51,631 nt of DNA from a virus (taxonomy: Duplodnaviria > Caudoviricetes). Both the position numbers and the translations under genes were made by a program. Shown here in pieces: positions 1-51,631 of this stretch (position 1 is its first letter; each line of letters opens with the position of its first letter). The notes under the pieces are model-generated. The model searched no databases. It had not been told where the DNA came from and saw only the letters and a list, made by a program, of their open reading frames with translations. The stretch is from the IMG/VR virus record IMGVR_UViG_3300048849_000172, positions 1-51,631 of that record, one strand, 5' to 3'.

Positions 1-381
1 TTACAATTCCGGCGAGTTTACAGGGCGGTTGCCAGCCTCGATCGCTGCTTCTGCCTCGCGCTCAAGCTGGTACCGCAATCCGATTAAAGCGCCGTTCTCA
101 TTCCATCGCGGCGCAAGTTTTCGGATGTATTCGCGCTCCAGCGCCAGGAGCATTTCGGGTTCGCATGGGATCCAGTGCCAAGCCTGGAATTTCCGCGTTC
201 GGGCATGCTGGGCGACCCTCGCATAGACGTCCGTCGATTGCCCGACGTACATCACCTCCCTTTGGTAGATCAGGAAGTAAACACCTGATCGAGAACTAGG
301 CCATGGCACTGCCTTTTCGGCTATTTTGTCGTGCCCCAGGAGCCGATGCCGGCGCTGATACTTGCGAGGTCGTTCGCTCAT
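1..381 (-). CDS. GIY-YIG nuclease family protein
   Basis: SGVYFL-x7-YVGQS...R..QH and LEREYIRKLAPRWN match GIY-YIG motifs; overlaps integrase 3' end. Confidence 0.75.
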   Translation of the reverse strand: MSERPRKYQRRHRLLGHDKIAEKAVPWPSSRSGVYFLIYQREVMYVGQSTDVYARVAQHARTRKFQAWHWIPCEPEMLLALEREYIRKLAPRWNENGALIGLRYQLEREAEAAIEAGNRPVNSPEL

Positions 382-1522
382 CTGCTTCCATCTTGGCCTT
401 CGCCGCTGCTCTTCCGGTCACACCCGAGGCTTTGGTCCGATTCCCGGAAGCCTCCGCTTCCGACAAAATTCCTCCGAAGATCGTGACCAATTGCTCGGCA
501 GCCTCGCGCGCCAGGTCGTAGCCGATCGCTCCGCGGGTATAGACCTCATACTGGGCGTCGCTTTCATGGCCCGTGAGGCTGCGACCCGTCGGGCTGGATA
601 CGCCTGCCATGGTGAGGGCGGTCGGGCCGGTGGCCCGAAGGCCGTGGAGCGTGTACCGCGGTAAGCCCAGCCGCCGGAGCATGCGCCGCAGCATCTCCTG
701 GGCATTGCTGAGCGTCCACGCCTCAGCGCGTGGTGTGGCAAGCAGCACATCCTCCCGCCGGCCTTTCATGGCGGCGAAGGCGGCTGCGAGGGCATCAGGG
801 ACGTGCAGGACCATGGGCTTGTCGGTCTTGCTCTGGACAAAGGAGAGCGTCCTTGCGTCCTCGTTGTAGGCGGCCGGCCGCATGGACGTGACGTCCCCGC
901 CACGCTGGGCGGTCAGCAGGTAGCAGAAGAGCAGGGCCCGGAACTCGGGGGTCGCCTCTCGCAGGACCGCCAGCAGCACTCCTCGGGGCCAGGGTCGATT
1001 CTGATCCGACTTCCCCTTGACCCGGAGCCTCTTCACCTCGGCAAGCGGGCTCGCGGGCAGTGCCTTGGGGTGAAGCCTTCGGTAATGCGCGATGACGAGC
1101 TGCATGTGTGACTTCAGCCGATTCCAGTCGGCCGGGCGCGCCCCGTATTTGGCCCGCAGCGCCTCCCACCAGGGCGAATCCAGATTCGCGAGCTTCAGGG
1201 GGCCGAATTTGGCCCGGAACGGCTCCAGCGAGTGCCGGTAGTGGCGCTGAGTAGCAGGGGCGAGTTGCTGAAAGTCGGCACCGCCCAGATAGGCGGCTAT
1301 TGCTGCCTCTACCGTGCCATCGTCCGGCCGCTCGCGCTTCGGCCCGGCCTCATAAAGGGCATGGATTCGGTCGTAGGCAGCGAGGAAGGCGGCGCTTCCC
1401 TCCGGGCTTGGCAGCGGCGTCCGCTTCTCGTCGCGACGGTAATAGAGATAGACCCGATCACCCTTTCGGATTGCCTGGACGTGGGGAAGCCTGCCGCCGG
1501 AGCGGGGGTGGGGTGAAGTCAT
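296..1522 (-). CDS. int: Tyrosine recombinase / phage integrase
   Basis: TAQRGGD (box I Arg), QSKT, HGLRAT (HxxR), LTGH...EVY catalytic residues; start set at ATG 1522 (ORF open to 1591). Confidence 0.93.
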   Translation of the reverse strand: MTSPHPRSGGRLPHVQAIRKGDRVYLYYRRDEKRTPLPSPEGSAAFLAAYDRIHALYEAGPKRERPDDGTVEAAIAAYLGGADFQQLAPATQRHYRHSLEPFRAKFGPLKLANLDSPWWEALRAKYGARPADWNRLKSHMQLVIAHYRRLHPKALPASPLAEVKRLRVKGKSDQNRPWPRGVLLAVLREATPEFRALLFCYLLTAQRGGDVTSMRPAAYNEDARTLSFVQSKTDKPMVLHVPDALAAAFAAMKGRREDVLLATPRAEAWTLSNAQEMLRRMLRRLGLPRYTLHGLRATGPTALTMAGVSSPTGRSLTGHESDAQYEVYTRGAIGYDLAREAAEQLVTIFGGILSEAEASGNRTKASGVTGRAAAKAKMEADERTTSQVSAPASAPGARQNSRKGSAMA

Positions 1523-1787
1523 CAAGGGCTTCCATGGCGGCGTTCCGGGCCGCCTCATCCTGTTGTGTGGGGGCGAGGGCGTCGAGTCCATAGAGGCGGC
1601 CGGTCACTGCCTCCAACTCGAATCGATGCCAGCGGGGCATCTCCACCGGAGCGAACGCCCTGGGTGGCGGAAAGACCTGCGCCTTCACCAATGCGCGAAA
1701 ATCCCGGCGGGTGTAGCCGGTGAAGCGCGCGGCCATGGTCTCGTCCATGAGGAGCGGCCAGCCGGGCAGGGAGGAGCCGTCAGGCAT
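1458..1787 (-). CDS. Excisionase-like winged-helix protein
   Basis: WPLLMDETMAARFTG...FPPP...RWHRFELE pattern typical of Xis/AlpA; directly upstream of int. Confidence 0.7.
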   Translation of the reverse strand: MPDGSSLPGWPLLMDETMAARFTGYTRRDFRALVKAQVFPPPRAFAPVEMPRWHRFELEAVTGRLYGLDALAPTQQDEAARNAAMEALDDFTPPPLRRQASPRPGNPKG

Positions 1788-2064
1788 CGGACCCCTCCAC
1801 CCCCGGCACCCCGGCGGCCTTGGATAGTTCCTCTCTGGCGCGCCGCTCCCAATCGGCCAGGTCGCGGTCGTATTGCTCTTGCGCCCAGAGAGGGACCGTT
1901 GCCGAGCGGGTCGCGCTCAGGTCGCCCCGGACATGTCGGCACCATTGACCGTGCATCTCGTCGAGTTTCCGAGCCCGGACGCAAAGGTCCAGGCCTTCGG
2001 AGAGGAGCAGGCGGGCCGGATCTATCCCCCGCCCCGCGCCGTCCTGGCTCTGGTCAGGGGGCAT
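1780..2064 (-). CDS. Hypothetical phage protein
   Basis: 94 aa ORF overlapping both neighbours in the leftward operon. Confidence 0.6.
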   Translation of the reverse strand: MPPDQSQDGAGRGIDPARLLLSEGLDLCVRARKLDEMHGQWCRHVRGDLSATRSATVPLWAQEQYDRDLADWERRAREELSKAAGVPGVEGSDA

Positions 2065-2528
2065 CAGTAGTCACCCCCGCTGCTGCTGGAGGACGAGCTA
2101 CTGTCGGAGCTGGATGAGCTACTAGAGCCGCTGTCGTAGGACGACGACGGCGAGGATGAGGAAGACGGCCCGCTGTCACAGCTGTGCGGACTACTGTGGC
2201 TCGTCGGCGAGCAATCGGACGGAGGCGGGGAAGTGGGCGGGGATGGCGCGCAGTTGTCGGAGGCCGGTGGCGACGGGACATCGGGCTGATTGGCTAGGTT
2301 GAGCGGCGAGAGAGGGTTCAGCAGCCCGATGGGGTTGAGCGGACTGAGCGGGTCCGTCATTGGGTCCGGCGTGCTGGACGAGATGGGGTAGTGGGACGCG
2401 GTGGCCGTCTCTGCTCGCCGGCGGGCGCGCCGATCCTTTTCGTCCTGCCATGCGCGCTTCTTCGCCGCACTCCACCAGAAGGGCGGAGCGGGCCGGTCCA
2501 GATCGGCGTCTGTGAAGCTGTAGCTCAT
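2064..2528 (-). CDS. Ser/Pro-rich low-complexity phage protein
   Basis: Start MSYSFTD overlaps upstream stop (ATGA); NPLSPLN repeats and poly-Ser C-terminus. Confidence 0.65.
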   Translation of the reverse strand: MSYSFTDADLDRPAPPFWWSAAKKRAWQDEKDRRARRRAETATASHYPISSSTPDPMTDPLSPLNPIGLLNPLSPLNLANQPDVPSPPASDNCAPSPPTSPPPSDCSPTSHSSPHSCDSGPSSSSSPSSSYDSGSSSSSSSDSSSSSSSSGGDY

Positions 2529-2911
2529 GCCTTGGTCTCCCCCACGACCTGGCTGGGGCGGGTGCCGCGGGCGCGGATCGTGGTAGTATGCACCGCCGTA
2601 GGCTTGCTCTGGCGCAAGAGAATGGCGAGGCCACGCACCAGGGACGGGATGGCCACGCCCACACGCTTGGCCGTGCCGTCCACCGTCTCCATCTCTGCCA
2701 CGCAGCGGCGCAGCTCCTCCAGCATCGGCTCCGTCCAGCGCACCGGGCCGTGCTGCTCCCGGGCGAGAGAGATGCCGAGGCGCCGGGCGGTGGCACGCGC
2801 CCCCTCTGGCGTGGTGCCGACCCGCTCGGCCAGTTGCGCCGAGGTGAGGGGGCCATAGGCCAGGGCATCCCTTACGGCGGCCTTTAACTCTCCGTGTGCC
2901 TTGCGGATCAT
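2525..2911 (-). CDS. HTH-containing hypothetical protein
   Basis: LTSAQLAERVGTT HTH-like segment; coupled to neighbours. Confidence 0.55.
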   Translation of the reverse strand: MIRKAHGELKAAVRDALAYGPLTSAQLAERVGTTPEGARATARRLGISLAREQHGPVRWTEPMLEELRRCVAEMETVDGTAKRVGVAIPSLVRGLAILLRQSKPTAVHTTTIRARGTRPSQVVGETKA

Positions 2912-3588
2912 GCGGCCTCCAGTGGCCGATCGCCGGGAAAGTCGTCATCAGCAGGCGCCTTGTCCTCATCGCGGGGCAGGGCATCCAGCGCGGCCGACAC
3001 CGCCTGATCCACCTCGGCCGCCAGCTCGGGCCGCTTGGACCGCAGCCAAGCCCGCTGCTCAACCACCTTCGGATCGCCCGTGATCGCCTCCAGCACCTCG
3101 GCGCTGTCGGCGTCCTTGATGCGCTGGATCAGGGCGTGCGTAACCTCCACTGCCTTGTCCTGCTTCGGCACGGCGGCGCTATCCCGCTGCTGCGGCGCTC
3201 CTCGTAGCGGCTTCACCACGTAGGGTGCGCGCCGCGCCTTCGTCACCGTCAGCGCCATCACCATGTCCCGCTCGATGTGCGACATGTGGCTGATGCGGAT
3301 GCCGCCCACCTCCATGCCGCCAAAGGCCACCTTGGGGTCGCGGTAGAGCGTCATGGAGCGGCCGCTGTACTGCGCAGCATCTGCGCCCCAGGCGGCGATC
3401 ATCACCCGGCGCATCGACTTGCAGGGCAGGTATGGCTTGCCCTCGTCGCCCTCGAATGAAATCGCGACGGGCTGCTCGCCATTTCCGGTGCCGCCCACCC
3501 GCGTGATGGTGATGGTGCGCGGCCCGGCAATGAGGTCATCGGCATTGATCTGGTTGCTCTTCGGGGCAACCGTGGTGGACATGTCCAT
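2908..3588 (-). CDS. Conserved phage protein, candidate ssDNA-binding/annealing partner of the exonuclease
   Basis: PKSNQINADDLI...GGIRISHMS; translationally coupled to YqaJ gene; acidic DDDFP near the C-terminus. Confidence 0.6.
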   Translation of the reverse strand: MDMSTTVAPKSNQINADDLIAGPRTITITRVGGTGNGEQPVAISFEGDEGKPYLPCKSMRRVMIAAWGADAAQYSGRSMTLYRDPKVAFGGMEVGGIRISHMSHIERDMVMALTVTKARRAPYVVKPLRGAPQQRDSAAVPKQDKAVEVTHALIQRIKDADSAEVLEAITGDPKVVEQRAWLRSKRPELAAEVDQAVSAALDALPRDEDKAPADDDFPGDRPLEAA

Positions 3589-4280
3589 CAGATCACCATC
3601 TCCTGTTCGATGCGTCGTTCGGTTGGGATGAGGCGGGCGCCGGATTTGCAGGTGGCCCGGTAGCGCGCGAGCTTGGCGACGAGCCGGGCCTCGAAAGTCG
3701 CCGAGGCCTCAAGAATGGCTTCCTGCACCTTCGGGTCTGGGAACACGCGGACGGTCACCATGGGCAGGCCGCCGCAGTAGCTGATGAAGTCGATCCATTG
3801 GCGCTCGGACACGAGCAGACCGGTCTGCACCTGAAGGACGAACTCCTCCGGGATGATGCCCTCCGGCAGCAGGTCCGCGATGGTCTGCACCTGGAACTTG
3901 GCCCGCCGCGACTTGCACTCGATCGCGCCGTCCTCATTCACCAGCCCGTCTGGCGAGTAGCCAAGGCGGAACCCCCACTTGTCATTGGTGATAAAGCCCA
4001 TCTGCTGAACCGGGCCGTAATGCTCGGCGTAGAGGTCGCGGGCGTAGATCTCATCAACCTGACCGCGGAGCATGTCGTCGCTCTGGTAGTGGGGCTCGAC
4101 GTAGCCGGTCAGGCGCTGGGCAGCGAGCTCGCAGAGGTGCGCACGCTCCTTGTCGTTGCTGGCGACCTTCAGCGTCGGCGTCAGGATCAGCTTCATTTCC
4201 GAGGCGGTCAGCAGGCCGCAGCGCGCCTGCAGCCATTCCTCGGAACCCTGCACGAGGTCGGGGTAGTAGCGGATGCCCAC
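3588..4280 (-). CDS. YqaJ / lambda exonuclease family recombination nuclease
   Basis: QGSEEWLQARCGLLTAS, YSPDGLV, IECK, QVQTGL motifs. Confidence 0.92.
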   Translation of the reverse strand: MGIRYYPDLVQGSEEWLQARCGLLTASEMKLILTPTLKVASNDKERAHLCELAAQRLTGYVEPHYQSDDMLRGQVDEIYARDLYAEHYGPVQQMGFITNDKWGFRLGYSPDGLVNEDGAIECKSRRAKFQVQTIADLLPEGIIPEEFVLQVQTGLLVSERQWIDFISYCGGLPMVTVRVFPDPKVQEAILEASATFEARLVAKLARYRATCKSGARLIPTERRIEQEMVI

Positions 4281-4281
4281 C

Positions 4282-4404
4282 TCACCCTCCCACGCACGCC
4301 AGAGCGACGAACAGCAGGGCGATGGTGGCGCCCCGGATGAGGCGGCGACGCCGCATGGGCTGACGCCAGGAGGGGGCGGGGTTGGCCCAGGTTGCGGGGA
4401 ACAT
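4282..4404 (-). CDS. Small membrane peptide (40 aa)
   Basis: Own translation MFPATWANPAPSWRQPMRRRRLIRGATIALLFVALACVGG fills the gap; start overlaps upstream stop. Confidence 0.5.
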   Translation of the reverse strand: MFPATWANPAPSWRQPMRRRRLIRGATIALLFVALACVGG

Positions 4405-4718
4405 CACGCCACGTCCTCCATTTCCTTAGCGATCCGGTGCGCCAGTCTGTCCATCCGGACGAGGTTGCGATGCGCCCAGCGCGCGATCCGTGCCTGCTCC
4501 GGCGACGCGCTGCCGTTCTCGACGCGCTCCTGCAGACGGCCCAGCACGTTCTCCAGCCGCATGTCGGTCTCGCTGCGGTTGTTGATGGCGATGCCGAGCG
4601 TGAAGAGTTCGTCGTCCAGGGCGGCGCAGGCGTCAGCGGCGCGCTCGTGGCGCAGATCCCGGCTTGTCGGCGAGAGGCTGCTCGGGGCGGCAGTCTCGGG
4701 GCGGGTGTAGGCGTTCAT
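4404..4718 (-). CDS. Hypothetical phage protein
   Basis: 104 aa, GGAGG RBS, coupled to neighbours. Confidence 0.6.
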   Translation of the reverse strand: MNAYTRPETAAPSSLSPTSRDLRHERAADACAALDDELFTLGIAINNRSETDMRLENVLGRLQERVENGSASPEQARIARWAHRNLVRMDRLAHRIAKEMEDVA

Positions 4719-5500
4719 TGCGCGTCCTCCTTCCCCGGGGACGCGGCGGCGGGGTGGGTGAACTTCTGTTCGGCGAGCACGCAGAGCAGCGAGCAGTCCA
4801 TGTCGGGCTCCTGGTCACCGGCACCGGCGTCGGCCGGTAGCTCGTCCAGGAAGATCCGCTCCTTGTGCAGCTCGACCAGTCGGCAGCCGATATCTCGCGA
4901 CAACTTGGCGCGGCGCTCGAACACGTCTGGGAAGTGTCGGCGGACACGGTTCCAGTAAGCGGGCGAGGTGGCCTTCACACAGCCGATGCAGTTGGCGTTC
5001 TTGAAGCCCAGCCGGTACATGGCCGGTATTTCAATGCCTGCGCGGTCGGACATTCCCAGGCAATCGGCCTTCCGCAGCCTTTCGCTAATCAGCGGCGAGG
5101 CGAGTTTTACCTCCGGGTTTCCGGCCTTGAAGCGGTCTACCCGATCCTGCTCCTCGGCCGTGTAGCCGAAGACCTGAAGGTCGGGTCGGAACTCGCGCTC
5201 GAACGCCCAGCGCACCGCCTTCTTCATCTCGATGGTGCAGGGCGCGCCATTCGGGCCGGCCATGTAGCGACGCTTCGACCAGACCTCCTCGCAGCTCGCG
5301 TATTCGGCGCTGCGAAGGTTCAGTATCGGGCGGCCGAACCACTCCTCGCAGTCGGCGGCGAAGCGGTCATTGTCCTCGTGCTCTTCTGGGACGATGCAGC
5401 GAGCAACGACCACCTCTTGGTTGTGATAACGGGCCAGGGCGAGCCTCGTAGCTACGGCCGAGGCAGCGCCGGCGCTGAACCAGCAGACGATCCGCATCAC
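4715..5500 (-). CDS. PAPS-reductase-like / PP-loop family protein with probable Fe-S cluster
   Basis: WFSAGAASAVA PP-loop variant, PCTIEMKK, NANCIGCVKA, DCSLLC cysteine motifs. Confidence 0.75.
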   Translation of the reverse strand: MMRIVCWFSAGAASAVATRLALARYHNQEVVVARCIVPEEHEDNDRFAADCEEWFGRPILNLRSAEYASCEEVWSKRRYMAGPNGAPCTIEMKKAVRWAFEREFRPDLQVFGYTAEEQDRVDRFKAGNPEVKLASPLISERLRKADCLGMSDRAGIEIPAMYRLGFKNANCIGCVKATSPAYWNRVRRHFPDVFERRAKLSRDIGCRLVELHKERIFLDELPADAGAGDQEPDMDCSLLCVLAEQKFTHPAAASPGKEDAQ

Positions 5501-5862
5501 GCCCCTCCCTTCCTCACCCCGTCGAGGGCGGCGCGGAGTTCTGCATCGAACATGGACGCGACCTTGAGGGCTTCCGGGCTCAAGGCTGCTGCGCCGGTGT
5601 CCTCACCAAGCATCTGCGACATCGACACGCCGAAGGCTCGCGCGAGGGCCTGCACCATGTGCACCGTCGGGCTGCGTTGCCGGCATTTCTCAATTGCCCA
5701 GATGTGGGACTTCGACGTGTCCGCGCGGGCGGCAACCTCGTCCAACGTCAGGCCACGCTCTTCGCGATACTGCTTCGTCCGGGCGGCGATGGTCCGCACA
5801 AGATTGCATAGCCTCGCCTCATCCAGCTCCGCGGCAGGTGGGGTGGGGGAGGGGGTGGTCAC
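5497..5862 (-). CDS. XRE-family HTH regulator
   Basis: REERGLTLDEVAARADTSKSHIWAIE...SPT...LARAFGVS; GTG start overlaps upstream TGA. Confidence 0.85.
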   Translation of the reverse strand: MTTPSPTPPAAELDEARLCNLVRTIAARTKQYREERGLTLDEVAARADTSKSHIWAIEKCRQRSPTVHMVQALARAFGVSMSQMLGEDTGAAALSPEALKVASMFDAELRAALDGVRKGGA

Positions 5863-6119
5863 TGCTGCGCCTCGAACAGGTCGATCAGCGCCTGCAGATC
5901 GCTCGCCTCGGCGGTGTGATGCGCCTTCGTCCGTGCGCCTACTGCGTGCCATGCCCAGAAAAGCTGCTGCACCTTCTCGCGGCGCAGGATCCGCACGAGG
6001 TTGGCGCGCTGCTCCAGCGTCAGGCGCTGCTCGGGGCGGAGCTGCTCGGCAGCGACGGCGTCCAGCATCCGCGCGACAGGCGGCGCGGGACGGGTGAGGG
6101 TGCTTTCTGCGGCTTCCAT
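5859..6119 (-). CDS. First gene of leftward early operon, hypothetical
   Basis: 86 aa, GAGGA RBS, just downstream of predicted PL. Confidence 0.6.
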   Translation of the reverse strand: MEAAESTLTRPAPPVARMLDAVAAEQLRPEQRLTLEQRANLVRILRREKVQQLFWAWHAVGARTKAHHTAEASDLQALIDLFEAQQ

Positions 6120-6162
6120 GGGTGGGTCCTCATCCCGGCCGGGTTGGCCGGTGGTGAGGGAG

Positions 6163-6215
6163 AGTGTGGTATAGATACGCTACACCGTCAAGGTGATGGT
6201 GTAGGATAGATACAC
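6163..6215 (-). promoter_or_regulatory. PL-like promoter with two repressor operators
   Basis: Minus strand TTGACG (6191-6186)-N17-CACACT (6168-6163); operators GTATAG-N5-CTACAC 6169-6185 and GTGTAG-N5-ATACAC 6199-6215. Confidence 0.75.
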
Positions 6216-6349
6216 TTTCGCCTTTGACGACCCATCGATTGATCGGCTGGGTGGGACAAGTTCCCCTACACTCCGGGCACTGAAGTCCCCGCCGGCCGGG
6301 GCGGGCGGGGTGGGAAATTTGGCAAACCTGCCGAACTAAGTAGCGGCCA

Positions 6350-6436
6350 AGCCCCGGCCCCTGCTGGCCTTCTGGGCGCGGGCTTTCCTGAAGATCACTG
6401 GGCCCGGCCGGAGCGATCCGGCTGGGCTCTTGTTGT
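6350..6436 (+). ncRNA. Candidate sRNA copy A with intrinsic terminator (5' end unknown)
   Basis: Repeat of 6932-7018; conserved GGCTTTCCTGAAGATCACT; 11-bp stem with GCGA loop and T-rich tail. Confidence 0.5.
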
Positions 6437-6533
6437 GGGGCGGCTCATGCAGGGTGCCGGGCAACCGAGGAAAGTCCGGATCATCTGGACGGAATGCACC
6501 CGTCCAGTCTGGGCGCGGTCTGTTTCGACGGTC

Positions 6534-6668
6534 TCAACTCGCCCTGCGTAGACGATCCCCCGCTGGGCTCTTTGAAGCCCAGCTATCGATCAGAATAGCG
6601 ATGACCGGGGTCAGGAGCGCCCAGGCAGGCAGGATCATCAGCGCGACAATGGTGGCGGCACGCATCAT
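6534..6668 (-). CDS. 44-aa single-TM peptide
   Basis: Own translation MMRAATIVALMILPAWALLTPVIAILIDSWASKSPAGDRLRRAS; GGAGG 5 nt upstream. Confidence 0.6.
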   Translation of the reverse strand: MMRAATIVALMILPAWALLTPVIAILIDSWASKSPAGDRLRRAS

Positions 6669-6709
6669 GGAAGCCTCCAAGGGCTTCACCCTCGCACCCT
6701 GCTATATGG

Positions 6710-6847
6710 GTGGGCTGGTAGGCCGCTCAACCAGAAACCCAGGTCTGCGCAGATGCGTTCGGGTGCCGTCCCTTCACGCATGGGACACTTCCCCTCAAGT
6801 GATAGTTTACCTCGCCCGGCGGGCCGATCCCCGCCGGGCTTTCTTCT
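6710..6847 (+). ncRNA. Candidate sRNA with C-rich loop and terminator
   Basis: Hairpins GTCCC..GGGAC and CACTT-CCCCTC-AAGTG (6786-6801), then 10-bp GC stem 6814-6839 plus TTTCTTCT. Confidence 0.45.
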
Positions 6848-6894
6848 GCCCGGGTAGAGGGGCGGGCGGGGTTGCGGGGAAAGAAACGGTACAG

Positions 6895-7018
6895 AAAGCG
6901 GTCCCAAACCTCGCTGGATGGGACGCGTTCGAGCCCCGGCCTCTGCTGACCTTTTCAGCAGAGGCTTTCCTGAAGATCACTCGGCCCGGCTGGAGCAATC
7001 CGGCCGGGCTCTTTTTTC
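6895..7018 (+). ncRNA. Candidate sRNA copy B with intrinsic terminator
   Basis: Three hairpins; last is 11-bp stem with GCAA loop plus T6; paralog of 6350-6436. Confidence 0.55.
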
Positions 7019-7121
7019 TGCGGCTGGCAGAGTAGTCGGGATAGGGATCGGTCGCGGCAGATTGTCCGTCCCAAGCCAGCGTCATCCTGGTTTTGGGCTG
7101 ACGGTCCGCGCATACAGGGGC

Positions 7122-7301
7122 ATGGACCCTACGGGACGCGCCGCTGATGCAATTCTGGACCTCTTGGCCGGTTCGTTGGACGAGTGCGCGAGGGATCTAG
7201 CCCAGGGCGACGTACCAGCCGCTCAGAAGAGGCTGGCCGAGGTTATGGACCAGTTGCGGCGGATTCGCCGGGATCTCAGGGAAGAGGGCGGTTCGGCGTA
7301 G
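7122..7301 (+). CDS. Small helical hypothetical protein (59 aa)
   Basis: MDPTGRAADAILDLL... amphipathic helices; part of ORF 6918..7301. Confidence 0.5.
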   Translation: MDPTGRAADAILDLLAGSLDECARDLAQGDVPAAQKRLAEVMDQLRRIRRDLREEGGSA

Positions 7302-7527
7302 AGTCCCTGAGCAAGGAAGGTCCGTCGGTCAGGGTGGAGAGGCCTAATACTTTGCGACAGGCTCCTGTTGGGGCGAATGCACTCCGCTATCCCGCGCGTG
7401 GAGCGGGACTGCTCATGCTCATTCGGCCTGATCTTGGTCCAGAGAGCTAGCAGCTCTTAAAGATCGGCGAACCGGGCTAGTGCCTGAAGTTCCTGGTTCC
7501 GGGTGAGGGGGACGCGAGGGTGGGTCA

Positions 7528-7686
7528 CTAGGCCTCATCGGCCAGCGCCCTAGTCAGCGTAAGCAGGATCTCGCGCTTCTCGGGGTTGAGCTTCGCCCAC
7601 AGGATCATGAGCTCTTCTTCCTCCGCCTGGATGGCCGGAGGCGCCAGGTCCTCAGCACACTCGACAGGATGGGCGTGTTCCTTCAC
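7528..7686 (-). CDS. 52-aa micro-protein, candidate SOS-controlled antirepressor
   Basis: Own translation (V/M)KEHAHPVECAEDLAPPAIQAEEEELMILWAKLNPEKREILLTLTRALADEA; LexA box upstream. Confidence 0.55.
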   Translation of the reverse strand: MKEHAHPVECAEDLAPPAIQAEEEELMILWAKLNPEKREILLTLTRALADEA

Positions 7687-7722
7687 CGGTATGTTCCTGC
7701 CGTGTCAAATTTTTGGACTCGT

Positions 7723-7737
7723 GTTCTTGTTGTGTTC
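7723..7737. promoter_or_regulatory. Alphaproteobacterial LexA (SOS) box
   Basis: GTTC-TTGTTGT-GTTC exact GTTC-N7-GTTC; TTGACA on minus strand at 7708-7703. Confidence 0.7.
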
Positions 7738-7801
7738 CCTTCATCCTCCCGTGGTGGTTGAGGCGATTCGGGAGGTTTGTGCGTGGAAGTCGGCATCCGA
7801 T

Positions 7802-8143
7802 TCAGGTCTTTTCGTGCGCCTTGGGATCCGGCCCCTGAGAAGCCGCCAGTGTGGCTGTCATCTCCGCATCCAGTTCCTTCGCGAGACGAGATGGAAGAGC
7901 CGACCAATCACCCAGGAACACGTAGTTGAAGTCCACCCCCTTGGCTCGGGCGAGGCGGTAAACGGCATACACTCCGGGTGGGTTGTCGCCCGCCATCCAG
8001 TTGCGGAGGACGTGCTTGGACACCCCCATCAGTGAGGCGGCTTCGACGTAGGATAGACCCAGCAAATCGATAAGCTTCCGCAGGCGAGCGCCGGCGGCGG
8101 CCTGGAAGTCAGACTGGGCCAAGACAGGAACGGCATCGGACAT
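7802..8143 (-). CDS. CI-like XRE repressor lacking S24 peptidase domain
   Basis: GARLRKL...LSYVEAASLMGVSKHVLRNWMAG HTH; divergent from cro-like gene; only 113 aa. Confidence 0.8.
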   Translation of the reverse strand: MSDAVPVLAQSDFQAAAGARLRKLIDLLGLSYVEAASLMGVSKHVLRNWMAGDNPPGVYAVYRLARAKGVDFNYVFLGDWSALPSRLAKELDAEMTATLAASQGPDPKAHEKT

Positions 8144-8192
8144 GCCGTATAGCGTGCCTTAACGCCGCGACTTTGGCGGTGAAGGAAAGTCC

Positions 8193-8228
8193 TTGCGGCG
8201 ATAGTGTAGCCAAACTACACTTCCGACA
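8193..8228 (+). promoter_or_regulatory. PR-like promoter with perfect operator
   Basis: TTGCGG (8193)-N17-TACACT (8216-8221); palindrome AGTGTAG-CCAAA-CTACACT 8203-8221; ATG 7 nt after the -10 box. Confidence 0.75.
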
Positions 8229-8473
8229 TGGGCGAAACGATGGACATTGCGGCCCGGCGCGAAGGCGCTGAGAAGGCCATCAGGGCAGCCGGTACGATCA
8301 CCGGGCTGGCTGAACACCTCGGACTGACCAAGGGCGCGATCTGGCAGTGGCGTAAGAGCGGCATCCCCGCTGATCGCGTCGCCGATGTGGCCGCCGTCAC
8401 GGGCATCCCGGCCGCCGAGCTGCGCCCCGATCTCGCCAGGGTGTTCGCGTCCGAACCGGAGCGAGCCGCCTGA
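8228..8473 (+). CDS. cro: Cro-like (YdaS-type) regulator
   Basis: AIRAAGTITGLAEHLGLTKGAIWQW...GIPAAELRPDL signature. Confidence 0.88.
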   Translation: MGETMDIAARREGAEKAIRAAGTITGLAEHLGLTKGAIWQWRKSGIPADRVADVAAVTGIPAAELRPDLARVFASEPERAA

Positions 8474-8742
8474 TGGCCCGCATCATCCACCTTCATGCGG
8501 GAATGCGCCGCGCGGGCGCAAACCCGCCGCCGGGGATGCCTGAGCCGGAGCGGTCGGCCAACGCGATCCCGGTCATACTGTCCTTCGCCATCGTCTGCTG
8601 GCTCGGGCTGATCGCACTAGTCATCACGCTGGCCAATGGACGCGTCACGCTCAAGACGGCCCTCGTCGTCATCTTTCTCTGGATCTTCGGGCTCCTGGTC
8701 ACGATTGCCGTCCAGGAGTGGCGCGCGCGAGGCGCCAAATAG
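8473..8742 (+). CDS. Two-TM membrane protein
   Basis: Two hydrophobic segments; TGATG coupling. Confidence 0.6.
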   Translation: MARIIHLHAGMRRAGANPPPGMPEPERSANAIPVILSFAIVCWLGLIALVITLANGRVTLKTALVVIFLWIFGLLVTIAVQEWRARGAK

Positions 8743-8955
8743 ATGCCGGGTGTTCCTTCCCGCCCGGCTGCACCCGGCACCGTGTCCAACACTTCTGAGG
8801 ACGTCGTAGCGGTGCTGGGCGCCCCTATCTCCATCGTTCAGCGTGAGAGGGCCGTCTTCATCCGGCCGATGCAGTGCTTCGACTGCGGCGCCGACTTCAT
8901 CCCGGCGCGCGTGCCGGCGGGTCTGCCGCTCTGCCTCGAATGCGGGGACGCCTAG
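8743..8955 (+). CDS. Small C4 zinc-finger protein
   Basis: CFDC...IPAR...LCLEC, TraR/DksA-like spacing. Confidence 0.5.
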   Translation: MPGVPSRPAAPGTVSNTSEDVVAVLGAPISIVQRERAVFIRPMQCFDCGADFIPARVPAGLPLCLECGDA

Positions 8956-9402
8956 ATGAGCGAAGCTCAGAAAGCCCCAGGCGCCTTCCGCACCATCGGC
9001 GAGGTGTCCGTCGAGCTGGGCATCGAGACGCACACGCTGCGCTTCTGGGAAAGCAAGTTCCCGCAGCTCCGGCCCATGCGACGGAGCGGTCAGCGCCGGT
9101 ACTACCGGCCAGCGGATATCGCGGTCGTTCGCGTGATCGACCGGCTGCTTCGGGTTGAGGGCTACACCATCGCTGGCGCGCGTGGCGCGCTCGTCCGCGA
9201 GGGGTACCGCGCGCCTCCTATGGGTGCGGATCGCCGTGCCGCGCAGGCGGAAGAGGGGGCGGCAACCCCCTCCGTCCAACAGTCCTGCAAGCTGAGTAGT
9301 CACGCTCTCCATGACCGCAAGGATCATGGAGAACCCGAGTGCATCACAGGTCAGATCGCGGCAACGAAATGCCGGATCGCGGAAAGGAATTTCCGCGGAT
9401 GA
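8956..9402 (+). CDS. MerR-family HTH regulator
   Basis: [30 protein letters not shown]...RRYY...EGYTIAGAR. Confidence 0.88.
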
Positions 9403-9650
9403 CAGCCGCAGCCATCACCACCGAGACGCTGACGCAGACCGTCGCGCGTGTCCTGCGCCGGCACTACGGCGACTTCAAGTCGGCCGATAAGCGCGTCGCA
9501 CGCCTAGCGGGCGAGGGCGTCACGCCGAGGGCCGCCAGGAATTGGCTGTCCGGCGAATGCCCGCCTTCTTCGGCCACGCTGCTCACCCTGATGCGCCAGT
9601 GCCCCGAGCTGAGGGCCGAGATCAACGCCATGCTGGACGGGGATGCATGA
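9399..9650 (+). CDS. CII-like HTH regulator
   Basis: [26 protein letters not shown]; position after cro. Confidence 0.55.
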
Positions 9651-9829
9651 CCATAAAAAGGCTCTCCCTGGTAATCGAGACCGGCGACTTCGGATGGATC
9701 TGGGCGGCCGGCGAGATTCAGGTGCGCTGCCTGCGCGTTTCCTGGGCGCCAGGGTCTGTGCTGGACGAGATGAAGGCCCTGAAGGCTGCGCTGGAAGCGG
9801 CGCTGGAGAAGCTGCGGGGGCACGGGTGA
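9647..9829 (+). CDS. Hypothetical protein (60 aa)
   Basis: ATGA coupling; [11 protein letters not shown]... Confidence 0.5.
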   Translation: MTIKRLSLVIETGDFGWIWAAGEIQVRCLRVSWAPGSVLDEMKALKAALEAALEKLRGHG

Positions 9830-9910
9830 TGCCTGTCTGTTCCGGACTTCAGTGCCCCGAGAACCCCATAGATGCAGGCGCGGAGCGGGTGCGCTCCGAC
9901 CGCTCCCACT

Positions 9911-9925
9911 GTTCGTATTGTGTTC
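9911..9925. promoter_or_regulatory. Second LexA (SOS) box
   Basis: GTTC-GTATTGT-GTTC; TAGAAT at 9944-9949 just before ATG 9954. Confidence 0.6.
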
Positions 9926-9953
9926 AGCACGAACGCGGGGGCATAGAATAGCG

Positions 9954-10412
9954 ATGCAGCCCCGCTCCGCCCTCAGCATCGCCGAAGAGATCGACGGCCT
10001 CGAGATCCCGGGCATTCCGTCCCTGGCCTCGCGCAAGCCACGGTACATGCCGCGGCTGCCTAAGGGCGTGCCGGTCCCGACCGAGGACCAGGTGCAGCGA
10101 TCCATCATAGCCCTCGTCAAGCGTCTGGGCGGCAAGGCGGTCGCGGTCGAGAACGAAACCAAGCAGGAGCTCGGCCGCAACGGTATGTTCGCCCGCCGGG
10201 CGCGTGGCGTGGTGGCCGGCACGTGTGACCTCTTCACCTTCTGGCCGGGGAACATTTGCGTCCCCATCGAGTGCAAGCGGCCGGGCGGCAAGGTGAGGCC
10301 CGAGCAGGACGACTTCGTGGACATGCTGACCGGGCTGGGGTTCACGGCCGGGATCGTGGCGTCCGTGGATGAGGCGGAGGCGCTGTTCCGCAGGGCCGGG
10401 GTGGTGCGGTGA
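9954..10412 (+). CDS. VRR-NUC domain nuclease (Holliday junction resolvase-like)
   Basis: TEDQVQ...GVVAGTCDL...IECKRPGGKVRPEQ. Confidence 0.88.
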   Translation: MQPRSALSIAEEIDGLEIPGIPSLASRKPRYMPRLPKGVPVPTEDQVQRSIIALVKRLGGKAVAVENETKQELGRNGMFARRARGVVAGTCDLFTFWPGNICVPIECKRPGGKVRPEQDDFVDMLTGLGFTAGIVASVDEAEALFRRAGVVR

Positions 10413-10855
10413 ACGCGCCCCGCCCCGCCGACTTCGATTTGCTCGCCAGCACCTACGGCTACCTCGTGGCTGTGGGCGCGATCGAGCGCGAGGACGGCTG
10501 GACGGGGATGAGCCGGCTTGTGGCGGCCCGCGGCTACCCGGATGCGCTGAAGGTCGGGCATCCGCTCAGCATCGCCTGCGGCTACGAGGTGACCCAGGCC
10601 GCGCTGCGCTGGGAGATGGCCCGGAGTAAGGCTGAGCGGGCCATCCGCAAGGGCATCGGTGGCCTGATCATGGAGTGGGCCGAGCCGGAGGCCATCATCC
10701 AGCGCGCCCGCGAAGAGAACGAGGCGCACGGCGCCATGACGCGCCATGGGCCTCGCGCCCCACTTCTTGGCCACGAGGTGCGCGCCATCATCAATGAAGA
10801 GATTGCCTGGTGGCTACGCCGCCAGCCGACCAAGAGGCGCCGCAATGCCCGGTGA
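10409..10855 (+). CDS. Hypothetical replication-module protein
   Basis: 148 aa, coupled between VRR-NUC and helicase. Confidence 0.6.
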   Translation: MNAPRPADFDLLASTYGYLVAVGAIEREDGWTGMSRLVAARGYPDALKVGHPLSIACGYEVTQAALRWEMARSKAERAIRKGIGGLIMEWAEPEAIIQRAREENEAHGAMTRHGPRAPLLGHEVRAIINEEIAWWLRRQPTKRRRNAR

Positions 10856-12092
10856 CTACCTGAGCAATTATGCGGGCCTGCGGGCGCAGATCACCGGGCA
10901 GCCCGCGCTTGGTGTGCGGGTGGAGCAGGCGGACACCCCCTTTCAGGTCCGCCCCGCCAGCTTACGCGACCCGCGCAGGATCCCGCCCCGTCCTTGGCTT
11001 TACGGGCGCATCCTGGCTCGCCGGTACATCACCGTGGTGGTCGCCCCAGGCGGGGTCGGCAAGACCTCGTGGACCTTCGGTGTGGGCTGCTCGATAGCGC
11101 GGGGTCGGGGCATGCTGGGTGACTTCGTCCACGCCCGGGCCAACGTCATCTACTGCAACCTGGAAGACCCGGAAGACGAGTTCGACCGGCGCTTGGCCGC
11201 ATTCGCCCTGCACCATCGGTTCGACCAGGAAGAGCTGCGGGACCGCATACACGTCGCCCACGGACGGGAGCGCCGGCTGACCCTGGCCTCCCTGGACGCG
11301 GACGGGGTGACGATCGTCTATCCGGACAAGCAGGCCGTCATCGACGAGGTGAAGCGGACCCAGGCTGGCCTGATCATCGTCGACCCCTTCGTGAGCAGCC
11401 ACGAGCTGGAAGAGAACAGCAATCCTCACATCAACGCAGCGGCCCGTGCCTGGGCCGAAGTGGGGAATGAGGCGAACTGCGCCATCCTGCTCAGCCATCA
11501 CACACGCAAGGGAGCCGTCGCGGGCGACATCGAGAGCTCCCGTGGCGCTGTGGCGCTCACCAGCGCCGCACGCGCCGGCTTCACCCTCACAGCCATGACG
11601 GAGGATGAAGCCAAGGAGTTCGGCATCCAGGAAGGCCACCGGAAGCGCTACGTCCGTCTTGACGAGGGCAGGGGCAGCATGGCCCCGCCGGCCGACAAGG
11701 CCCGCTGGTTCGAGCTCGCGAGCGTCAACCTGGGCAATGGCACCGACGAGTACCCCGATGGCGACAGCGTCCAGGCCATCGCTGAATGGGAGCCGCCTTC
11801 CGTTTGGAAGGAGCTATCGCCGCAGGACTGCAATGCGGTCCTCGACATCATCCAGGCCGGCTTCGGCGAGGGGCAGAAGTTCACTGCCACCCGATCCGGC
11901 AAGTCGTTTGAGACCGGTCGTTGGGCGGGCTGCGTGCTCATGCAGCACCACGGCCTGAACGACACCCAGGCGGCGAAGGTGATCAAGACCTGGGTCTCCA
12001 ACCGGGTGCTCGAAGAGGTGACCTACCGCGACCCGGTGCAGCGGAAAGAGGTCTCCGGCCTGAGCGTGAACAACGCCAGGAGGCCCACATGA
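10845..12092 (+). CDS. RecA-fold AAA (RepA/SF4-like) replicative helicase
   Basis: Walker A APGGVGKT, NLED, Walker B LIIVDP, SHHTRK, SRGAVALTSAAR. Confidence 0.88.
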   Translation: MPGDYLSNYAGLRAQITGQPALGVRVEQADTPFQVRPASLRDPRRIPPRPWLYGRILARRYITVVVAPGGVGKTSWTFGVGCSIARGRGMLGDFVHARANVIYCNLEDPEDEFDRRLAAFALHHRFDQEELRDRIHVAHGRERRLTLASLDADGVTIVYPDKQAVIDEVKRTQAGLIIVDPFVSSHELEENSNPHINAAARAWAEVGNEANCAILLSHHTRKGAVAGDIESSRGAVALTSAARAGFTLTAMTEDEAKEFGIQEGHRKRYVRLDEGRGSMAPPADKARWFELASVNLGNGTDEYPDGDSVQAIAEWEPPSVWKELSPQDCNAVLDIIQAGFGEGQKFTATRSGKSFETGRWAGCVLMQHHGLNDTQAAKVIKTWVSNRVLEEVTYRDPVQRKEVSGLSVNNARRPT

Positions 12093-12100
12093 TGACGCAA

Positions 12101-12271
12101 GAACGGCGCGCAGAACGGCGCAAGAATGGCGCACTTTGGACCACCGAGGGGCGGCTTGCGCCGTTGCGCCGTTCCTCCGGCCCAGAGGGCCGGGGGGAAC
12201 GGCGGCGAAGCACGGCGCAGCACGCCGCCCCCGAGGGGGAACGGCGCAGGGAATGGCGCAAGAACGGCGCA
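12101..12271. repeat. Iteron-like repeat cluster, putative replication origin
   Basis: About 10 copies of GAAYGGCGC(A), direct and inverted, directly after the helicase. Confidence 0.6.
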
Positions 12272-12285
12272 GGAGTAATGGTCTA

Positions 12286-12519
12286 ATGCCCCGCCCGCCC
12301 TGGAAGTCCCCGACGCAGGAGAAGCCGCGCGCGGCTGGCCTCGACTGGCACCGGGTGGACCGGGCCGTGGATCTGCTGCGGAGGGGCGCGACGGAGGGCA
12401 AGGGCCCGGCCGGGATGATCGCCCTCATCATCGACGGTCGAGCCGAGAGCAGCTTCCAGCCGGCCACGCTCAAGGCTGCGAAGGCGCGGCTGGCCGAGGA
12501 GGTGCTGTTCCATGGCTGA
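12286..12519 (+). CDS. Hypothetical protein
   Basis: AGGAG RBS, MPRPPWKS... Confidence 0.55.
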   Translation: MPRPPWKSPTQEKPRAAGLDWHRVDRAVDLLRRGATEGKGPAGMIALIIDGRAESSFQPATLKAAKARLAEEVLFHG

Positions 12520-12730
12520 CCTCACCCCAGCTGAGTTCGGCCGCCAGGTCGCCCGACAGGAAGCTGCGTACGTCTTCGATCGCCTGCTGTTCGACATGGA
12601 CATGTCGGCCCGTGCCCAGGCAGCCACGGGCGTTCCGTTGGCGCCCGATGACGCCGTGTTCGTCGCTGCCAAGAGGGCGTTCCTCCAGGCCATGCACGAC
12701 CGGCTGGGTGGGAAGGGGGAGGGGACGTGA
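12512..12730 (+). CDS. Hypothetical protein
   Basis: GGAGG RBS, 72 aa. Confidence 0.6.
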   Translation: MADLTPAEFGRQVARQEAAYVFDRLLFDMDMSARAQAATGVPLAPDDAVFVAAKRAFLQAMHDRLGGKGEGT

Positions 12731-12815
12731 CCGGCCGGCCCCACCGCCTCAGCCGCGAACGCTGCCAGCTCCGCGACACCATTCGAATGACTAGAAATAA
12801 CGAGGGAAACCGTTG

Positions 12816-13376
12816 ATGGCGCGTCGTAAGCAGAAGCGGGCCGTGGCCTTGGCTCTCGTGGGCGACTATGGCCCGTCCATCCGGCGCGGGAAGGCGTCCG
12901 CAGGGCTTCCCAAGGCCGTGGAGGTCGTAGACCGTCCGGACCCGGAGGCGCCGCAGGGCGTGTCTGTGCGCGGCGCCAGGCGGGTTTGCTACTACGACGA
13001 GCTGTGGCGCCGCGGCACGATCGACGATGCCCAGCGCGAGGCCTGCGACCGCTACCTGATGGAGAGCGAGATGGAGCAGGGCGCGCGGAACCGGCCAATC
13101 ATCTCCACCGGCCGGACGCCGCCTTGGCAGCACGGGCATCCCGCCGAGATGCAGGTCAGGGCGGCTGCCAGCCTCCGCGGAGCGCGGGCCGCAGTTGGAA
13201 ACAACGGCCGGGCACTATGCGATCTGCTCATCGTGCAGAACCTGTCCGTGCGGAAAATTTCAGAGCGGAGAAAGAACCGGGAGGGCAAGCAGGAGGATCA
13301 GAAGCAGACGATGGGGCAGGTTCAGGCCACGCTCACCCGCCTGGCTGAGCACTGGCGAGTGAGCAGTCGACGCTAG
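12816..13376 (+). CDS. Putative late-gene regulator (Q-like position, C-terminal HTH)
   Basis: LWRRGTIDDAQREA..Y and LIVQNLSVRKI...LTRLAEHW; last early gene. Confidence 0.6.
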   Translation: MARRKQKRAVALALVGDYGPSIRRGKASAGLPKAVEVVDRPDPEAPQGVSVRGARRVCYYDELWRRGTIDDAQREACDRYLMESEMEQGARNRPIISTGRTPPWQHGHPAEMQVRAAASLRGARAAVGNNGRALCDLLIVQNLSVRKISERRKNREGKQEDQKQTMGQVQATLTRLAEHWRVSSRR

Positions 13377-13756
13377 TTCGTTAGCGGTTGCGTATACGAG
13401 GCTGCATGAATTCCGCCACTTCTGTGTTCACCGTGCCGCTGCCCAGCCAGCCATCGGCCTAAAGGTCAACTCGCTCGCAATGCCGTCTGGCGCCGTCAGA
13501 CAAGGTCATGTCCCCTGAAACCAAAAGGCCGGAGCCGTGCGCTCTCGATACAGTTCGTCGACCAACCATGCTCCCGTGCCTAGCTGGCGGCGAATGAGCC
13601 GGACACATCGCGAGGTAAGCCATATGCGAGGTAACGGGCGAGTGAGCGCGGCAATAGTGCTACGCGCCCATCCGTGTCATTCTACGACAAGAATATCTTG
13701 CCGACCGCTGCTCACCGTGCTGTCCTTCGAACAGAAATCGGCTTTCGGAGCACGCC

Positions 13757-14842
13757 GTGAAGCTTTGTGCGCCCACTGCTCTCGTCCTTGCCCTGGCACC
13801 AACCTTGGCTAAGGCGCAGGACCAGTGCTCTGAGATCCTCCGCTGGGGCATTTGGGAGAATTCCTCGACCAACTCCAGTGCCGCCGAGGACGAGCGGCGT
13901 ACCAATTGGGCCTGCAACGCCTCGCAGAATGCAGGTCGGACTGACGGCGGCTTCAGATACGGCTCGCTCGATATAACGGGCAGTGACACAAGGTCATCGA
14001 GTTCCAACGCCTGCACCTGGGACGGCCGCTCGTGGCGCATGTCGACGGTGTTCTCCCAAACGGTTCGCCGAGCCTCCCCCGAAATCGCCCGTGCCTGGGA
14101 GAGTTGCATCAACGGTTCCGCGTTTGGCGGGCGGGCCTCGATCATCTACGGTGCCGATCCGAGAACCTTCTCGATTGTCCTCCGAGTTAACGGACCGGCG
14201 GAAAACCGCGGCACGGCGCGGATCAGTTTCCTGAGCAGTGGCGGCCCGTCGGCAGTACAATGCAGCGTCAACCGAGATACGTTGTCGCAAGGGTTGGTAG
14301 TGACTGGCCGGGAGGATATTGGCTGCATCCGTGATAAGCTCGAAACGCCGGTTACCGTGACGGTCAACTACTCAGGAGGGCTCGGCGCTACTACACTACG
14401 GCTGCCGGCTATAATGCCACCGCCACCTGCACCTCGCGTTCAGAGGAACACTATCAGCATCAGAGCTGTCGATTATTCAGACGGGCACAAAGTCGCACCC
14501 GCAAGTGGGCCCGTCGCAGGTTACGGTGACGTTCTCCTCAACGCTCCTCCCTATAGAGATCCTGTAAACTCTGCTCAGTGGCGCGTGGACGCGCCGGTAG
14601 CTGGCCGATACCGCCTCGAGGTGGAGTTGGCCTCGGTGGTGCCTCGCCCGGTTGATATCACCGTAAACGGGGTTCTGCGACGGCGTATGCTAAATGTTGC
14701 TACGGGAGGTTGGAACATCGAACATCAAAGATTTGTAGAGGTAGACATCTTCCAATTACAGCAGGGTAGCAATCTGGTCGAGTTCTCCACCCAAGACGTT
14801 TTCCCGCACCTACGCACGTTGCGCTTCATTCCGGTCGAGTAG
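13757..14842 (+). CDS. Secreted protein with C-terminal CBM6/CBM35-like carbohydrate-binding domain (moron)
   Basis: Signal peptide ending AKA, PPPPAP linker, APVAGRYRLEV...VNG...TGGW...LQQGSN. Confidence 0.7.
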   Translation: MKLCAPTALVLALAPTLAKAQDQCSEILRWGIWENSSTNSSAAEDERRTNWACNASQNAGRTDGGFRYGSLDITGSDTRSSSSNACTWDGRSWRMSTVFSQTVRRASPEIARAWESCINGSAFGGRASIIYGADPRTFSIVLRVNGPAENRGTARISFLSSGGPSAVQCSVNRDTLSQGLVVTGREDIGCIRDKLETPVTVTVNYSGGLGATTLRLPAIMPPPPAPRVQRNTISIRAVDYSDGHKVAPASGPVAGYGDVLLNAPPYRDPVNSAQWRVDAPVAGRYRLEVELASVVPRPVDITVNGVLRRRMLNVATGGWNIEHQRFVEVDIFQLQQGSNLVEFSTQDVFPHLRTLRFIPVE

Positions 14843-15212
14843 AACAGCGTCTAAGCACTCTTTCACCTACCAGATCGTGTGGAAACAGTCCGGTTGCCGC
14901 ACCAGCAATCACCGCTGATGAACTACCGGCGCCGCGCGATGTGTTCACTCGGCGACAAATGCGGCCCCGCCGTGGCAGCTTTCAAGCATCCCTGCCTCTC
15001 ATCCATTCATTCTCGGCCGAAGCCAGCGGTCACCCGGGCCGGCCGCCCCGAAGGCAGACCATGCGGCGGGCAGAGACGCTTCAAAGCGGCGACGCCTGGT
15101 CCTTGACCATGAGCCACGTGAACGTTATTGGTAAAGCATCTTGGAATTGCGCGCCCGGAGCCCATCGGCCTAGGGCGCTGTTCATTTCTGGCCCCGGCAG
15201 CATGGATCTGGG

Positions 15213-15458
15213 CTAGCCCATCGGCAATTCGCCAGCATCTAGCCAAGCATCGATTGCCGCCACGGCCGCATCCAAATGGCTAAGGCCGCCCCATGCCACC
15301 TGTGGAGCGCCACTGACGCTCGCCAAGCTGACGACGAAGTTTGAACCAGCGGCATTCGAGTGAATGGTGGCGCCCCGGTACTCGTAGATGGGGCCGGTCG
15401 TGTCAGAGGCAGGGGCAACCAGGCGAGGCTCAGGCTTCGGCGCAGACTTGGTATGCAT
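15213..15458 (-). CDS. Hypothetical protein
   Basis: 81 aa from MHTKSAP; protein-like composition. Confidence 0.5.
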   Translation of the reverse strand: MHTKSAPKPEPRLVAPASDTTGPIYEYRGATIHSNAAGSNFVVSLASVSGAPQVAWGGLSHLDAAVAAIDAWLDAGELPMG

Positions 15459-15721
15459 GGCTTGTCCAGAGGAAGGTGAAGCAAGCGGCTCCTGCTTCGA
15501 GTGGCGGGCAGGTGGTGAGCGCTGATGGCCGTTGCTGGGCGACAACAAGATCTTTTGGCCATACGTGTGGCGGGCTGCCACATTGTTGCCCATTCGACTG
15601 GCCAGTGAAGGCTGAGGAACTCGAAGACACAGCCTTACGAAGGCCTTCAAAGCGGGCAGGCCAAGGTGGGCGCCTAAACATAACCTCGCGCCCGACGGCC
15701 TCGTTGGCCCAGCCGCCTCTT

Positions 15722-16000
15722 TCAGAGCCTCTGATCGCCCTGAGAAAGGTTTGCGATCTCCGCGTTGATCACTCTGGTCATGGCTGCACCGAGAACAGCA
15801 CCGAGCGTGACGCGATCGATCAGTATGCCTGCGGGGTGCTCGCCGTGAGGGGCGGCACGGAGGACGAGATCGATCTCGTCTCTGATGGCCCTGGCCATTG
15901 TCAGGCGCTCGGAACGATCTTTGGCGGTCGACAGCTGACGCCCGATTGCACGGACAAACGCATCCTCCAACTTAGAGGAGGGCAGGTGACCGTTAGTCAT
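15722..16000 (-). CDS. Small helical protein, paralog of 16205..16450
   Basis: LEDAFVRAIGRQL...ERL.M..AIR.EI..VL..AP.G shared pattern. Confidence 0.65.
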   Translation of the reverse strand: MTNGHLPSSKLEDAFVRAIGRQLSTAKDRSERLTMARAIRDEIDLVLRAAPHGEHPAGILIDRVTLGAVLGAAMTRVINAEIANLSQGDQRL

Positions 16001-16204
16001 CTCTCTGTTCCGGAAACCTGCAGCGGGAATTGCCACAGCGCGGGGTTAAAGGTCCGTTACATTTCGCAACTCAGGGCTGCAATGAATTTTATGTAACACT
16101 ATGTAACGGGTGCCGCATCGGGCCGAGTTTTGGACGGGGACGCGAAGCCAGTGGCCGGCCCTTGCGCCCTGGCGCTCTGCGGACCTCAGCTCCGGTGAAG
16201 CAAG

Positions 16205-16450
16205 TCAGTCGTCATCCATCAGGCGGTCCAATGCTGACTTAACCGCTACGGCCAGCGAGGCTCGCAGCGCAATCTCCTGACAGGCGTCTGCTCCCGTCGG
16301 AGCAGATACAAGAACATGATGCAGCTGACGGCGCATGGCCTGGACCAATGCGAGGCGCTCCGCCGGATCATCTACCAGCGTCAACTGCTTCCGGATGGCA
16401 CGTAGTACAATGTTCTCCAGCAAGGTGGAGTGCAGCTTAGTAGTGCCCAT
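16205..16450 (-). CDS. Small helical protein, paralog of 15722..16000
   Basis: LENIVLRAIRKQL...ERL.L..AMR.QL..VL..AP.G. Confidence 0.65.
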   Translation of the reverse strand: MGTTKLHSTLLENIVLRAIRKQLTLVDDPAERLALVQAMRRQLHHVLVSAPTGADACQEIALRASLAVAVKSALDRLMDDD

Positions 16451-16559
16451 GTTGCTCAGCCCGGATGCGTGCGGCGGACGCCTACACCAAGAAGCGAGCC
16501 GGGCTTAAGCCCAGATTTGATGTGCTGCGACATAAGGCCGTGAGCATCTTCGACGGCGC

Positions 16560-16772
16560 TCAGTTGGTCTCACCGCTGATCAATTCATCAAGGATCGCGG
16601 CGAGCATCTCGGCAGAGATCTCTAGGTTATTCCGACGCGCATAATCGATGAGATCACGTAGCGCGTCGACGTCGGTGGTGTCGACCTCGTCGCGTTGATG
16701 ATCTGCAAAGCGTCTTGAGCCATTGGGCACAGAAGTGACCAGCATCAGGATGCCCTTCGGTCCAGTTACCAT
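16560..16772 (-). CDS. Hypothetical protein
   Basis: Helical C-terminus VDALRDLIDYARRNNL...; start uncertain. Confidence 0.45.
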   Translation of the reverse strand: MVTGPKGILMLVTSVPNGSRRFADHQRDEVDTTDVDALRDLIDYARRNNLEISAEMLAAILDELISGETN

Positions 16773-16986
16773 GCGACGAACAGTAAAGCTGGCGCTGCAG
16801 ATTGCGAGAGGAGTGGACGGCCTTTCGAGTTGACGTCCGATCTGAAGAGCTTCGTCCAACATCCTGTGCGCGCGATCGGAAGCAGGCTGCGCGTCACGCC
16901 GGAGCGTGGTGCGTTGTTCACAACCTTTTGTGTGGTGTCACCCCGGACAGCTGACGTTTTCGGACGCCTTTCGTTTGGGGGCTCAC

Positions 16987-17298
16987 ATGGGCAAGGTCCG
17001 CGATCCCTTCTACGTCTCACGCCAGTGGCTGGGACTGCGGGCCGCGGCGCTTAAGCGGGATGGGTATCGGTGCCAGGCGCCGGGCTGCACGGCCCGCGCG
17101 ACCATCGTTGATCACATCATCAGTCGCCGCCGTGGCGGGGCCGACGCGCTGCCAAACCTTCGCAGCCTGTGCCGGCTGCATGACAACCGTGCCAAGGAAG
17201 GGAAGGACGGGCTCAGGCGAAGCGGCGGGGCGCTCGCCAACGGCTTTGACGCCTTCGGGCTGCCCCTGGACCCCTCGCATCACTGGAACGCCTCCTAG
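16987..17298 (+). CDS. Packaging-associated HNH endonuclease
   Basis: RDGYRCQAPGC...VDHII...NLRSLCRLHDN; immediately before terS. Confidence 0.9.
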   Translation: MGKVRDPFYVSRQWLGLRAAALKRDGYRCQAPGCTARATIVDHIISRRRGGADALPNLRSLCRLHDNRAKEGKDGLRRSGGALANGFDAFGLPLDPSHHWNAS

Positions 17299-17329
17299 GC
17301 GCTACCGCTGGCTCCTGCGCGCCGATCCG

Positions 17330-17415
17330 TCCCCGGGGGGGGAGGTCGAAAAGTAGGGGCGAAGGGGGTCTAGACCGGTCCGGGGCTCGATCTTCCATAA
17401 ATCGCCGGAAATAGG
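17330..17415. other. Probable cos packaging region
   Basis: G-run, AAAA and GACCG elements between HNH and terS, as in HK97-type cos phages. Confidence 0.5.
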
Positions 17416-17423
17416 AGTTTCGC

Positions 17424-17846
17424 ATGGCGCAGCGAGGCCGCAGGTCGGCCGCGTCGCTGGCTGTGGTCGCCACCCTTCCGGGGCAGCGGCCCGAGCCGCC
17501 CGTCGATCTCACACCTGCCCAGGCCCAGGTCTGGCGCGCGGTCGCTTCGACCAAGCCGGCCGACTGGTTCACAGCAGACTCTCATCCGCTGCTGGCCGCC
17601 TACTGTAGGCATGTCGTTGCCGCCGATCGCATCGCGCGCCTGATCGATAACCTGGAGGCCGAGGAGCGGCCCGACCTCGGCGAATACAACCACCTCCTGA
17701 AGATGCGGGACCGCGAAAGCCGGGCAATGGTCGGTTTGGCTCGCTCCATGCGCCTGACGCAGCAGAGCCGCTACGACCACAAGACCGGCCATACGGCCGC
17801 CACCCGGGTTGGCGAGGCGCGCAAGCCCTGGGAGATGACCGGGTGA
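17424..17846 (+). CDS. terS: Terminase small subunit
   Basis: P27-like: RGR...PPVDL...LLAAYC...MRLTQQSR; precedes terL. Confidence 0.8.
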   Translation: MAQRGRRSAASLAVVATLPGQRPEPPVDLTPAQAQVWRAVASTKPADWFTADSHPLLAAYCRHVVAADRIARLIDNLEAEERPDLGEYNHLLKMRDRESRAMVGLARSMRLTQQSRYDHKTGHTAATRVGEARKPWEMTG

Positions 17847-19351
17847 CCCGAGGCGAGCGTAACGCCGCCTGGATTGAGTCTGTCTGCCGCGTTCCCGAAG
17901 GCCGTCTTGTCGGCCAGCCCGTCCGGTTGCGGTCCTGGCAGCGGGACGTCCTATGCTCGATTTATGACACGCCGACGCGCCGCGCCCTGATCTCCTTCGG
18001 GCGCAAGAATGGGAAGACGGCGCTGGCCGCTTTCCTACTGCTCCTGCATCTCGTCGGGCCAGAAGCCCGGCCTAACTCGCAGCTCTTCAGCGCCGCTCAG
18101 TCCCGTGACCAGGCCGCCATCCTGTTTTCACTGGCGGCCAAGGTGGTCCGCATGTCGCCGGACCTGTCCCGTTATGTGACGGTGCGGGACACGGCCAAGC
18201 AACTGGCCTGCGGCGAGCTGGGCACGCTCTACCGGGCGCTGTCGGCCGATGCCGCGACCGCTTACGGCCTGTCGCCCGTATTCGTGGTGCATGACGAGCT
18301 AGGCCAGGTGAAGGGGCCTCGGTCGGAACTGTACGAGGCCCTGGAGACGGCGACCGCGGCGCAGGACGAGCCGCTTTCGGTTATCATCTCGACGCAGGCG
18401 CCGACCGATGCGGACCTGCTTTCCGTCCTGATTGACGACGCCAAGAACGGGCATGACCCGCGCGTTAAGCTGCATCTCTACACGGCGCCGACCGACCTTG
18501 ATCCGTTCTCGGACGAGGCAATCAGGGCGGCGAACCCTGCCTTCGGCGACTTCCAGAATGCGGACGAGGTCCGCGCGATGGGGGCTGACGCCAAGCGCAT
18601 GCCGTCGCGCGAGGCTGAATATCGCAACCTGATCCTCAACCAGCGGGTCGAGGCGTCCAACCCGTTCGTTTCCCGCGCAATCTGGGAGGCCAACGCTGCG
18701 CCGCCCTCTGATGACTGGCGGGACGTGCCCGTCTATGCCGGGCTGGACCTGTCGGAGACGTCGGACCTGACGGCGCTGGTTATGGTCGCGCAGGGTCGGC
18801 GGGGCTGGGACGTTAAGCCCGTTTTCTGGCTGCCTCGCCTCGGCCTGGAGGAGAAGGCCCGCCAGGACCGGGTGCCCTATGACCGATGGGCCGCCGACGG
18901 CTTTCTTGAGACGACGCCCGGCCGAGCAATCGAATACGAATTCGTCGCGGAGCGACTGCGGTCCTTCTTCGACGAGTACGACGTCCAGTGCGTGGCCTTC
19001 GACCGCTACAACTTCCGGCACCTTCGTCCCTGGCTTGAGAAGGCCGGGTTCAGCGACGAGGAGATGGGGCGGTTCAAGGAGTTCGGGCAGGGCTTCGTAT
19101 CCATGTCGCCCGCGCTGCGCGACCTTGAGGTGGCGCTGTTGGGTGAGAAGCTGCGGCATGGTGGGCATCCGGTTCTGAGCATGTGCGCCGCGAATGCCGT
19201 GGTGCAGATGGACCCGGCCGGTAACCGAAAGCTGAGCAAGAGCAAGAGCCGGGGCCGCATCGACGGCATGGTGGCCCTGGCCATGGCGATGAGTGTCGCC
19301 GCGACGGCCGAGGACACCACGCCTGCTTACGACATCCTGTTCGTGGGATAG
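17843..19351 (+). CDS. terL: Terminase large subunit
   Basis: GRKNGKT, VVHDE, ISTQ, GLDLS, RIDGMVA motifs. Confidence 0.96.
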   Translation: MTRGERNAAWIESVCRVPEGRLVGQPVRLRSWQRDVLCSIYDTPTRRALISFGRKNGKTALAAFLLLLHLVGPEARPNSQLFSAAQSRDQAAILFSLAAKVVRMSPDLSRYVTVRDTAKQLACGELGTLYRALSADAATAYGLSPVFVVHDELGQVKGPRSELYEALETATAAQDEPLSVIISTQAPTDADLLSVLIDDAKNGHDPRVKLHLYTAPTDLDPFSDEAIRAANPAFGDFQNADEVRAMGADAKRMPSREAEYRNLILNQRVEASNPFVSRAIWEANAAPPSDDWRDVPVYAGLDLSETSDLTALVMVAQGRRGWDVKPVFWLPRLGLEEKARQDRVPYDRWAADGFLETTPGRAIEYEFVAERLRSFFDEYDVQCVAFDRYNFRHLRPWLEKAGFSDEEMGRFKEFGQGFVSMSPALRDLEVALLGEKLRHGGHPVLSMCAANAVVQMDPAGNRKLSKSKSRGRIDGMVALAMAMSVAATAEDTTPAYDILFVG

Positions 19352-19356
19352 GAGGA

Positions 19357-21312
19357 GTGATGGAACAGCGCGCCTATTCCATCCTGCACGTCAAGAGTCT
19401 GTCCGACGAGGAGCGGGTCATTCGCGGGGTCGCGACGACCCCGGAAGTCGACCGGATGGGCGACGTCGTCGAGCCGCTAGGCGTTCGGTTCAAGAACCCG
19501 ATGCCGCTGCTGCACCAGCATGACGCGCGTCTGCCGGTGGGAACAGTTGAGTTCGACGCCCCGACCGAGAAGGGCATCACCTTCACGGCCCGGCTGCCCA
19601 AGATCGAGGAGCCGGGCGCGCTGCGCGACCGGATCGAGACGGCCTGGGGCGAGATCAAGGCCGGCCTCATTCGAGGCGTCTCCATCGGGTTCCGGCCCCT
19701 GGAGGATGCCGTCGAGCTCCTTCGCTCCGGAGGCCTGCGATTCCTCAAGACCGAGGTCCTGGAGCTTTCGCTGGTCACCGTGCCGGCCCATGCGGGCGCC
19801 GGGATCCGCGAGATCAAGCAATTCGACGAGGGGGCGCCGGCCGCGACAGGCCGCGAGGCGCTTCTCGCGAAGGCAAAGCCGCCCGGCGCCACGGGCATCC
19901 CTGACAGCAAGCAGAAAGGAAGCCGACCCGTGGCTACCATCGCAGAACAGATCGCCGCGTTCGAGGCGAAGCGCCAGGCCAAGGCCGCGCGCATGAGCGA
20001 GATCATGCAGAAGGCCGCCGACGAGGGCACTACCCTCGACCAGGCCCAGGAGCAGGAATACGACGACCTCGCTGCCGAGGTAACCTCGATCGACAAGCAC
20101 CTGTCCCGCCTCGCGGTGCAGGAGAAGATGGCCGCCAGTACCGCGCGCCCCGTGGCCGCGGTCGGCGCCGTCGCCGCCGCCTCCGAGGCCCGCTCCGGCA
20201 TCCAGGTCATCGCCCGCAAGGAGGCGCCGGGCATCGAGTTCGCCCGCGTGGTCAAGTGCATCGGCAAGGCGCAGGGCAACCGCCGCGAGGCTGCCGAGAT
20301 GGCCCGGGAGATCTACGGCTCTGACAGCGCCGTCGCCATGACCCTCAAGGCGGCGGTTTCCGCCGGCAACACCGGCACTGGCTGGGCGGCCAACCTGACG
20401 GGCGCCGAGACGGCCGTCTATGCCGACTTCGTCGAGTTCCTGCGCCCGCAGACGATCCTTGGCCGGTTTGGCCAGGGCGGCATCCCCGCGCTGCGCCGGG
20501 TGCCGTTCCGGACGCCGCTGATCGGCCAGACGGCGGGCGGCGAGGGCTACTGGGTCGGCGAGGGTGCAGCCAAGCCGCTGACCGCCTTCGACTTCAGCCG
20601 CACGACCCTGGAGCCGCTGAAGGTTGCGAACATCGCCGTGGTGACGATGGAGACGCTGAATAATTCCTCGCCGGCCGCCGACCAGATCATCCGCGACCAG
20701 CTCGCCGCGGCGCTGCGCCAGCGTCTTGACACCGACTTCATCGACCCTGCCAAGGCGGCGGTGGCCGGTATCTCCCCGGCCTCCGTCACCAACGGGGCGA
20801 CCGCCATCCCGGCCAGCGGTACCGACGCCGACGCAGTTCGGGCCGATGTCCGTGCCCTGTTCGCGACGTTTATCGCGGCCAACAATGCCCCCACGACCGG
20901 CGTCTGGATCATGTCGGCCACGACTGCGCTGGCACTGTCCATGATGACCAATCCGCTGGGCCAGCCGGAGTTCCCCGGCCTGGGCATGAATGGCGGCACC
21001 TTCCAGGGCCTGCCGGCGCTGGTATCCGAGTACGCGGGCGACATGCTGGCGCTCGTCAACGCCTCGGACATCTACCTGGGCGACGACGGCGGGATCCGCG
21101 TCGACATGTCGCGCGAGGCGTCGCTGGAGATGTCCAACACCCCGACCGGATCCAGCGTGACGCCGACCGCCTCGACGCTGGTCAGCCTCTGGCAGACCAA
21201 CAGTGTCGGCTTCCTGGCCGAGCGGGAGATCAACTGGGCGCGCCGCCGCCCCGGCGCCGTCGCCTACCTGACCGGCGTCGCCTACGGAACCACCGCCCCC
21301 GCGACCCCGTAG
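19357..21312 (+). CDS. Fused HK97 prohead protease - major capsid protein
   Basis: N-terminal LLHQH, GVSIGF, ELSLVTVPA; coiled-coil delta domain; HK97 capsid WVGEG..KP; no stop between domains. Confidence 0.92.
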   Translation: MMEQRAYSILHVKSLSDEERVIRGVATTPEVDRMGDVVEPLGVRFKNPMPLLHQHDARLPVGTVEFDAPTEKGITFTARLPKIEEPGALRDRIETAWGEIKAGLIRGVSIGFRPLEDAVELLRSGGLRFLKTEVLELSLVTVPAHAGAGIREIKQFDEGAPAATGREALLAKAKPPGATGIPDSKQKGSRPVATIAEQIAAFEAKRQAKAARMSEIMQKAADEGTTLDQAQEQEYDDLAAEVTSIDKHLSRLAVQEKMAASTARPVAAVGAVAAASEARSGIQVIARKEAPGIEFARVVKCIGKAQGNRREAAEMAREIYGSDSAVAMTLKAAVSAGNTGTGWAANLTGAETAVYADFVEFLRPQTILGRFGQGGIPALRRVPFRTPLIGQTAGGEGYWVGEGAAKPLTAFDFSRTTLEPLKVANIAVVTMETLNNSSPAADQIIRDQLAAALRQRLDTDFIDPAKAAVAGISPASVTNGATAIPASGTDADAVRADVRALFATFIAANNAPTTGVWIMSATTALALSMMTNPLGQPEFPGLGMNGGTFQGLPALVSEYAGDMLALVNASDIYLGDDGGIRVDMSREASLEMSNTPTGSSVTPTASTLVSLWQTNSVGFLAEREINWARRRPGAVAYLTGVAYGTTAPATP

Positions 21313-21364
21313 ATCTGAATGGGGCGGGCGGCGGTAACCTGCAGCCCCCCTTTCTTCGTGGAGG

Positions 21365-21664
21365 ATGCCCATGGCCCGTCTCATCGCGACCAAGCCGATG
21401 ACCTACGCCACGCGCAGGCTGCAGGCGGGTGACGCCTTCGATGCGCCGGCCCGGGATGCGCGTGTTCTCCTGGCCATTCGGAAGGCGAAGGCGGCCGGAG
21501 AGGCCGCCCCGTCGCCGGCGGCCCCGGAACCCCCGGCCCCGGCCGAGGACGCCGACCTGGAAGCCCTGCGCGCCGAAGCGGAGCGCCTGGGGATCGACGT
21601 GGACGGGCGCTGGGGTACTAAGCGGCTCCGCTCCGAGATCGGCCGCGCGACCAAGGCTGACTGA
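21365..21664 (+). CDS. Small head-associated protein
   Basis: GGAGG RBS; C-terminal LRAEAERLGIDVDGRWG helix-extension-helix-like motif. Confidence 0.75.
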   Translation: MPMARLIATKPMTYATRRLQAGDAFDAPARDARVLLAIRKAKAAGEAAPSPAAPEPPAPAEDADLEALRAEAERLGIDVDGRWGTKRLRSEIGRATKAD

Positions 21665-23013
21665 TGCGCGTCCTTGGCCTGGAGATCAGCCGCGCGAAAG
21701 CCGCGGCGCCGGCTCCCGTCGACAGCGGGCGCGGCGGGTGGGTCTCGGTCATCCGTGAATCCTTCTTGGGCGCCTGGCAGCGCAATATCGAGATCAGCCG
21801 GGATTCCGTCCTTTCCTTTCATGCGGTCTATGCCTGCGCGACCCGGATTGCTTCGGACGTGGCAAAGCTGCGGGTGAAGCTGGTCCAGCAGGACGTCAGT
21901 GGTATCTGGGCCGAGGTTTCGAACCCCGCCTATTCGCCCGTGCTGCGCAAGCCAAACGCCACCCAGAACCGCATCCAGTTCTGGGAAACGTGGATTCTCT
22001 CCAAGCTCCTCCACGGCAACGCCTATGTGCTCAAGCGCAGGGACGGCCGCGGCGTGGTGACGGCGCTCTACGTCCTCGACCCGACCCTCGTCCGGGCGCT
22101 CGTCGCGGAGGACGGGTCGGTCTTTTACGAGATCCAGCCCGACAATATCGCGGGCGTCACCGAGACCATCGTCGCTCCGGCCCGCGAGATCATTCACGAC
22201 CGCTGGAACACCATTTTCCACCCGCTGGTCGGCGTCTCGCCGATCTACGCCTGCGGCCTGGCCGCGACGCAGGGGCTGCGCATCCAGGAGAGCTCGACCC
22301 GCTTCTTCGCCAATGACAGCAAGCCGGGCGGCATCCTGACGGCCCCGGGAAAGATCAGCAACGAGACAGCGGAGCGCCTCAAGGCGGCCTGGGAGCAGAA
22401 CTATGGCGGCGCCAATACTGGGCGCGTCGCGGTGCTGGGCGACGGGCTGAAATACGAGCGGACGGCGGTCACCGCGACCGATGCGCAGCTTATCGAGCAG
22501 CTCAAATGGACCGCCGAGGTCGTCTGTTCCTGCTTCCACGTCCCGCCTTACAAGATCGGGATCGGGCCGGCCCCGGCCTACAACAACATCCAGGCGCTGA
22601 ACGTCGAGTATTACGCGCAGTGCCTCCAGGTGCTCATCGAAGCCGCCGAGGTCTGCCTCGACGAAGGGCTCGAGATGGCGCCGGGCATCGGGACCGAGTT
22701 CGACCTCGACGGCCTGCTGCGCATGGACAGCCTGGCGCAGATCCAGGTGCTCAAGGAAGCGGTCGGATCCAAGATCATGCACCCGAACGAGGCGCGGAAG
22801 AAGATCGACCTGCAGCCCTCGGCTGGTGGCGACGCGCTCTATGGGCAGCAGCAGGATTACAGCCTGGAGGCCCTCGCCAAGCGCGACGCGCGGCCAGACC
22901 CGTTTGCTCCGGCGTCGGCTGGCGCGGTCAGCGAGCCCGCGGCGCAGGATGACGCGGCGGTTGCATCCGAAGCCCGAGCCGCCCTGGTCGAAATCTATAA
23001 GGGGCTCGCCTGA
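21664..23013 (+). CDS. HK97-family portal protein
   Basis: AVYAC..IA, LLHGNAY, GVSPI, FHVPPYKIG, PNEARK. Confidence 0.95.
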   Translation: MRVLGLEISRAKAAAPAPVDSGRGGWVSVIRESFLGAWQRNIEISRDSVLSFHAVYACATRIASDVAKLRVKLVQQDVSGIWAEVSNPAYSPVLRKPNATQNRIQFWETWILSKLLHGNAYVLKRRDGRGVVTALYVLDPTLVRALVAEDGSVFYEIQPDNIAGVTETIVAPAREIIHDRWNTIFHPLVGVSPIYACGLAATQGLRIQESSTRFFANDSKPGGILTAPGKISNETAERLKAAWEQNYGGANTGRVAVLGDGLKYERTAVTATDAQLIEQLKWTAEVVCSCFHVPPYKIGIGPAPAYNNIQALNVEYYAQCLQVLIEAAEVCLDEGLEMAPGIGTEFDLDGLLRMDSLAQIQVLKEAVGSKIMHPNEARKKIDLQPSAGGDALYGQQQDYSLEALAKRDARPDPFAPASAGAVSEPAAQDDAAVASEARAALVEIYKGLA

Positions 23014-24038
23014 TGTTCGACGGAAAGGCGTTCGGCCAGGAGGTCGTGGAGGCCGTGAAGGCCCATCTCGGCCGGGTCGTTGAGCCTCTGCTGTCGCGCA
23101 TTGAGGCTCTGGAGAAGCGCCTGACCGCGTTGCCGGTGCCGCGCGACGGGCAGGACGGCAAGGATGGCCGGGACGGTCGGGACCCTGATCCTGCAGCGAT
23201 CCAGCGCATGGTGGACGAGGCGGTCGCCAGAATGCCGGTTCCAAAGGATGGCAGGGACGGTAAGGACGCGGATGCGGAGACCGTGGCCGCCACCCTGCGT
23301 GATCAACTGGAGCGGATGGTTGCGGAGGCTTTGGACCGGGCTGTGGCGGCTCTACCGTCTCCTAGGGATGGTCGTGATGCCGATCCCGAGCAGATCCGCG
23401 CGGCGGTGGCGCGAGAGGTTAGAGAGGCTGTGGCTGCGATCCCCGCGCCCAAGGACGGCACCAGCGTCTCCCCCGACGAGGTGGCGCAGATGGTGGCCGC
23501 CCAGGTGCAAAAGGCCGTCGAGGTGATGCCCAAGCCGCGCGACGGTGCCGGGGTCGCCGGGGCCCTTATCGACCGCAAGGGATCGCTGGTGCTGACCCTT
23601 TCGGATGGCACGGTCAAGGATCTCGGGCCGGTCGTGGGCCGCAACGTGGACCTGGTCGAAGTCGAGCGTATGGTGGCGAAGGCGGTCGACGCCATTCCCC
23701 GGCCGCGAGACGCTTTCGGCTTCGACGACCTAACCGTCGAGCATGACGGCGAGCGCAATATCGTCCTGCGGTTTGTCCGGGGTGACCAGACGAAGGAGTT
23801 CCCCCTGACCGTGCCTGTGGTCCTGGACCGCGGCGTGTGGCGGGAGGGCGAGTATCAGAAGGGCGATGCGGTGACCTGGGGCGGCTCGCTCTGGATCGCC
23901 CAGGAGAAGACCTCGGAGAAGCCCGAGACGGGCGCCGGCTGGCGCCTGGCGGTCAAGAGGGGGCGGGATGGCAAGGACGGCGCCGCGCCCAAGGCCACGC
24001 CCGGGCCCATCCGCGTAGCTCCGGCGGCGGGCGCATAA
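23013..24038 (+). CDS. Portal-associated protein with PxDGxDG collagen-like repeats
   Basis: Repeated P(R/K)DG(R/K)DG; C-terminal YQKGDAVTWGGSLW..WRLAVKRGRDG. Confidence 0.8.
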   Translation: MFDGKAFGQEVVEAVKAHLGRVVEPLLSRIEALEKRLTALPVPRDGQDGKDGRDGRDPDPAAIQRMVDEAVARMPVPKDGRDGKDADAETVAATLRDQLERMVAEALDRAVAALPSPRDGRDADPEQIRAAVAREVREAVAAIPAPKDGTSVSPDEVAQMVAAQVQKAVEVMPKPRDGAGVAGALIDRKGSLVLTLSDGTVKDLGPVVGRNVDLVEVERMVAKAVDAIPRPRDAFGFDDLTVEHDGERNIVLRFVRGDQTKEFPLTVPVVLDRGVWREGEYQKGDAVTWGGSLWIAQEKTSEKPETGAGWRLAVKRGRDGKDGAAPKATPGPIRVAPAAGA

Positions 24039-24670
24039 TGCTGACCGTCATCACACCCGCTCTCAGCTACCGCCTGACCAGCGAAGTCCGCGCTCGGGAC
24101 CAACTGCAACTGTCCGTAGAGGCGGTGCCGGGCCCCTATCTGCTGGACCTGATCGACGCGGCTTCATCCACGATCGTGAACCATTGCAACCGGGCCTTCG
24201 CCCGGGAAACGGTGGCAGAGACCGTTCGCCCCTGCGGCCCCGGGCCGCTCATCTTGTCCCGCGCGCCGGTAGTTGGCGACGTCGCTGTCCTGTTGGACGG
24301 GAACGCGGTGGCTGCCGACACCATGGAGTGCAATCGCTCCGCCGGCCTGCTGTACCGCCTGGATGGCTGGGGGCGCTCGCCGTGGTACGGGCGCTCCGCC
24401 GTGGTCACCTACACCGCCGGATGGATCCTGCCTGAAGACAGCACATTCGGGACCGCGCTTTCGGCCGATCGCCTGCCGGCTGATGTGGAGCAGGCGTGCC
24501 TGACCCTGGTCGCAGCCCGGATCGCAGGGCGCGGCCGAGACCCAATGCTCCGCTCCGAGAGTACCGAGGGCGTTGGCTCCGCTTCCTACATCGCAACCGC
24601 CGACATGGGTGCAATGCCGCCCCAGGCAACCGCGGCGCTGGCGCCATATCTCCGCATGGGCTTCGCCTGA
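24038..24670 (+). CDS. Head-tail connector (gp6-like)
   Basis: LIDAAS.I..HCNR.F, VTYTAGW, LPADVEQA. Confidence 0.8.
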   Translation: MLTVITPALSYRLTSEVRARDQLQLSVEAVPGPYLLDLIDAASSTIVNHCNRAFARETVAETVRPCGPGPLILSRAPVVGDVAVLLDGNAVAADTMECNRSAGLLYRLDGWGRSPWYGRSAVVTYTAGWILPEDSTFGTALSADRLPADVEQACLTLVAARIAGRGRDPMLRSESTEGVGSASYIATADMGAMPPQATAALAPYLRMGFA

Positions 24671-24671
24671 C

Positions 24672-25004
24672 ATGGGCCAGATGCTCGAAACCCGCCGGCG
24701 GATGATCCGGAGCCGGGGGAGGACCATGCGCCTGATCCGGCGCGCCACGAATGGCGTGCCGCAGCAGACGGTGGACCTGATGGGCTTCCCGCGCCTCTAC
24801 CGGCCCGGGGAGATCGAAGGCGCCATCCAGCAGGGCGACCAGCAGGTGGAGATCCTGGCGGACGAGCTAGATGCGGCGGGTTTCGGCGCTCCGACCACGG
24901 GGCATTTGCTGGTGCTCGATGGGCGCCAGGTCACCCTGCAGGGAGCCCGGCCGATCTATGAGGGGGCGGACCTGATCGGCCACTCGCTTTGGGTGCGCGG
25001 ATGA
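24672..25004 (+). CDS. Head closure protein
   Basis: Position and size (110 aa, beta-rich). Confidence 0.6.
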   Translation: MGQMLETRRRMIRSRGRTMRLIRRATNGVPQQTVDLMGFPRLYRPGEIEGAIQQGDQQVEILADELDAAGFGAPTTGHLLVLDGRQVTLQGARPIYEGADLIGHSLWVRG

Positions 25005-25441
25005 GCAGCCCCGAGGTTTGGACGGACGCGAAGGCCCGCATCGAGGCCGCCGCCGGCGCCCTTGGACTGCCGGTAGCCTGGCCGAATGAGCCCTTCCCGG
25101 ATCCGCAGCCCTATGACGCGGCCACCGGCGCTCCCTTCCACTGGCTCGCGGTGGAGATCAGCGGCGACCTGTCAGAGGCGATGGAGCTGGGCAGGGAAGG
25201 GGTGTGGGAGGAGACCGGCATGGTCCACCTGCACCTGATGATCCCGACCGGTTCCGGCATCGCCTCAGGGCTGGCGGAGCGCAAGGCTCTGGCCAACGCC
25301 TTCCGGGGCTTGCCGCCTGCGGCTGTGACCTACCGCGGCGCCATCCTCGACCCCAGCGGCCCGGCGGATGAGGACGGCAACTGGGCGCGACTGGCCCTGC
25401 GCATTCCGTACTCCTACCAGGATTTCACCATCCCAGCTTGA
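25001..25441 (+). CDS. Tail terminator-like protein
   Basis: VAWPN..F...P.G.G pattern; position. Confidence 0.7.
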   Translation: MSSPEVWTDAKARIEAAAGALGLPVAWPNEPFPDPQPYDAATGAPFHWLAVEISGDLSEAMELGREGVWEETGMVHLHLMIPTGSGIASGLAERKALANAFRGLPPAAVTYRGAILDPSGPADEDGNWARLALRIPYSYQDFTIPA

Positions 25442-25451
25442 GGAGGCCGCC

Positions 25452-25619
25452 ATGGCCGAGAAGACGGTGACCTACGTCATCAAGGGCCCGGACGGGAAGA
25501 AGGCCGGCGAGCAGACCGTGCCGGAGAACTTCTCACCGCACCTGCTGTCAGGGCAGCGGGCCGAGATCGCCGAGCCGAAGCCCAAGGCCGCCGAAAAGCC
25601 GGCCGCCAAGGGCGCCTGA
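25452..25619 (+). CDS. Small hypothetical virion protein
   Basis: GGAGG RBS, 55 aa. Confidence 0.55.
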   Translation: MAEKTVTYVIKGPDGKKAGEQTVPENFSPHLLSGQRAEIAEPKPKAAEKPAAKGA

Positions 25620-25651
25620 ACCCGGGGCCATCGGCCTCATCGTCACGCAAT

Positions 25652-25677
25652 AGGGCGTCCCTCGGGGCGCCCTTTTT
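25652..25677 (+). terminator. Intrinsic terminator-like hairpin before tail tube gene
   Basis: AGGGCGTCC-CTCG-GGGCGCCCT plus T tract. Confidence 0.55.
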
Positions 25678-25692
25678 CATGGAGAAAGACCG

Positions 25693-26634
25693 ATGGCAGG
25701 GACCACCGGCTATCAGGCGGGCGTGGAGAGCAGCTTCGCCCAGATCGCCTACATGCAGGAGACAGCCTGGGGCGTTCTGCCGGGATCTCCCCAGCTTCAG
25801 GCCATTCGCTACACGGGCGAGAGCCTGTCGGGCAGCAAGACGCGGACCCGGCCGAACGAGATCCGCATCGACCGCCAGGCTTCGGCCGCGGTGACGACGG
25901 AGGAGACGGCCGGCGGCGGCATCAACTTTGCCCTCAGCTATGGCACCTTCGACGACATCCTGTCCGGTGTCATGGGCAACGACTGGGCGGCCGACGTGCT
26001 CAAGCCCGGCTCGCTCTTCAAGTCATTCCTCGTGGAGAAGCGGTTCAGTCCGGCGCTCTTCCTGCGCTACCCCGGCGCCTTCTTCTCTTCGGCTTCGCTG
26101 ACGGTGGCGCGCGGGCAGTTTCTGTCCGGCAGCTTCAACGTCATCGCCAAGGAGGAGGCCGACTTCATCACCTCGGCCTCGACCGCCGCCTATACCCCGG
26201 CCCCGAACGGCCGCGTGATGGACCCCGTCGCCGGTGTGCAGGAGGTGATGCTGGACGGGGCGCCGATCGCGACCGGCTGCAACTCCATCACCCTGAACAT
26301 CACCAATGACGGTGCAGCCGCGGACTTCGCGCTGGGCTCAGCCGCTGCGCAGGGCATGCGCATGGGTACGCTGACCGTGGGTGGCACGGCGGAGTTCTAC
26401 TTCCGCGACTTCACCCTGTACCAGCGGTTCAAGTCCGAGACGGCCGGCGCCTTCTCCTTCCGCACGGTGGACGTAGACGGCAATGGGTATCGGTTCACGG
26501 TGCCGCAGGCGGTCATCACCAACCCGCGCATCACGGCCGGTGGCATCAACCAGGCCGTGATGGCGGTCTGCGACATTGAAGGCAATCCGCACCCGACGAA
26601 TGGCTCGGTGATGATCGAGCGCATTCCCGCCTGA
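25693..26634 (+). CDS. Tail tube (major tail) protein
   Basis: E.AWG..P...IRYTGESL...EIR.DRQ; position before chaperone. Confidence 0.85.
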   Translation: MAGTTGYQAGVESSFAQIAYMQETAWGVLPGSPQLQAIRYTGESLSGSKTRTRPNEIRIDRQASAAVTTEETAGGGINFALSYGTFDDILSGVMGNDWAADVLKPGSLFKSFLVEKRFSPALFLRYPGAFFSSASLTVARGQFLSGSFNVIAKEEADFITSASTAAYTPAPNGRVMDPVAGVQEVMLDGAPIATGCNSITLNITNDGAAADFALGSAAAQGMRMGTLTVGGTAEFYFRDFTLYQRFKSETAGAFSFRTVDVDGNGYRFTVPQAVITNPRITAGGINQAVMAVCDIEGNPHPTNGSVMIERIPA

Positions 26635-26737
26635 CGATCGCGCAGCCAGCGCCGCGGCGCTGGCGCGTGAAGGGGCCGGCGCTGTCGTGCGGGCAGCGCC
26701 GGCCCCGCCTCCCGCACAACCGCACAGGACACCGCAC

Positions 26738-27166
26738 ATGGCGAAGCTTTCGACATTCAAGACCAATTCCCGCGCCCTCAAGGAGGGCGAGTGGGTCCGC
26801 CCCGGCGAGGAATACGGCGATCTGGAGATCCTGACCCGGGGCCTCACCGACACCTATTTCGACGCCCAGGCTGCCCGGCAGCGGCGCGCGGCCGTCGGCT
26901 TCGGCGGGAATGTCGATAAGCTGCCGGTGGCCATCCGGCGCGCCATCAACCTGGACCTGCTGATCGAGCATGTGGTCCTCGACGTGCGGAACCTGGAGCA
27001 CGACGACGGCACGAAGGTCACCTTTGACCAGTTCACGCAGATGCTGCGCGACCCGGACTATGCGGAGCTGGCCACAGCCTGCTTTGCCGCAGCCTCGCTG
27101 GTCGGCCGGCGCCGGGCAGTGGACGTCGAGGACGCCGTCCCTTCCTCCGCCGCGCCCTCCGTCTGA
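26738..27166 (+). CDS. Tail assembly chaperone (gpG-like)
   Basis: Position; EGEWV pattern; AGGA RBS. Confidence 0.75.
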   Translation: MAKLSTFKTNSRALKEGEWVRPGEEYGDLEILTRGLTDTYFDAQAARQRRAAVGFGGNVDKLPVAIRRAINLDLLIEHVVLDVRNLEHDDGTKVTFDQFTQMLRDPDYAELATACFAAASLVGRRRAVDVEDAVPSSAAPSV

Positions 27167-27501
27167 CCTTGGACTGGGGGCCGCACAGGGCCTTTCTCGA
27201 AACCCTGCCGGAAGAGGACCGGCCACCACCGCCAGAGGTGCCGGACTGGCTCAACTGGGTTTGGCGGGCCTGGAACCGCTTGCATGACGAGCGGCCCAGC
27301 ACGGTCACTGGCTTTGCGGTGCCGATGGGCGCCATGAGGCTCACCTCCCGGCCGGGACGCATCCCCTGGACGGCGGTTCAACGCTGGTGCCAGCACCACG
27401 GGCTTGGGAGGGACGACATGGCTTTCCTCGACCGCTGCATTGGCGAGATGGACGCGGAGTATCTCGCCTGGTGGGGCGAGCGGCAGGCCTCGGTCGGATG
27501 A
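27139..27501 (+). CDS. Tail assembly chaperone extension (gpGT-like, -1 frame)
   Basis: W..W..L...R...IPWTAV..WC...MDAEYL; lacks RBS; open -1 frame overlaps gpG end. Confidence 0.65.
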   Translation, partial: PFLRRALRLTLDWGPHRAFLETLPEEDRPPPPEVPDWLNWVWRAWNRLHDERPSTVTGFAVPMGAMRLTSRPGRIPWTAVQRWCQHHGLGRDDMAFLDRCIGEMDAEYLAWWGERQASVG

Positions 27502-28151
27502 GCGGTGCCTTTCGCCGGTCGGTCAGCGTCTTCGTCAACCAGAACCTGACGCCGGCCGCGCAGTCCGCGGCTCTGGCCCGGACAGCGATCGAGGGGCGGC
27601 AGGAACTGATCCGGACGGGGAGGGCGCCCGACAACTACCGGACCCTCGTCGACGGGCGGGAAGGGGTGCCAGAGGCGCAGGTCAAGCCGCAGGGCATGAT
27701 CGTCTACCGCTTCAACCTCTTGGGCGAGGCGGCGGTCTTTGCGCTGGGATTTCTCCGGGCCCGGTCACCGGTCCGCGGGGGGAAGTTCCGGGACAGCTTC
27801 TGGGCGGCGGTGGACGGGCGGCCGTTTTCGCTAAAGACTTTCGACCCTCAGCAGGTCGGCGGGGCGACAGAGGTCATCATCTACAACACGCAGCCCTACA
27901 GCCGCAGGGTCCAGGTCCAGTTCGACGGCTCCCGGCGCCTCCGCTTCAGTGTGCCGCCGGACATGTTCGGGGATGCGATGATGGCGGTGCGGCGCCGGTT
28001 CCCGACCCTCGACGCCTCGCAGTTCTATCGCATCCAGGCGCCAGGCTCGAACAACGGCGGGCAGGGGCCAGGGCTCTACACGCTCAAGAACGGGCGCCGG
28101 GCCGGCAAGGCAGTGGATAGCCCGGCGCTGGTGATCTCGGTGAGGACATGA
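27498..28151 (+). CDS. Tail completion/neck-like protein (HK97 gp10-like)
   Basis: RSPVRGGKFRDS and NTQPYSRR motifs. Confidence 0.65.
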   Translation: MSGAFRRSVSVFVNQNLTPAAQSAALARTAIEGRQELIRTGRAPDNYRTLVDGREGVPEAQVKPQGMIVYRFNLLGEAAVFALGFLRARSPVRGGKFRDSFWAAVDGRPFSLKTFDPQQVGGATEVIIYNTQPYSRRVQVQFDGSRRLRFSVPPDMFGDAMMAVRRRFPTLDASQFYRIQAPGSNNGGQGPGLYTLKNGRRAGKAVDSPALVISVRT

Positions 28152-28675
28152 CGAGGGGCTTGGGGAATCCGGAGTGCGAGCCTATCCTCAGGGGTATGGC
28201 TGCCGTCGCCGAACTCTTCGCCCCTTTTCAGCAGGCCTTCTCTCGCGGCCAGCGGCGCGGCGGGCTGACCCTTTCTCCGGAAGCTCTGCAAGTAGTTCGT
28301 GACCATCTTCCCGAATTCCGCGAGGAATCGGAGGAGTTGATTCAGCAGTCTAAGAGGCTGGCGGAAGATCTGAGAGCTCAGCCCGAGCCAGCATTAGTTT
28401 ATGCACTTGCGGACGAGGTTATCGAAAGTCTTGAGGCGGTGGAGGCCAGATCAGCCGAAGGCTTGAGGACGCTGGAGGCGCATCGGCGGCGCGGTTTTTC
28501 TGGTGAATCGCTCATCTATCTAGAAGAGATCATTGCCCTAGCATCTCGGGTCGCAGAAGCGGCCCGGGACGCCCGATGGATTGTCATGGCGGAACGCGCG
28601 AAGGCGCGCCCCCCCGAGGATCTGTTGCCAGCTATGAGCATCGGAGAACTCCGGAAACTGGTGGCCGCGCGCTAA
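28148..28675 (+). CDS. Putative antitoxin / TA partner
   Basis: Helical acidic protein abutting RelE-like gene; ends MSIGELRKL. Confidence 0.5.
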   Translation: MTRGLGNPECEPILRGMAAVAELFAPFQQAFSRGQRRGGLTLSPEALQVVRDHLPEFREESEELIQQSKRLAEDLRAQPEPALVYALADEVIESLEAVEARSAEGLRTLEAHRRRGFSGESLIYLEEIIALASRVAEAARDARWIVMAERAKARPPEDLLPAMSIGELRKLVAAR

Positions 28676-28948
28676 GTGGCTGCGTGGATGCCGGCAAAGT
28701 CCTTTCTCAAGGATGTTCAGAAACTGGACCGTAAAGATCAGGAAAAGGTTTGGAAGGCAGTCCAAAAGTTTACCCATAATCATTCTTTGCCGGGCCTTAA
28801 CTTCGAAAAACTCGCCGGTTACGAAAACCTTTGGTCTATACGGGCGGATATTAGTCTTAGGATTTTGCTGTCGCGCACAGATAGCGACGGGGACGTCGTG
28901 TGGTTTTTAGAAGGTGTGGGGCCACACGACGTTTATCGGACTAGGTAG
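28676..28948 (+). CDS. RelE/ParE-superfamily toxin
   Basis: SFLKDVQKL...PGLNFEKL...LWSIR....RIL...VGPHDVY; AT-richer than flanks. Confidence 0.75.
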   Translation: MAAWMPAKSFLKDVQKLDRKDQEKVWKAVQKFTHNHSLPGLNFEKLAGYENLWSIRADISLRILLSRTDSDGDVVWFLEGVGPHDVYRTR

Positions 28949-28963
28949 GGCTGGTGATCTCGG

Positions 28964-29470
28964 TCAGGGGTTAGAGAAAGGCAGGTCTCTAGGAGCGTCG
29001 AATCCTCGATTTTGGGCGAGGCGGAGCATCTCTCGGTATGCTTCCTTGAAACCGTCAAGGGAGATCGAGGGACGAGTAAAACGGCTTCTACGATCATCCC
29101 ATAATTCGAAACGGATACGTGAGCCAGAAAGAAGGGACTGGAGGTACGGATAGGCCGCCTCTTTTGAGGCGAAAATGGGCGAGGTCCAAGGGCGAGCTTC
29201 ATCCACCCGCACCGCTCCCCGCCACCCGTTTTGCCCAGGATCAATGAGCCTCAATGCCGGCGTTGACCAGTTTCCATCGGAAACGCCCATTGTGACGTGG
29301 AAGGTGAAGGGGCGAGGAGAGCCATTGAGTATCGGATAAATCGACCAAATCCGACTATCCCGGACTTCATTGTACTCTTCGACTAGCCGCCCGTCTCGGA
29401 ACCGAGCGTCAGCTCGGGACTGCGGAATCAGGAGGGCAAAAAGCAAAGCAACAACAGCGATCCGACGCAT
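28964..29470 (-). CDS. Exported hypothetical protein (moron)
   Basis: Signal peptide MRRIAVVALLFALLIPQSRADA; C-terminal ISLDGFKEAY. Confidence 0.6.
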   Translation of the reverse strand: MRRIAVVALLFALLIPQSRADARFRDGRLVEEYNEVRDSRIWSIYPILNGSPRPFTFHVTMGVSDGNWSTPALRLIDPGQNGWRGAVRVDEARPWTSPIFASKEAAYPYLQSLLSGSRIRFELWDDRRSRFTRPSISLDGFKEAYREMLRLAQNRGFDAPRDLPFSNP

Positions 29471-29474
29471 GGGG

Positions 29475-29852
29475 CTATTCCTCGTCGCTTTTCTTGAGAC
29501 CAATTTTCGGTGTCGGACGTTTTGCTAGCTCTGGGTCTGAAGAAAAACCGCCGACGCCTCTGAATTCACTTAGCCATTGAAGTGCAGGCGGAAGACGTCC
29601 GTCGAAAGCGGCGGATAACTTATTGTAGACTGCTTCAATCACGCCCGCATAAACTGCGGATGTGGCCGCGAGAGATTGCTCGGCCCGCTTTACCGCAGTT
29701 AATAACTCTTGTGGTTCATCGCTGAAAGATTTCGTTATGCGGTCCACTAACTCTGCATTGATGGACCGATTGTTGGTTCGCGCAGCCTCTTCGACCTGCG
29801 CCTTAAGCTCGGCCGGCATGCGCAACATGAACTTGGGATCATCTCGGGCCAT
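29475..29852 (-). CDS. Arc/Mnt-family ribbon-helix-helix repressor
   Basis: MARDDPKFMLRMPAELK...NNRSINAELV. Confidence 0.92.
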   Translation of the reverse strand: MARDDPKFMLRMPAELKAQVEEAARTNNRSINAELVDRITKSFSDEPQELLTAVKRAEQSLAATSAVYAGVIEAVYNKLSAAFDGRLPPALQWLSEFRGVGGFSSDPELAKRPTPKIGLKKSDEE

Positions 29853-29854
29853 GC

Positions 29855-29932
29855 GTCACCGTGCCATCAAAGACGCTTGACGCCTATGAAGTCACGGTGC
29901 CATATACTTCATGATGTCACGGTGACATCATG
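29855..29932. promoter_or_regulatory. Divergent promoter region with three Arc/Mnt operators
   Basis: GTCACSGTGMCAT at 29855, 29891, 29916; 23-bp palindrome 29910-29932; TTGACG at 29877. Confidence 0.75.
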
Positions 29933-29942
29933 GGGTGAGGAG

Positions 29943-30149
29943 ATGATGGCGAAAGCTGCCGGATACCGGCTGACGTTGCGACTGCCGCCTGAGATGCAGG
30001 AGTGGATTTCGAGGCAGGCCAAGCAGGCCCACAGGACCTTGAATGGAGAGATTGTCGCCCGGCTGGAGCGGACGCGTTGGCAGGACGATCTAAATAGCCG
30101 CCCTCTCGGGGGCGGTCAGCCGGCGGCGGGGCAGGGGTCGCAAGCCTAG
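29943..30149 (+). CDS. Arc-family repressor
   Basis: LTLRLPPEM...HRTLNGEIVARL; GAGGAG RBS. Confidence 0.85.
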   Translation: MMAKAAGYRLTLRLPPEMQEWISRQAKQAHRTLNGEIVARLERTRWQDDLNSRPLGGGQPAAGQGSQA

Positions 30150-30213
30150 ACCCCGCCGACCGGCATCTCGCGCCCTAACCGCCCTGGCAGGCGGGGAAGG
30201 GCACCCACAATCG

Positions 30214-30882
30214 ATGGAAGGAACATCGACTATGAGTTCAGCGGAACATAAGGGCCTCGTGCCCGTGATGGAACAGGTGATTGGGGGCGTCCGGGTTCAG
30301 ACCGTGGATGCTCGGAACCTGCACGGCGCCCTGGGCGTCCGGAAGGACTTCACCAACTGGGCCAAGCAGCAGATCACCCGTCTGCGGCTTCACCCGGATC
30401 GGGATTATCGGGGGGAGGTTTACGCCCCGCAGGGCGAAAACCCCCAGGGCGGCCGCCCGACCACGTCCTACTGGTTCACCCTCGACGCCGCGAAGCACAT
30501 CGCCATGATGGCCAACACGGATCGGGGCTATGAAGTCCGGGAGTACTTCATTGAGTGCGAGCGGAAGGCGCACGGCGACCAGGGCGCCATTCGCCAGGGC
30601 ACCGTGAACCCGACGGGCGAGGTCATCGCCATGGACCCGGCCTGGGCGGCATGGCTGGCTTTGCCTCTGGAGGAGCGTCGGCAGCGGCACCGGGACGCCT
30701 TGGCCTACAAGCAGGCCGGCGGCGTAGTGATGATGCGCTGGGCCATGTGGAACCAGGGCTACGCCATCCCGCCGCGCTATATGCTCGGGGCGGTGGCTCA
30801 GTACGAGATGGAGTTGGCCAAGCGGCAGGAGCAACGGGGGGCCATCACCATCACGGTGCCCTATTCCGAGGGCACCCACTGA
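30214..30882 (+). CDS. ant: AntA/AntB-type antirepressor
   Basis: VDARNLH..LGV.KDFTNW...TLDAAKHIAMM...VREYFIECE; start may be ATG 30232. Confidence 0.88.
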   Translation: MEGTSTMSSAEHKGLVPVMEQVIGGVRVQTVDARNLHGALGVRKDFTNWAKQQITRLRLHPDRDYRGEVYAPQGENPQGGRPTTSYWFTLDAAKHIAMMANTDRGYEVREYFIECERKAHGDQGAIRQGTVNPTGEVIAMDPAWAAWLALPLEERRQRHRDALAYKQAGGVVMMRWAMWNQGYAIPPRYMLGAVAQYEMELAKRQEQRGAITITVPYSEGTH

Positions 30883-31247
30883 TGGCCGTCCTCTCTCGCC
30901 GGAACGTCATGACCGTGACGTCCATGCTCGCAGCGCGGGCGGTGCCGATCGCCGCAGCCATCGTGGCGGACCAATATCTGATGTGCCTGTGTGAAGAATG
31001 GATGGAGACCGAAGCCATTTTCGACAGGGAAGATGACGTGCCTCGGGACGAGCTGGGGGTGGCGATGGAGCGTCGCCGGCAGATCCGGGACACGCTTCGG
31101 AACCTCCCGGCAGAAACTGACCAGGGACGCCGCGCTGAGGCCCGCGTCCTGCTGACGGAACTGGCGGTCTATGGGTCCAGCGGGCCCTCTGAGCCGAGCC
31201 AGTATGTGGCTTGGTCCCTGGCGCAGGACATTCTGCGAGCCGGCTGA
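30882..31247 (+). CDS. Hypothetical protein
   Basis: TGATG coupling to ant; 121 aa. Confidence 0.55.
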   Translation: MAVLSRRNVMTVTSMLAARAVPIAAAIVADQYLMCLCEEWMETEAIFDREDDVPRDELGVAMERRRQIRDTLRNLPAETDQGRRAEARVLLTELAVYGSSGPSEPSQYVAWSLAQDILRAG

Positions 31248-31362
31248 CCGTCTAAGGGTATCAGCACTGCATATACCCTGAGGGGCCGCCCGGTGGCGGC
31301 CCTTCGCATTTTACAGGCGTCCCATCCGGGGCGCCCTTTTCATTTGGAGAGAAGGGGGACCG

Positions 31363-34300
31363 ATGGCGACTGTCAGCCAAGTCACCGAGGCCGTGTACCG
31401 GTCCCGCTTCGACGACCAGATGACCGCCGGGGCGAACGCTGCTGCCGCCGCTATGGACAAACTCGCGACGGCGGTTGAAGCGACCGAGGAGCGGGTCACC
31501 CGCTCGGAGCGGTCGGCCACCAGTTGGGTGCGGGCGAATGACGCCGTGACCCAGGCAGCCACCCGGGCGCAGAAGGCCAAGACCGATCTCGCCAATGCCG
31601 AGAAGGCCCTGGCCAACGATATGGCCGCCGGTGGCGAGAAGGCCGAGGCCGCGGGCCGGGCGCTCGACGCCTTGCGAGCCAAAGCGGAGCAGGCCGAGGC
31701 CAAGTCGCGGGCCCTGTCTGCTTCCTTTGCCGCTGCGGGCTCGGCCGCAAGCGCGTCGAACGCCCACATGGCGACGTTTGCCAGCGCCAATGACAACGCA
31801 GCGAACCGGGCTGACCGGCTTCGCGGTGTGCTGGGGCAAGCCGGCTTCCAGGTTCAGGACTTTGCGACCCAGGTTGCCATGGGCGGAAACGCCCTTCAGG
31901 CAGCAGGTGTGCAGGGCGCACAGCTCCTTGGGATGTTTGGGCCGACCGGGGCGATTGCTGGTGCGGTGCTCATGGTGGGCACGCTGGCAGCCCAGTTCCT
32001 GACAGCCGGCAGCAACGCTGATGTAGCGAAGACCAAGGGACAGGAAGCCTTGGACGCCATGGCGAAGAGTGGCAAGGAGACCGCCGCAGTCCTGCGCGAC
32101 ATCAACGCCCTGTTTCTCACGGCGGGGCAGCGCGCGGCGGCGCTGGCAAATGCGCAGCAGTCCGAGCTTCAGACGCGCACCCAGTCGCGCCTCGCTGAGC
32201 TGTCCGCCGGCCGCCAAGAGTTGGGGCGGCGGATCGCGGAGGAACAGCAGTACCTTACTGACATCAACCTGCCGAACGGGCCCTACTATCGGGCGGAGAG
32301 CAATGCCGACCGCAACCGCGAGGCCGAGGCGATCCTGCGGCTCCGGGAGCTGCGCTCGCAGGTGCAGTCGGCCGATCGCGAGATTGACCAGCTACAGCAG
32401 TCGTTAAGGCGCCTGGATAACGCTGGCCAAGTCGGCGTTGAGCAGTTCGGACCTGACGCCCCCGCGGGACTGCCGGGCAGCATTGACGAGCTACGGCGCC
32501 AAGTGGATCAGCGCACGACCATTCTTGAGCAGTTCCAGCAGCGCAAGAACCTGATCGACGTCAACCTGAGCCGTGGTGATATCGGTCAGGCCGAGGCTTC
32601 CCGTCTGGTCGGAATGGCCGAGAAGGAGCGGGACGACGGTCTGCGTCGACTGACTGAAACCTCCGGCCGCATGACGGTGGCTCAGCGAGAGGCGAACAAG
32701 GAACTCCAGTTCCAGCTTCAGCTTGAGAACGAGATCTACGACACGGCTCGGCGCACCGCCTCAGGGCTGGACAGCTACAACCGAGGAGACGACCTGGCCA
32801 TCCGGTTCGCGCAGGCCAACATCAAACGTGCCGGCCTTGATCCTGACGACATTGAAAAGGCTGCAAAGGAGGCTCAGCGCGCATCCGATGCTGCCTACAA
32901 GGACCAGCAGCGCAAAGCCGAGGCCACTTACGACCGGATCGCCGATTATGCCGGCAATGCCTTTGCTGACATGTTCCTCAACACTGAGGGCGGCTGGAAG
33001 CAGACCATGGCGAACCTGGAAAGGATGGCGATTGCCACCTTCGCCAAGATCGCCTTCGAGGCGGCGGCCCGGCCCATTATCATGCCGGTGGTGCAGGCGT
33101 TCACGGGGACCAGCGCAGTCGGAACGGCGGCGAGCGTTGCTGGACAGGCGAGTGGTGCGACGTCAGCCACAACTCTCGCAGGAGGTGGCACCAGCCTCAT
33201 CGGGTACGGCCGACAGGTCAGCGGGCTCTTCGACAGCAGCTTCTTCGGCGGCAGCCAGAATTTCCAGAGCGGCTTCATCGGCACCGCGGACCGCTACCTC
33301 AACACGAACGTGGCAGGGTTCCTCGACCGGCCACTTTATACCGTGGGCGGGGAAGCCATTCCGCTTGGGGCCGACCCGATCGCGGCCAGCTATGCCCAGC
33401 CCGGCGTGGACGTCTCCATCGGCCAAGCGGCCGGCGGCGCGCTCGGCGTGGCCGGCGGCCTCTACGGCATCTATTCCGGCATTCAGACCGGCGGCGCGAA
33501 GGGCTGGGCCCAGGGGGCGAGCGGCGCAGCGGCAACGGCGGGCGGCGCGGCCATCCTTGCGGGCGGGTCGGCCGCGGGAGGCGTGATCGCGGCTACGGCA
33601 GCCTGGGCTCCCTACATCGCTGCCATCGCCGCCCTCGTGGCGATGTTCCTTCCCGGCCAGAAGCCCTCGGACAAGACCGGCACCGCGCTGCTCAACACCG
33701 CGACCGGGGACATGCTGGCGGGCGGCCTGAGCGGCGACAGATACAGTCAGGAGAACCGTGATGCTGCGGCCTCCATGGCGGACACGGTCAAGCAGTTCGC
33801 GAGCCAGATGAGCAGTTCCTACGGGATCACGCCCTATGGCCAGTACATCGTCGGCGTTGGCGCCCGGGACGGCATGTTCTGGCAGACCAGCGAGCGGCAC
33901 GAGTACGGTTCCGATGAAGCCTCCGCCCAGCAGATGATGCGAGACATCACCCGCGACCTGCTGGAGCAGAACGCCTGGCAGCTCCAGGGCAATCTGCGCA
34001 CGACCTACAACACAGTCGGCACGGGCGACATCGACAAGCTGCTCCAGGCGCTGGACTGGACGAACACGACCTACAAGGCGTTCCAGGAGAACGCTGACCC
34101 CGAGAAGCCAACCCAGTTCGCGCAGTCGCTGAAGCAGATCACGGACGCCTATGGCCCGCTGATTGCCAAGGCCCAGGAATATGGGCTGGCGCTGGAACCG
34201 ATCGCGGACGCGCAGCAGGAGCAGATCAACAAGCTGATCGACGCCCGCAGCCTTCAGTTCAATCAGATGATCGCGGGCTACAATCTCACAGCGGCGCAGC

Positions 34301-35004
34301 TCCGCGGCGATACTGGCACCACGCTGGCCCTGCAGCTCCAGCAGTTCGACCTGCAGCGGGCGTCGGACAGCACGGCGCTGGTGGACCAGGTCAAAGATCT
34401 GGGGCTCGGCCAGGAGCAGATCGCGATTGCCCTCTCCGCCTTCAACGAGGTGAAGGATCTGCAGCGCCAGGCGGTCATCGACCAGTCTGCTGCGGCGAAG
34501 GCCCAGCAGGAGGCCGCGGCGGCGCAGGAAGAGAGCACCCGGCTCGGCTACGAGCGGAACGCGCTCCAGACCCTGGCCTCGCAAAGTGGCGTCCTGACCT
34601 CGTTCCTCGACCAGCTCGCGACAAACGACAACGCCAGCCCGCAGAATGCCTTCCTGGCGGCTCAGGAGCAGTTCGGCCGGGCACTGGCGGCGGCGCGCGG
34701 CGGCCAGGCCGACACGGCGGACCTAAGCGGCCTCACCGGTGCGGCTGGCACGCTGCTGAACGCAACCAGCTCCTTCTACGGCGACGGCGCGCAGGCGGCG
34801 GCGATCCGCTCGGGCGTGGTCAGCCAACTCACTTCGGTCGGTGCCGACCTCGGCCTGCCCGGCTTCAGCGACCGTTGGGACGCCACGGCAGACCGCCTCA
34901 TCGCGGCGCAGAGCGATGTGGCCCTGCAGAACCAGAACCTCGCGGCAGAGATGGCCGCTCTCCGCGAGGAGTTCCGCTCCTGGCGCATTAGGCAGGCTGC
35001 CTGA
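31363..35004 (+). CDS. Tail tape measure protein
   Basis: 1213 aa Ala/Gln-rich helical; GFQVQDFATQV...QGAQLLG motif. Confidence 0.92.
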   Translation: MATVSQVTEAVYRSRFDDQMTAGANAAAAAMDKLATAVEATEERVTRSERSATSWVRANDAVTQAATRAQKAKTDLANAEKALANDMAAGGEKAEAAGRALDALRAKAEQAEAKSRALSASFAAAGSAASASNAHMATFASANDNAANRADRLRGVLGQAGFQVQDFATQVAMGGNALQAAGVQGAQLLGMFGPTGAIAGAVLMVGTLAAQFLTAGSNADVAKTKGQEALDAMAKSGKETAAVLRDINALFLTAGQRAAALANAQQSELQTRTQSRLAELSAGRQELGRRIAEEQQYLTDINLPNGPYYRAESNADRNREAEAILRLRELRSQVQSADREIDQLQQSLRRLDNAGQVGVEQFGPDAPAGLPGSIDELRRQVDQRTTILEQFQQRKNLIDVNLSRGDIGQAEASRLVGMAEKERDDGLRRLTETSGRMTVAQREANKELQFQLQLENEIYDTARRTASGLDSYNRGDDLAIRFAQANIKRAGLDPDDIEKAAKEAQRASDAAYKDQQRKAEATYDRIADYAGNAFADMFLNTEGGWKQTMANLERMAIATFAKIAFEAAARPIIMPVVQAFTGTSAVGTAASVAGQASGATSATTLAGGGTSLIGYGRQVSGLFDSSFFGGSQNFQSGFIGTADRYLNTNVAGFLDRPLYTVGGEAIPLGADPIAASYAQPGVDVSIGQAAGGALGVAGGLYGIYSGIQTGGAKGWAQGASGAAATAGGAAILAGGSAAGGVIAATAAWAPYIAAIAALVAMFLPGQKPSDKTGTALLNTATGDMLAGGLSGDRYSQENRDAAASMADTVKQFASQMSSSYGITPYGQYIVGVGARDGMFWQTSERHEYGSDEASAQQMMRDITRDLLEQNAWQLQGNLRTTYNTVGTGDIDKLLQALDWTNTTYKAFQENADPEKPTQFAQSLKQITDAYGPLIAKAQEYGLALEPIADAQQEQINKLIDARSLQFNQMIAGYNLTAAQLRGDTGTTLALQLQQFDLQRASDSTALVDQVKDLGLGQEQIAIALSAFNEVKDLQRQAVIDQSAAAKAQQEAAAAQEESTRLGYERNALQTLASQSGVLTSFLDQLATNDNASPQNAFLAAQEQFGRALAAARGGQADTADLSGLTGAAGTLLNATSSFYGDGAQAAAIRSGVVSQLTSVGADLGLPGFSDRWDATADRLIAAQSDVALQNQNLAAEMAALREEFRSWRIRQAA

Positions 35005-36713
35005 TGCTCGCCCAAGCTCCCATTGCCGCGGCGCCCAATGCCGCGCTCTGGCGCCGCTCCATCGCCGCGCCTGAACCGGGCAAGGTGCTGGTGGGGCAGG
35101 GGGCGGCCGATCCGGTCTGGGGCATTGCCGTTCAGCGCCCGGCCGCCGGCGGCATGCCGCGCGCGCCGATCGGGATAGTGGGCGCGCTGCCGATCGCGGC
35201 CCGGTCCATGCCGGCCGGGGTCGATCAGGGCATCCCGGTGATCCGCTACAGCGACCGCGGCTGGCTCGGGGAGCCGGGCGACGCGCTGGCTCCGAACGAG
35301 GCCTGGCCGGCGCGGCTTCTGGAACCGCCCGCGATCGAGCGGGCCATTCCGATCTACCCGACTGAGGCCCGCCGCTCAGAGGTGAATGCGGGCGAGATTA
35401 CGCTCGCGAACGGCGATGGCGCGCTGGACGTGCTGACGACGGACTGGCGCTTGGCCGGCCGGGCCATTGAGATTCTGCGCGGGCCGTACCGCTCCCCGGT
35501 TCGGGCGGCGCGATCGGAATTCGCCACCATCGGCACCTTTCGGATTACGCGTTTGGCGCAGGGTAGCGCCAAGCTGCAGATGCCCCTGGCCAGCGCCGCG
35601 GCCGACCTGACCATGGCCGTCTCGCCCACCTATGGCGGCACGGGAGGACAAGACGGCACCGAGGCTATGGCGGGCCAGAACCAGCCTGTCCGATATGGCA
35701 TCCACCGGAACGTCAGCCCCGTACAGGCCGCCCCGAACCTGCTGGGCTACCATCTGCACACCGGGCGCATCTCGGCCGTCCTGGCGATCCGGGCACGCGG
35801 CGCGGCGGTGTCCTTCGCCGGCGACTACCCGGATTGGGAGAGCTTCGCCGCAGCCGTGGTCGCGGCCGGGACATACATCACCTGCCTGGCTCTTGGGTGG
35901 ATCAGGCTGGGCAACCAGACGGCTTCGCTCACGGTGGACTTTCGCGGTGCGGCACCGGACGGCTACGGCTACCTCGGCACAGCAGCGGGGATCGCGGCTC
36001 ATCTGCTGCGCACTGCAGGCGGCGTCACGCCGGATCGTGCGGCGCCCGAGAGCTTCTATGACTGGCCAGTGGGTGAGGTGAGGCTGGACGCCACAGGCCA
36101 GACCGTCGCCCAGGCGCTTGAGGACCTTGCGGCTGGCGTTGGTGGCTGGTGGGGCGCAGATGCCGCGGGCCGGTTCCGGGGGTCCGCTCTCCAGCGCCCC
36201 GAGGATGGCGGCGCCGGTATCGTACTCGCCCCCTGGATGCTCGCCAGTCCGCCGCAGGAGGTGCAGGCGGCGCTGCCGCCCTGGTACCGGGTGCGAGTAG
36301 CCTATCAGGTGCTCGGCACGACACAGGTTGGCGCCGACCTGGCCGATAATGTTCCGGCCGCTGACAGGGCCTATTTCGGCCAACCCTACCAGATCGCGAC
36401 GCAGATCGACACGGGCGTGCAGAGCGCCTTTCCGGGCGCCACGGACGGCCCGCTGGTGCAGAGCGCCTTCGATGACGTGGCGGACGCTGATGCCCTTGCG
36501 CTGCGGCTGCTGGAGCTGTTCGGCAAGGCGCGGCGGAGCTGGCAGGCGGTGATCCGCTCCGACCACGCCTGGCGCTTCTGGGGCGTGCTGGATCCGGGGC
36601 AATTGGTCCGGCTGACCTGGCCGAACATCGCGGCGCTGCGCGACGGCCGCACCATGGTCCTGCGTGGCTACTCGGCCCGCGGCGACCGGCTGACCTTGGA
36701 CCTCTGGGGGTAG
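35004..36713 (+). CDS. Tail tip / hub protein
   Basis: Follows TMP; GEITLANGDG.LD and P.RYG..RNVSP. Confidence 0.7.
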   Translation: MLAQAPIAAAPNAALWRRSIAAPEPGKVLVGQGAADPVWGIAVQRPAAGGMPRAPIGIVGALPIAARSMPAGVDQGIPVIRYSDRGWLGEPGDALAPNEAWPARLLEPPAIERAIPIYPTEARRSEVNAGEITLANGDGALDVLTTDWRLAGRAIEILRGPYRSPVRAARSEFATIGTFRITRLAQGSAKLQMPLASAAADLTMAVSPTYGGTGGQDGTEAMAGQNQPVRYGIHRNVSPVQAAPNLLGYHLHTGRISAVLAIRARGAAVSFAGDYPDWESFAAAVVAAGTYITCLALGWIRLGNQTASLTVDFRGAAPDGYGYLGTAAGIAAHLLRTAGGVTPDRAAPESFYDWPVGEVRLDATGQTVAQALEDLAAGVGGWWGADAAGRFRGSALQRPEDGGAGIVLAPWMLASPPQEVQAALPPWYRVRVAYQVLGTTQVGADLADNVPAADRAYFGQPYQIATQIDTGVQSAFPGATDGPLVQSAFDDVADADALALRLLELFGKARRSWQAVIRSDHAWRFWGVLDPGQLVRLTWPNIAALRDGRTMVLRGYSARGDRLTLDLWG

Positions 36714-36716
36714 ATC

Positions 36717-37490
36717 GTGGGCGTCGTCCTGGCGTGGAGCAACGCGGCCGAGGCTGCGGGCGTGAGCTTGTCCGCTTCGTCGGAGGCGTTGGGTCTTGGC
36801 ATCGGGTCCGTGCTGGAGCGGACCATCGGCAATGTCTGGCGCAGCGGGGTAGGGGGCGCCGTTTCCCATGTGCTGGCGACCACCCTGCCGGCGGTGGTGC
36901 CCGTGCGGGTGGTGGCAATCGCCGCGCCGCGCGACGGGGTGCTGCCGGGGGCGGGGGCCACATGGCGCGTCCAGGCCAGTGCGGTCGAGGCCGGGGCGGC
37001 GGAGGCGTTCGATAGCGGGGTGCAGGCGCTCGGCATGCGCCGCGGCGTCGCGGCCCAGCTGCTGCCGGCCGGCGTGTCGGCCCGGTATGTGACCGTGACC
37101 GTCACGTGCGCGGCGGGCGACCCGTACCTGCAGCTTGGGCGGCTCTGGATCGGCGATGCCCTCGTGACCGAGCGGAACCCGTCCTATGGCTGGCAGCGCG
37201 GGGTGCTGGACGCGGGCAGGTCCGATCGCGCTGCGATCTCAGGCGTGCGGAACGTGGAGCGCGGGGCGAGGGCCAGGACGCTCGACTTCGAAATAGCGAT
37301 GCTGACCGAGGCTGAAGCTGCGGCGGTCGATGAGGCCGCGCTGGCGGTCGGCACGACCGAGCAGGTCTTCATCGACCCAATCGCCGGCGAGGGCTTCAGC
37401 ATGTTTGGGCACTTCACGCAGCCGCTTGCGCCGGCGCAGCCCAACTTCGCGGAACGCACGGTGCGCATCACTTTTGAGGAGGATCTGTAA
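36717..37490 (+). CDS. Tail tip protein
   Basis: YLQLGRLWIG...N.SYG...TFEE motifs. Confidence 0.7.
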   Translation: MGVVLAWSNAAEAAGVSLSASSEALGLGIGSVLERTIGNVWRSGVGGAVSHVLATTLPAVVPVRVVAIAAPRDGVLPGAGATWRVQASAVEAGAAEAFDSGVQALGMRRGVAAQLLPAGVSARYVTVTVTCAAGDPYLQLGRLWIGDALVTERNPSYGWQRGVLDAGRSDRAAISGVRNVERGARARTLDFEIAMLTEAEAAAVDEAALAVGTTEQVFIDPIAGEGFSMFGHFTQPLAPAQPNFAERTVRITFEEDL

Positions 37491-38266
37491 TGGGCGTTCC
37501 GCTGCTGACGGGCGATCGCGTCCTTCAGCTCACCACGACGACGGGAACCGGGACCTATCAGCTCGGCGCCGCGGCAGCGACGACCTATCGCACGATGCTC
37601 CTGGCTGGCGTCGCGTCCGGCTCGCGCGTCATGTACGTGGTGCAGGATGATCCGCTCACCCCGACGCAGTGGGAGGAGTGCGAGGGCATCTACACGGCGG
37701 GGTCACCCGACACCCTGACCCGCGCGACGGTGCGCGGCGGCTCGAACGGCACCTCGCCGGTGAACTGGGGCTCGGGCACCAAATACGTCTACCTGACCGC
37801 CTTTGCGAACCGGCTGGCATTGCTCGACACGGACGGTAAGCTGCCGCTGAGCGTGATGCCCTTCGACGTGGCCTCCCGGATCAGCACGGACAACGGATCC
37901 TGGACCGGCACCTTCGACCTGTTGAACGGGACGGACACGGTGCTGTTCGCCATCGGCATCCCGGAGGGTACGCAACGAATCCTCTTCACCGGCTGGGCGC
38001 GGCTGCAGAACATCAGCGCCACCGTCGCCGATGCGACGCTGAGCGCGAAGATCATCAACAGCCAGGGCGCCGTCTTCTACGCCTTCCCGCAGATCGGCCT
38101 TGGCACCGGCTCGGGAAGTCAGTCGGAGACCATCGGCCTGGCGGGCCAGTTCAGCGTGCCGGCCCTGGCAGCCGGGCTGCAGCTCGGCTTTTTTGCGCGC
38201 AAGGAGCAGGCGGTGGGCCCGTACTACATCCTGAACGCGGCGGCCTCCGCGATGTTCGTGAAGTGA
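37490..38266 (+). CDS. Tail fiber / baseplate-attached protein
   Basis: DRV...TTTTGTG...WE..EG.Y...TLTR N-terminal module. Confidence 0.7.
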   Translation: MGVPLLTGDRVLQLTTTTGTGTYQLGAAAATTYRTMLLAGVASGSRVMYVVQDDPLTPTQWEECEGIYTAGSPDTLTRATVRGGSNGTSPVNWGSGTKYVYLTAFANRLALLDTDGKLPLSVMPFDVASRISTDNGSWTGTFDLLNGTDTVLFAIGIPEGTQRILFTGWARLQNISATVADATLSAKIINSQGAVFYAFPQIGLGTGSGSQSETIGLAGQFSVPALAAGLQLGFFARKEQAVGPYYILNAAASAMFVK

Positions 38267-38273
38267 GGGCAGC

Positions 38274-38627
38274 ATGACCGCACGCTACGCGAACCCCGGC
38301 CGAACTGATGTGGCTCTGACCGTGGGCGGGATTGTTTACGCCGTGAAGCCGGACGATCCGCGGCTGCAGGGGATGGAGATCGCGCCCTACGCATCATCTG
38401 GAGCTGGTGGGTCGGCGCCTGCCGTCCGCTACGTGCCAGTGTACTTGGCGCGCCAGCGCCTTGAGGAAGCGGGGCTGTGGGAGGCCGCTGCCCAAGTCCT
38501 CGTCTCTCAGCCCGCGAAGATGCTCAAGGTGCTGAGCCTGGAAGCTGGCATCGCGACCGACGACCCGGACGCGCTGGAGATGCTGGCGGCCATCGGCGCC
38601 GATCCGGCCGTGATCCTGGCCGCTTAG
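38274..38627 (+). CDS. Tail fiber assembly-like protein
   Basis: Position after fiber; AIGADP..ILA C-terminus. Confidence 0.55.
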   Translation: MTARYANPGRTDVALTVGGIVYAVKPDDPRLQGMEIAPYASSGAGGSAPAVRYVPVYLARQRLEEAGLWEAAAQVLVSQPAKMLKVLSLEAGIATDDPDALEMLAAIGADPAVILAA

Positions 38628-38658
38628 TCACCACCACCCACAATCCGGAGTGCATGGC

Positions 38659-41499
38659 ATGGCGGGAGCCCTCCCGGTGCATGTGACGCTGCGCGCGTAC
38701 TTCGGCGCGGCCTATACGGGGCTGCCCTTCAGCACCACCACCGGCACGACCCTGTCGCTGATGATCGAGGCCCGGAACGCGGTTACCGGTCAGCTCATCG
38801 ACGTGGAGGGGCTGCGCGTGCGGCAGGAGCGGCCGGACCGAGCCGATATCATCCTTGATGCCGACGATCTCGCCCATCTGGAGACAGGCCGCTACAGCGC
38901 CGAGATCTACATCGACGCGCCAGGTGACTGGACGCTGCCGGTGGACTGCGACGAGCCGCGCCCGGCCGAGACGAAGGCATGGCTGCGCGCGAGCGGCCCG
39001 CCTGTAGCCGCCTCGGCAGTGGGCAGCGGGAGCACGGCTCTGGCCCTCCCGGGGAACCGGCCCTTCGACCTGCGGCTGGTCAAGGATGTGCAGGAGGCCG
39101 CCCCGCTCACCGGCACTGAAGGTCTGCTGATCGCCCAGGATGACGAGGACGAGGTTCCGCAGCCGCGGCTCCTGACGGTGGGTCTCATCCGCCAAGACGC
39201 CCTCGGCACCATCGCCCCCCAGGTCCAGCAGGTCACCACCACCGCCGCCGCCGTGCAGGAGGCGCGGGTGGAGGTGGCGGGGGTGGTCCAGGCCCTGCCG
39301 CAGACGATCGCTGGTGAGCTGGCGGTTCAGGCGCCGGCCGTGATCCAGGCGGGCGCTGAGGCCGGTGCAGATGCGGGCAGCGCGGCCGGCGCGCAGGCGG
39401 CCCAGCCCTTCGCCCAGCAGGCCGAGGTTGCTGCGGCCAATACCAGTGCCACAGTCGCGAACGCCGCCATCCAGCGGGCAACCCTGGCTGAGCTGAAGGC
39501 GCTGACCGGCGTCGCCGATCGGCAGCTTGGCGTGGTGTTCGGCACCGGGGCGGATGCGGGGCAGTATCGCTACAGCATCTCGACCGGCACCTGGGCGCGC
39601 GAAAGCAACACGGTCCCGCAGATCGATGCCGTTCTGAGGCTGCTCGCGTCCTGGGTCCAGTCCGGAGGCGCCCAGGGCATCACGCTGGAGGGCCCCGGCG
39701 GCTTTGTCTGGGGCGAGTGGACTGCGGCCGGGGAGATCGCGGCCCGCAGCCTGCGCGTCACCGATGAGCTTGCGCTGACGGATGTGCTCGGCGCGTTTCT
39801 GGCGAAGCTACAGCCGGGCACCATGCCCACGGAGTGGATCGACTTTGCGGGCCGCGTCTTCGCGCAATTCCAGCCGGATGGAACGCTGGCTCTGTCGGGT
39901 ATGGCGGCGGGCGACGCCCGGGCTGACACGCTGACGGTGCCTGGCGTCCTCACCGCCGCCGCTGGAACGCTGGGGGTGCACGGCGCAAAGGTGCTGGCCT
40001 CTCCCCAGCAGGGCATCTCCTTCGAGAACGAACACGGCCTGGTCTATGCCGAGATCGCGCCCAGCACGACCGCCGGCAATGCGGACGGCTGGACGCCGAC
40101 CGAGGCGGCCGGTTTCGAGGCGGAGGGCCTGGCCGCTTCGACCGCGGCTCAGCGGATCGACACGCTCACGGCGCGGCCGACCTACGACATCAACATCGTC
40201 CCCGCCCTCGGGCAGTCCCACACCGTCGGCGCGCAGGCGCGGCGCTCCATCTCACGGGCGGGCCACCCCTTCGTGAGGATGGTTGGCAACTGCGTGCGCT
40301 CCTACGGCGCCTCCACCACCACCTGGACGCCGAACGGCGCGGCCGCCTTCAATCCGATCGCGGCGCGCGTCGCGGGCACCGGGGCAGGGGTGATCCTCAC
40401 CGTGGCGGAGGAGGAGGCGCTTCCCGCCGATGCCACCAACGCCGGTGAGACGATCCTGGAGGGGGCGCTCGCCATGCTGGACCTACTCCAGCAGATCGAG
40501 CGAGGTCCGCTCTCCGATCGCTCGCTCATCCTCGTCGGCAATACGGTCGGCGTCAGCGGCACCAACATCGAGCAGTGGCTGCCTGACGCCCCGGGCACCT
40601 ACTTTACGCGCTTCACCAGCTACATCGACCTGGTGAAGAGCATGGCGCCGGCCGGGAAGACGGTGGGCTGCCCCTACCTCATCATCGACATCGGCCAGAA
40701 CAATTACGGCGGCTCGGGCGGCTCCACGCCGGACAAGGATCAGTTCAAGGCATACGTCCGGCAGGTCATCAACGCCTGCCGCGCCTATGTCGCCTCGGCT
40801 CTCGGGCAGACCGACCCCATGGGCGTCATCGTCGCCCAGCCGGCGGCCGGTTACACGAACGACGCCTTCGACATGGCCATCGGTCAGGCCTGGCGCGAGC
40901 TGGCGGCCGAGGATCCGCTGATCACGCTCGGTACGTCCGGATACCCCGAGCCGGACAACGGCGGCGGCCACCTCACGGCCAACGGCTACCGGCAGCGCGG
41001 CATGCAACTCGGCAAGGCGCTGCACGCCAAGGCCATGGGCCGGTTCTTCCACCTCCCCGAGCCGGTGCGGGTGGTGCGGCGCGGCCTGCAGGTCGCGGTG
41101 CCCTACCGCACGACCGACGCTAAGCCGCTGAGGCGCGCGGCCTCCTATGTCGGGGGAACTGCCACCCTCTATGACGACTGGGGCTTCAGCCACTTCGAGG
41201 CTGGCGGAACGAGGGTGGACATCGCCTCGGTTTCGCTGCTCGGCCCGCATGCTCTGGGCATCACCCTCGCTCGAGCTCCGGTCGGCGATCCAGCGGCCGA
41301 GGAGCTGCGCTATGCCGATAAAACCTATCACGTCGGAAACGGCAATCTCTTTGCCGACGACGCCCTACGCACGCCGGCTCTCTACGAGTTCCTGAACGCC
41401 ATGCAGCCCGAGGAGAACATCCCGGAGCTGGTCGGCAAGCCATACCCCAACGACACCCCCGCCGCCGCCGGCCACTGGCCAGTGACGGTGCTCGCCTGA
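38659..41499 (+). CDS. Tail spike/fiber with C-terminal SGNH (O-acetylesterase-like) domain
   Basis: GQSH, GVSG, IGQNN, GHLTANGY blocks; GGAG RBS. Confidence 0.7.
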   Translation: MAGALPVHVTLRAYFGAAYTGLPFSTTTGTTLSLMIEARNAVTGQLIDVEGLRVRQERPDRADIILDADDLAHLETGRYSAEIYIDAPGDWTLPVDCDEPRPAETKAWLRASGPPVAASAVGSGSTALALPGNRPFDLRLVKDVQEAAPLTGTEGLLIAQDDEDEVPQPRLLTVGLIRQDALGTIAPQVQQVTTTAAAVQEARVEVAGVVQALPQTIAGELAVQAPAVIQAGAEAGADAGSAAGAQAAQPFAQQAEVAAANTSATVANAAIQRATLAELKALTGVADRQLGVVFGTGADAGQYRYSISTGTWARESNTVPQIDAVLRLLASWVQSGGAQGITLEGPGGFVWGEWTAAGEIAARSLRVTDELALTDVLGAFLAKLQPGTMPTEWIDFAGRVFAQFQPDGTLALSGMAAGDARADTLTVPGVLTAAAGTLGVHGAKVLASPQQGISFENEHGLVYAEIAPSTTAGNADGWTPTEAAGFEAEGLAASTAAQRIDTLTARPTYDINIVPALGQSHTVGAQARRSISRAGHPFVRMVGNCVRSYGASTTTWTPNGAAAFNPIAARVAGTGAGVILTVAEEEALPADATNAGETILEGALAMLDLLQQIERGPLSDRSLILVGNTVGVSGTNIEQWLPDAPGTYFTRFTSYIDLVKSMAPAGKTVGCPYLIIDIGQNNYGGSGGSTPDKDQFKAYVRQVINACRAYVASALGQTDPMGVIVAQPAAGYTNDAFDMAIGQAWRELAAEDPLITLGTSGYPEPDNGGGHLTANGYRQRGMQLGKALHAKAMGRFFHLPEPVRVVRRGLQVAVPYRTTDAKPLRRAASYVGGTATLYDDWGFSHFEAGGTRVDIASVSLLGPHALGITLARAPVGDPAAEELRYADKTYHVGNGNLFADDALRTPALYEFLNAMQPEENIPELVGKPYPNDTPAAAGHWPVTVLA

Positions 41500-41509
41500 A
41501 GGAGCCGAC

Positions 41510-42262
41510 ATGTCCTCTGGACTTCGCTGGATCACGCCGGGCGTGGTCGTCGCCAAGCCGCTGCGCTTTAACCCGCCTGTCCCAGCCGATGGCTGGTGGT
41601 ATTTTCAGAGCGGGGCCACGGATAGCCGCCGCAATCTCATCAGCAAGGCCCTGGCGAGTGCGGTGGGCTCGCCCACCTTCGACGCTCAGTCCGTGACGCT
41701 GAAAGCCGGCGTCTCCGGCAACGCCCACCTGGTCACCGATGTGGTGGAGACCACGGCCATGAGCGGGTTGGCGGTTGTGAGAGCGCCGGACGCCTTCGAC
41801 GGCACCAATGCCACCCTGCCGGTGTGGCTGGGTTCGCAGGATGGCTCCGGCGCCGCCCTGCGGGGCCTCTCCCTGATCGTGCGAGGCGCCGGCCGGGACG
41901 CCCTGACCTGGGTCACCAATGTGAGCGGCACGCCCACCTCGGACTATGTACAGGCCGCGGCCGCGCTGCCGGACATGCTCGCCTATCGCTGCATCGCCTT
42001 CGCGACGGACGGTCTCAACTACGACCTGTACGACCTGACCAACAACCTCTTCATCACGAAGCAGAACAGCAACGCCCGCATCCTCGGCGGGGCCGGCACG
42101 CCCTTCAAGATCGGCAATGTTGGCCTGTCTGCTCGGACGGGGCGGGGCCAATTCGCGGCTGTTGCGCTGCGGAACGCCTACATGACGGCCGATCAGTTCG
42201 CAGCGGCCTATGCGTCGGTGAAGGCCTATATGGCCTCGCTCGCTACGCCGATTGCTGTCTGA
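41510..42262 (+). CDS. Lectin/ConA-like beta-sandwich tail-associated protein
   Basis: Beta-rich; FKIG..G.FAAVAL pattern; follows spike. Confidence 0.55.
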   Translation: MSSGLRWITPGVVVAKPLRFNPPVPADGWWYFQSGATDSRRNLISKALASAVGSPTFDAQSVTLKAGVSGNAHLVTDVVETTAMSGLAVVRAPDAFDGTNATLPVWLGSQDGSGAALRGLSLIVRGAGRDALTWVTNVSGTPTSDYVQAAAALPDMLAYRCIAFATDGLNYDLYDLTNNLFITKQNSNARILGGAGTPFKIGNVGLSARTGRGQFAAVALRNAYMTADQFAAAYASVKAYMASLATPIAV

Positions 42263-42402
42263 TGCCCAGCTTCGCGCCCACCCCGGGCCGTGTGCCATGC
42301 CCGTGGTGCGACGGTGATGAGCCGGGGTGCCTAATCTGCGACGGGATTGGGGAAAATCCGCAGCCGCCGGTGCCAGCGGACGCCGCGCTGATCGGAGGGT
42401 GA
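42262..42402 (+). CDS. Small Cys-rich zinc-finger peptide (46 aa)
   Basis: CPWCDG...CLICDG.G DnaJ-type repeats; TGATG coupling. Confidence 0.5.
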   Translation: MPSFAPTPGRVPCPWCDGDEPGCLICDGIGENPQPPVPADAALIGG

Positions 42403-42429
42403 CGATGCCGGGAAGGGGGAGGAAGAAGA

Positions 42430-42843
42430 TTGCGACGCCGGATATTGGCCGCACAACGACTGGACCCTACGTCGTTCGTGCTGGCCTTCGCCTTCTGGGC
42501 GGGCATCATGGGTGCGTCCATGGTCGCTTCGGAAGACGTCATGGCGCGGACCATCATCTACCAGTGGCTCCGCGATATTCCGCTCTCCGAGGACTGGTGG
42601 GGGGCGCTCATGGTTGCGGATGCTCTGGCGCTCCTCTGGGCGGCTGACCAGCCCCATCCTCTACGGCGCGCGGCCACGTGCCTCGTATCTGGCCTGTTCT
42701 GGTTCTTCTGGGGCGGCGGGCAGATCATCGGCGGGCTGATCAGCGGCATCGTCTCAAGCAACGGCGTCTGGAACATGATTGCCGGCATTGGGCTGTGCGT
42801 GGCCGGCGTCCAATGGATAAACCGATCGGGGGCGCCGGCATGA
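42430..42843 (+). CDS. Multi-TM membrane protein (holin-like)
   Basis: About 4 hydrophobic segments; GGAGG before TTG. Confidence 0.6.
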   Translation: MRRRILAAQRLDPTSFVLAFAFWAGIMGASMVASEDVMARTIIYQWLRDIPLSEDWWGALMVADALALLWAADQPHPLRRAATCLVSGLFWFFWGGGQIIGGLISGIVSSNGVWNMIAGIGLCVAGVQWINRSGAPA

Positions 42844-43343
42844 CATCCATCCCGGTCTGGCTGGCGATCCTCTTCCCCTCTGCCACCCTGATCCTGGGCG
42901 CCTTCATGGCAGCCTGGACGGTCTATGCCTGGGTACGGAGGCAGGGCGCCGACCGGGACGCTCAGTACGATGCCAAGCTGGTCGCGGTGAGCACCCGCAT
43001 GGACAGCCTGGCCAAGGACATCGCGCAGACGCGCGAGACCTCTGACCTCAAGCTGACCTCCGCGATCGAGAAGGAAAGCAAGAGCCGCCACGACAGCGCC
43101 AATGCCATGGCGAATGCGCTGGCGGCCCTGCAGCAGCGGTTCGACGCGGGGATGCGTGAGACCGCCAGCCGTGAAGAGGTGCGGTCGGTCGAGACGCGCC
43201 TGACCACTGCGCTCGGCAAGGTCGAGATGAAGGTGGACCAGCTCTCCGCGCTGGTGCCCGAGATGAACGCCACCCTGAATGGGGTAGCGAAGCAGGTCGA
43301 GCGGATGGTGAGCCGCCTCGAAACTCGCCTCAGCGGCGACTGA
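42840..43343 (+). CDS. N-terminal TM plus coiled-coil lysis-module protein
   Basis: Single TM then heptad-rich helix. Confidence 0.65.
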   Translation: MTSIPVWLAILFPSATLILGAFMAAWTVYAWVRRQGADRDAQYDAKLVAVSTRMDSLAKDIAQTRETSDLKLTSAIEKESKSRHDSANAMANALAALQQRFDAGMRETASREEVRSVETRLTTALGKVEMKVDQLSALVPEMNATLNGVAKQVERMVSRLETRLSGD

Positions 43344-43354
43344 CCCGCCGGTTC

Positions 43355-43600
43355 CTACGGCTTCGGGATCGGGACGAGCGTGCCGTGGTGGTAGGCAACG
43401 AACAGGCCGAGTTCTCTGGCGCGCTCCGGCGTCATGACCATGACTGTAACGGCAGTTTCGGTTTGGAACCGAACAACGAGCCTTGAGGTTTCAGATCTCG
43501 GATCGAGTATACGTTCCAGCGACACAACACGCGCTTTGGTGACCGGTCGAGCTTCGTTCATCGGCGTCGGATCTACCAGCATCGTTGGTGCGGCGCACAA
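43355..43600 (-). CDS. Small moron protein, paralog 1
   Basis: VVRFQT...MTPERARELG...IP; start uncertain (ATG 43582). Confidence 0.6.
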   Translation of the reverse strand: MCAAPTMLVDPTPMNEARPVTKARVVSLERILDPRSETSRLVVRFQTETAVTVMVMTPERARELGLFVAYHHGTLVPIPKP

Positions 43601-43627
43601 CTAAAGGTTAATGGCCCAGGCCTCGTA

Positions 43628-44045
43628 CGCGGCCCGGCACCCCTGACAATCTGGAGAACGACGATGGCGCCCTTGATGGCCATCTGCGCCCCGCGGTTGC
43701 CCGGCCTCATTGGCTAGGCTCCCGGGATTGAAATAGGCCGCCCGGTCAGGAAGGCATCTAGAACACCGAGTTCTCTGAAGCGCTGAGGCGAGAGCCTGAC
43801 CTGCTGCAATCCATCAGTAGTCTGGAACTCGACGACGATGGGCGGCTGGTCGGATGCGTTTTCCTCGGTCGAGATCCGCACGTTCGTAATCAGAGCAAGG
43901 CCGGGCGGCACGGATAAGAACAACAGGTAACTCCGCGGCTACTAGGACCGGATCGGGCGTAAAGCCAGCAGCCTCCGCCAACGACCAAATGTGTTTCTGT
44001 AGGCAAAATGTATGCCGGGCGCGGCCCGGTACCCCTGACAATCTG
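43628..44045 (+). repeat. 26-bp direct repeats (43628-43653 and 44020-44045)
   Basis: CGCGGCCCGG(C/T)ACCCCTGACAATCTG, one mismatch. Confidence 0.85.
43714..43923 (-). CDS. Small moron protein, paralog 2
   Basis: VVEFQT...LSPQRFRELG...IP; GGAG before TTG. Confidence 0.6.
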   Translation of the reverse strand: MFLSVPPGLALITNVRISTEENASDQPPIVVEFQTTDGLQQVRLSPQRFRELGVLDAFLTGRPISIPGA

Positions 44046-44059
44046 AAAAGGAGGCGCGC

Positions 44060-44728
44060 ATGGGCGCGTTGCTTCCGCTTGCCCTCGGCTTACTGCCCGA
44101 GCTGGCGAAGTGGATCGCTGGCGACACCGCTGGCACCGTGGCCGCCCAGGCGGCAGAGATCGTGCGAACCGTCACGGGCACCGATGATCCCGCCCTGGCC
44201 CAAGCGGCACTGGCGGATCCAGCGAAAGCCGCCGAGGTCCGGGTTCGCCTGGCCGAGATCGCCGCTCAGCGGGAGGCAGCGGCCGAACAGGCGAAGCTGG
44301 AGAGCCTACGGGCCGCACTGGCCGACGTGGCGAGTGCCAGGGCCATGGCCTCCTCCACGCCCCTGATTGCCCGGACCCAGGTGGCGCTCGCGGGCGTCAT
44401 CATGGTGATGTTCTTCGTCGTGCTGATCCTGATGGCGCTCCGCGGCGTGCCGCAGGGGACGGAGACGCTGTTCAACGTCCTGCTCGGGGCGCTGATCGCG
44501 GCGCAGACGGCGGTGATCGGCTTTTTCTTCGGCAACAGCACCAGCGGGCACAGCGCGAACAACGCGATCGCGCAGCTCGCGGAGCGCACGGCTGCGGCGC
44601 CTTCCCCTGTGTCTGTCCAGTCGGCAGGCACCGTGAATGCTGCCGCGCCCCAGCCATCCCCTCCCGGCACCAGCACCGATGCACTGAACCGCGCCGAGCT
44701 GGATCGCATCCGTTCACAAGGAGCCTGA
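44060..44728 (+). CDS. Putative holin (3TM-like)
   Basis: AGGAGG RBS; DVASAR, two C-terminal TMs, GFFFG.S motif. Confidence 0.7.
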   Translation: MGALLPLALGLLPELAKWIAGDTAGTVAAQAAEIVRTVTGTDDPALAQAALADPAKAAEVRVRLAEIAAQREAAAEQAKLESLRAALADVASARAMASSTPLIARTQVALAGVIMVMFFVVLILMALRGVPQGTETLFNVLLGALIAAQTAVIGFFFGNSTSGHSANNAIAQLAERTAAAPSPVSVQSAGTVNAAAPQPSPPGTSTDALNRAELDRIRSQGA

Positions 44729-44730
44729 GC

Positions 44731-46089
44731 ATGACCCCCGAACTTCTCGACCGCTACAAGCACCTCTTTGGCTATGCCGCCGGCACTACGGGCGGCCTGG
44801 GCGGCAGAACCGTCAACTGCGCGACCGGCGATGAGGTGCAGGCCGCGATCAATGCCAAGGGCGAAGAGCCGCTGATTATCAACCTGACCGGCGCCATCAG
44901 TGGGGCGAATACCAAAGCCGCGCAGATCGATATCTCCGGCAAGCGTGACATCACCCTGATGGCGGACGGGGAGGGGCAGGATTTCTCCGGCGTCGGCATC
45001 CGAATCAACAAGGCCAGCTCAAACATCATCCTGTTCAACCTGAAGGGCGGTCAGATTTCAGAGGGCGGCAAGGACTGCATCGGGATCGAGGGCGACTGCC
45101 ACCACATCGTGGGCCTGCACCTCGACCTCTCTGGCGACATGTCCAAGGGCAAGGACTACTATGACGGCCTCGCGGACACGAAGCGCGGCAGCCACTCCAT
45201 TGCCTTTGTCCTCTGCAAGTTCAGCAATCACCACAAGGCGTGCCTAAACGGGTACTCCGACAAGGACAGCGAGAACGCGGACAGGAAGCTCACCTTCGCA
45301 CTCTGCTGGTGGGACAACTGCGGCAGCCGCTGCCCGTCTGTCCGGTATGGCGAAGCCCATGTCTGGGGCTGCGTGCTGTCCGACATCGAGACCTCCGGCG
45401 TGAACTGCCGGATGGGCGCGCAGGTGCTGATCGAGGCCACCACCTTCGACAAGGTCCACAACCCGATCTGCGCTCTCGACAGCGCCAAGCCGGGTTTCTG
45501 GAACATCGTGGACTGCGCCGCCCCGAACTGCACATGGGGCAAGCCCAGCGCGAACGAGCCGTTGGCGGTGGACATGAAGCCCACCTGCGACTTCCGTCCG
45601 CCCTACACCATGCCGGCCATCACCCGGGCCCGGGCCGCCGGGCTCGTGCAGGAAGCTGCGGGCCTGCTGCCGCCCGGGAAGGTGGTGGCACTGCCCGGCG
45701 CCTCGGACCAGCCCGCGCCCGAGCAGCCGCAGCAGTCCGTGGAGGAGCCGCCTGCGGCCGAGCCCGACCCGGTGGAGCAGCCCGGCGGCCCCGAGACGCC
45801 GGCCGAGCCTGAGCAGCCGGCACCGGTGGAGACGGAAGAACCGGCCGAAGCCGAGGCTCTGCTGGACCAAGCCGAGGACGCGCTGATGAACCTGCGCGTG
45901 ATCCTGGCAAAGCTGGCCGCCGAGCCGGAAGAGCCGGCCGCGCCCGTATCCGACCCGGCTGGCCTCCTGGCCCTGATCGATGGCGCCACGGCTGCGCTGG
46001 AGAGGCTGCCGGAGACCAAGCCCCGGAAGAATGCGCTCGACTACATGCGCAAGGGTAGGGACCAGGCCGAGAAGGCGCTGCGCGGGTGA
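44731..46089 (+). CDS. Pectate lyase-like (PL1) beta-helix protein with Pro/Glu linker
   Basis: GYAAGTTGGLGG, SNIILFNL, DCIGI, YYDGLAD, SRCPSVRYG.AH motifs; no signal peptide. Confidence 0.85.
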   Translation: MTPELLDRYKHLFGYAAGTTGGLGGRTVNCATGDEVQAAINAKGEEPLIINLTGAISGANTKAAQIDISGKRDITLMADGEGQDFSGVGIRINKASSNIILFNLKGGQISEGGKDCIGIEGDCHHIVGLHLDLSGDMSKGKDYYDGLADTKRGSHSIAFVLCKFSNHHKACLNGYSDKDSENADRKLTFALCWWDNCGSRCPSVRYGEAHVWGCVLSDIETSGVNCRMGAQVLIEATTFDKVHNPICALDSAKPGFWNIVDCAAPNCTWGKPSANEPLAVDMKPTCDFRPPYTMPAITRARAAGLVQEAAGLLPPGKVVALPGASDQPAPEQPQQSVEEPPAAEPDPVEQPGGPETPAEPEQPAPVETEEPAEAEALLDQAEDALMNLRVILAKLAAEPEEPAAPVSDPAGLLALIDGATAALERLPETKPRKNALDYMRKGRDQAEKALRG

Positions 46090-46649
46090 TGGGTACCTTC
46101 GAAAGACAGATGGCGGAGACCTCCCTCACCGAGGGAGGTTACGTCAACGACCCGCTGGATCCGGGCGGCGAGACGAACCACGGCATCACCGTCGCGGTCG
46201 CCCGGGCTTTCGGATACCGCGGCGCCATGCGGGATCTCACGGCTGACATGGCGCTGGAGATCTACCGGGCCCGCTACTGGATCCAGCCCTCCTTCGACCA
46301 GATCGACCCCATCCATCCCGAGCTGGCGGCCTGGCTGCTCGACACCGGCATCAACATGGGTCCGGCCGCGGCCGGGAAGATGCTGCAGCGCTGGCTCAAC
46401 GCCCTGAACGACGGCGGCCGGCTCTATCCGGACCTCGCCGTGGACGGGATGTGTGGGGCCCTGACCCGGCACGCCCTAACCGTCTTCCTGAGCGTCCGGG
46501 GATCTGAGGGGAGGGACCTGCTGCCCCGCCTCTGCCGCTCCCTCCAGGCCGCGCGCTATCTCGAGATCGCGGAAAAGACCCCCAGCCAGGAGCGGTTCGA
46601 GTGGGGGTGGGTCAAGCGGGCGTTGCGGACGGCGGCCCTCGTCTCGTGA
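46086..46649 (+). CDS. Endolysin, glycoside hydrolase family 108 with PG-binding domain
   Basis: EGGYVNDPLDPGGETNHGIT, YRARYW, DTGINMG, F.WGW. Confidence 0.93.
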   Translation: MMGTFERQMAETSLTEGGYVNDPLDPGGETNHGITVAVARAFGYRGAMRDLTADMALEIYRARYWIQPSFDQIDPIHPELAAWLLDTGINMGPAAAGKMLQRWLNALNDGGRLYPDLAVDGMCGALTRHALTVFLSVRGSEGRDLLPRLCRSLQAARYLEIAEKTPSQERFEWGWVKRALRTAALVS

Positions 46650-46750
46650 GCGCCTGGCCCTCGCCGCATTGAATGGCGGGCTTACCGCAAGGCAGAGATG
46701 AAAGCCGGCCGTAAGGTGCGTCGGCTACAGGGCAGCACTAGGAACCAGGG

Positions 46751-46975
46751 GTGTGTGGGTTGTCCGACGAGTTGGTTCCTCTTCAGAAAAGGGCAGAAAA
46801 GTTCCTGGCGGAGGCCAAGAAGCGTATCCTGGCCAGCGAACACGCCTTGAAGCGGCTGCAAGCTTTGCCTTCGGCGTCGGATTTCTTGTCCCCCGCTGGA
46901 CAGCAACATTCTGGCGCCTTGACTGCCGGTGAACTCAGCACCGTGACTGCGGGGGAAAGCGACAGCGTCAGCTGA
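46751..46975 (+). CDS. Hypothetical protein
   Basis: Short helical ORF; weak support. Confidence 0.35.
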   Translation: MCGLSDELVPLQKRAEKFLAEAKKRILASEHALKRLQALPSASDFLSPAGQQHSGALTAGELSTVTAGESDSVS

Positions 46976-47482
46976 CGCTAAGGCCGAGCGCATAGACGCT
47001 GGGATAGTACCAGGAGCCCAGGAAAGCCGCATTCGGAGCGGTGGGCCAAGCACTGGCGCAGCGCGGTGGAGGCTGTTGGTGGGGCGGAGTTCAGTGCCAA
47101 CACCGAGGGCAGGGTCATAGCTCCCGGACTAACCTGATCGTGTCCCTTCCGGACCGAACCTTTGTCATAGGCTCGCTGAAGGTTGCCCGTGGTGGGCCTG
47201 GAGGTGGGCCCCGCAAGCATGTCCCCTTGGGGCCGCTCCTCTGCACGACACGGCCACGGCAGCTTGTCTCCAGCGGATAGCTTGCGTCGGGGGTGGCCGA
47301 AGCTGTCGTCATCTGGCGAAAGAGGCGCCAGGCAGGAGCACTTCGGGTTTGGGCGGGCGAAGCGAGCGCTGCTCCCGGGGTGATCTATGAGCGTCGGAAT
47401 GACATGAACTGGGTAGCGGCAGCTAACCGATGCGCCGAACGTTGTCAGGCTCCGCAGAGGGGAACAGCCTGGAGGCGCGCCG

Positions 47483-47734
47483 ATGGTTTCACGCCGGGAC
47501 GATATCCATTCCAGGACCGAACAGGCGGCCGAGTTGGGGCGCGCTGCTGGCGAAGATCCGGAGGCAATGGCGTCCGATTGTCCATACGCGCATGACGAGT
47601 TGCGGATGAGATTCGCTTGGCTAGACGGGTTCAGTGAGGGCCGCATTTCGTTTGCCGGTGACCACAAATGGCTCGGGACGGGGATGGAAGATCATCGGCG
47701 TGGCTGGGTGGCTTCTCATCACGCCAGAGTTTGA
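47483..47734 (+). CDS. Rmf/CrpP-fold-like small protein
   Basis: GRAA...CPY....R.AWLDGF..G; GGAGG RBS. Confidence 0.6.
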   Translation: MVSRRDDIHSRTEQAAELGRAAGEDPEAMASDCPYAHDELRMRFAWLDGFSEGRISFAGDHKWLGTGMEDHRRGWVASHHARV

Positions 47735-47919
47735 CCGCTGGACGCTGTATCAGGTCTCGCTGAGGGCGTTGGCGTAAACGAGTACAGGGCTACGGTTCAG
47801 CCGCGGGTTGCTGGCCCGTCGGCCACGCACACAGCGGGCGAGGATTGTACTGCAACGGGACGGCTTTACCTCGCGGAGGGCGCCCGCGCTGACTAATGCG
47901 CATTTTAGGCCAGATCCAC

Positions 47920-47945
47920 GGAACAGAGGCTCTGCTCCCGGCGTT
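47920..47945 (+). promoter_or_regulatory. Sigma-EcfG (general stress response) promoter
   Basis: GGAAC-N17-CGTT directly upstream of ORF at 47974. Confidence 0.65.
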
Positions 47946-47973
47946 AAAGCCATCCGCATTGAGGTCGAGAGCA

Positions 47974-48171
47974 ATGATCCTGGACGAGGCGCGGAAGCTG
48001 CGTGAGGAAGCGGCCATGTGTGTGAGGGTGGCGGACCAGATCAGCCTACCTTCAGACCAGGAAATCTTAAAGGACATGGCACGACGCTGCCTCGAACAGG
48101 CCGAGCGCATCGAACAGTCTTACAGTGTTCCGGGGCAGGCACCCGCCAAGGAGAGCAGCGGGCCGAGGTGA
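47974..48171 (+). CDS. Small helical-hairpin protein
   Basis: ARKLREEAAMC..VA...L..MA.R.L.QA..IE pattern. Confidence 0.6.
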   Translation: MILDEARKLREEAAMCVRVADQISLPSDQEILKDMARRCLEQAERIEQSYSVPGQAPAKESSGPR

Positions 48172-48260
48172 GGCGCCGGAGGCCGGCTCTGGTGTGAATC
48201 TGCGGTCGCGGGTGCGGTAGCAGAACGGAACTGTTGCCCAACCCGTGGTTGTGTTATCTC

Positions 48261-48398
48261 ATGGGCATGGCAACGGAACTCTACAGGGACGTACGGCAGG
48301 CCCGGCGGGAGATCCTGGTCGTGTGCGCCGTTGCGGCCTTAATCGGGTCAGCATTGGCTATCGCGGCGATATGGCTGTTCGCCGACGTGGTGCCCTAG
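48261..48398 (+). CDS. Small membrane peptide (45 aa)
   Basis: Own translation MGMATELYRDVRQARREILVVCAVAALIGSALAIAAIWLFADVVP. Confidence 0.45.
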   Translation: MGMATELYRDVRQARREILVVCAVAALIGSALAIAAIWLFADVVP

Positions 48399-48413
48399 AC
48401 TGACGCGCGTCGT

Positions 48414-48899
48414 TCAGCCTTTGGTAGGAGTACGCTGCTCCTGCTCCGGTGGACAGAGCGGGTGAGTACCCTGCTGCAGGGAGACAACTATGTCTGGCTG
48501 GTCGGCGAATGCAGCCAGGGCACCCGGAGCAGGCCGCGAAGGCAGCCGGTCGAAGATGGAGAGCGCCGCGGGGCACGCGCGCGGTCCAACCCTGGAAAGC
48601 TCCTCGATCTGTCGCTTCGTCCGGGTAGCGATGTAGTTCCGGAAGTTATCGGCCGAGCCGAAGTGCTGGACGCTGAGATCCTCCGCAGCGCGTATCTCCG
48701 GCGTATGGGGCGCAAGGGCATCGGGCAGCCGGCCCGGTTCGTTGCAGAACATCGCGATGTTCATCAGGTATACCCGGAGCAGGCTGACCTTCAGAGCCTC
48801 CCTGTCCTCCTGCTTTGCGCAGTGGGCCCAAGCCGGGGCTGAGCTAGCCAGCAGGGAGGTAATCAGAATGGCAGCCGGAACTAGACATCGCGGCAGCAT
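48414..48899 (-). CDS. Exported Cys-containing hypothetical protein
   Basis: GAGGA RBS; signal peptide ending AWA-HC. Confidence 0.65.
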   Translation of the reverse strand: MLPRCLVPAAILITSLLASSAPAWAHCAKQEDREALKVSLLRVYLMNIAMFCNEPGRLPDALAPHTPEIRAAEDLSVQHFGSADNFRNYIATRTKRQIEELSRVGPRACPAALSIFDRLPSRPAPGALAAFADQPDIVVSLQQGTHPLCPPEQEQRTPTKG

Positions 48900-49097
48900 C
48901 GCCGGATCCTCTGTTCTCACAAAACTGTGTGTGGATGTAAATAAGCCGGATGAGGCGATCAACCCGCTGTGGTTGCAGCTCTGCCGTTTCAGGAGGCCTC
49001 GGCTGAGATCCAAGCTGCCGATGGGTGGCCGAAGCTGCCGGCCTGAGCGCTATGCCAGGTGACGCTGAATGCCACCTAGCGAGAGACTAAGGGGCGC

Positions 49098-49334
49098 TTA
49101 GTCGACCCAGCGCCCGATCAGCGACACGGTTGCAGTGTAGATGAGGCGACGATCTGCGTCTCTCACATCCATGATCACGGCATGCATGTCCCCGTCGGGG
49201 CGCTTTTCGTGAAGAACATCGTGCAGAGCCGCAATGCCGGCCGCCCTGGCTGCAGTGGGGCCGGGCAGGTTCAAGCCCACTGCGTCCTTGAAGTGTCTGT
49301 CGCTGTCGTGGGTGTCGCAGAAGAACTGGGGCAT
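49098..49334 (-). CDS. DUF6894-like small protein
   Basis: MPQFFCDTHD...D..G..LP...AAR; paralog of 49823..50059. Confidence 0.7.
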   Translation of the reverse strand: MPQFFCDTHDSDRHFKDAVGLNLPGPTAARAAGIAALHDVLHEKRPDGDMHAVIMDVRDADRRLIYTATVSLIGRWVD

Positions 49335-49822
49335 CGATAGGTTAGGTGCTGAATTGCGAAGAGGCGCAAGCACATAGATCATCCTCGCCTTGCCGGCGAT
49401 CCCTGATCGGCTGGGACGCCGGGTGTGCTGGCGGTCGCGTGGCTGGTCCGGGGGGCTTACTAGGGTAGGAAGACTTGCGCCGCGAATCTCGGACCCCCTA
49501 CATACCCGACTAGGCGCCGCTGACCGCGCGGTCCGAGGGGCTGGCATCCCCGATGACATGCTAGGGCGATCGCGTCCGTAAGATTTCGGAAAGGTCAGCA
49601 CGCAGCGGCCGGTGCCTCTGGGCTTGTCCCGCCTGGCGCCGGCGGCTCGTTTGCCTTCGGAGCTTACCGTCCCAATCAGCCCTGACGCCGGGCGCGCAGG
49701 TGGGGGATCTGTCCCCTATGCCCGCTGACCTCCTCCCCGAGCCCACCCGCCACGAGCCGCGTTTCACCGACCAGCAGGGCAAGTTCGGCGGCACGAACTG
49801 AGCGGGCCAGCGTTACAGCTTC

Positions 49823-50059
49823 ATGCCCCGATTTCTCTTCGATATCCATGATGGCGTGCGCCACACCCGGGACGACGAAGGGTCGGAACTGCCTGACCGG
49901 GAAGCAGCAAGGAAAGAAGCTCTCTCAGTCCTCCCCGACATTGCCCGAGACCGATCGCCAGACGGCGACCGGCGTGACTTCATTGTGGATGTACGGGACG
50001 AGACTGGACGGGTGATCTACACCGCGACCCTTTCGCTGGTTGGGAGGTGGATCGACTAG
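49823..50059 (+). CDS. DUF6894-like small protein
   Basis: MPRFLFDIHDG...DDEG.ELPD..AAR.EA...VRDETG. Confidence 0.8.
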   Translation: MPRFLFDIHDGVRHTRDDEGSELPDREAARKEALSVLPDIARDRSPDGDRRDFIVDVRDETGRVIYTATLSLVGRWID

Positions 50060-50189
50060 GGCGCCCACCTTCTTCCAAGCTGGCCGAGAGATGCCGGAAA
50101 TGTGGGGTGACGGGTGTTCCTGGCCGGCACAAGCTCATTGCACTGCGGGATCGTCCGGGGCGCTGCAACGTGTTCTGCCTGCAAGACTG

Positions 50190-50234
50190 AGCGGCCGGCG
50201 GGTGAGGTGTCTCCTCATCCCCGGCCGCTTTTTT
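50190..50234 (+). terminator. Intrinsic terminator
   Basis: AGCGGCCGG...CCGGCCGCT long stem plus T run. Confidence 0.6.
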
Positions 50235-50517
50235 GTGCCTGGGCATTGGAGCTAAGATCCACGGGCCGATGGTCGGTGCCTACTCCTAGGCGTAACTGAC
50301 CGGACTGGGCCGGGCGGTCGGCGGGACGCGGGCCCTGCCGGCCGCTTCTGGATTTCCACCTCTCGAAGATCCGCTCACTCCAGGGCAAGTTGTAGCGGCA
50401 GCAGCTTGACTTGCCACGGGGTAGAACCACCCCCTAAGCTTCAGACGAAGCTGGTCCTTACGGTAACCGTCAGTGGCGGGTTCGGTGGGAGGCCTTCCAC
50501 CTTTCGCCGAGATTGCC

Positions 50518-50784
50518 GTGCCTCGATACCACTTCCATGTCCGCGATGGGCGCACTCCGCCCGACAGCAAAGGCACTGAGCTGCCCGATCTGATGGCAGC
50601 CCGCGTTGAGGCGGCCCGGTACGGTGCTGAGCTGCTCGTGCTGCACGCAAGAACTTTCTGGAACGACGGCGAGTGGGCCATCGAGGTGACCGACAGCACC
50701 GGCCTAACTCTATTCACGCTCCTCTTCATGGCGGTTGATGCGCCGACGCTGCAATACCGCGCGCCAGCTCCTCCGAGGCCGTAG
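50518..50784 (+). CDS. DUF6894-like small protein
   Basis: VPRYHFHVRDG...D.KG.ELPDL.AAR.EA...W.IEVTD..G..LF. Confidence 0.8.
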   Translation: MPRYHFHVRDGRTPPDSKGTELPDLMAARVEAARYGAELLVLHARTFWNDGEWAIEVTDSTGLTLFTLLFMAVDAPTLQYRAPAPPRP

Positions 50785-50889
50785 GCCGAAGACAGCACAC
50801 AAGCCGCCAGTCGGCGCCCGTTGCGAGTGCTGGTTGCGGTTTTTCCACTCCCGCACAACTTTAGGTTGATTATCACGGTTCTGTGACTT

Positions 50890-50980
50890 AGAACGCCGCG
50901 GACCCAAGCCTCCCCCCCGTTAGGGCTTGGATAAAACGGCCGGCAGACCCACTCCCCCTGGGATCTGCCGGCCGTTTTGC
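50890..50980 (+). ncRNA. Candidate cuckoo-like sRNA (two hairpins with C-rich loops)
   Basis: CCAAGCC-TCCCCCCCGTTAG-GGCTTGG, then about 19-bp stem with CTCCCCC loop ending TTTT. Confidence 0.5.
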
Positions 50981-51382
50981 GTTTGGCGAACGGTAATCCG
51001 TCGTTGCTTGGGTACCCGGCGCTCTAGCCTGCATTCGGGCGGCTAGGAGCCGGCCGCCTCATCCGACCGGGCCGTCGCCTCGGCACCTGGGGCGGCGGCC
51101 TATCGGGTGTCAGCAAGGTTTCGGCAGCATTGAGCTGCCGGTCGGAGCCCATCGCGGGGACTGGTGGTTTTCTTTACGCTTCTTGCAACGAAATCCCTCG
51201 CCGCTTGAGCCCCGCAGGCCTAGGCTGCTCTTTCCGGCTCCTTCTGAGGGCTGGGCGGAGCGGCCGGTGCCAGGGCTTGGAGCCCGGTTTCCCGGCCGCT
51301 CCTCGCCGCTCGGGCAGCAGTTAGGCACGATAATCCTGCATTATCGTGCCTACACCAGGCCAAGGCGCCGATTGCCCCAGAA

Positions 51383-51631
51383 TCAGCCCCGGGTGTGGTC
51401 GGTGTCGCCCATCAGTCGCCCGGTGCAGGGAGCCCGGGCCGGCGGCCCCACCATCACGTGGAAATTCGCCCGGGCTAGGTGGGTCACGATGTGCTGGGCC
51501 ATCCACTCAGCGTCTGCCCGGATCTTCTTCCCGTGCGGCTTGCCGTTCAGGCCGAAGCGAAGGGCGTAGTGCACAGCGCCGGTCAGGTCCGCAGGGTCGA
51601 CCGCGGTGAGGTCGTCTGGCGCCTTGGTCAT
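51383..51631 (-). CDS. Hypothetical protein
   Basis: 82 aa, YALRF...MA.HIV.HL.RANF.VM..PP; at window edge. Confidence 0.6.
   Translation of the reverse strand: MTKAPDDLTAVDPADLTGAVHYALRFGLNGKPHGKKIRADAEWMAQHIVTHLARANFHVMVGPPARAPCTGRLMGDTDHTRG

Follow-up and report, generated by a model that had tools for sequence, protein, structure and literature searches.

Organization of the gap between early operon and repressor

The DNA analyzed here originates from the IMG/VR provirus record IMGVR_UViG_3300048849_000172 (Duplodnaviria; Caudoviricetes), and the window is the whole of this record, i.e. positions 1 to 51,631 (51,631 nt) on one strand from 5' to 3'. Its host is probably a high-GC alphaproteobacterium. 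A non-coding gap separates the leftward early operon and its operators from the gene of a cI-like repressor; it contains two duplicated modules, denoted A and B, and a third terminator that belongs to unit 2 (Table 1). An earlier note on this DNA had equated the position with that of lambda rexAB, which is correct, and we take the gap to be the counterpart of the rexAB or “moron” slot between cI and PL. The operator palindromes are kept in the related proviruses L022 and L023, and a promoter scan detected minus-strand promoter-like sites near them (6230–6203 and 6191–6163).

The statement that no convincing long ORF occupies the gap holds as well. The 201-aa plus-strand ORF at 6430–7035 is not credible as its GC content is flat over the three codon positions (0.62/0.60/0.67; neighbouring genes have GC3 values of 0.83–0.87), and a coding reading of the gap was dropped for this reason. 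Further readings were dropped as well: a search for tRNA and tmRNA was negative, nut/put-like antitermination sites of the leftward operon would lie on the wrong strand, and a structured RNA in 7302–7527 was not supported by its z values (between −1.9 and +0.4). The 59-aa ORF that follows module B matched no family at threshold in profile searches including Pfam, and it is found only in two near-identical relatives of the provirus. A 44-aa ORF on the minus strand (6534–6668) had been overlooked in the first reading of this region.

Table 1. Features in and around the gap, with coordinates of the window
Feature	Position	Strand	Remarks
First ORF of leftward early operon	5859–6119	−	Genomic context
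Operator-like repeats, GTGTAG-N5-CTACAC type	6164–6216		Direct/inverted repeats D6/I2; start of leftward early operon
Hairpin homologous to minus-strand intrinsic terminator	6287–6311	−	Holds first GGGGCGGGCGGGGT; T-run decayed in the window
Module A (unit 1)	6343–6436	+	Weak hairpin 6356–6384, 19-mer 6381–6399, terminator 6400–6429, tail TCTTGTTG
Orphan 44-aa hydrophobic ORF	6534–6668	−	GGAGG ribosome site; promoter-like TTGAGC-N18-TATAGC at 6730–6701
ECF/EcfG-like promoter motif before unit 2	6734–6759	+	GAAAC-N17-CGTT (motif search)
Unit 2	6767–6847	+	Predicted ~80-nt RNA: 5' hairpin 6768–6786, C/U-rich linker 6787–6813, terminator 6814–6839, U-rich tail
Second GGGGCGGGCGGGGT copy	6859–6872		Half-terminator without partner arm (repeat comparison, direct reading)
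ECF/EcfG-like promoter motif before module B	6905–6929	+	CAAAC-N16-CGTT (motif search)
Module B (unit 3)	6937–7018	+	Predicted ~82-nt RNA: perfect 12-bp hairpin 6938–6966, linker with 19-mer 6963–6981, terminator
59-aa ORF just 3' of module B	7122–7301	+	Genomic context only
cI-like HTH repressor	7802–8143	−	Pfam HTH_31/HTH_3/Phage_CI_repr; PHROG repressor families
Cro-like gene facing the cI-like repressor	8228–8473	+	YdaS/P22_Cro match (8228–8470)

Terminators and short repeats

Each sequence feature listed in the earlier note was recovered at its place. The three plus-strand units described there do end in terminators, with sites at 6400–6429, 6814–6839 and 6983–7010 that are followed by T-rich tails. 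A scan of 5400–8000 yielded six terminator sites, compared with 1.8 ± 1.3 in shuffled sequences. All three plus-strand sites are located within 620 nt, and terminator scan and codon-position GC reveal no plus-strand ORF there to be terminated. A plus-strand terminator with U tail, as is looked for in Hfq-type sRNAs, is present, and the tails are U-rich in unit 2 and module B and weaker in module A. Two of the 12 pairs in the terminator stem distinguish A from B, both by G–C/G–U changes, and the wobble changes in both stems pair on the plus strand only; the loops are GCGA and GCAA. Both the pairing-preserving changes and the GNRA loops were thus rightly seen, but a GNRA-loop terminator is generic: it is the common terminator type in the sampled Rhizobiales genomes, and genome comparisons place stem-loops of the A/B type after ordinary genes.

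Two short repeats accompany the units, namely TGGGACA..TTCCCC (14 nt at 79%) and GGGGCGGGCGGGGT (14 nt at 100%). The latter is duplicated in two identical copies as claimed, but this 14-mer forms the 3' arm of a terminator hairpin on the minus strand that is common to unrelated proviruses, and it is not a part of a plus-strand RNA. The hairpin that holds the first copy is the same, including the A-run before it, in six other provirus contigs; hairpins of this type are called as minus-strand terminators in L028 and L030 but not in the window. By homology it is regarded as the end of the repressor/moron transcript, and the second copy is, judged from its sequence, a remnant that marks where recombination or duplication has left a scar. 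Of the pieces noted as “duplicated”, two are terminators, generic or on the minus strand, and not plus-strand RNA parts.

The duplicated modules A and B

Units 1 and 3 had been reported to share about 85 nt, and modules A and B are indeed 83–85% identical: 83% over 92 nt between 6343–6434 and 6925–7016, and 85% over 85 nt (E = 6e-23) by BLAST within the record. Both show the same plus-strand layout of a hairpin, the identical 19-mer and a terminator. The second copy of the duplicate spans 6925–7018, and the predicted module B RNA begins at ~6937. Folded from this predicted start, module B (terminator at 6983–7010, then a U6 tail) reaches z = −6.65 with none of 200 shuffled sequences as stable, and its covariance-model score is 121 bits. 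Module A has a fold z of only −1.0 to −1.8 and a degraded promoter-like motif (CAAAC-N16-CGGC); it is probably a decaying paralogue of module B.

The 19-mer had been proposed as an invariant seed. It occurs in exactly two copies in 51.6 kb, one in each module, even with three mismatches allowed (0.01 expected). Its conservation is not beyond chance because an identical run of at least 19 nt, given 16 mismatches in 92 columns, has P = 0.27; for the 28-nt identical run in the two relatives P = 0.04. Eleven of the 16 mismatches fall in the first 42 columns, a mark of divergence in the 5' part. The covariation check suggested earlier gave no significant result, with one compensatory pair between A and B and 83 of 500 shuffles reaching the observed score. 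Conservation of a seed above that of the remaining RNA, together with stem covariation, as looked for in sRNAs, was not found in A and B.

Unit 2 and promoter-like motifs

From its predicted start unit 2 folds with z = −3.93 (0 of 200 shuffles as stable), and a homologue with the same terminator is found on the plus strand of the related provirus L022/L028. Both unit 2 and module B are preceded by a promoter-like motif that lies about 8 nt upstream of the 5' hairpin, and the promoter-like region of B has a 20-nt repeat (D5) in common with that of unit 2. According to PMC7083833 the general-stress consensus is GGAAC-N16-CGTT with almost invariant AAC, and among −35 boxes GCAAC ranks second in frequency; PMC5869019 likewise gives GGAAC-N16-CGTT with near-invariant AAC for EcfG promoters. 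The −35 boxes GAAAC and CAAAC of unit 2 and B contain AAC, with CGTT following, and lack the consensus GG. In the L022/L028 unit the motif reads GCAAC-N17-CGTT with the right spacing despite an indel, and the L022 site is palindromic (AACG...CGTT) and therefore fits either strand.

On both strands of the whole 51.6-kb window there are two sites of AAAC-N16/17-CGTT, both on the plus strand inside the gap. The shorter AAC-N16/17-CGTT shows no enrichment, with seven sites (two of them those of unit 2 and B) versus 4.6 ± 2.5 expected, in a test that is post hoc as the motif was defined from the unit 2 and B sites themselves. A perfect GGAAC-N17-CGTT is found at another place in the window, where it precedes a small ORF by 28 nt, so an ECF-type promoter class plausibly works in the host. 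The scan detected no sigma-70-like plus-strand promoter in the gap even at relaxed threshold, and sigma-54 and sigma-70 promoters for the units, fitting neither by eye nor by scan, were dropped.

Distribution among other genomes

The Rfam/Infernal check proposed in the earlier note yielded no match at gathering score in the whole window among the Rfam 15 families. The best sub-threshold scores were those of anti-hemB RF02837 (23.0 vs 49.5 bits), SorX RF02784 (18.4 vs 46.6) and suhB/MmgR RF00519 (17.4 vs 41); the alignments to the last two are full-length but weak, and the units are non-members. The A/B module is restricted to this provirus and two relatives of ~99% identity, and searches with the exact 19-mer, a gapped motif and the covariance model found no diverged homologue. 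Among viral contigs the exact 19-mer was seen only in the two ~99% identical proviruses. Its other matches (six of six hits in species genomes, seven of seven in metagenome contigs) were rejected as chance occurrences in unrelated sequence, as were all 11 new matches of the gapped motif (9 nt of linker plus terminator loop), which are coding DNA. With the covariance model A and B alone exceed 100 bits and nothing else exceeds 47 bits; the best score in 151 sampled genomes, 46 bits, belongs to a terminator.

Blastn of the region found no match among phage and plasmid records, and blastn of 6120–7320 against 401 sampled genomes of the order Rhizobiales gave four weak matches of at most 60 nt, the best being a terminator after an ordinary gene. 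Flanking proteins used as anchors (86-aa, cI and 59-aa ORF) led only to the same two to four proviruses, the cI family was not found in 401 sampled Alphaproteobacteria, and the 21-mer of the unit 2 terminator occurs only in contigs already known. A host REP-like or interspersed repeat is not supported by the viral contigs, sampled genomes and metagenome contigs covered, among which the 19-mer appears in module context only in two near-identical proviruses.

Transcripts and putative targets

In two soil metatranscriptome contig sets compared with 5400–8400 zero contigs lie on 6240–7020, an uninformative result; contigs from ordinary libraries can miss RNAs of ~80 nt. Contigs cover 7034–7510 and 7885–8123 at depth 2–4. 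Those over 7034–7510 come from RNA libraries of two studies, are without strand information and begin just after the B terminator.

The mRNAs of the host or of superinfecting phages had been suggested as targets, and no phage target stands out in duplex scans of the window. When the whole window and 167 candidate start regions were scanned, only self-antisense sites exceeded the background tail, and pairing of the linkers with phage ribosome-binding regions nowhere surpassed the first percentile of the background. A near-complement at 48985–49000 was rejected as it is not at a gene start.

Functional interpretation

Two or three of the terminator-ended units may be small regulatory RNAs. For unit 2 and module B a role as sRNA genes appears to be the best single explanation because each of them combines a strong plus-strand terminator, a stable 5' hairpin, a C/U-rich linker and an ECF-type motif at the right distance. 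To this extent the prophage sRNA array of the earlier note survives, but seed conservation, covariation, an Rfam family and a phage target are unsupported. For the gap as a whole stress-sigma-driven prophage sRNAs are the best reading, which we hold tentatively.

According to this model the gap would be an accessory (“moron”) slot, part of which was duplicated locally, and it would carry two probably active plus-strand sRNA genes (unit 2, ~6767–6847, and B, ~6937–7018) together with the decaying paralogue A. An ECF-type promoter (xxAAC-N16/17-CGTT) of the class that serves EcfG, the general-stress sigma factor of Alphaproteobacteria, would fire some 8 nt before a 5' hairpin with a protective role, and the RNA would run on through a single-stranded C/U-rich linker of 16–27 nt (CUUUCCUGAAGAUCACU in B, CUUCCCCUC... 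in unit 2) until each transcript ends at its strong intrinsic terminator with U tail. As putative seed the linker could pair with ribosome-binding regions rich in purines on target mRNAs, which most likely are those of the host, and block their translation. In this way stress in the lysogen would switch on phage-borne regulators. In its most specific form the model describes a temperate phage of a probably alphaproteobacterial soil bacterium with ~80-nt paralogous sRNAs in the rex-equivalent slot that are wired to host EcfG, so that stress and not the repressor is the trigger; this we regard as distinctly unlikely, and we judge in the same way its further proposal that these RNAs act on host translation, a superinfecting phage or the lysis–lysogeny decision.

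The main rival regards the units as relics or insulating terminators of the moron slot. The gap would be a patchwork from exchange or duplication of moron cassettes at terminators, the units would be 3' ends of lost genes without discrete functional RNA, and the terminators would at most stop stray plus-strand transcription running antisense into the repressor operon. Generic terminators common to unrelated cassettes are as expected of recombination relics: in L029 a protein-coding ORF of 127 aa ends with a terminator of the unit 2 type, the half-terminator scar at 6859 corresponds to a full hairpin that is a minus-strand terminator in six other proviruses, and the A/B stem-loop is of a generic type. 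Moreover, phages whose repressors are 97% and 72% identical differ wholly in the content of the slot, module A shows visible decay, and sigma-70 promoter, homologues and Rfam match are all lacking. Nevertheless, module B retains its perfect 12-bp hairpin, the U6 terminator and its low z value though the 5' part of the duplicate diverged, promoter-like motifs are found at matching distances from two 5' hairpins, and the wobble changes keep plus-strand pairing. Relics would also leave unexplained the persistence of three terminators on one strand that have no obvious transcript to end, and we consider them somewhat unlikely.

Type I toxin–antitoxin systems with 3'-overlapping convergent layout are known, and the orphan 44-aa ORF could in principle encode the membrane toxin of such a pair, with RNA A (and B in trans) pairing with its 3' UTR and controlling stability. 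The ORF is small and hydrophobic with a GGAGG site and an upstream promoter-like element, module A is convergent with it, and its mRNA would run through module A because there is no minus-strand terminator before 6311 (none is called between 6534 and 6287). Such a pair is nonetheless very unlikely. Among 5.8 billion clustered proteins or 1.84 billion representatives the ORF, which is encoded on a 513-kb contig in the protein collection, has no homologue but itself, it matches no Pfam family, its GC3 is only 0.71 and it is unlike the ORF of 43 aa that L029 has in this position; in L004 it shows one synonymous difference. Module A, moreover, is the degraded one of the copies, its promoter-like motif and terminator being the weakest, and the small ORF of L022 has its own terminator without overlap with a plus-strand unit.

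Least probable of all is a cis-acting leader, in which unit 2 and B would be tandem attenuators or terminators before the 59-aa ORF. Read-through, e.g. by a phage antiterminator, would lead to expression of this ORF and to antisense transcription of the repressor operon: the three elements are in tandem in one orientation and the RNA-library contigs start just after the B terminator, but this terminator ends 104 nt before the start codon, zero contigs bridge it (uninformative at a depth of 2–4), the folds show no evident alternative antiterminator pairing, an antiterminator protein was not identified, and L022 has the unit 2 homologue without the 59-aa ORF.

Relation to known systems and significance

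With the lambda rexAB or moron slot the gap shares the map position and an accessory cargo that varies between related phages, but here the cargo is mostly non-coding and on the strand opposite the repressor. The preferred reading, i.e. stress-driven sRNAs, has parallels among the base-pairing sRNAs of enterobacterial lambdoid prophages, including svsR at the 3' end of cI in E. coli, where prophage sRNAs near cI exist (PMC12803456), DicF (PMC5069750) and the Pas prophage sRNAs with the paralogues PasD1/PasD2 (bioRxiv 10.64898/2026.05.13.724894). Features in common are short terminator-ended RNAs located within or next to the immunity region of a temperate phage, the occurrence of paralogous copies and a restriction to narrow lineages. 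The units described here differ in having no sequence or Rfam relationship to them and a high-GC, probably alphaproteobacterial host, in being predicted RNAs, and in the proposed ECF/EcfG-like promoter class, which in the literature covered is described for none of the enterobacterial RNAs.

EcfG/sigmaT-activated sRNAs exist in Alphaproteobacteria according to PMC5869019, which describes GsrN. It resembles the units in the proposed promoter class (xxAAC-N16/17-CGTT) and in being a small, structured RNA in which a C-rich element is exposed for pairing, but GsrN is chromosomal and usually adjoins the stress-regulator locus, its −35 box is GGAAC instead of GAAAC/CAAAC, and homology was not detected. 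The two-hairpin alphaproteobacterial sRNAs suhB/MmgR and SorX share the succession of 5' hairpin, C/U-rich single strand and terminator. A full-text literature search surfaced no link between prophage sRNAs and EcfG; of the papers listed, those on prophage sRNAs all dealt with E. coli and those on EcfG with chromosomal genes.

If the units are relics, they still provide a clean example of how recombination at shared terminators rebuilds moron slots. They would also illustrate that a reader without tools can take generic terminators for “conserved structured RNAs”. If, on the other hand, the preferred reading is true, prophage sRNAs would be plugged into the alphaproteobacterial general stress response and lysogenic conversion by RNA would extend to soil Alphaproteobacteria. 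The system would then offer a simple test bed, with two paralogues of ~80 nt and a clear promoter motif.

Genomic context

The complete IMG/VR provirus record comprises 51,631 bases with a GC content of about 66%, and its left arm is transcribed on the - strand (table). Since operators and leftward operon flank the gap under study (6240-7020) on one side and the cI-like repressor on the other, the earlier note was right in placing it between 'PL', the start of the leftward early operon in lambda terms, and the repressor. Two related proviruses, L022 (identical with L028) and L023, keep two copies of the GTGTAG-N5-CTACAC palindromes (5790-5830 and 4885-4935, respectively) together with repressors 97% and 72% identical to that of the window, and both retain the minus-strand terminator. 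Their cargo between this terminator and cI is quite unlike that of the window and consists of minus-strand membrane-protein genes, the last being small hydrophobic ORFs. As the cargo differs with operators and terminator kept, this position is a variable accessory slot.

In a further provirus contig, L029, one operon up to the shared terminator (11346-13094) comprises an S24-peptidase-type repressor, a membrane protein of 197 aa and a hydrophobic 43-aa ORF; the layout resembles rexAB, and its members have no family assignment. The window's 44-aa ORF is unrelated to this 43-aa ORF, has no Pfam family and retrieved only itself among 5.8 billion clustered proteins or 1.84 billion representatives. 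The window also encodes a probable tail depolymerase with a pectate-lyase domain, followed by a GH108 + PG_binding_3 endolysin (44731-46649), and a DUF6894 protein (49098-49601).

Features of the window around the gap and in the left arm
Feature	Position	Strand	Remark
Integrase	296-1591	-	
YqaJ-type exonuclease	3588-4280	-	
PAPS-reductase-like protein	4715-5500	-	
HTH protein	5497-5952	-	
86-aa first gene of leftward operon	5859-6119	-	
Two operator-like repeats, GTGTAG-N5-CTACAC type	6164-6216		directly upstream of leftward operon
Terminator-like sites	6400-6429, 6814-6839, 6983-7010	+	
44-aa hydrophobic ORF	6534-6668	-	GGAGG site, upstream TTGAGC-N18-TATAGC; overlooked in the earlier note
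GAAAC-N17-CGTT	6735-6759	+	5' hairpin of unit 2 starts about 8 nt further on
CAAAC-N16-CGTT	6906-6929	+	ends about 8 nt before 5' hairpin of module B
cI-like HTH repressor	7802-8143	-	faces the Cro-like gene
YdaS/P22-Cro-like gene	8228-8473	+	

Duplicated modules and their distribution

Modules A (6343-6434) and B (6925-7016) show 83% identity over 92 nt, and BLAST within the window aligns them with 85% identity over 85 nt (E = 6e-23). Their terminator stems differ in two of 12 pairs, both pairing-preserving G-C/G-U changes, and the loops are GCGA and GCAA, both of the GNRA type. The duplication, these stem changes, the three + strand terminators and the two short duplicated strings are all present as had been described, and so is the lack of a convincing long ORF: codon-position GC is flat over 6130-7120, and a 201-aa ORF (6430-7035) is for this reason not credible as a gene.

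Within the window the 19-mer between the hairpins has exactly two occurrences, also if three mismatches are allowed (expected 0.01). Its proposed role as an invariant, conserved seed is not supported, since an identical run of at least 19 nt arises in 27% of random placements, given 16 mismatches in 92 columns; a 28-nt run, as in two near-identical relatives, arises in 4%. Covariation is not significant either: a single pair is compensatory, five G-U changes affect one side only, module A breaks two positions, and a further position is broken in all copies but the window's module B; the observed score was reached by 83 of 500 shuffles.

Only this provirus and two relatives with about 99% identity over the region contain the module, and all hits of the exact 19-mer among 185,579 species genomes (6 of 6) or in a metagenome collection (7 of 7) are due to chance; within the genomes searched the module is therefore no REP-like repeat. 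With blastn no match was obtained among phage and plasmid records, and only terminators among 401 sampled genomes. The Rfam search suggested earlier yielded no family at threshold over the window; sub-threshold matches of 17-23 bits to assorted two-hairpin sRNAs reflect architecture only. No diverged homologues against which the structure could be tested were found in these searches.

Ordinary terminators

Among the sampled Rhizobiales-order genomes the A/B-type hairpin (...CCGG-GGAGC(G/A)ATCC-CCGG..., GNRA loop) is the usual type of terminator. With a model made from A and B, matches at E <= 0.01 were obtained in 46 of 151 sampled genomes; their top score was 46 bits, versus 110-121 bits for A and B themselves. 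All ten best loci read are GNRA-loop hairpins (GCGA or GCAA), nine contain the GGAGC(G/A)ATCC core, most have a T-rich tail and none matches the 19-mer linker at more than 12 of 19 bases; the best-scoring one lies behind an ordinary gene, past its stop codon. This loop context is very frequent in intrinsic terminators of these genomes (L044-L053). Such a generic feature can pass for a conserved structured RNA.

The duplicated string GGGGCGGGCGGGGT at 6298 forms the 3' arm of a hairpin which is preceded by an A-run in six other provirus contigs and was called a minus-strand terminator in L028 and L030. This hairpin is predicted to be the end of the repressor/moron transcript (moron meaning accessory cargo) and does not belong to a + strand RNA. 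The second copy, at 6859, is a scar without the partner arm. At least seven otherwise different provirus contigs (L024-L030; 6287-6311 in the window) contain a near-identical 24-nt terminator hairpin after an A-run, which points to a terminator cassette, shared or mobile, at the boundaries of morons.

Promoter-like motifs and folding

On the + strand of the gap no sigma-70-like promoter was found even at 8 of 12 matches. AAAC-N16/17-CGTT has only two sites in the whole window (both strands scanned), both on the + strand in the gap. These candidate sites match the ECF/EcfG general-stress promoter class by a motif that was derived from these very sites and is without the consensus GG. According to PMC7083833 this consensus is GGAAC-N16-CGTT, in which AAC hardly varies, and among -35 boxes GCAAC ranks second in frequency; PMC5869019 defines SigmaT sites as GGAAC/CGTT with a spacing of 15-17 nt. 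Across the window AAC-N16/17-CGTT is not enriched (7 found versus 4.6 +/- 2.5 expected).

Beside its minus-strand terminator, L022 has a non-coding + strand unit of about 118 nt. The terminator of this unit is the same as that of the window's unit 2, the part upstream of it can be loosely aligned with unit 2, and GCAAC-N17-CGTT stands at the equivalent place despite an indel displacing the surrounding sequence; this site is palindromic and either strand fits. In L029 a terminator resembling that of unit 2 closes a 127-aa protein-coding ORF. Module A has CAAAC-N16-CGGC at the corresponding place. In folds begun at the predicted starts, z is -6.65 for module B (6937-7022), -3.9 for unit 2 (6767-6850), -2.7 for the L022 unit and only -1.8 for module A, and all four have a 5' hairpin followed by 16-27 nt of C/U-rich single strand and a terminator.

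Since a perfect GGAAC-N17-CGTT (47920-47945, +) precedes a 65-aa ORF by 28 nt, the ECF/EcfG promoter class is plausibly in use in this host. This helical ORF (47974-48171, +), located towards the right end of the provirus, has a GAGG site and a sub-threshold best Pfam match to DUF6381 (E = 0.042); it may be a moron induced by stress or a gene of the host flank.

Expression and targets

For parts of 5400-8400, contigs (depth 2-4, strand unknown) come from two soil metatranscriptome runs belonging to two studies. These contigs cover 7034-7510, spanning a 59-aa ORF and its 200-nt downstream stretch, and 7885-8123, a part of the cI-like gene, which fits a lysogen expressing these parts, DNA carry-over also being possible. 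None covers 6240-7020, and such contigs are uninformative on RNAs of about 80 nt. Duplex scans with the linkers gave no phage site past the background tail, self-antisense sites excepted. Over 167 candidate start regions the best linker pairing falls within the first percentile of background.

Interpretation

The prophage sRNA array of the earlier note is still the best reading for unit 2 and module B, though a tentative one; it loses the 19-mer seed and significant covariation, and module A appears to be decaying. We suggest that both may be prophage sRNA genes of about 80 nt. An ECF/EcfG-type promoter would drive them, their C/U-rich linkers would target the ribosome-binding regions of mRNAs, probably those of the host, and module A would be a decaying duplicate. 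The main rival, only somewhat less probable, is that the units are relics or insulating terminators from cassette exchange; the everyday A/B hairpin and the recurrent 24-nt cassette are consistent with it, and the folding and promoter-like sites of unit 2 and module B argue for RNA genes. That the 44-aa ORF, with its hydrophobic product, is one half of an antisense pair overlapping at the 3' end, or of a pair resembling type I toxin-antitoxin systems, is very improbable for an ORF without relatives. A cis-acting leader for the 59-aa ORF (7122-7301) is likewise very improbable.

The sole unusual element of the sRNA reading is the stress-sigma wiring, proposed only, here for prophage units; GsrN is its chromosomal precedent. 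Unit 2 and module B as sRNA genes would be of the same kind as svsR, DicF and Pas and would add to this known class of prophage-encoded sRNAs.
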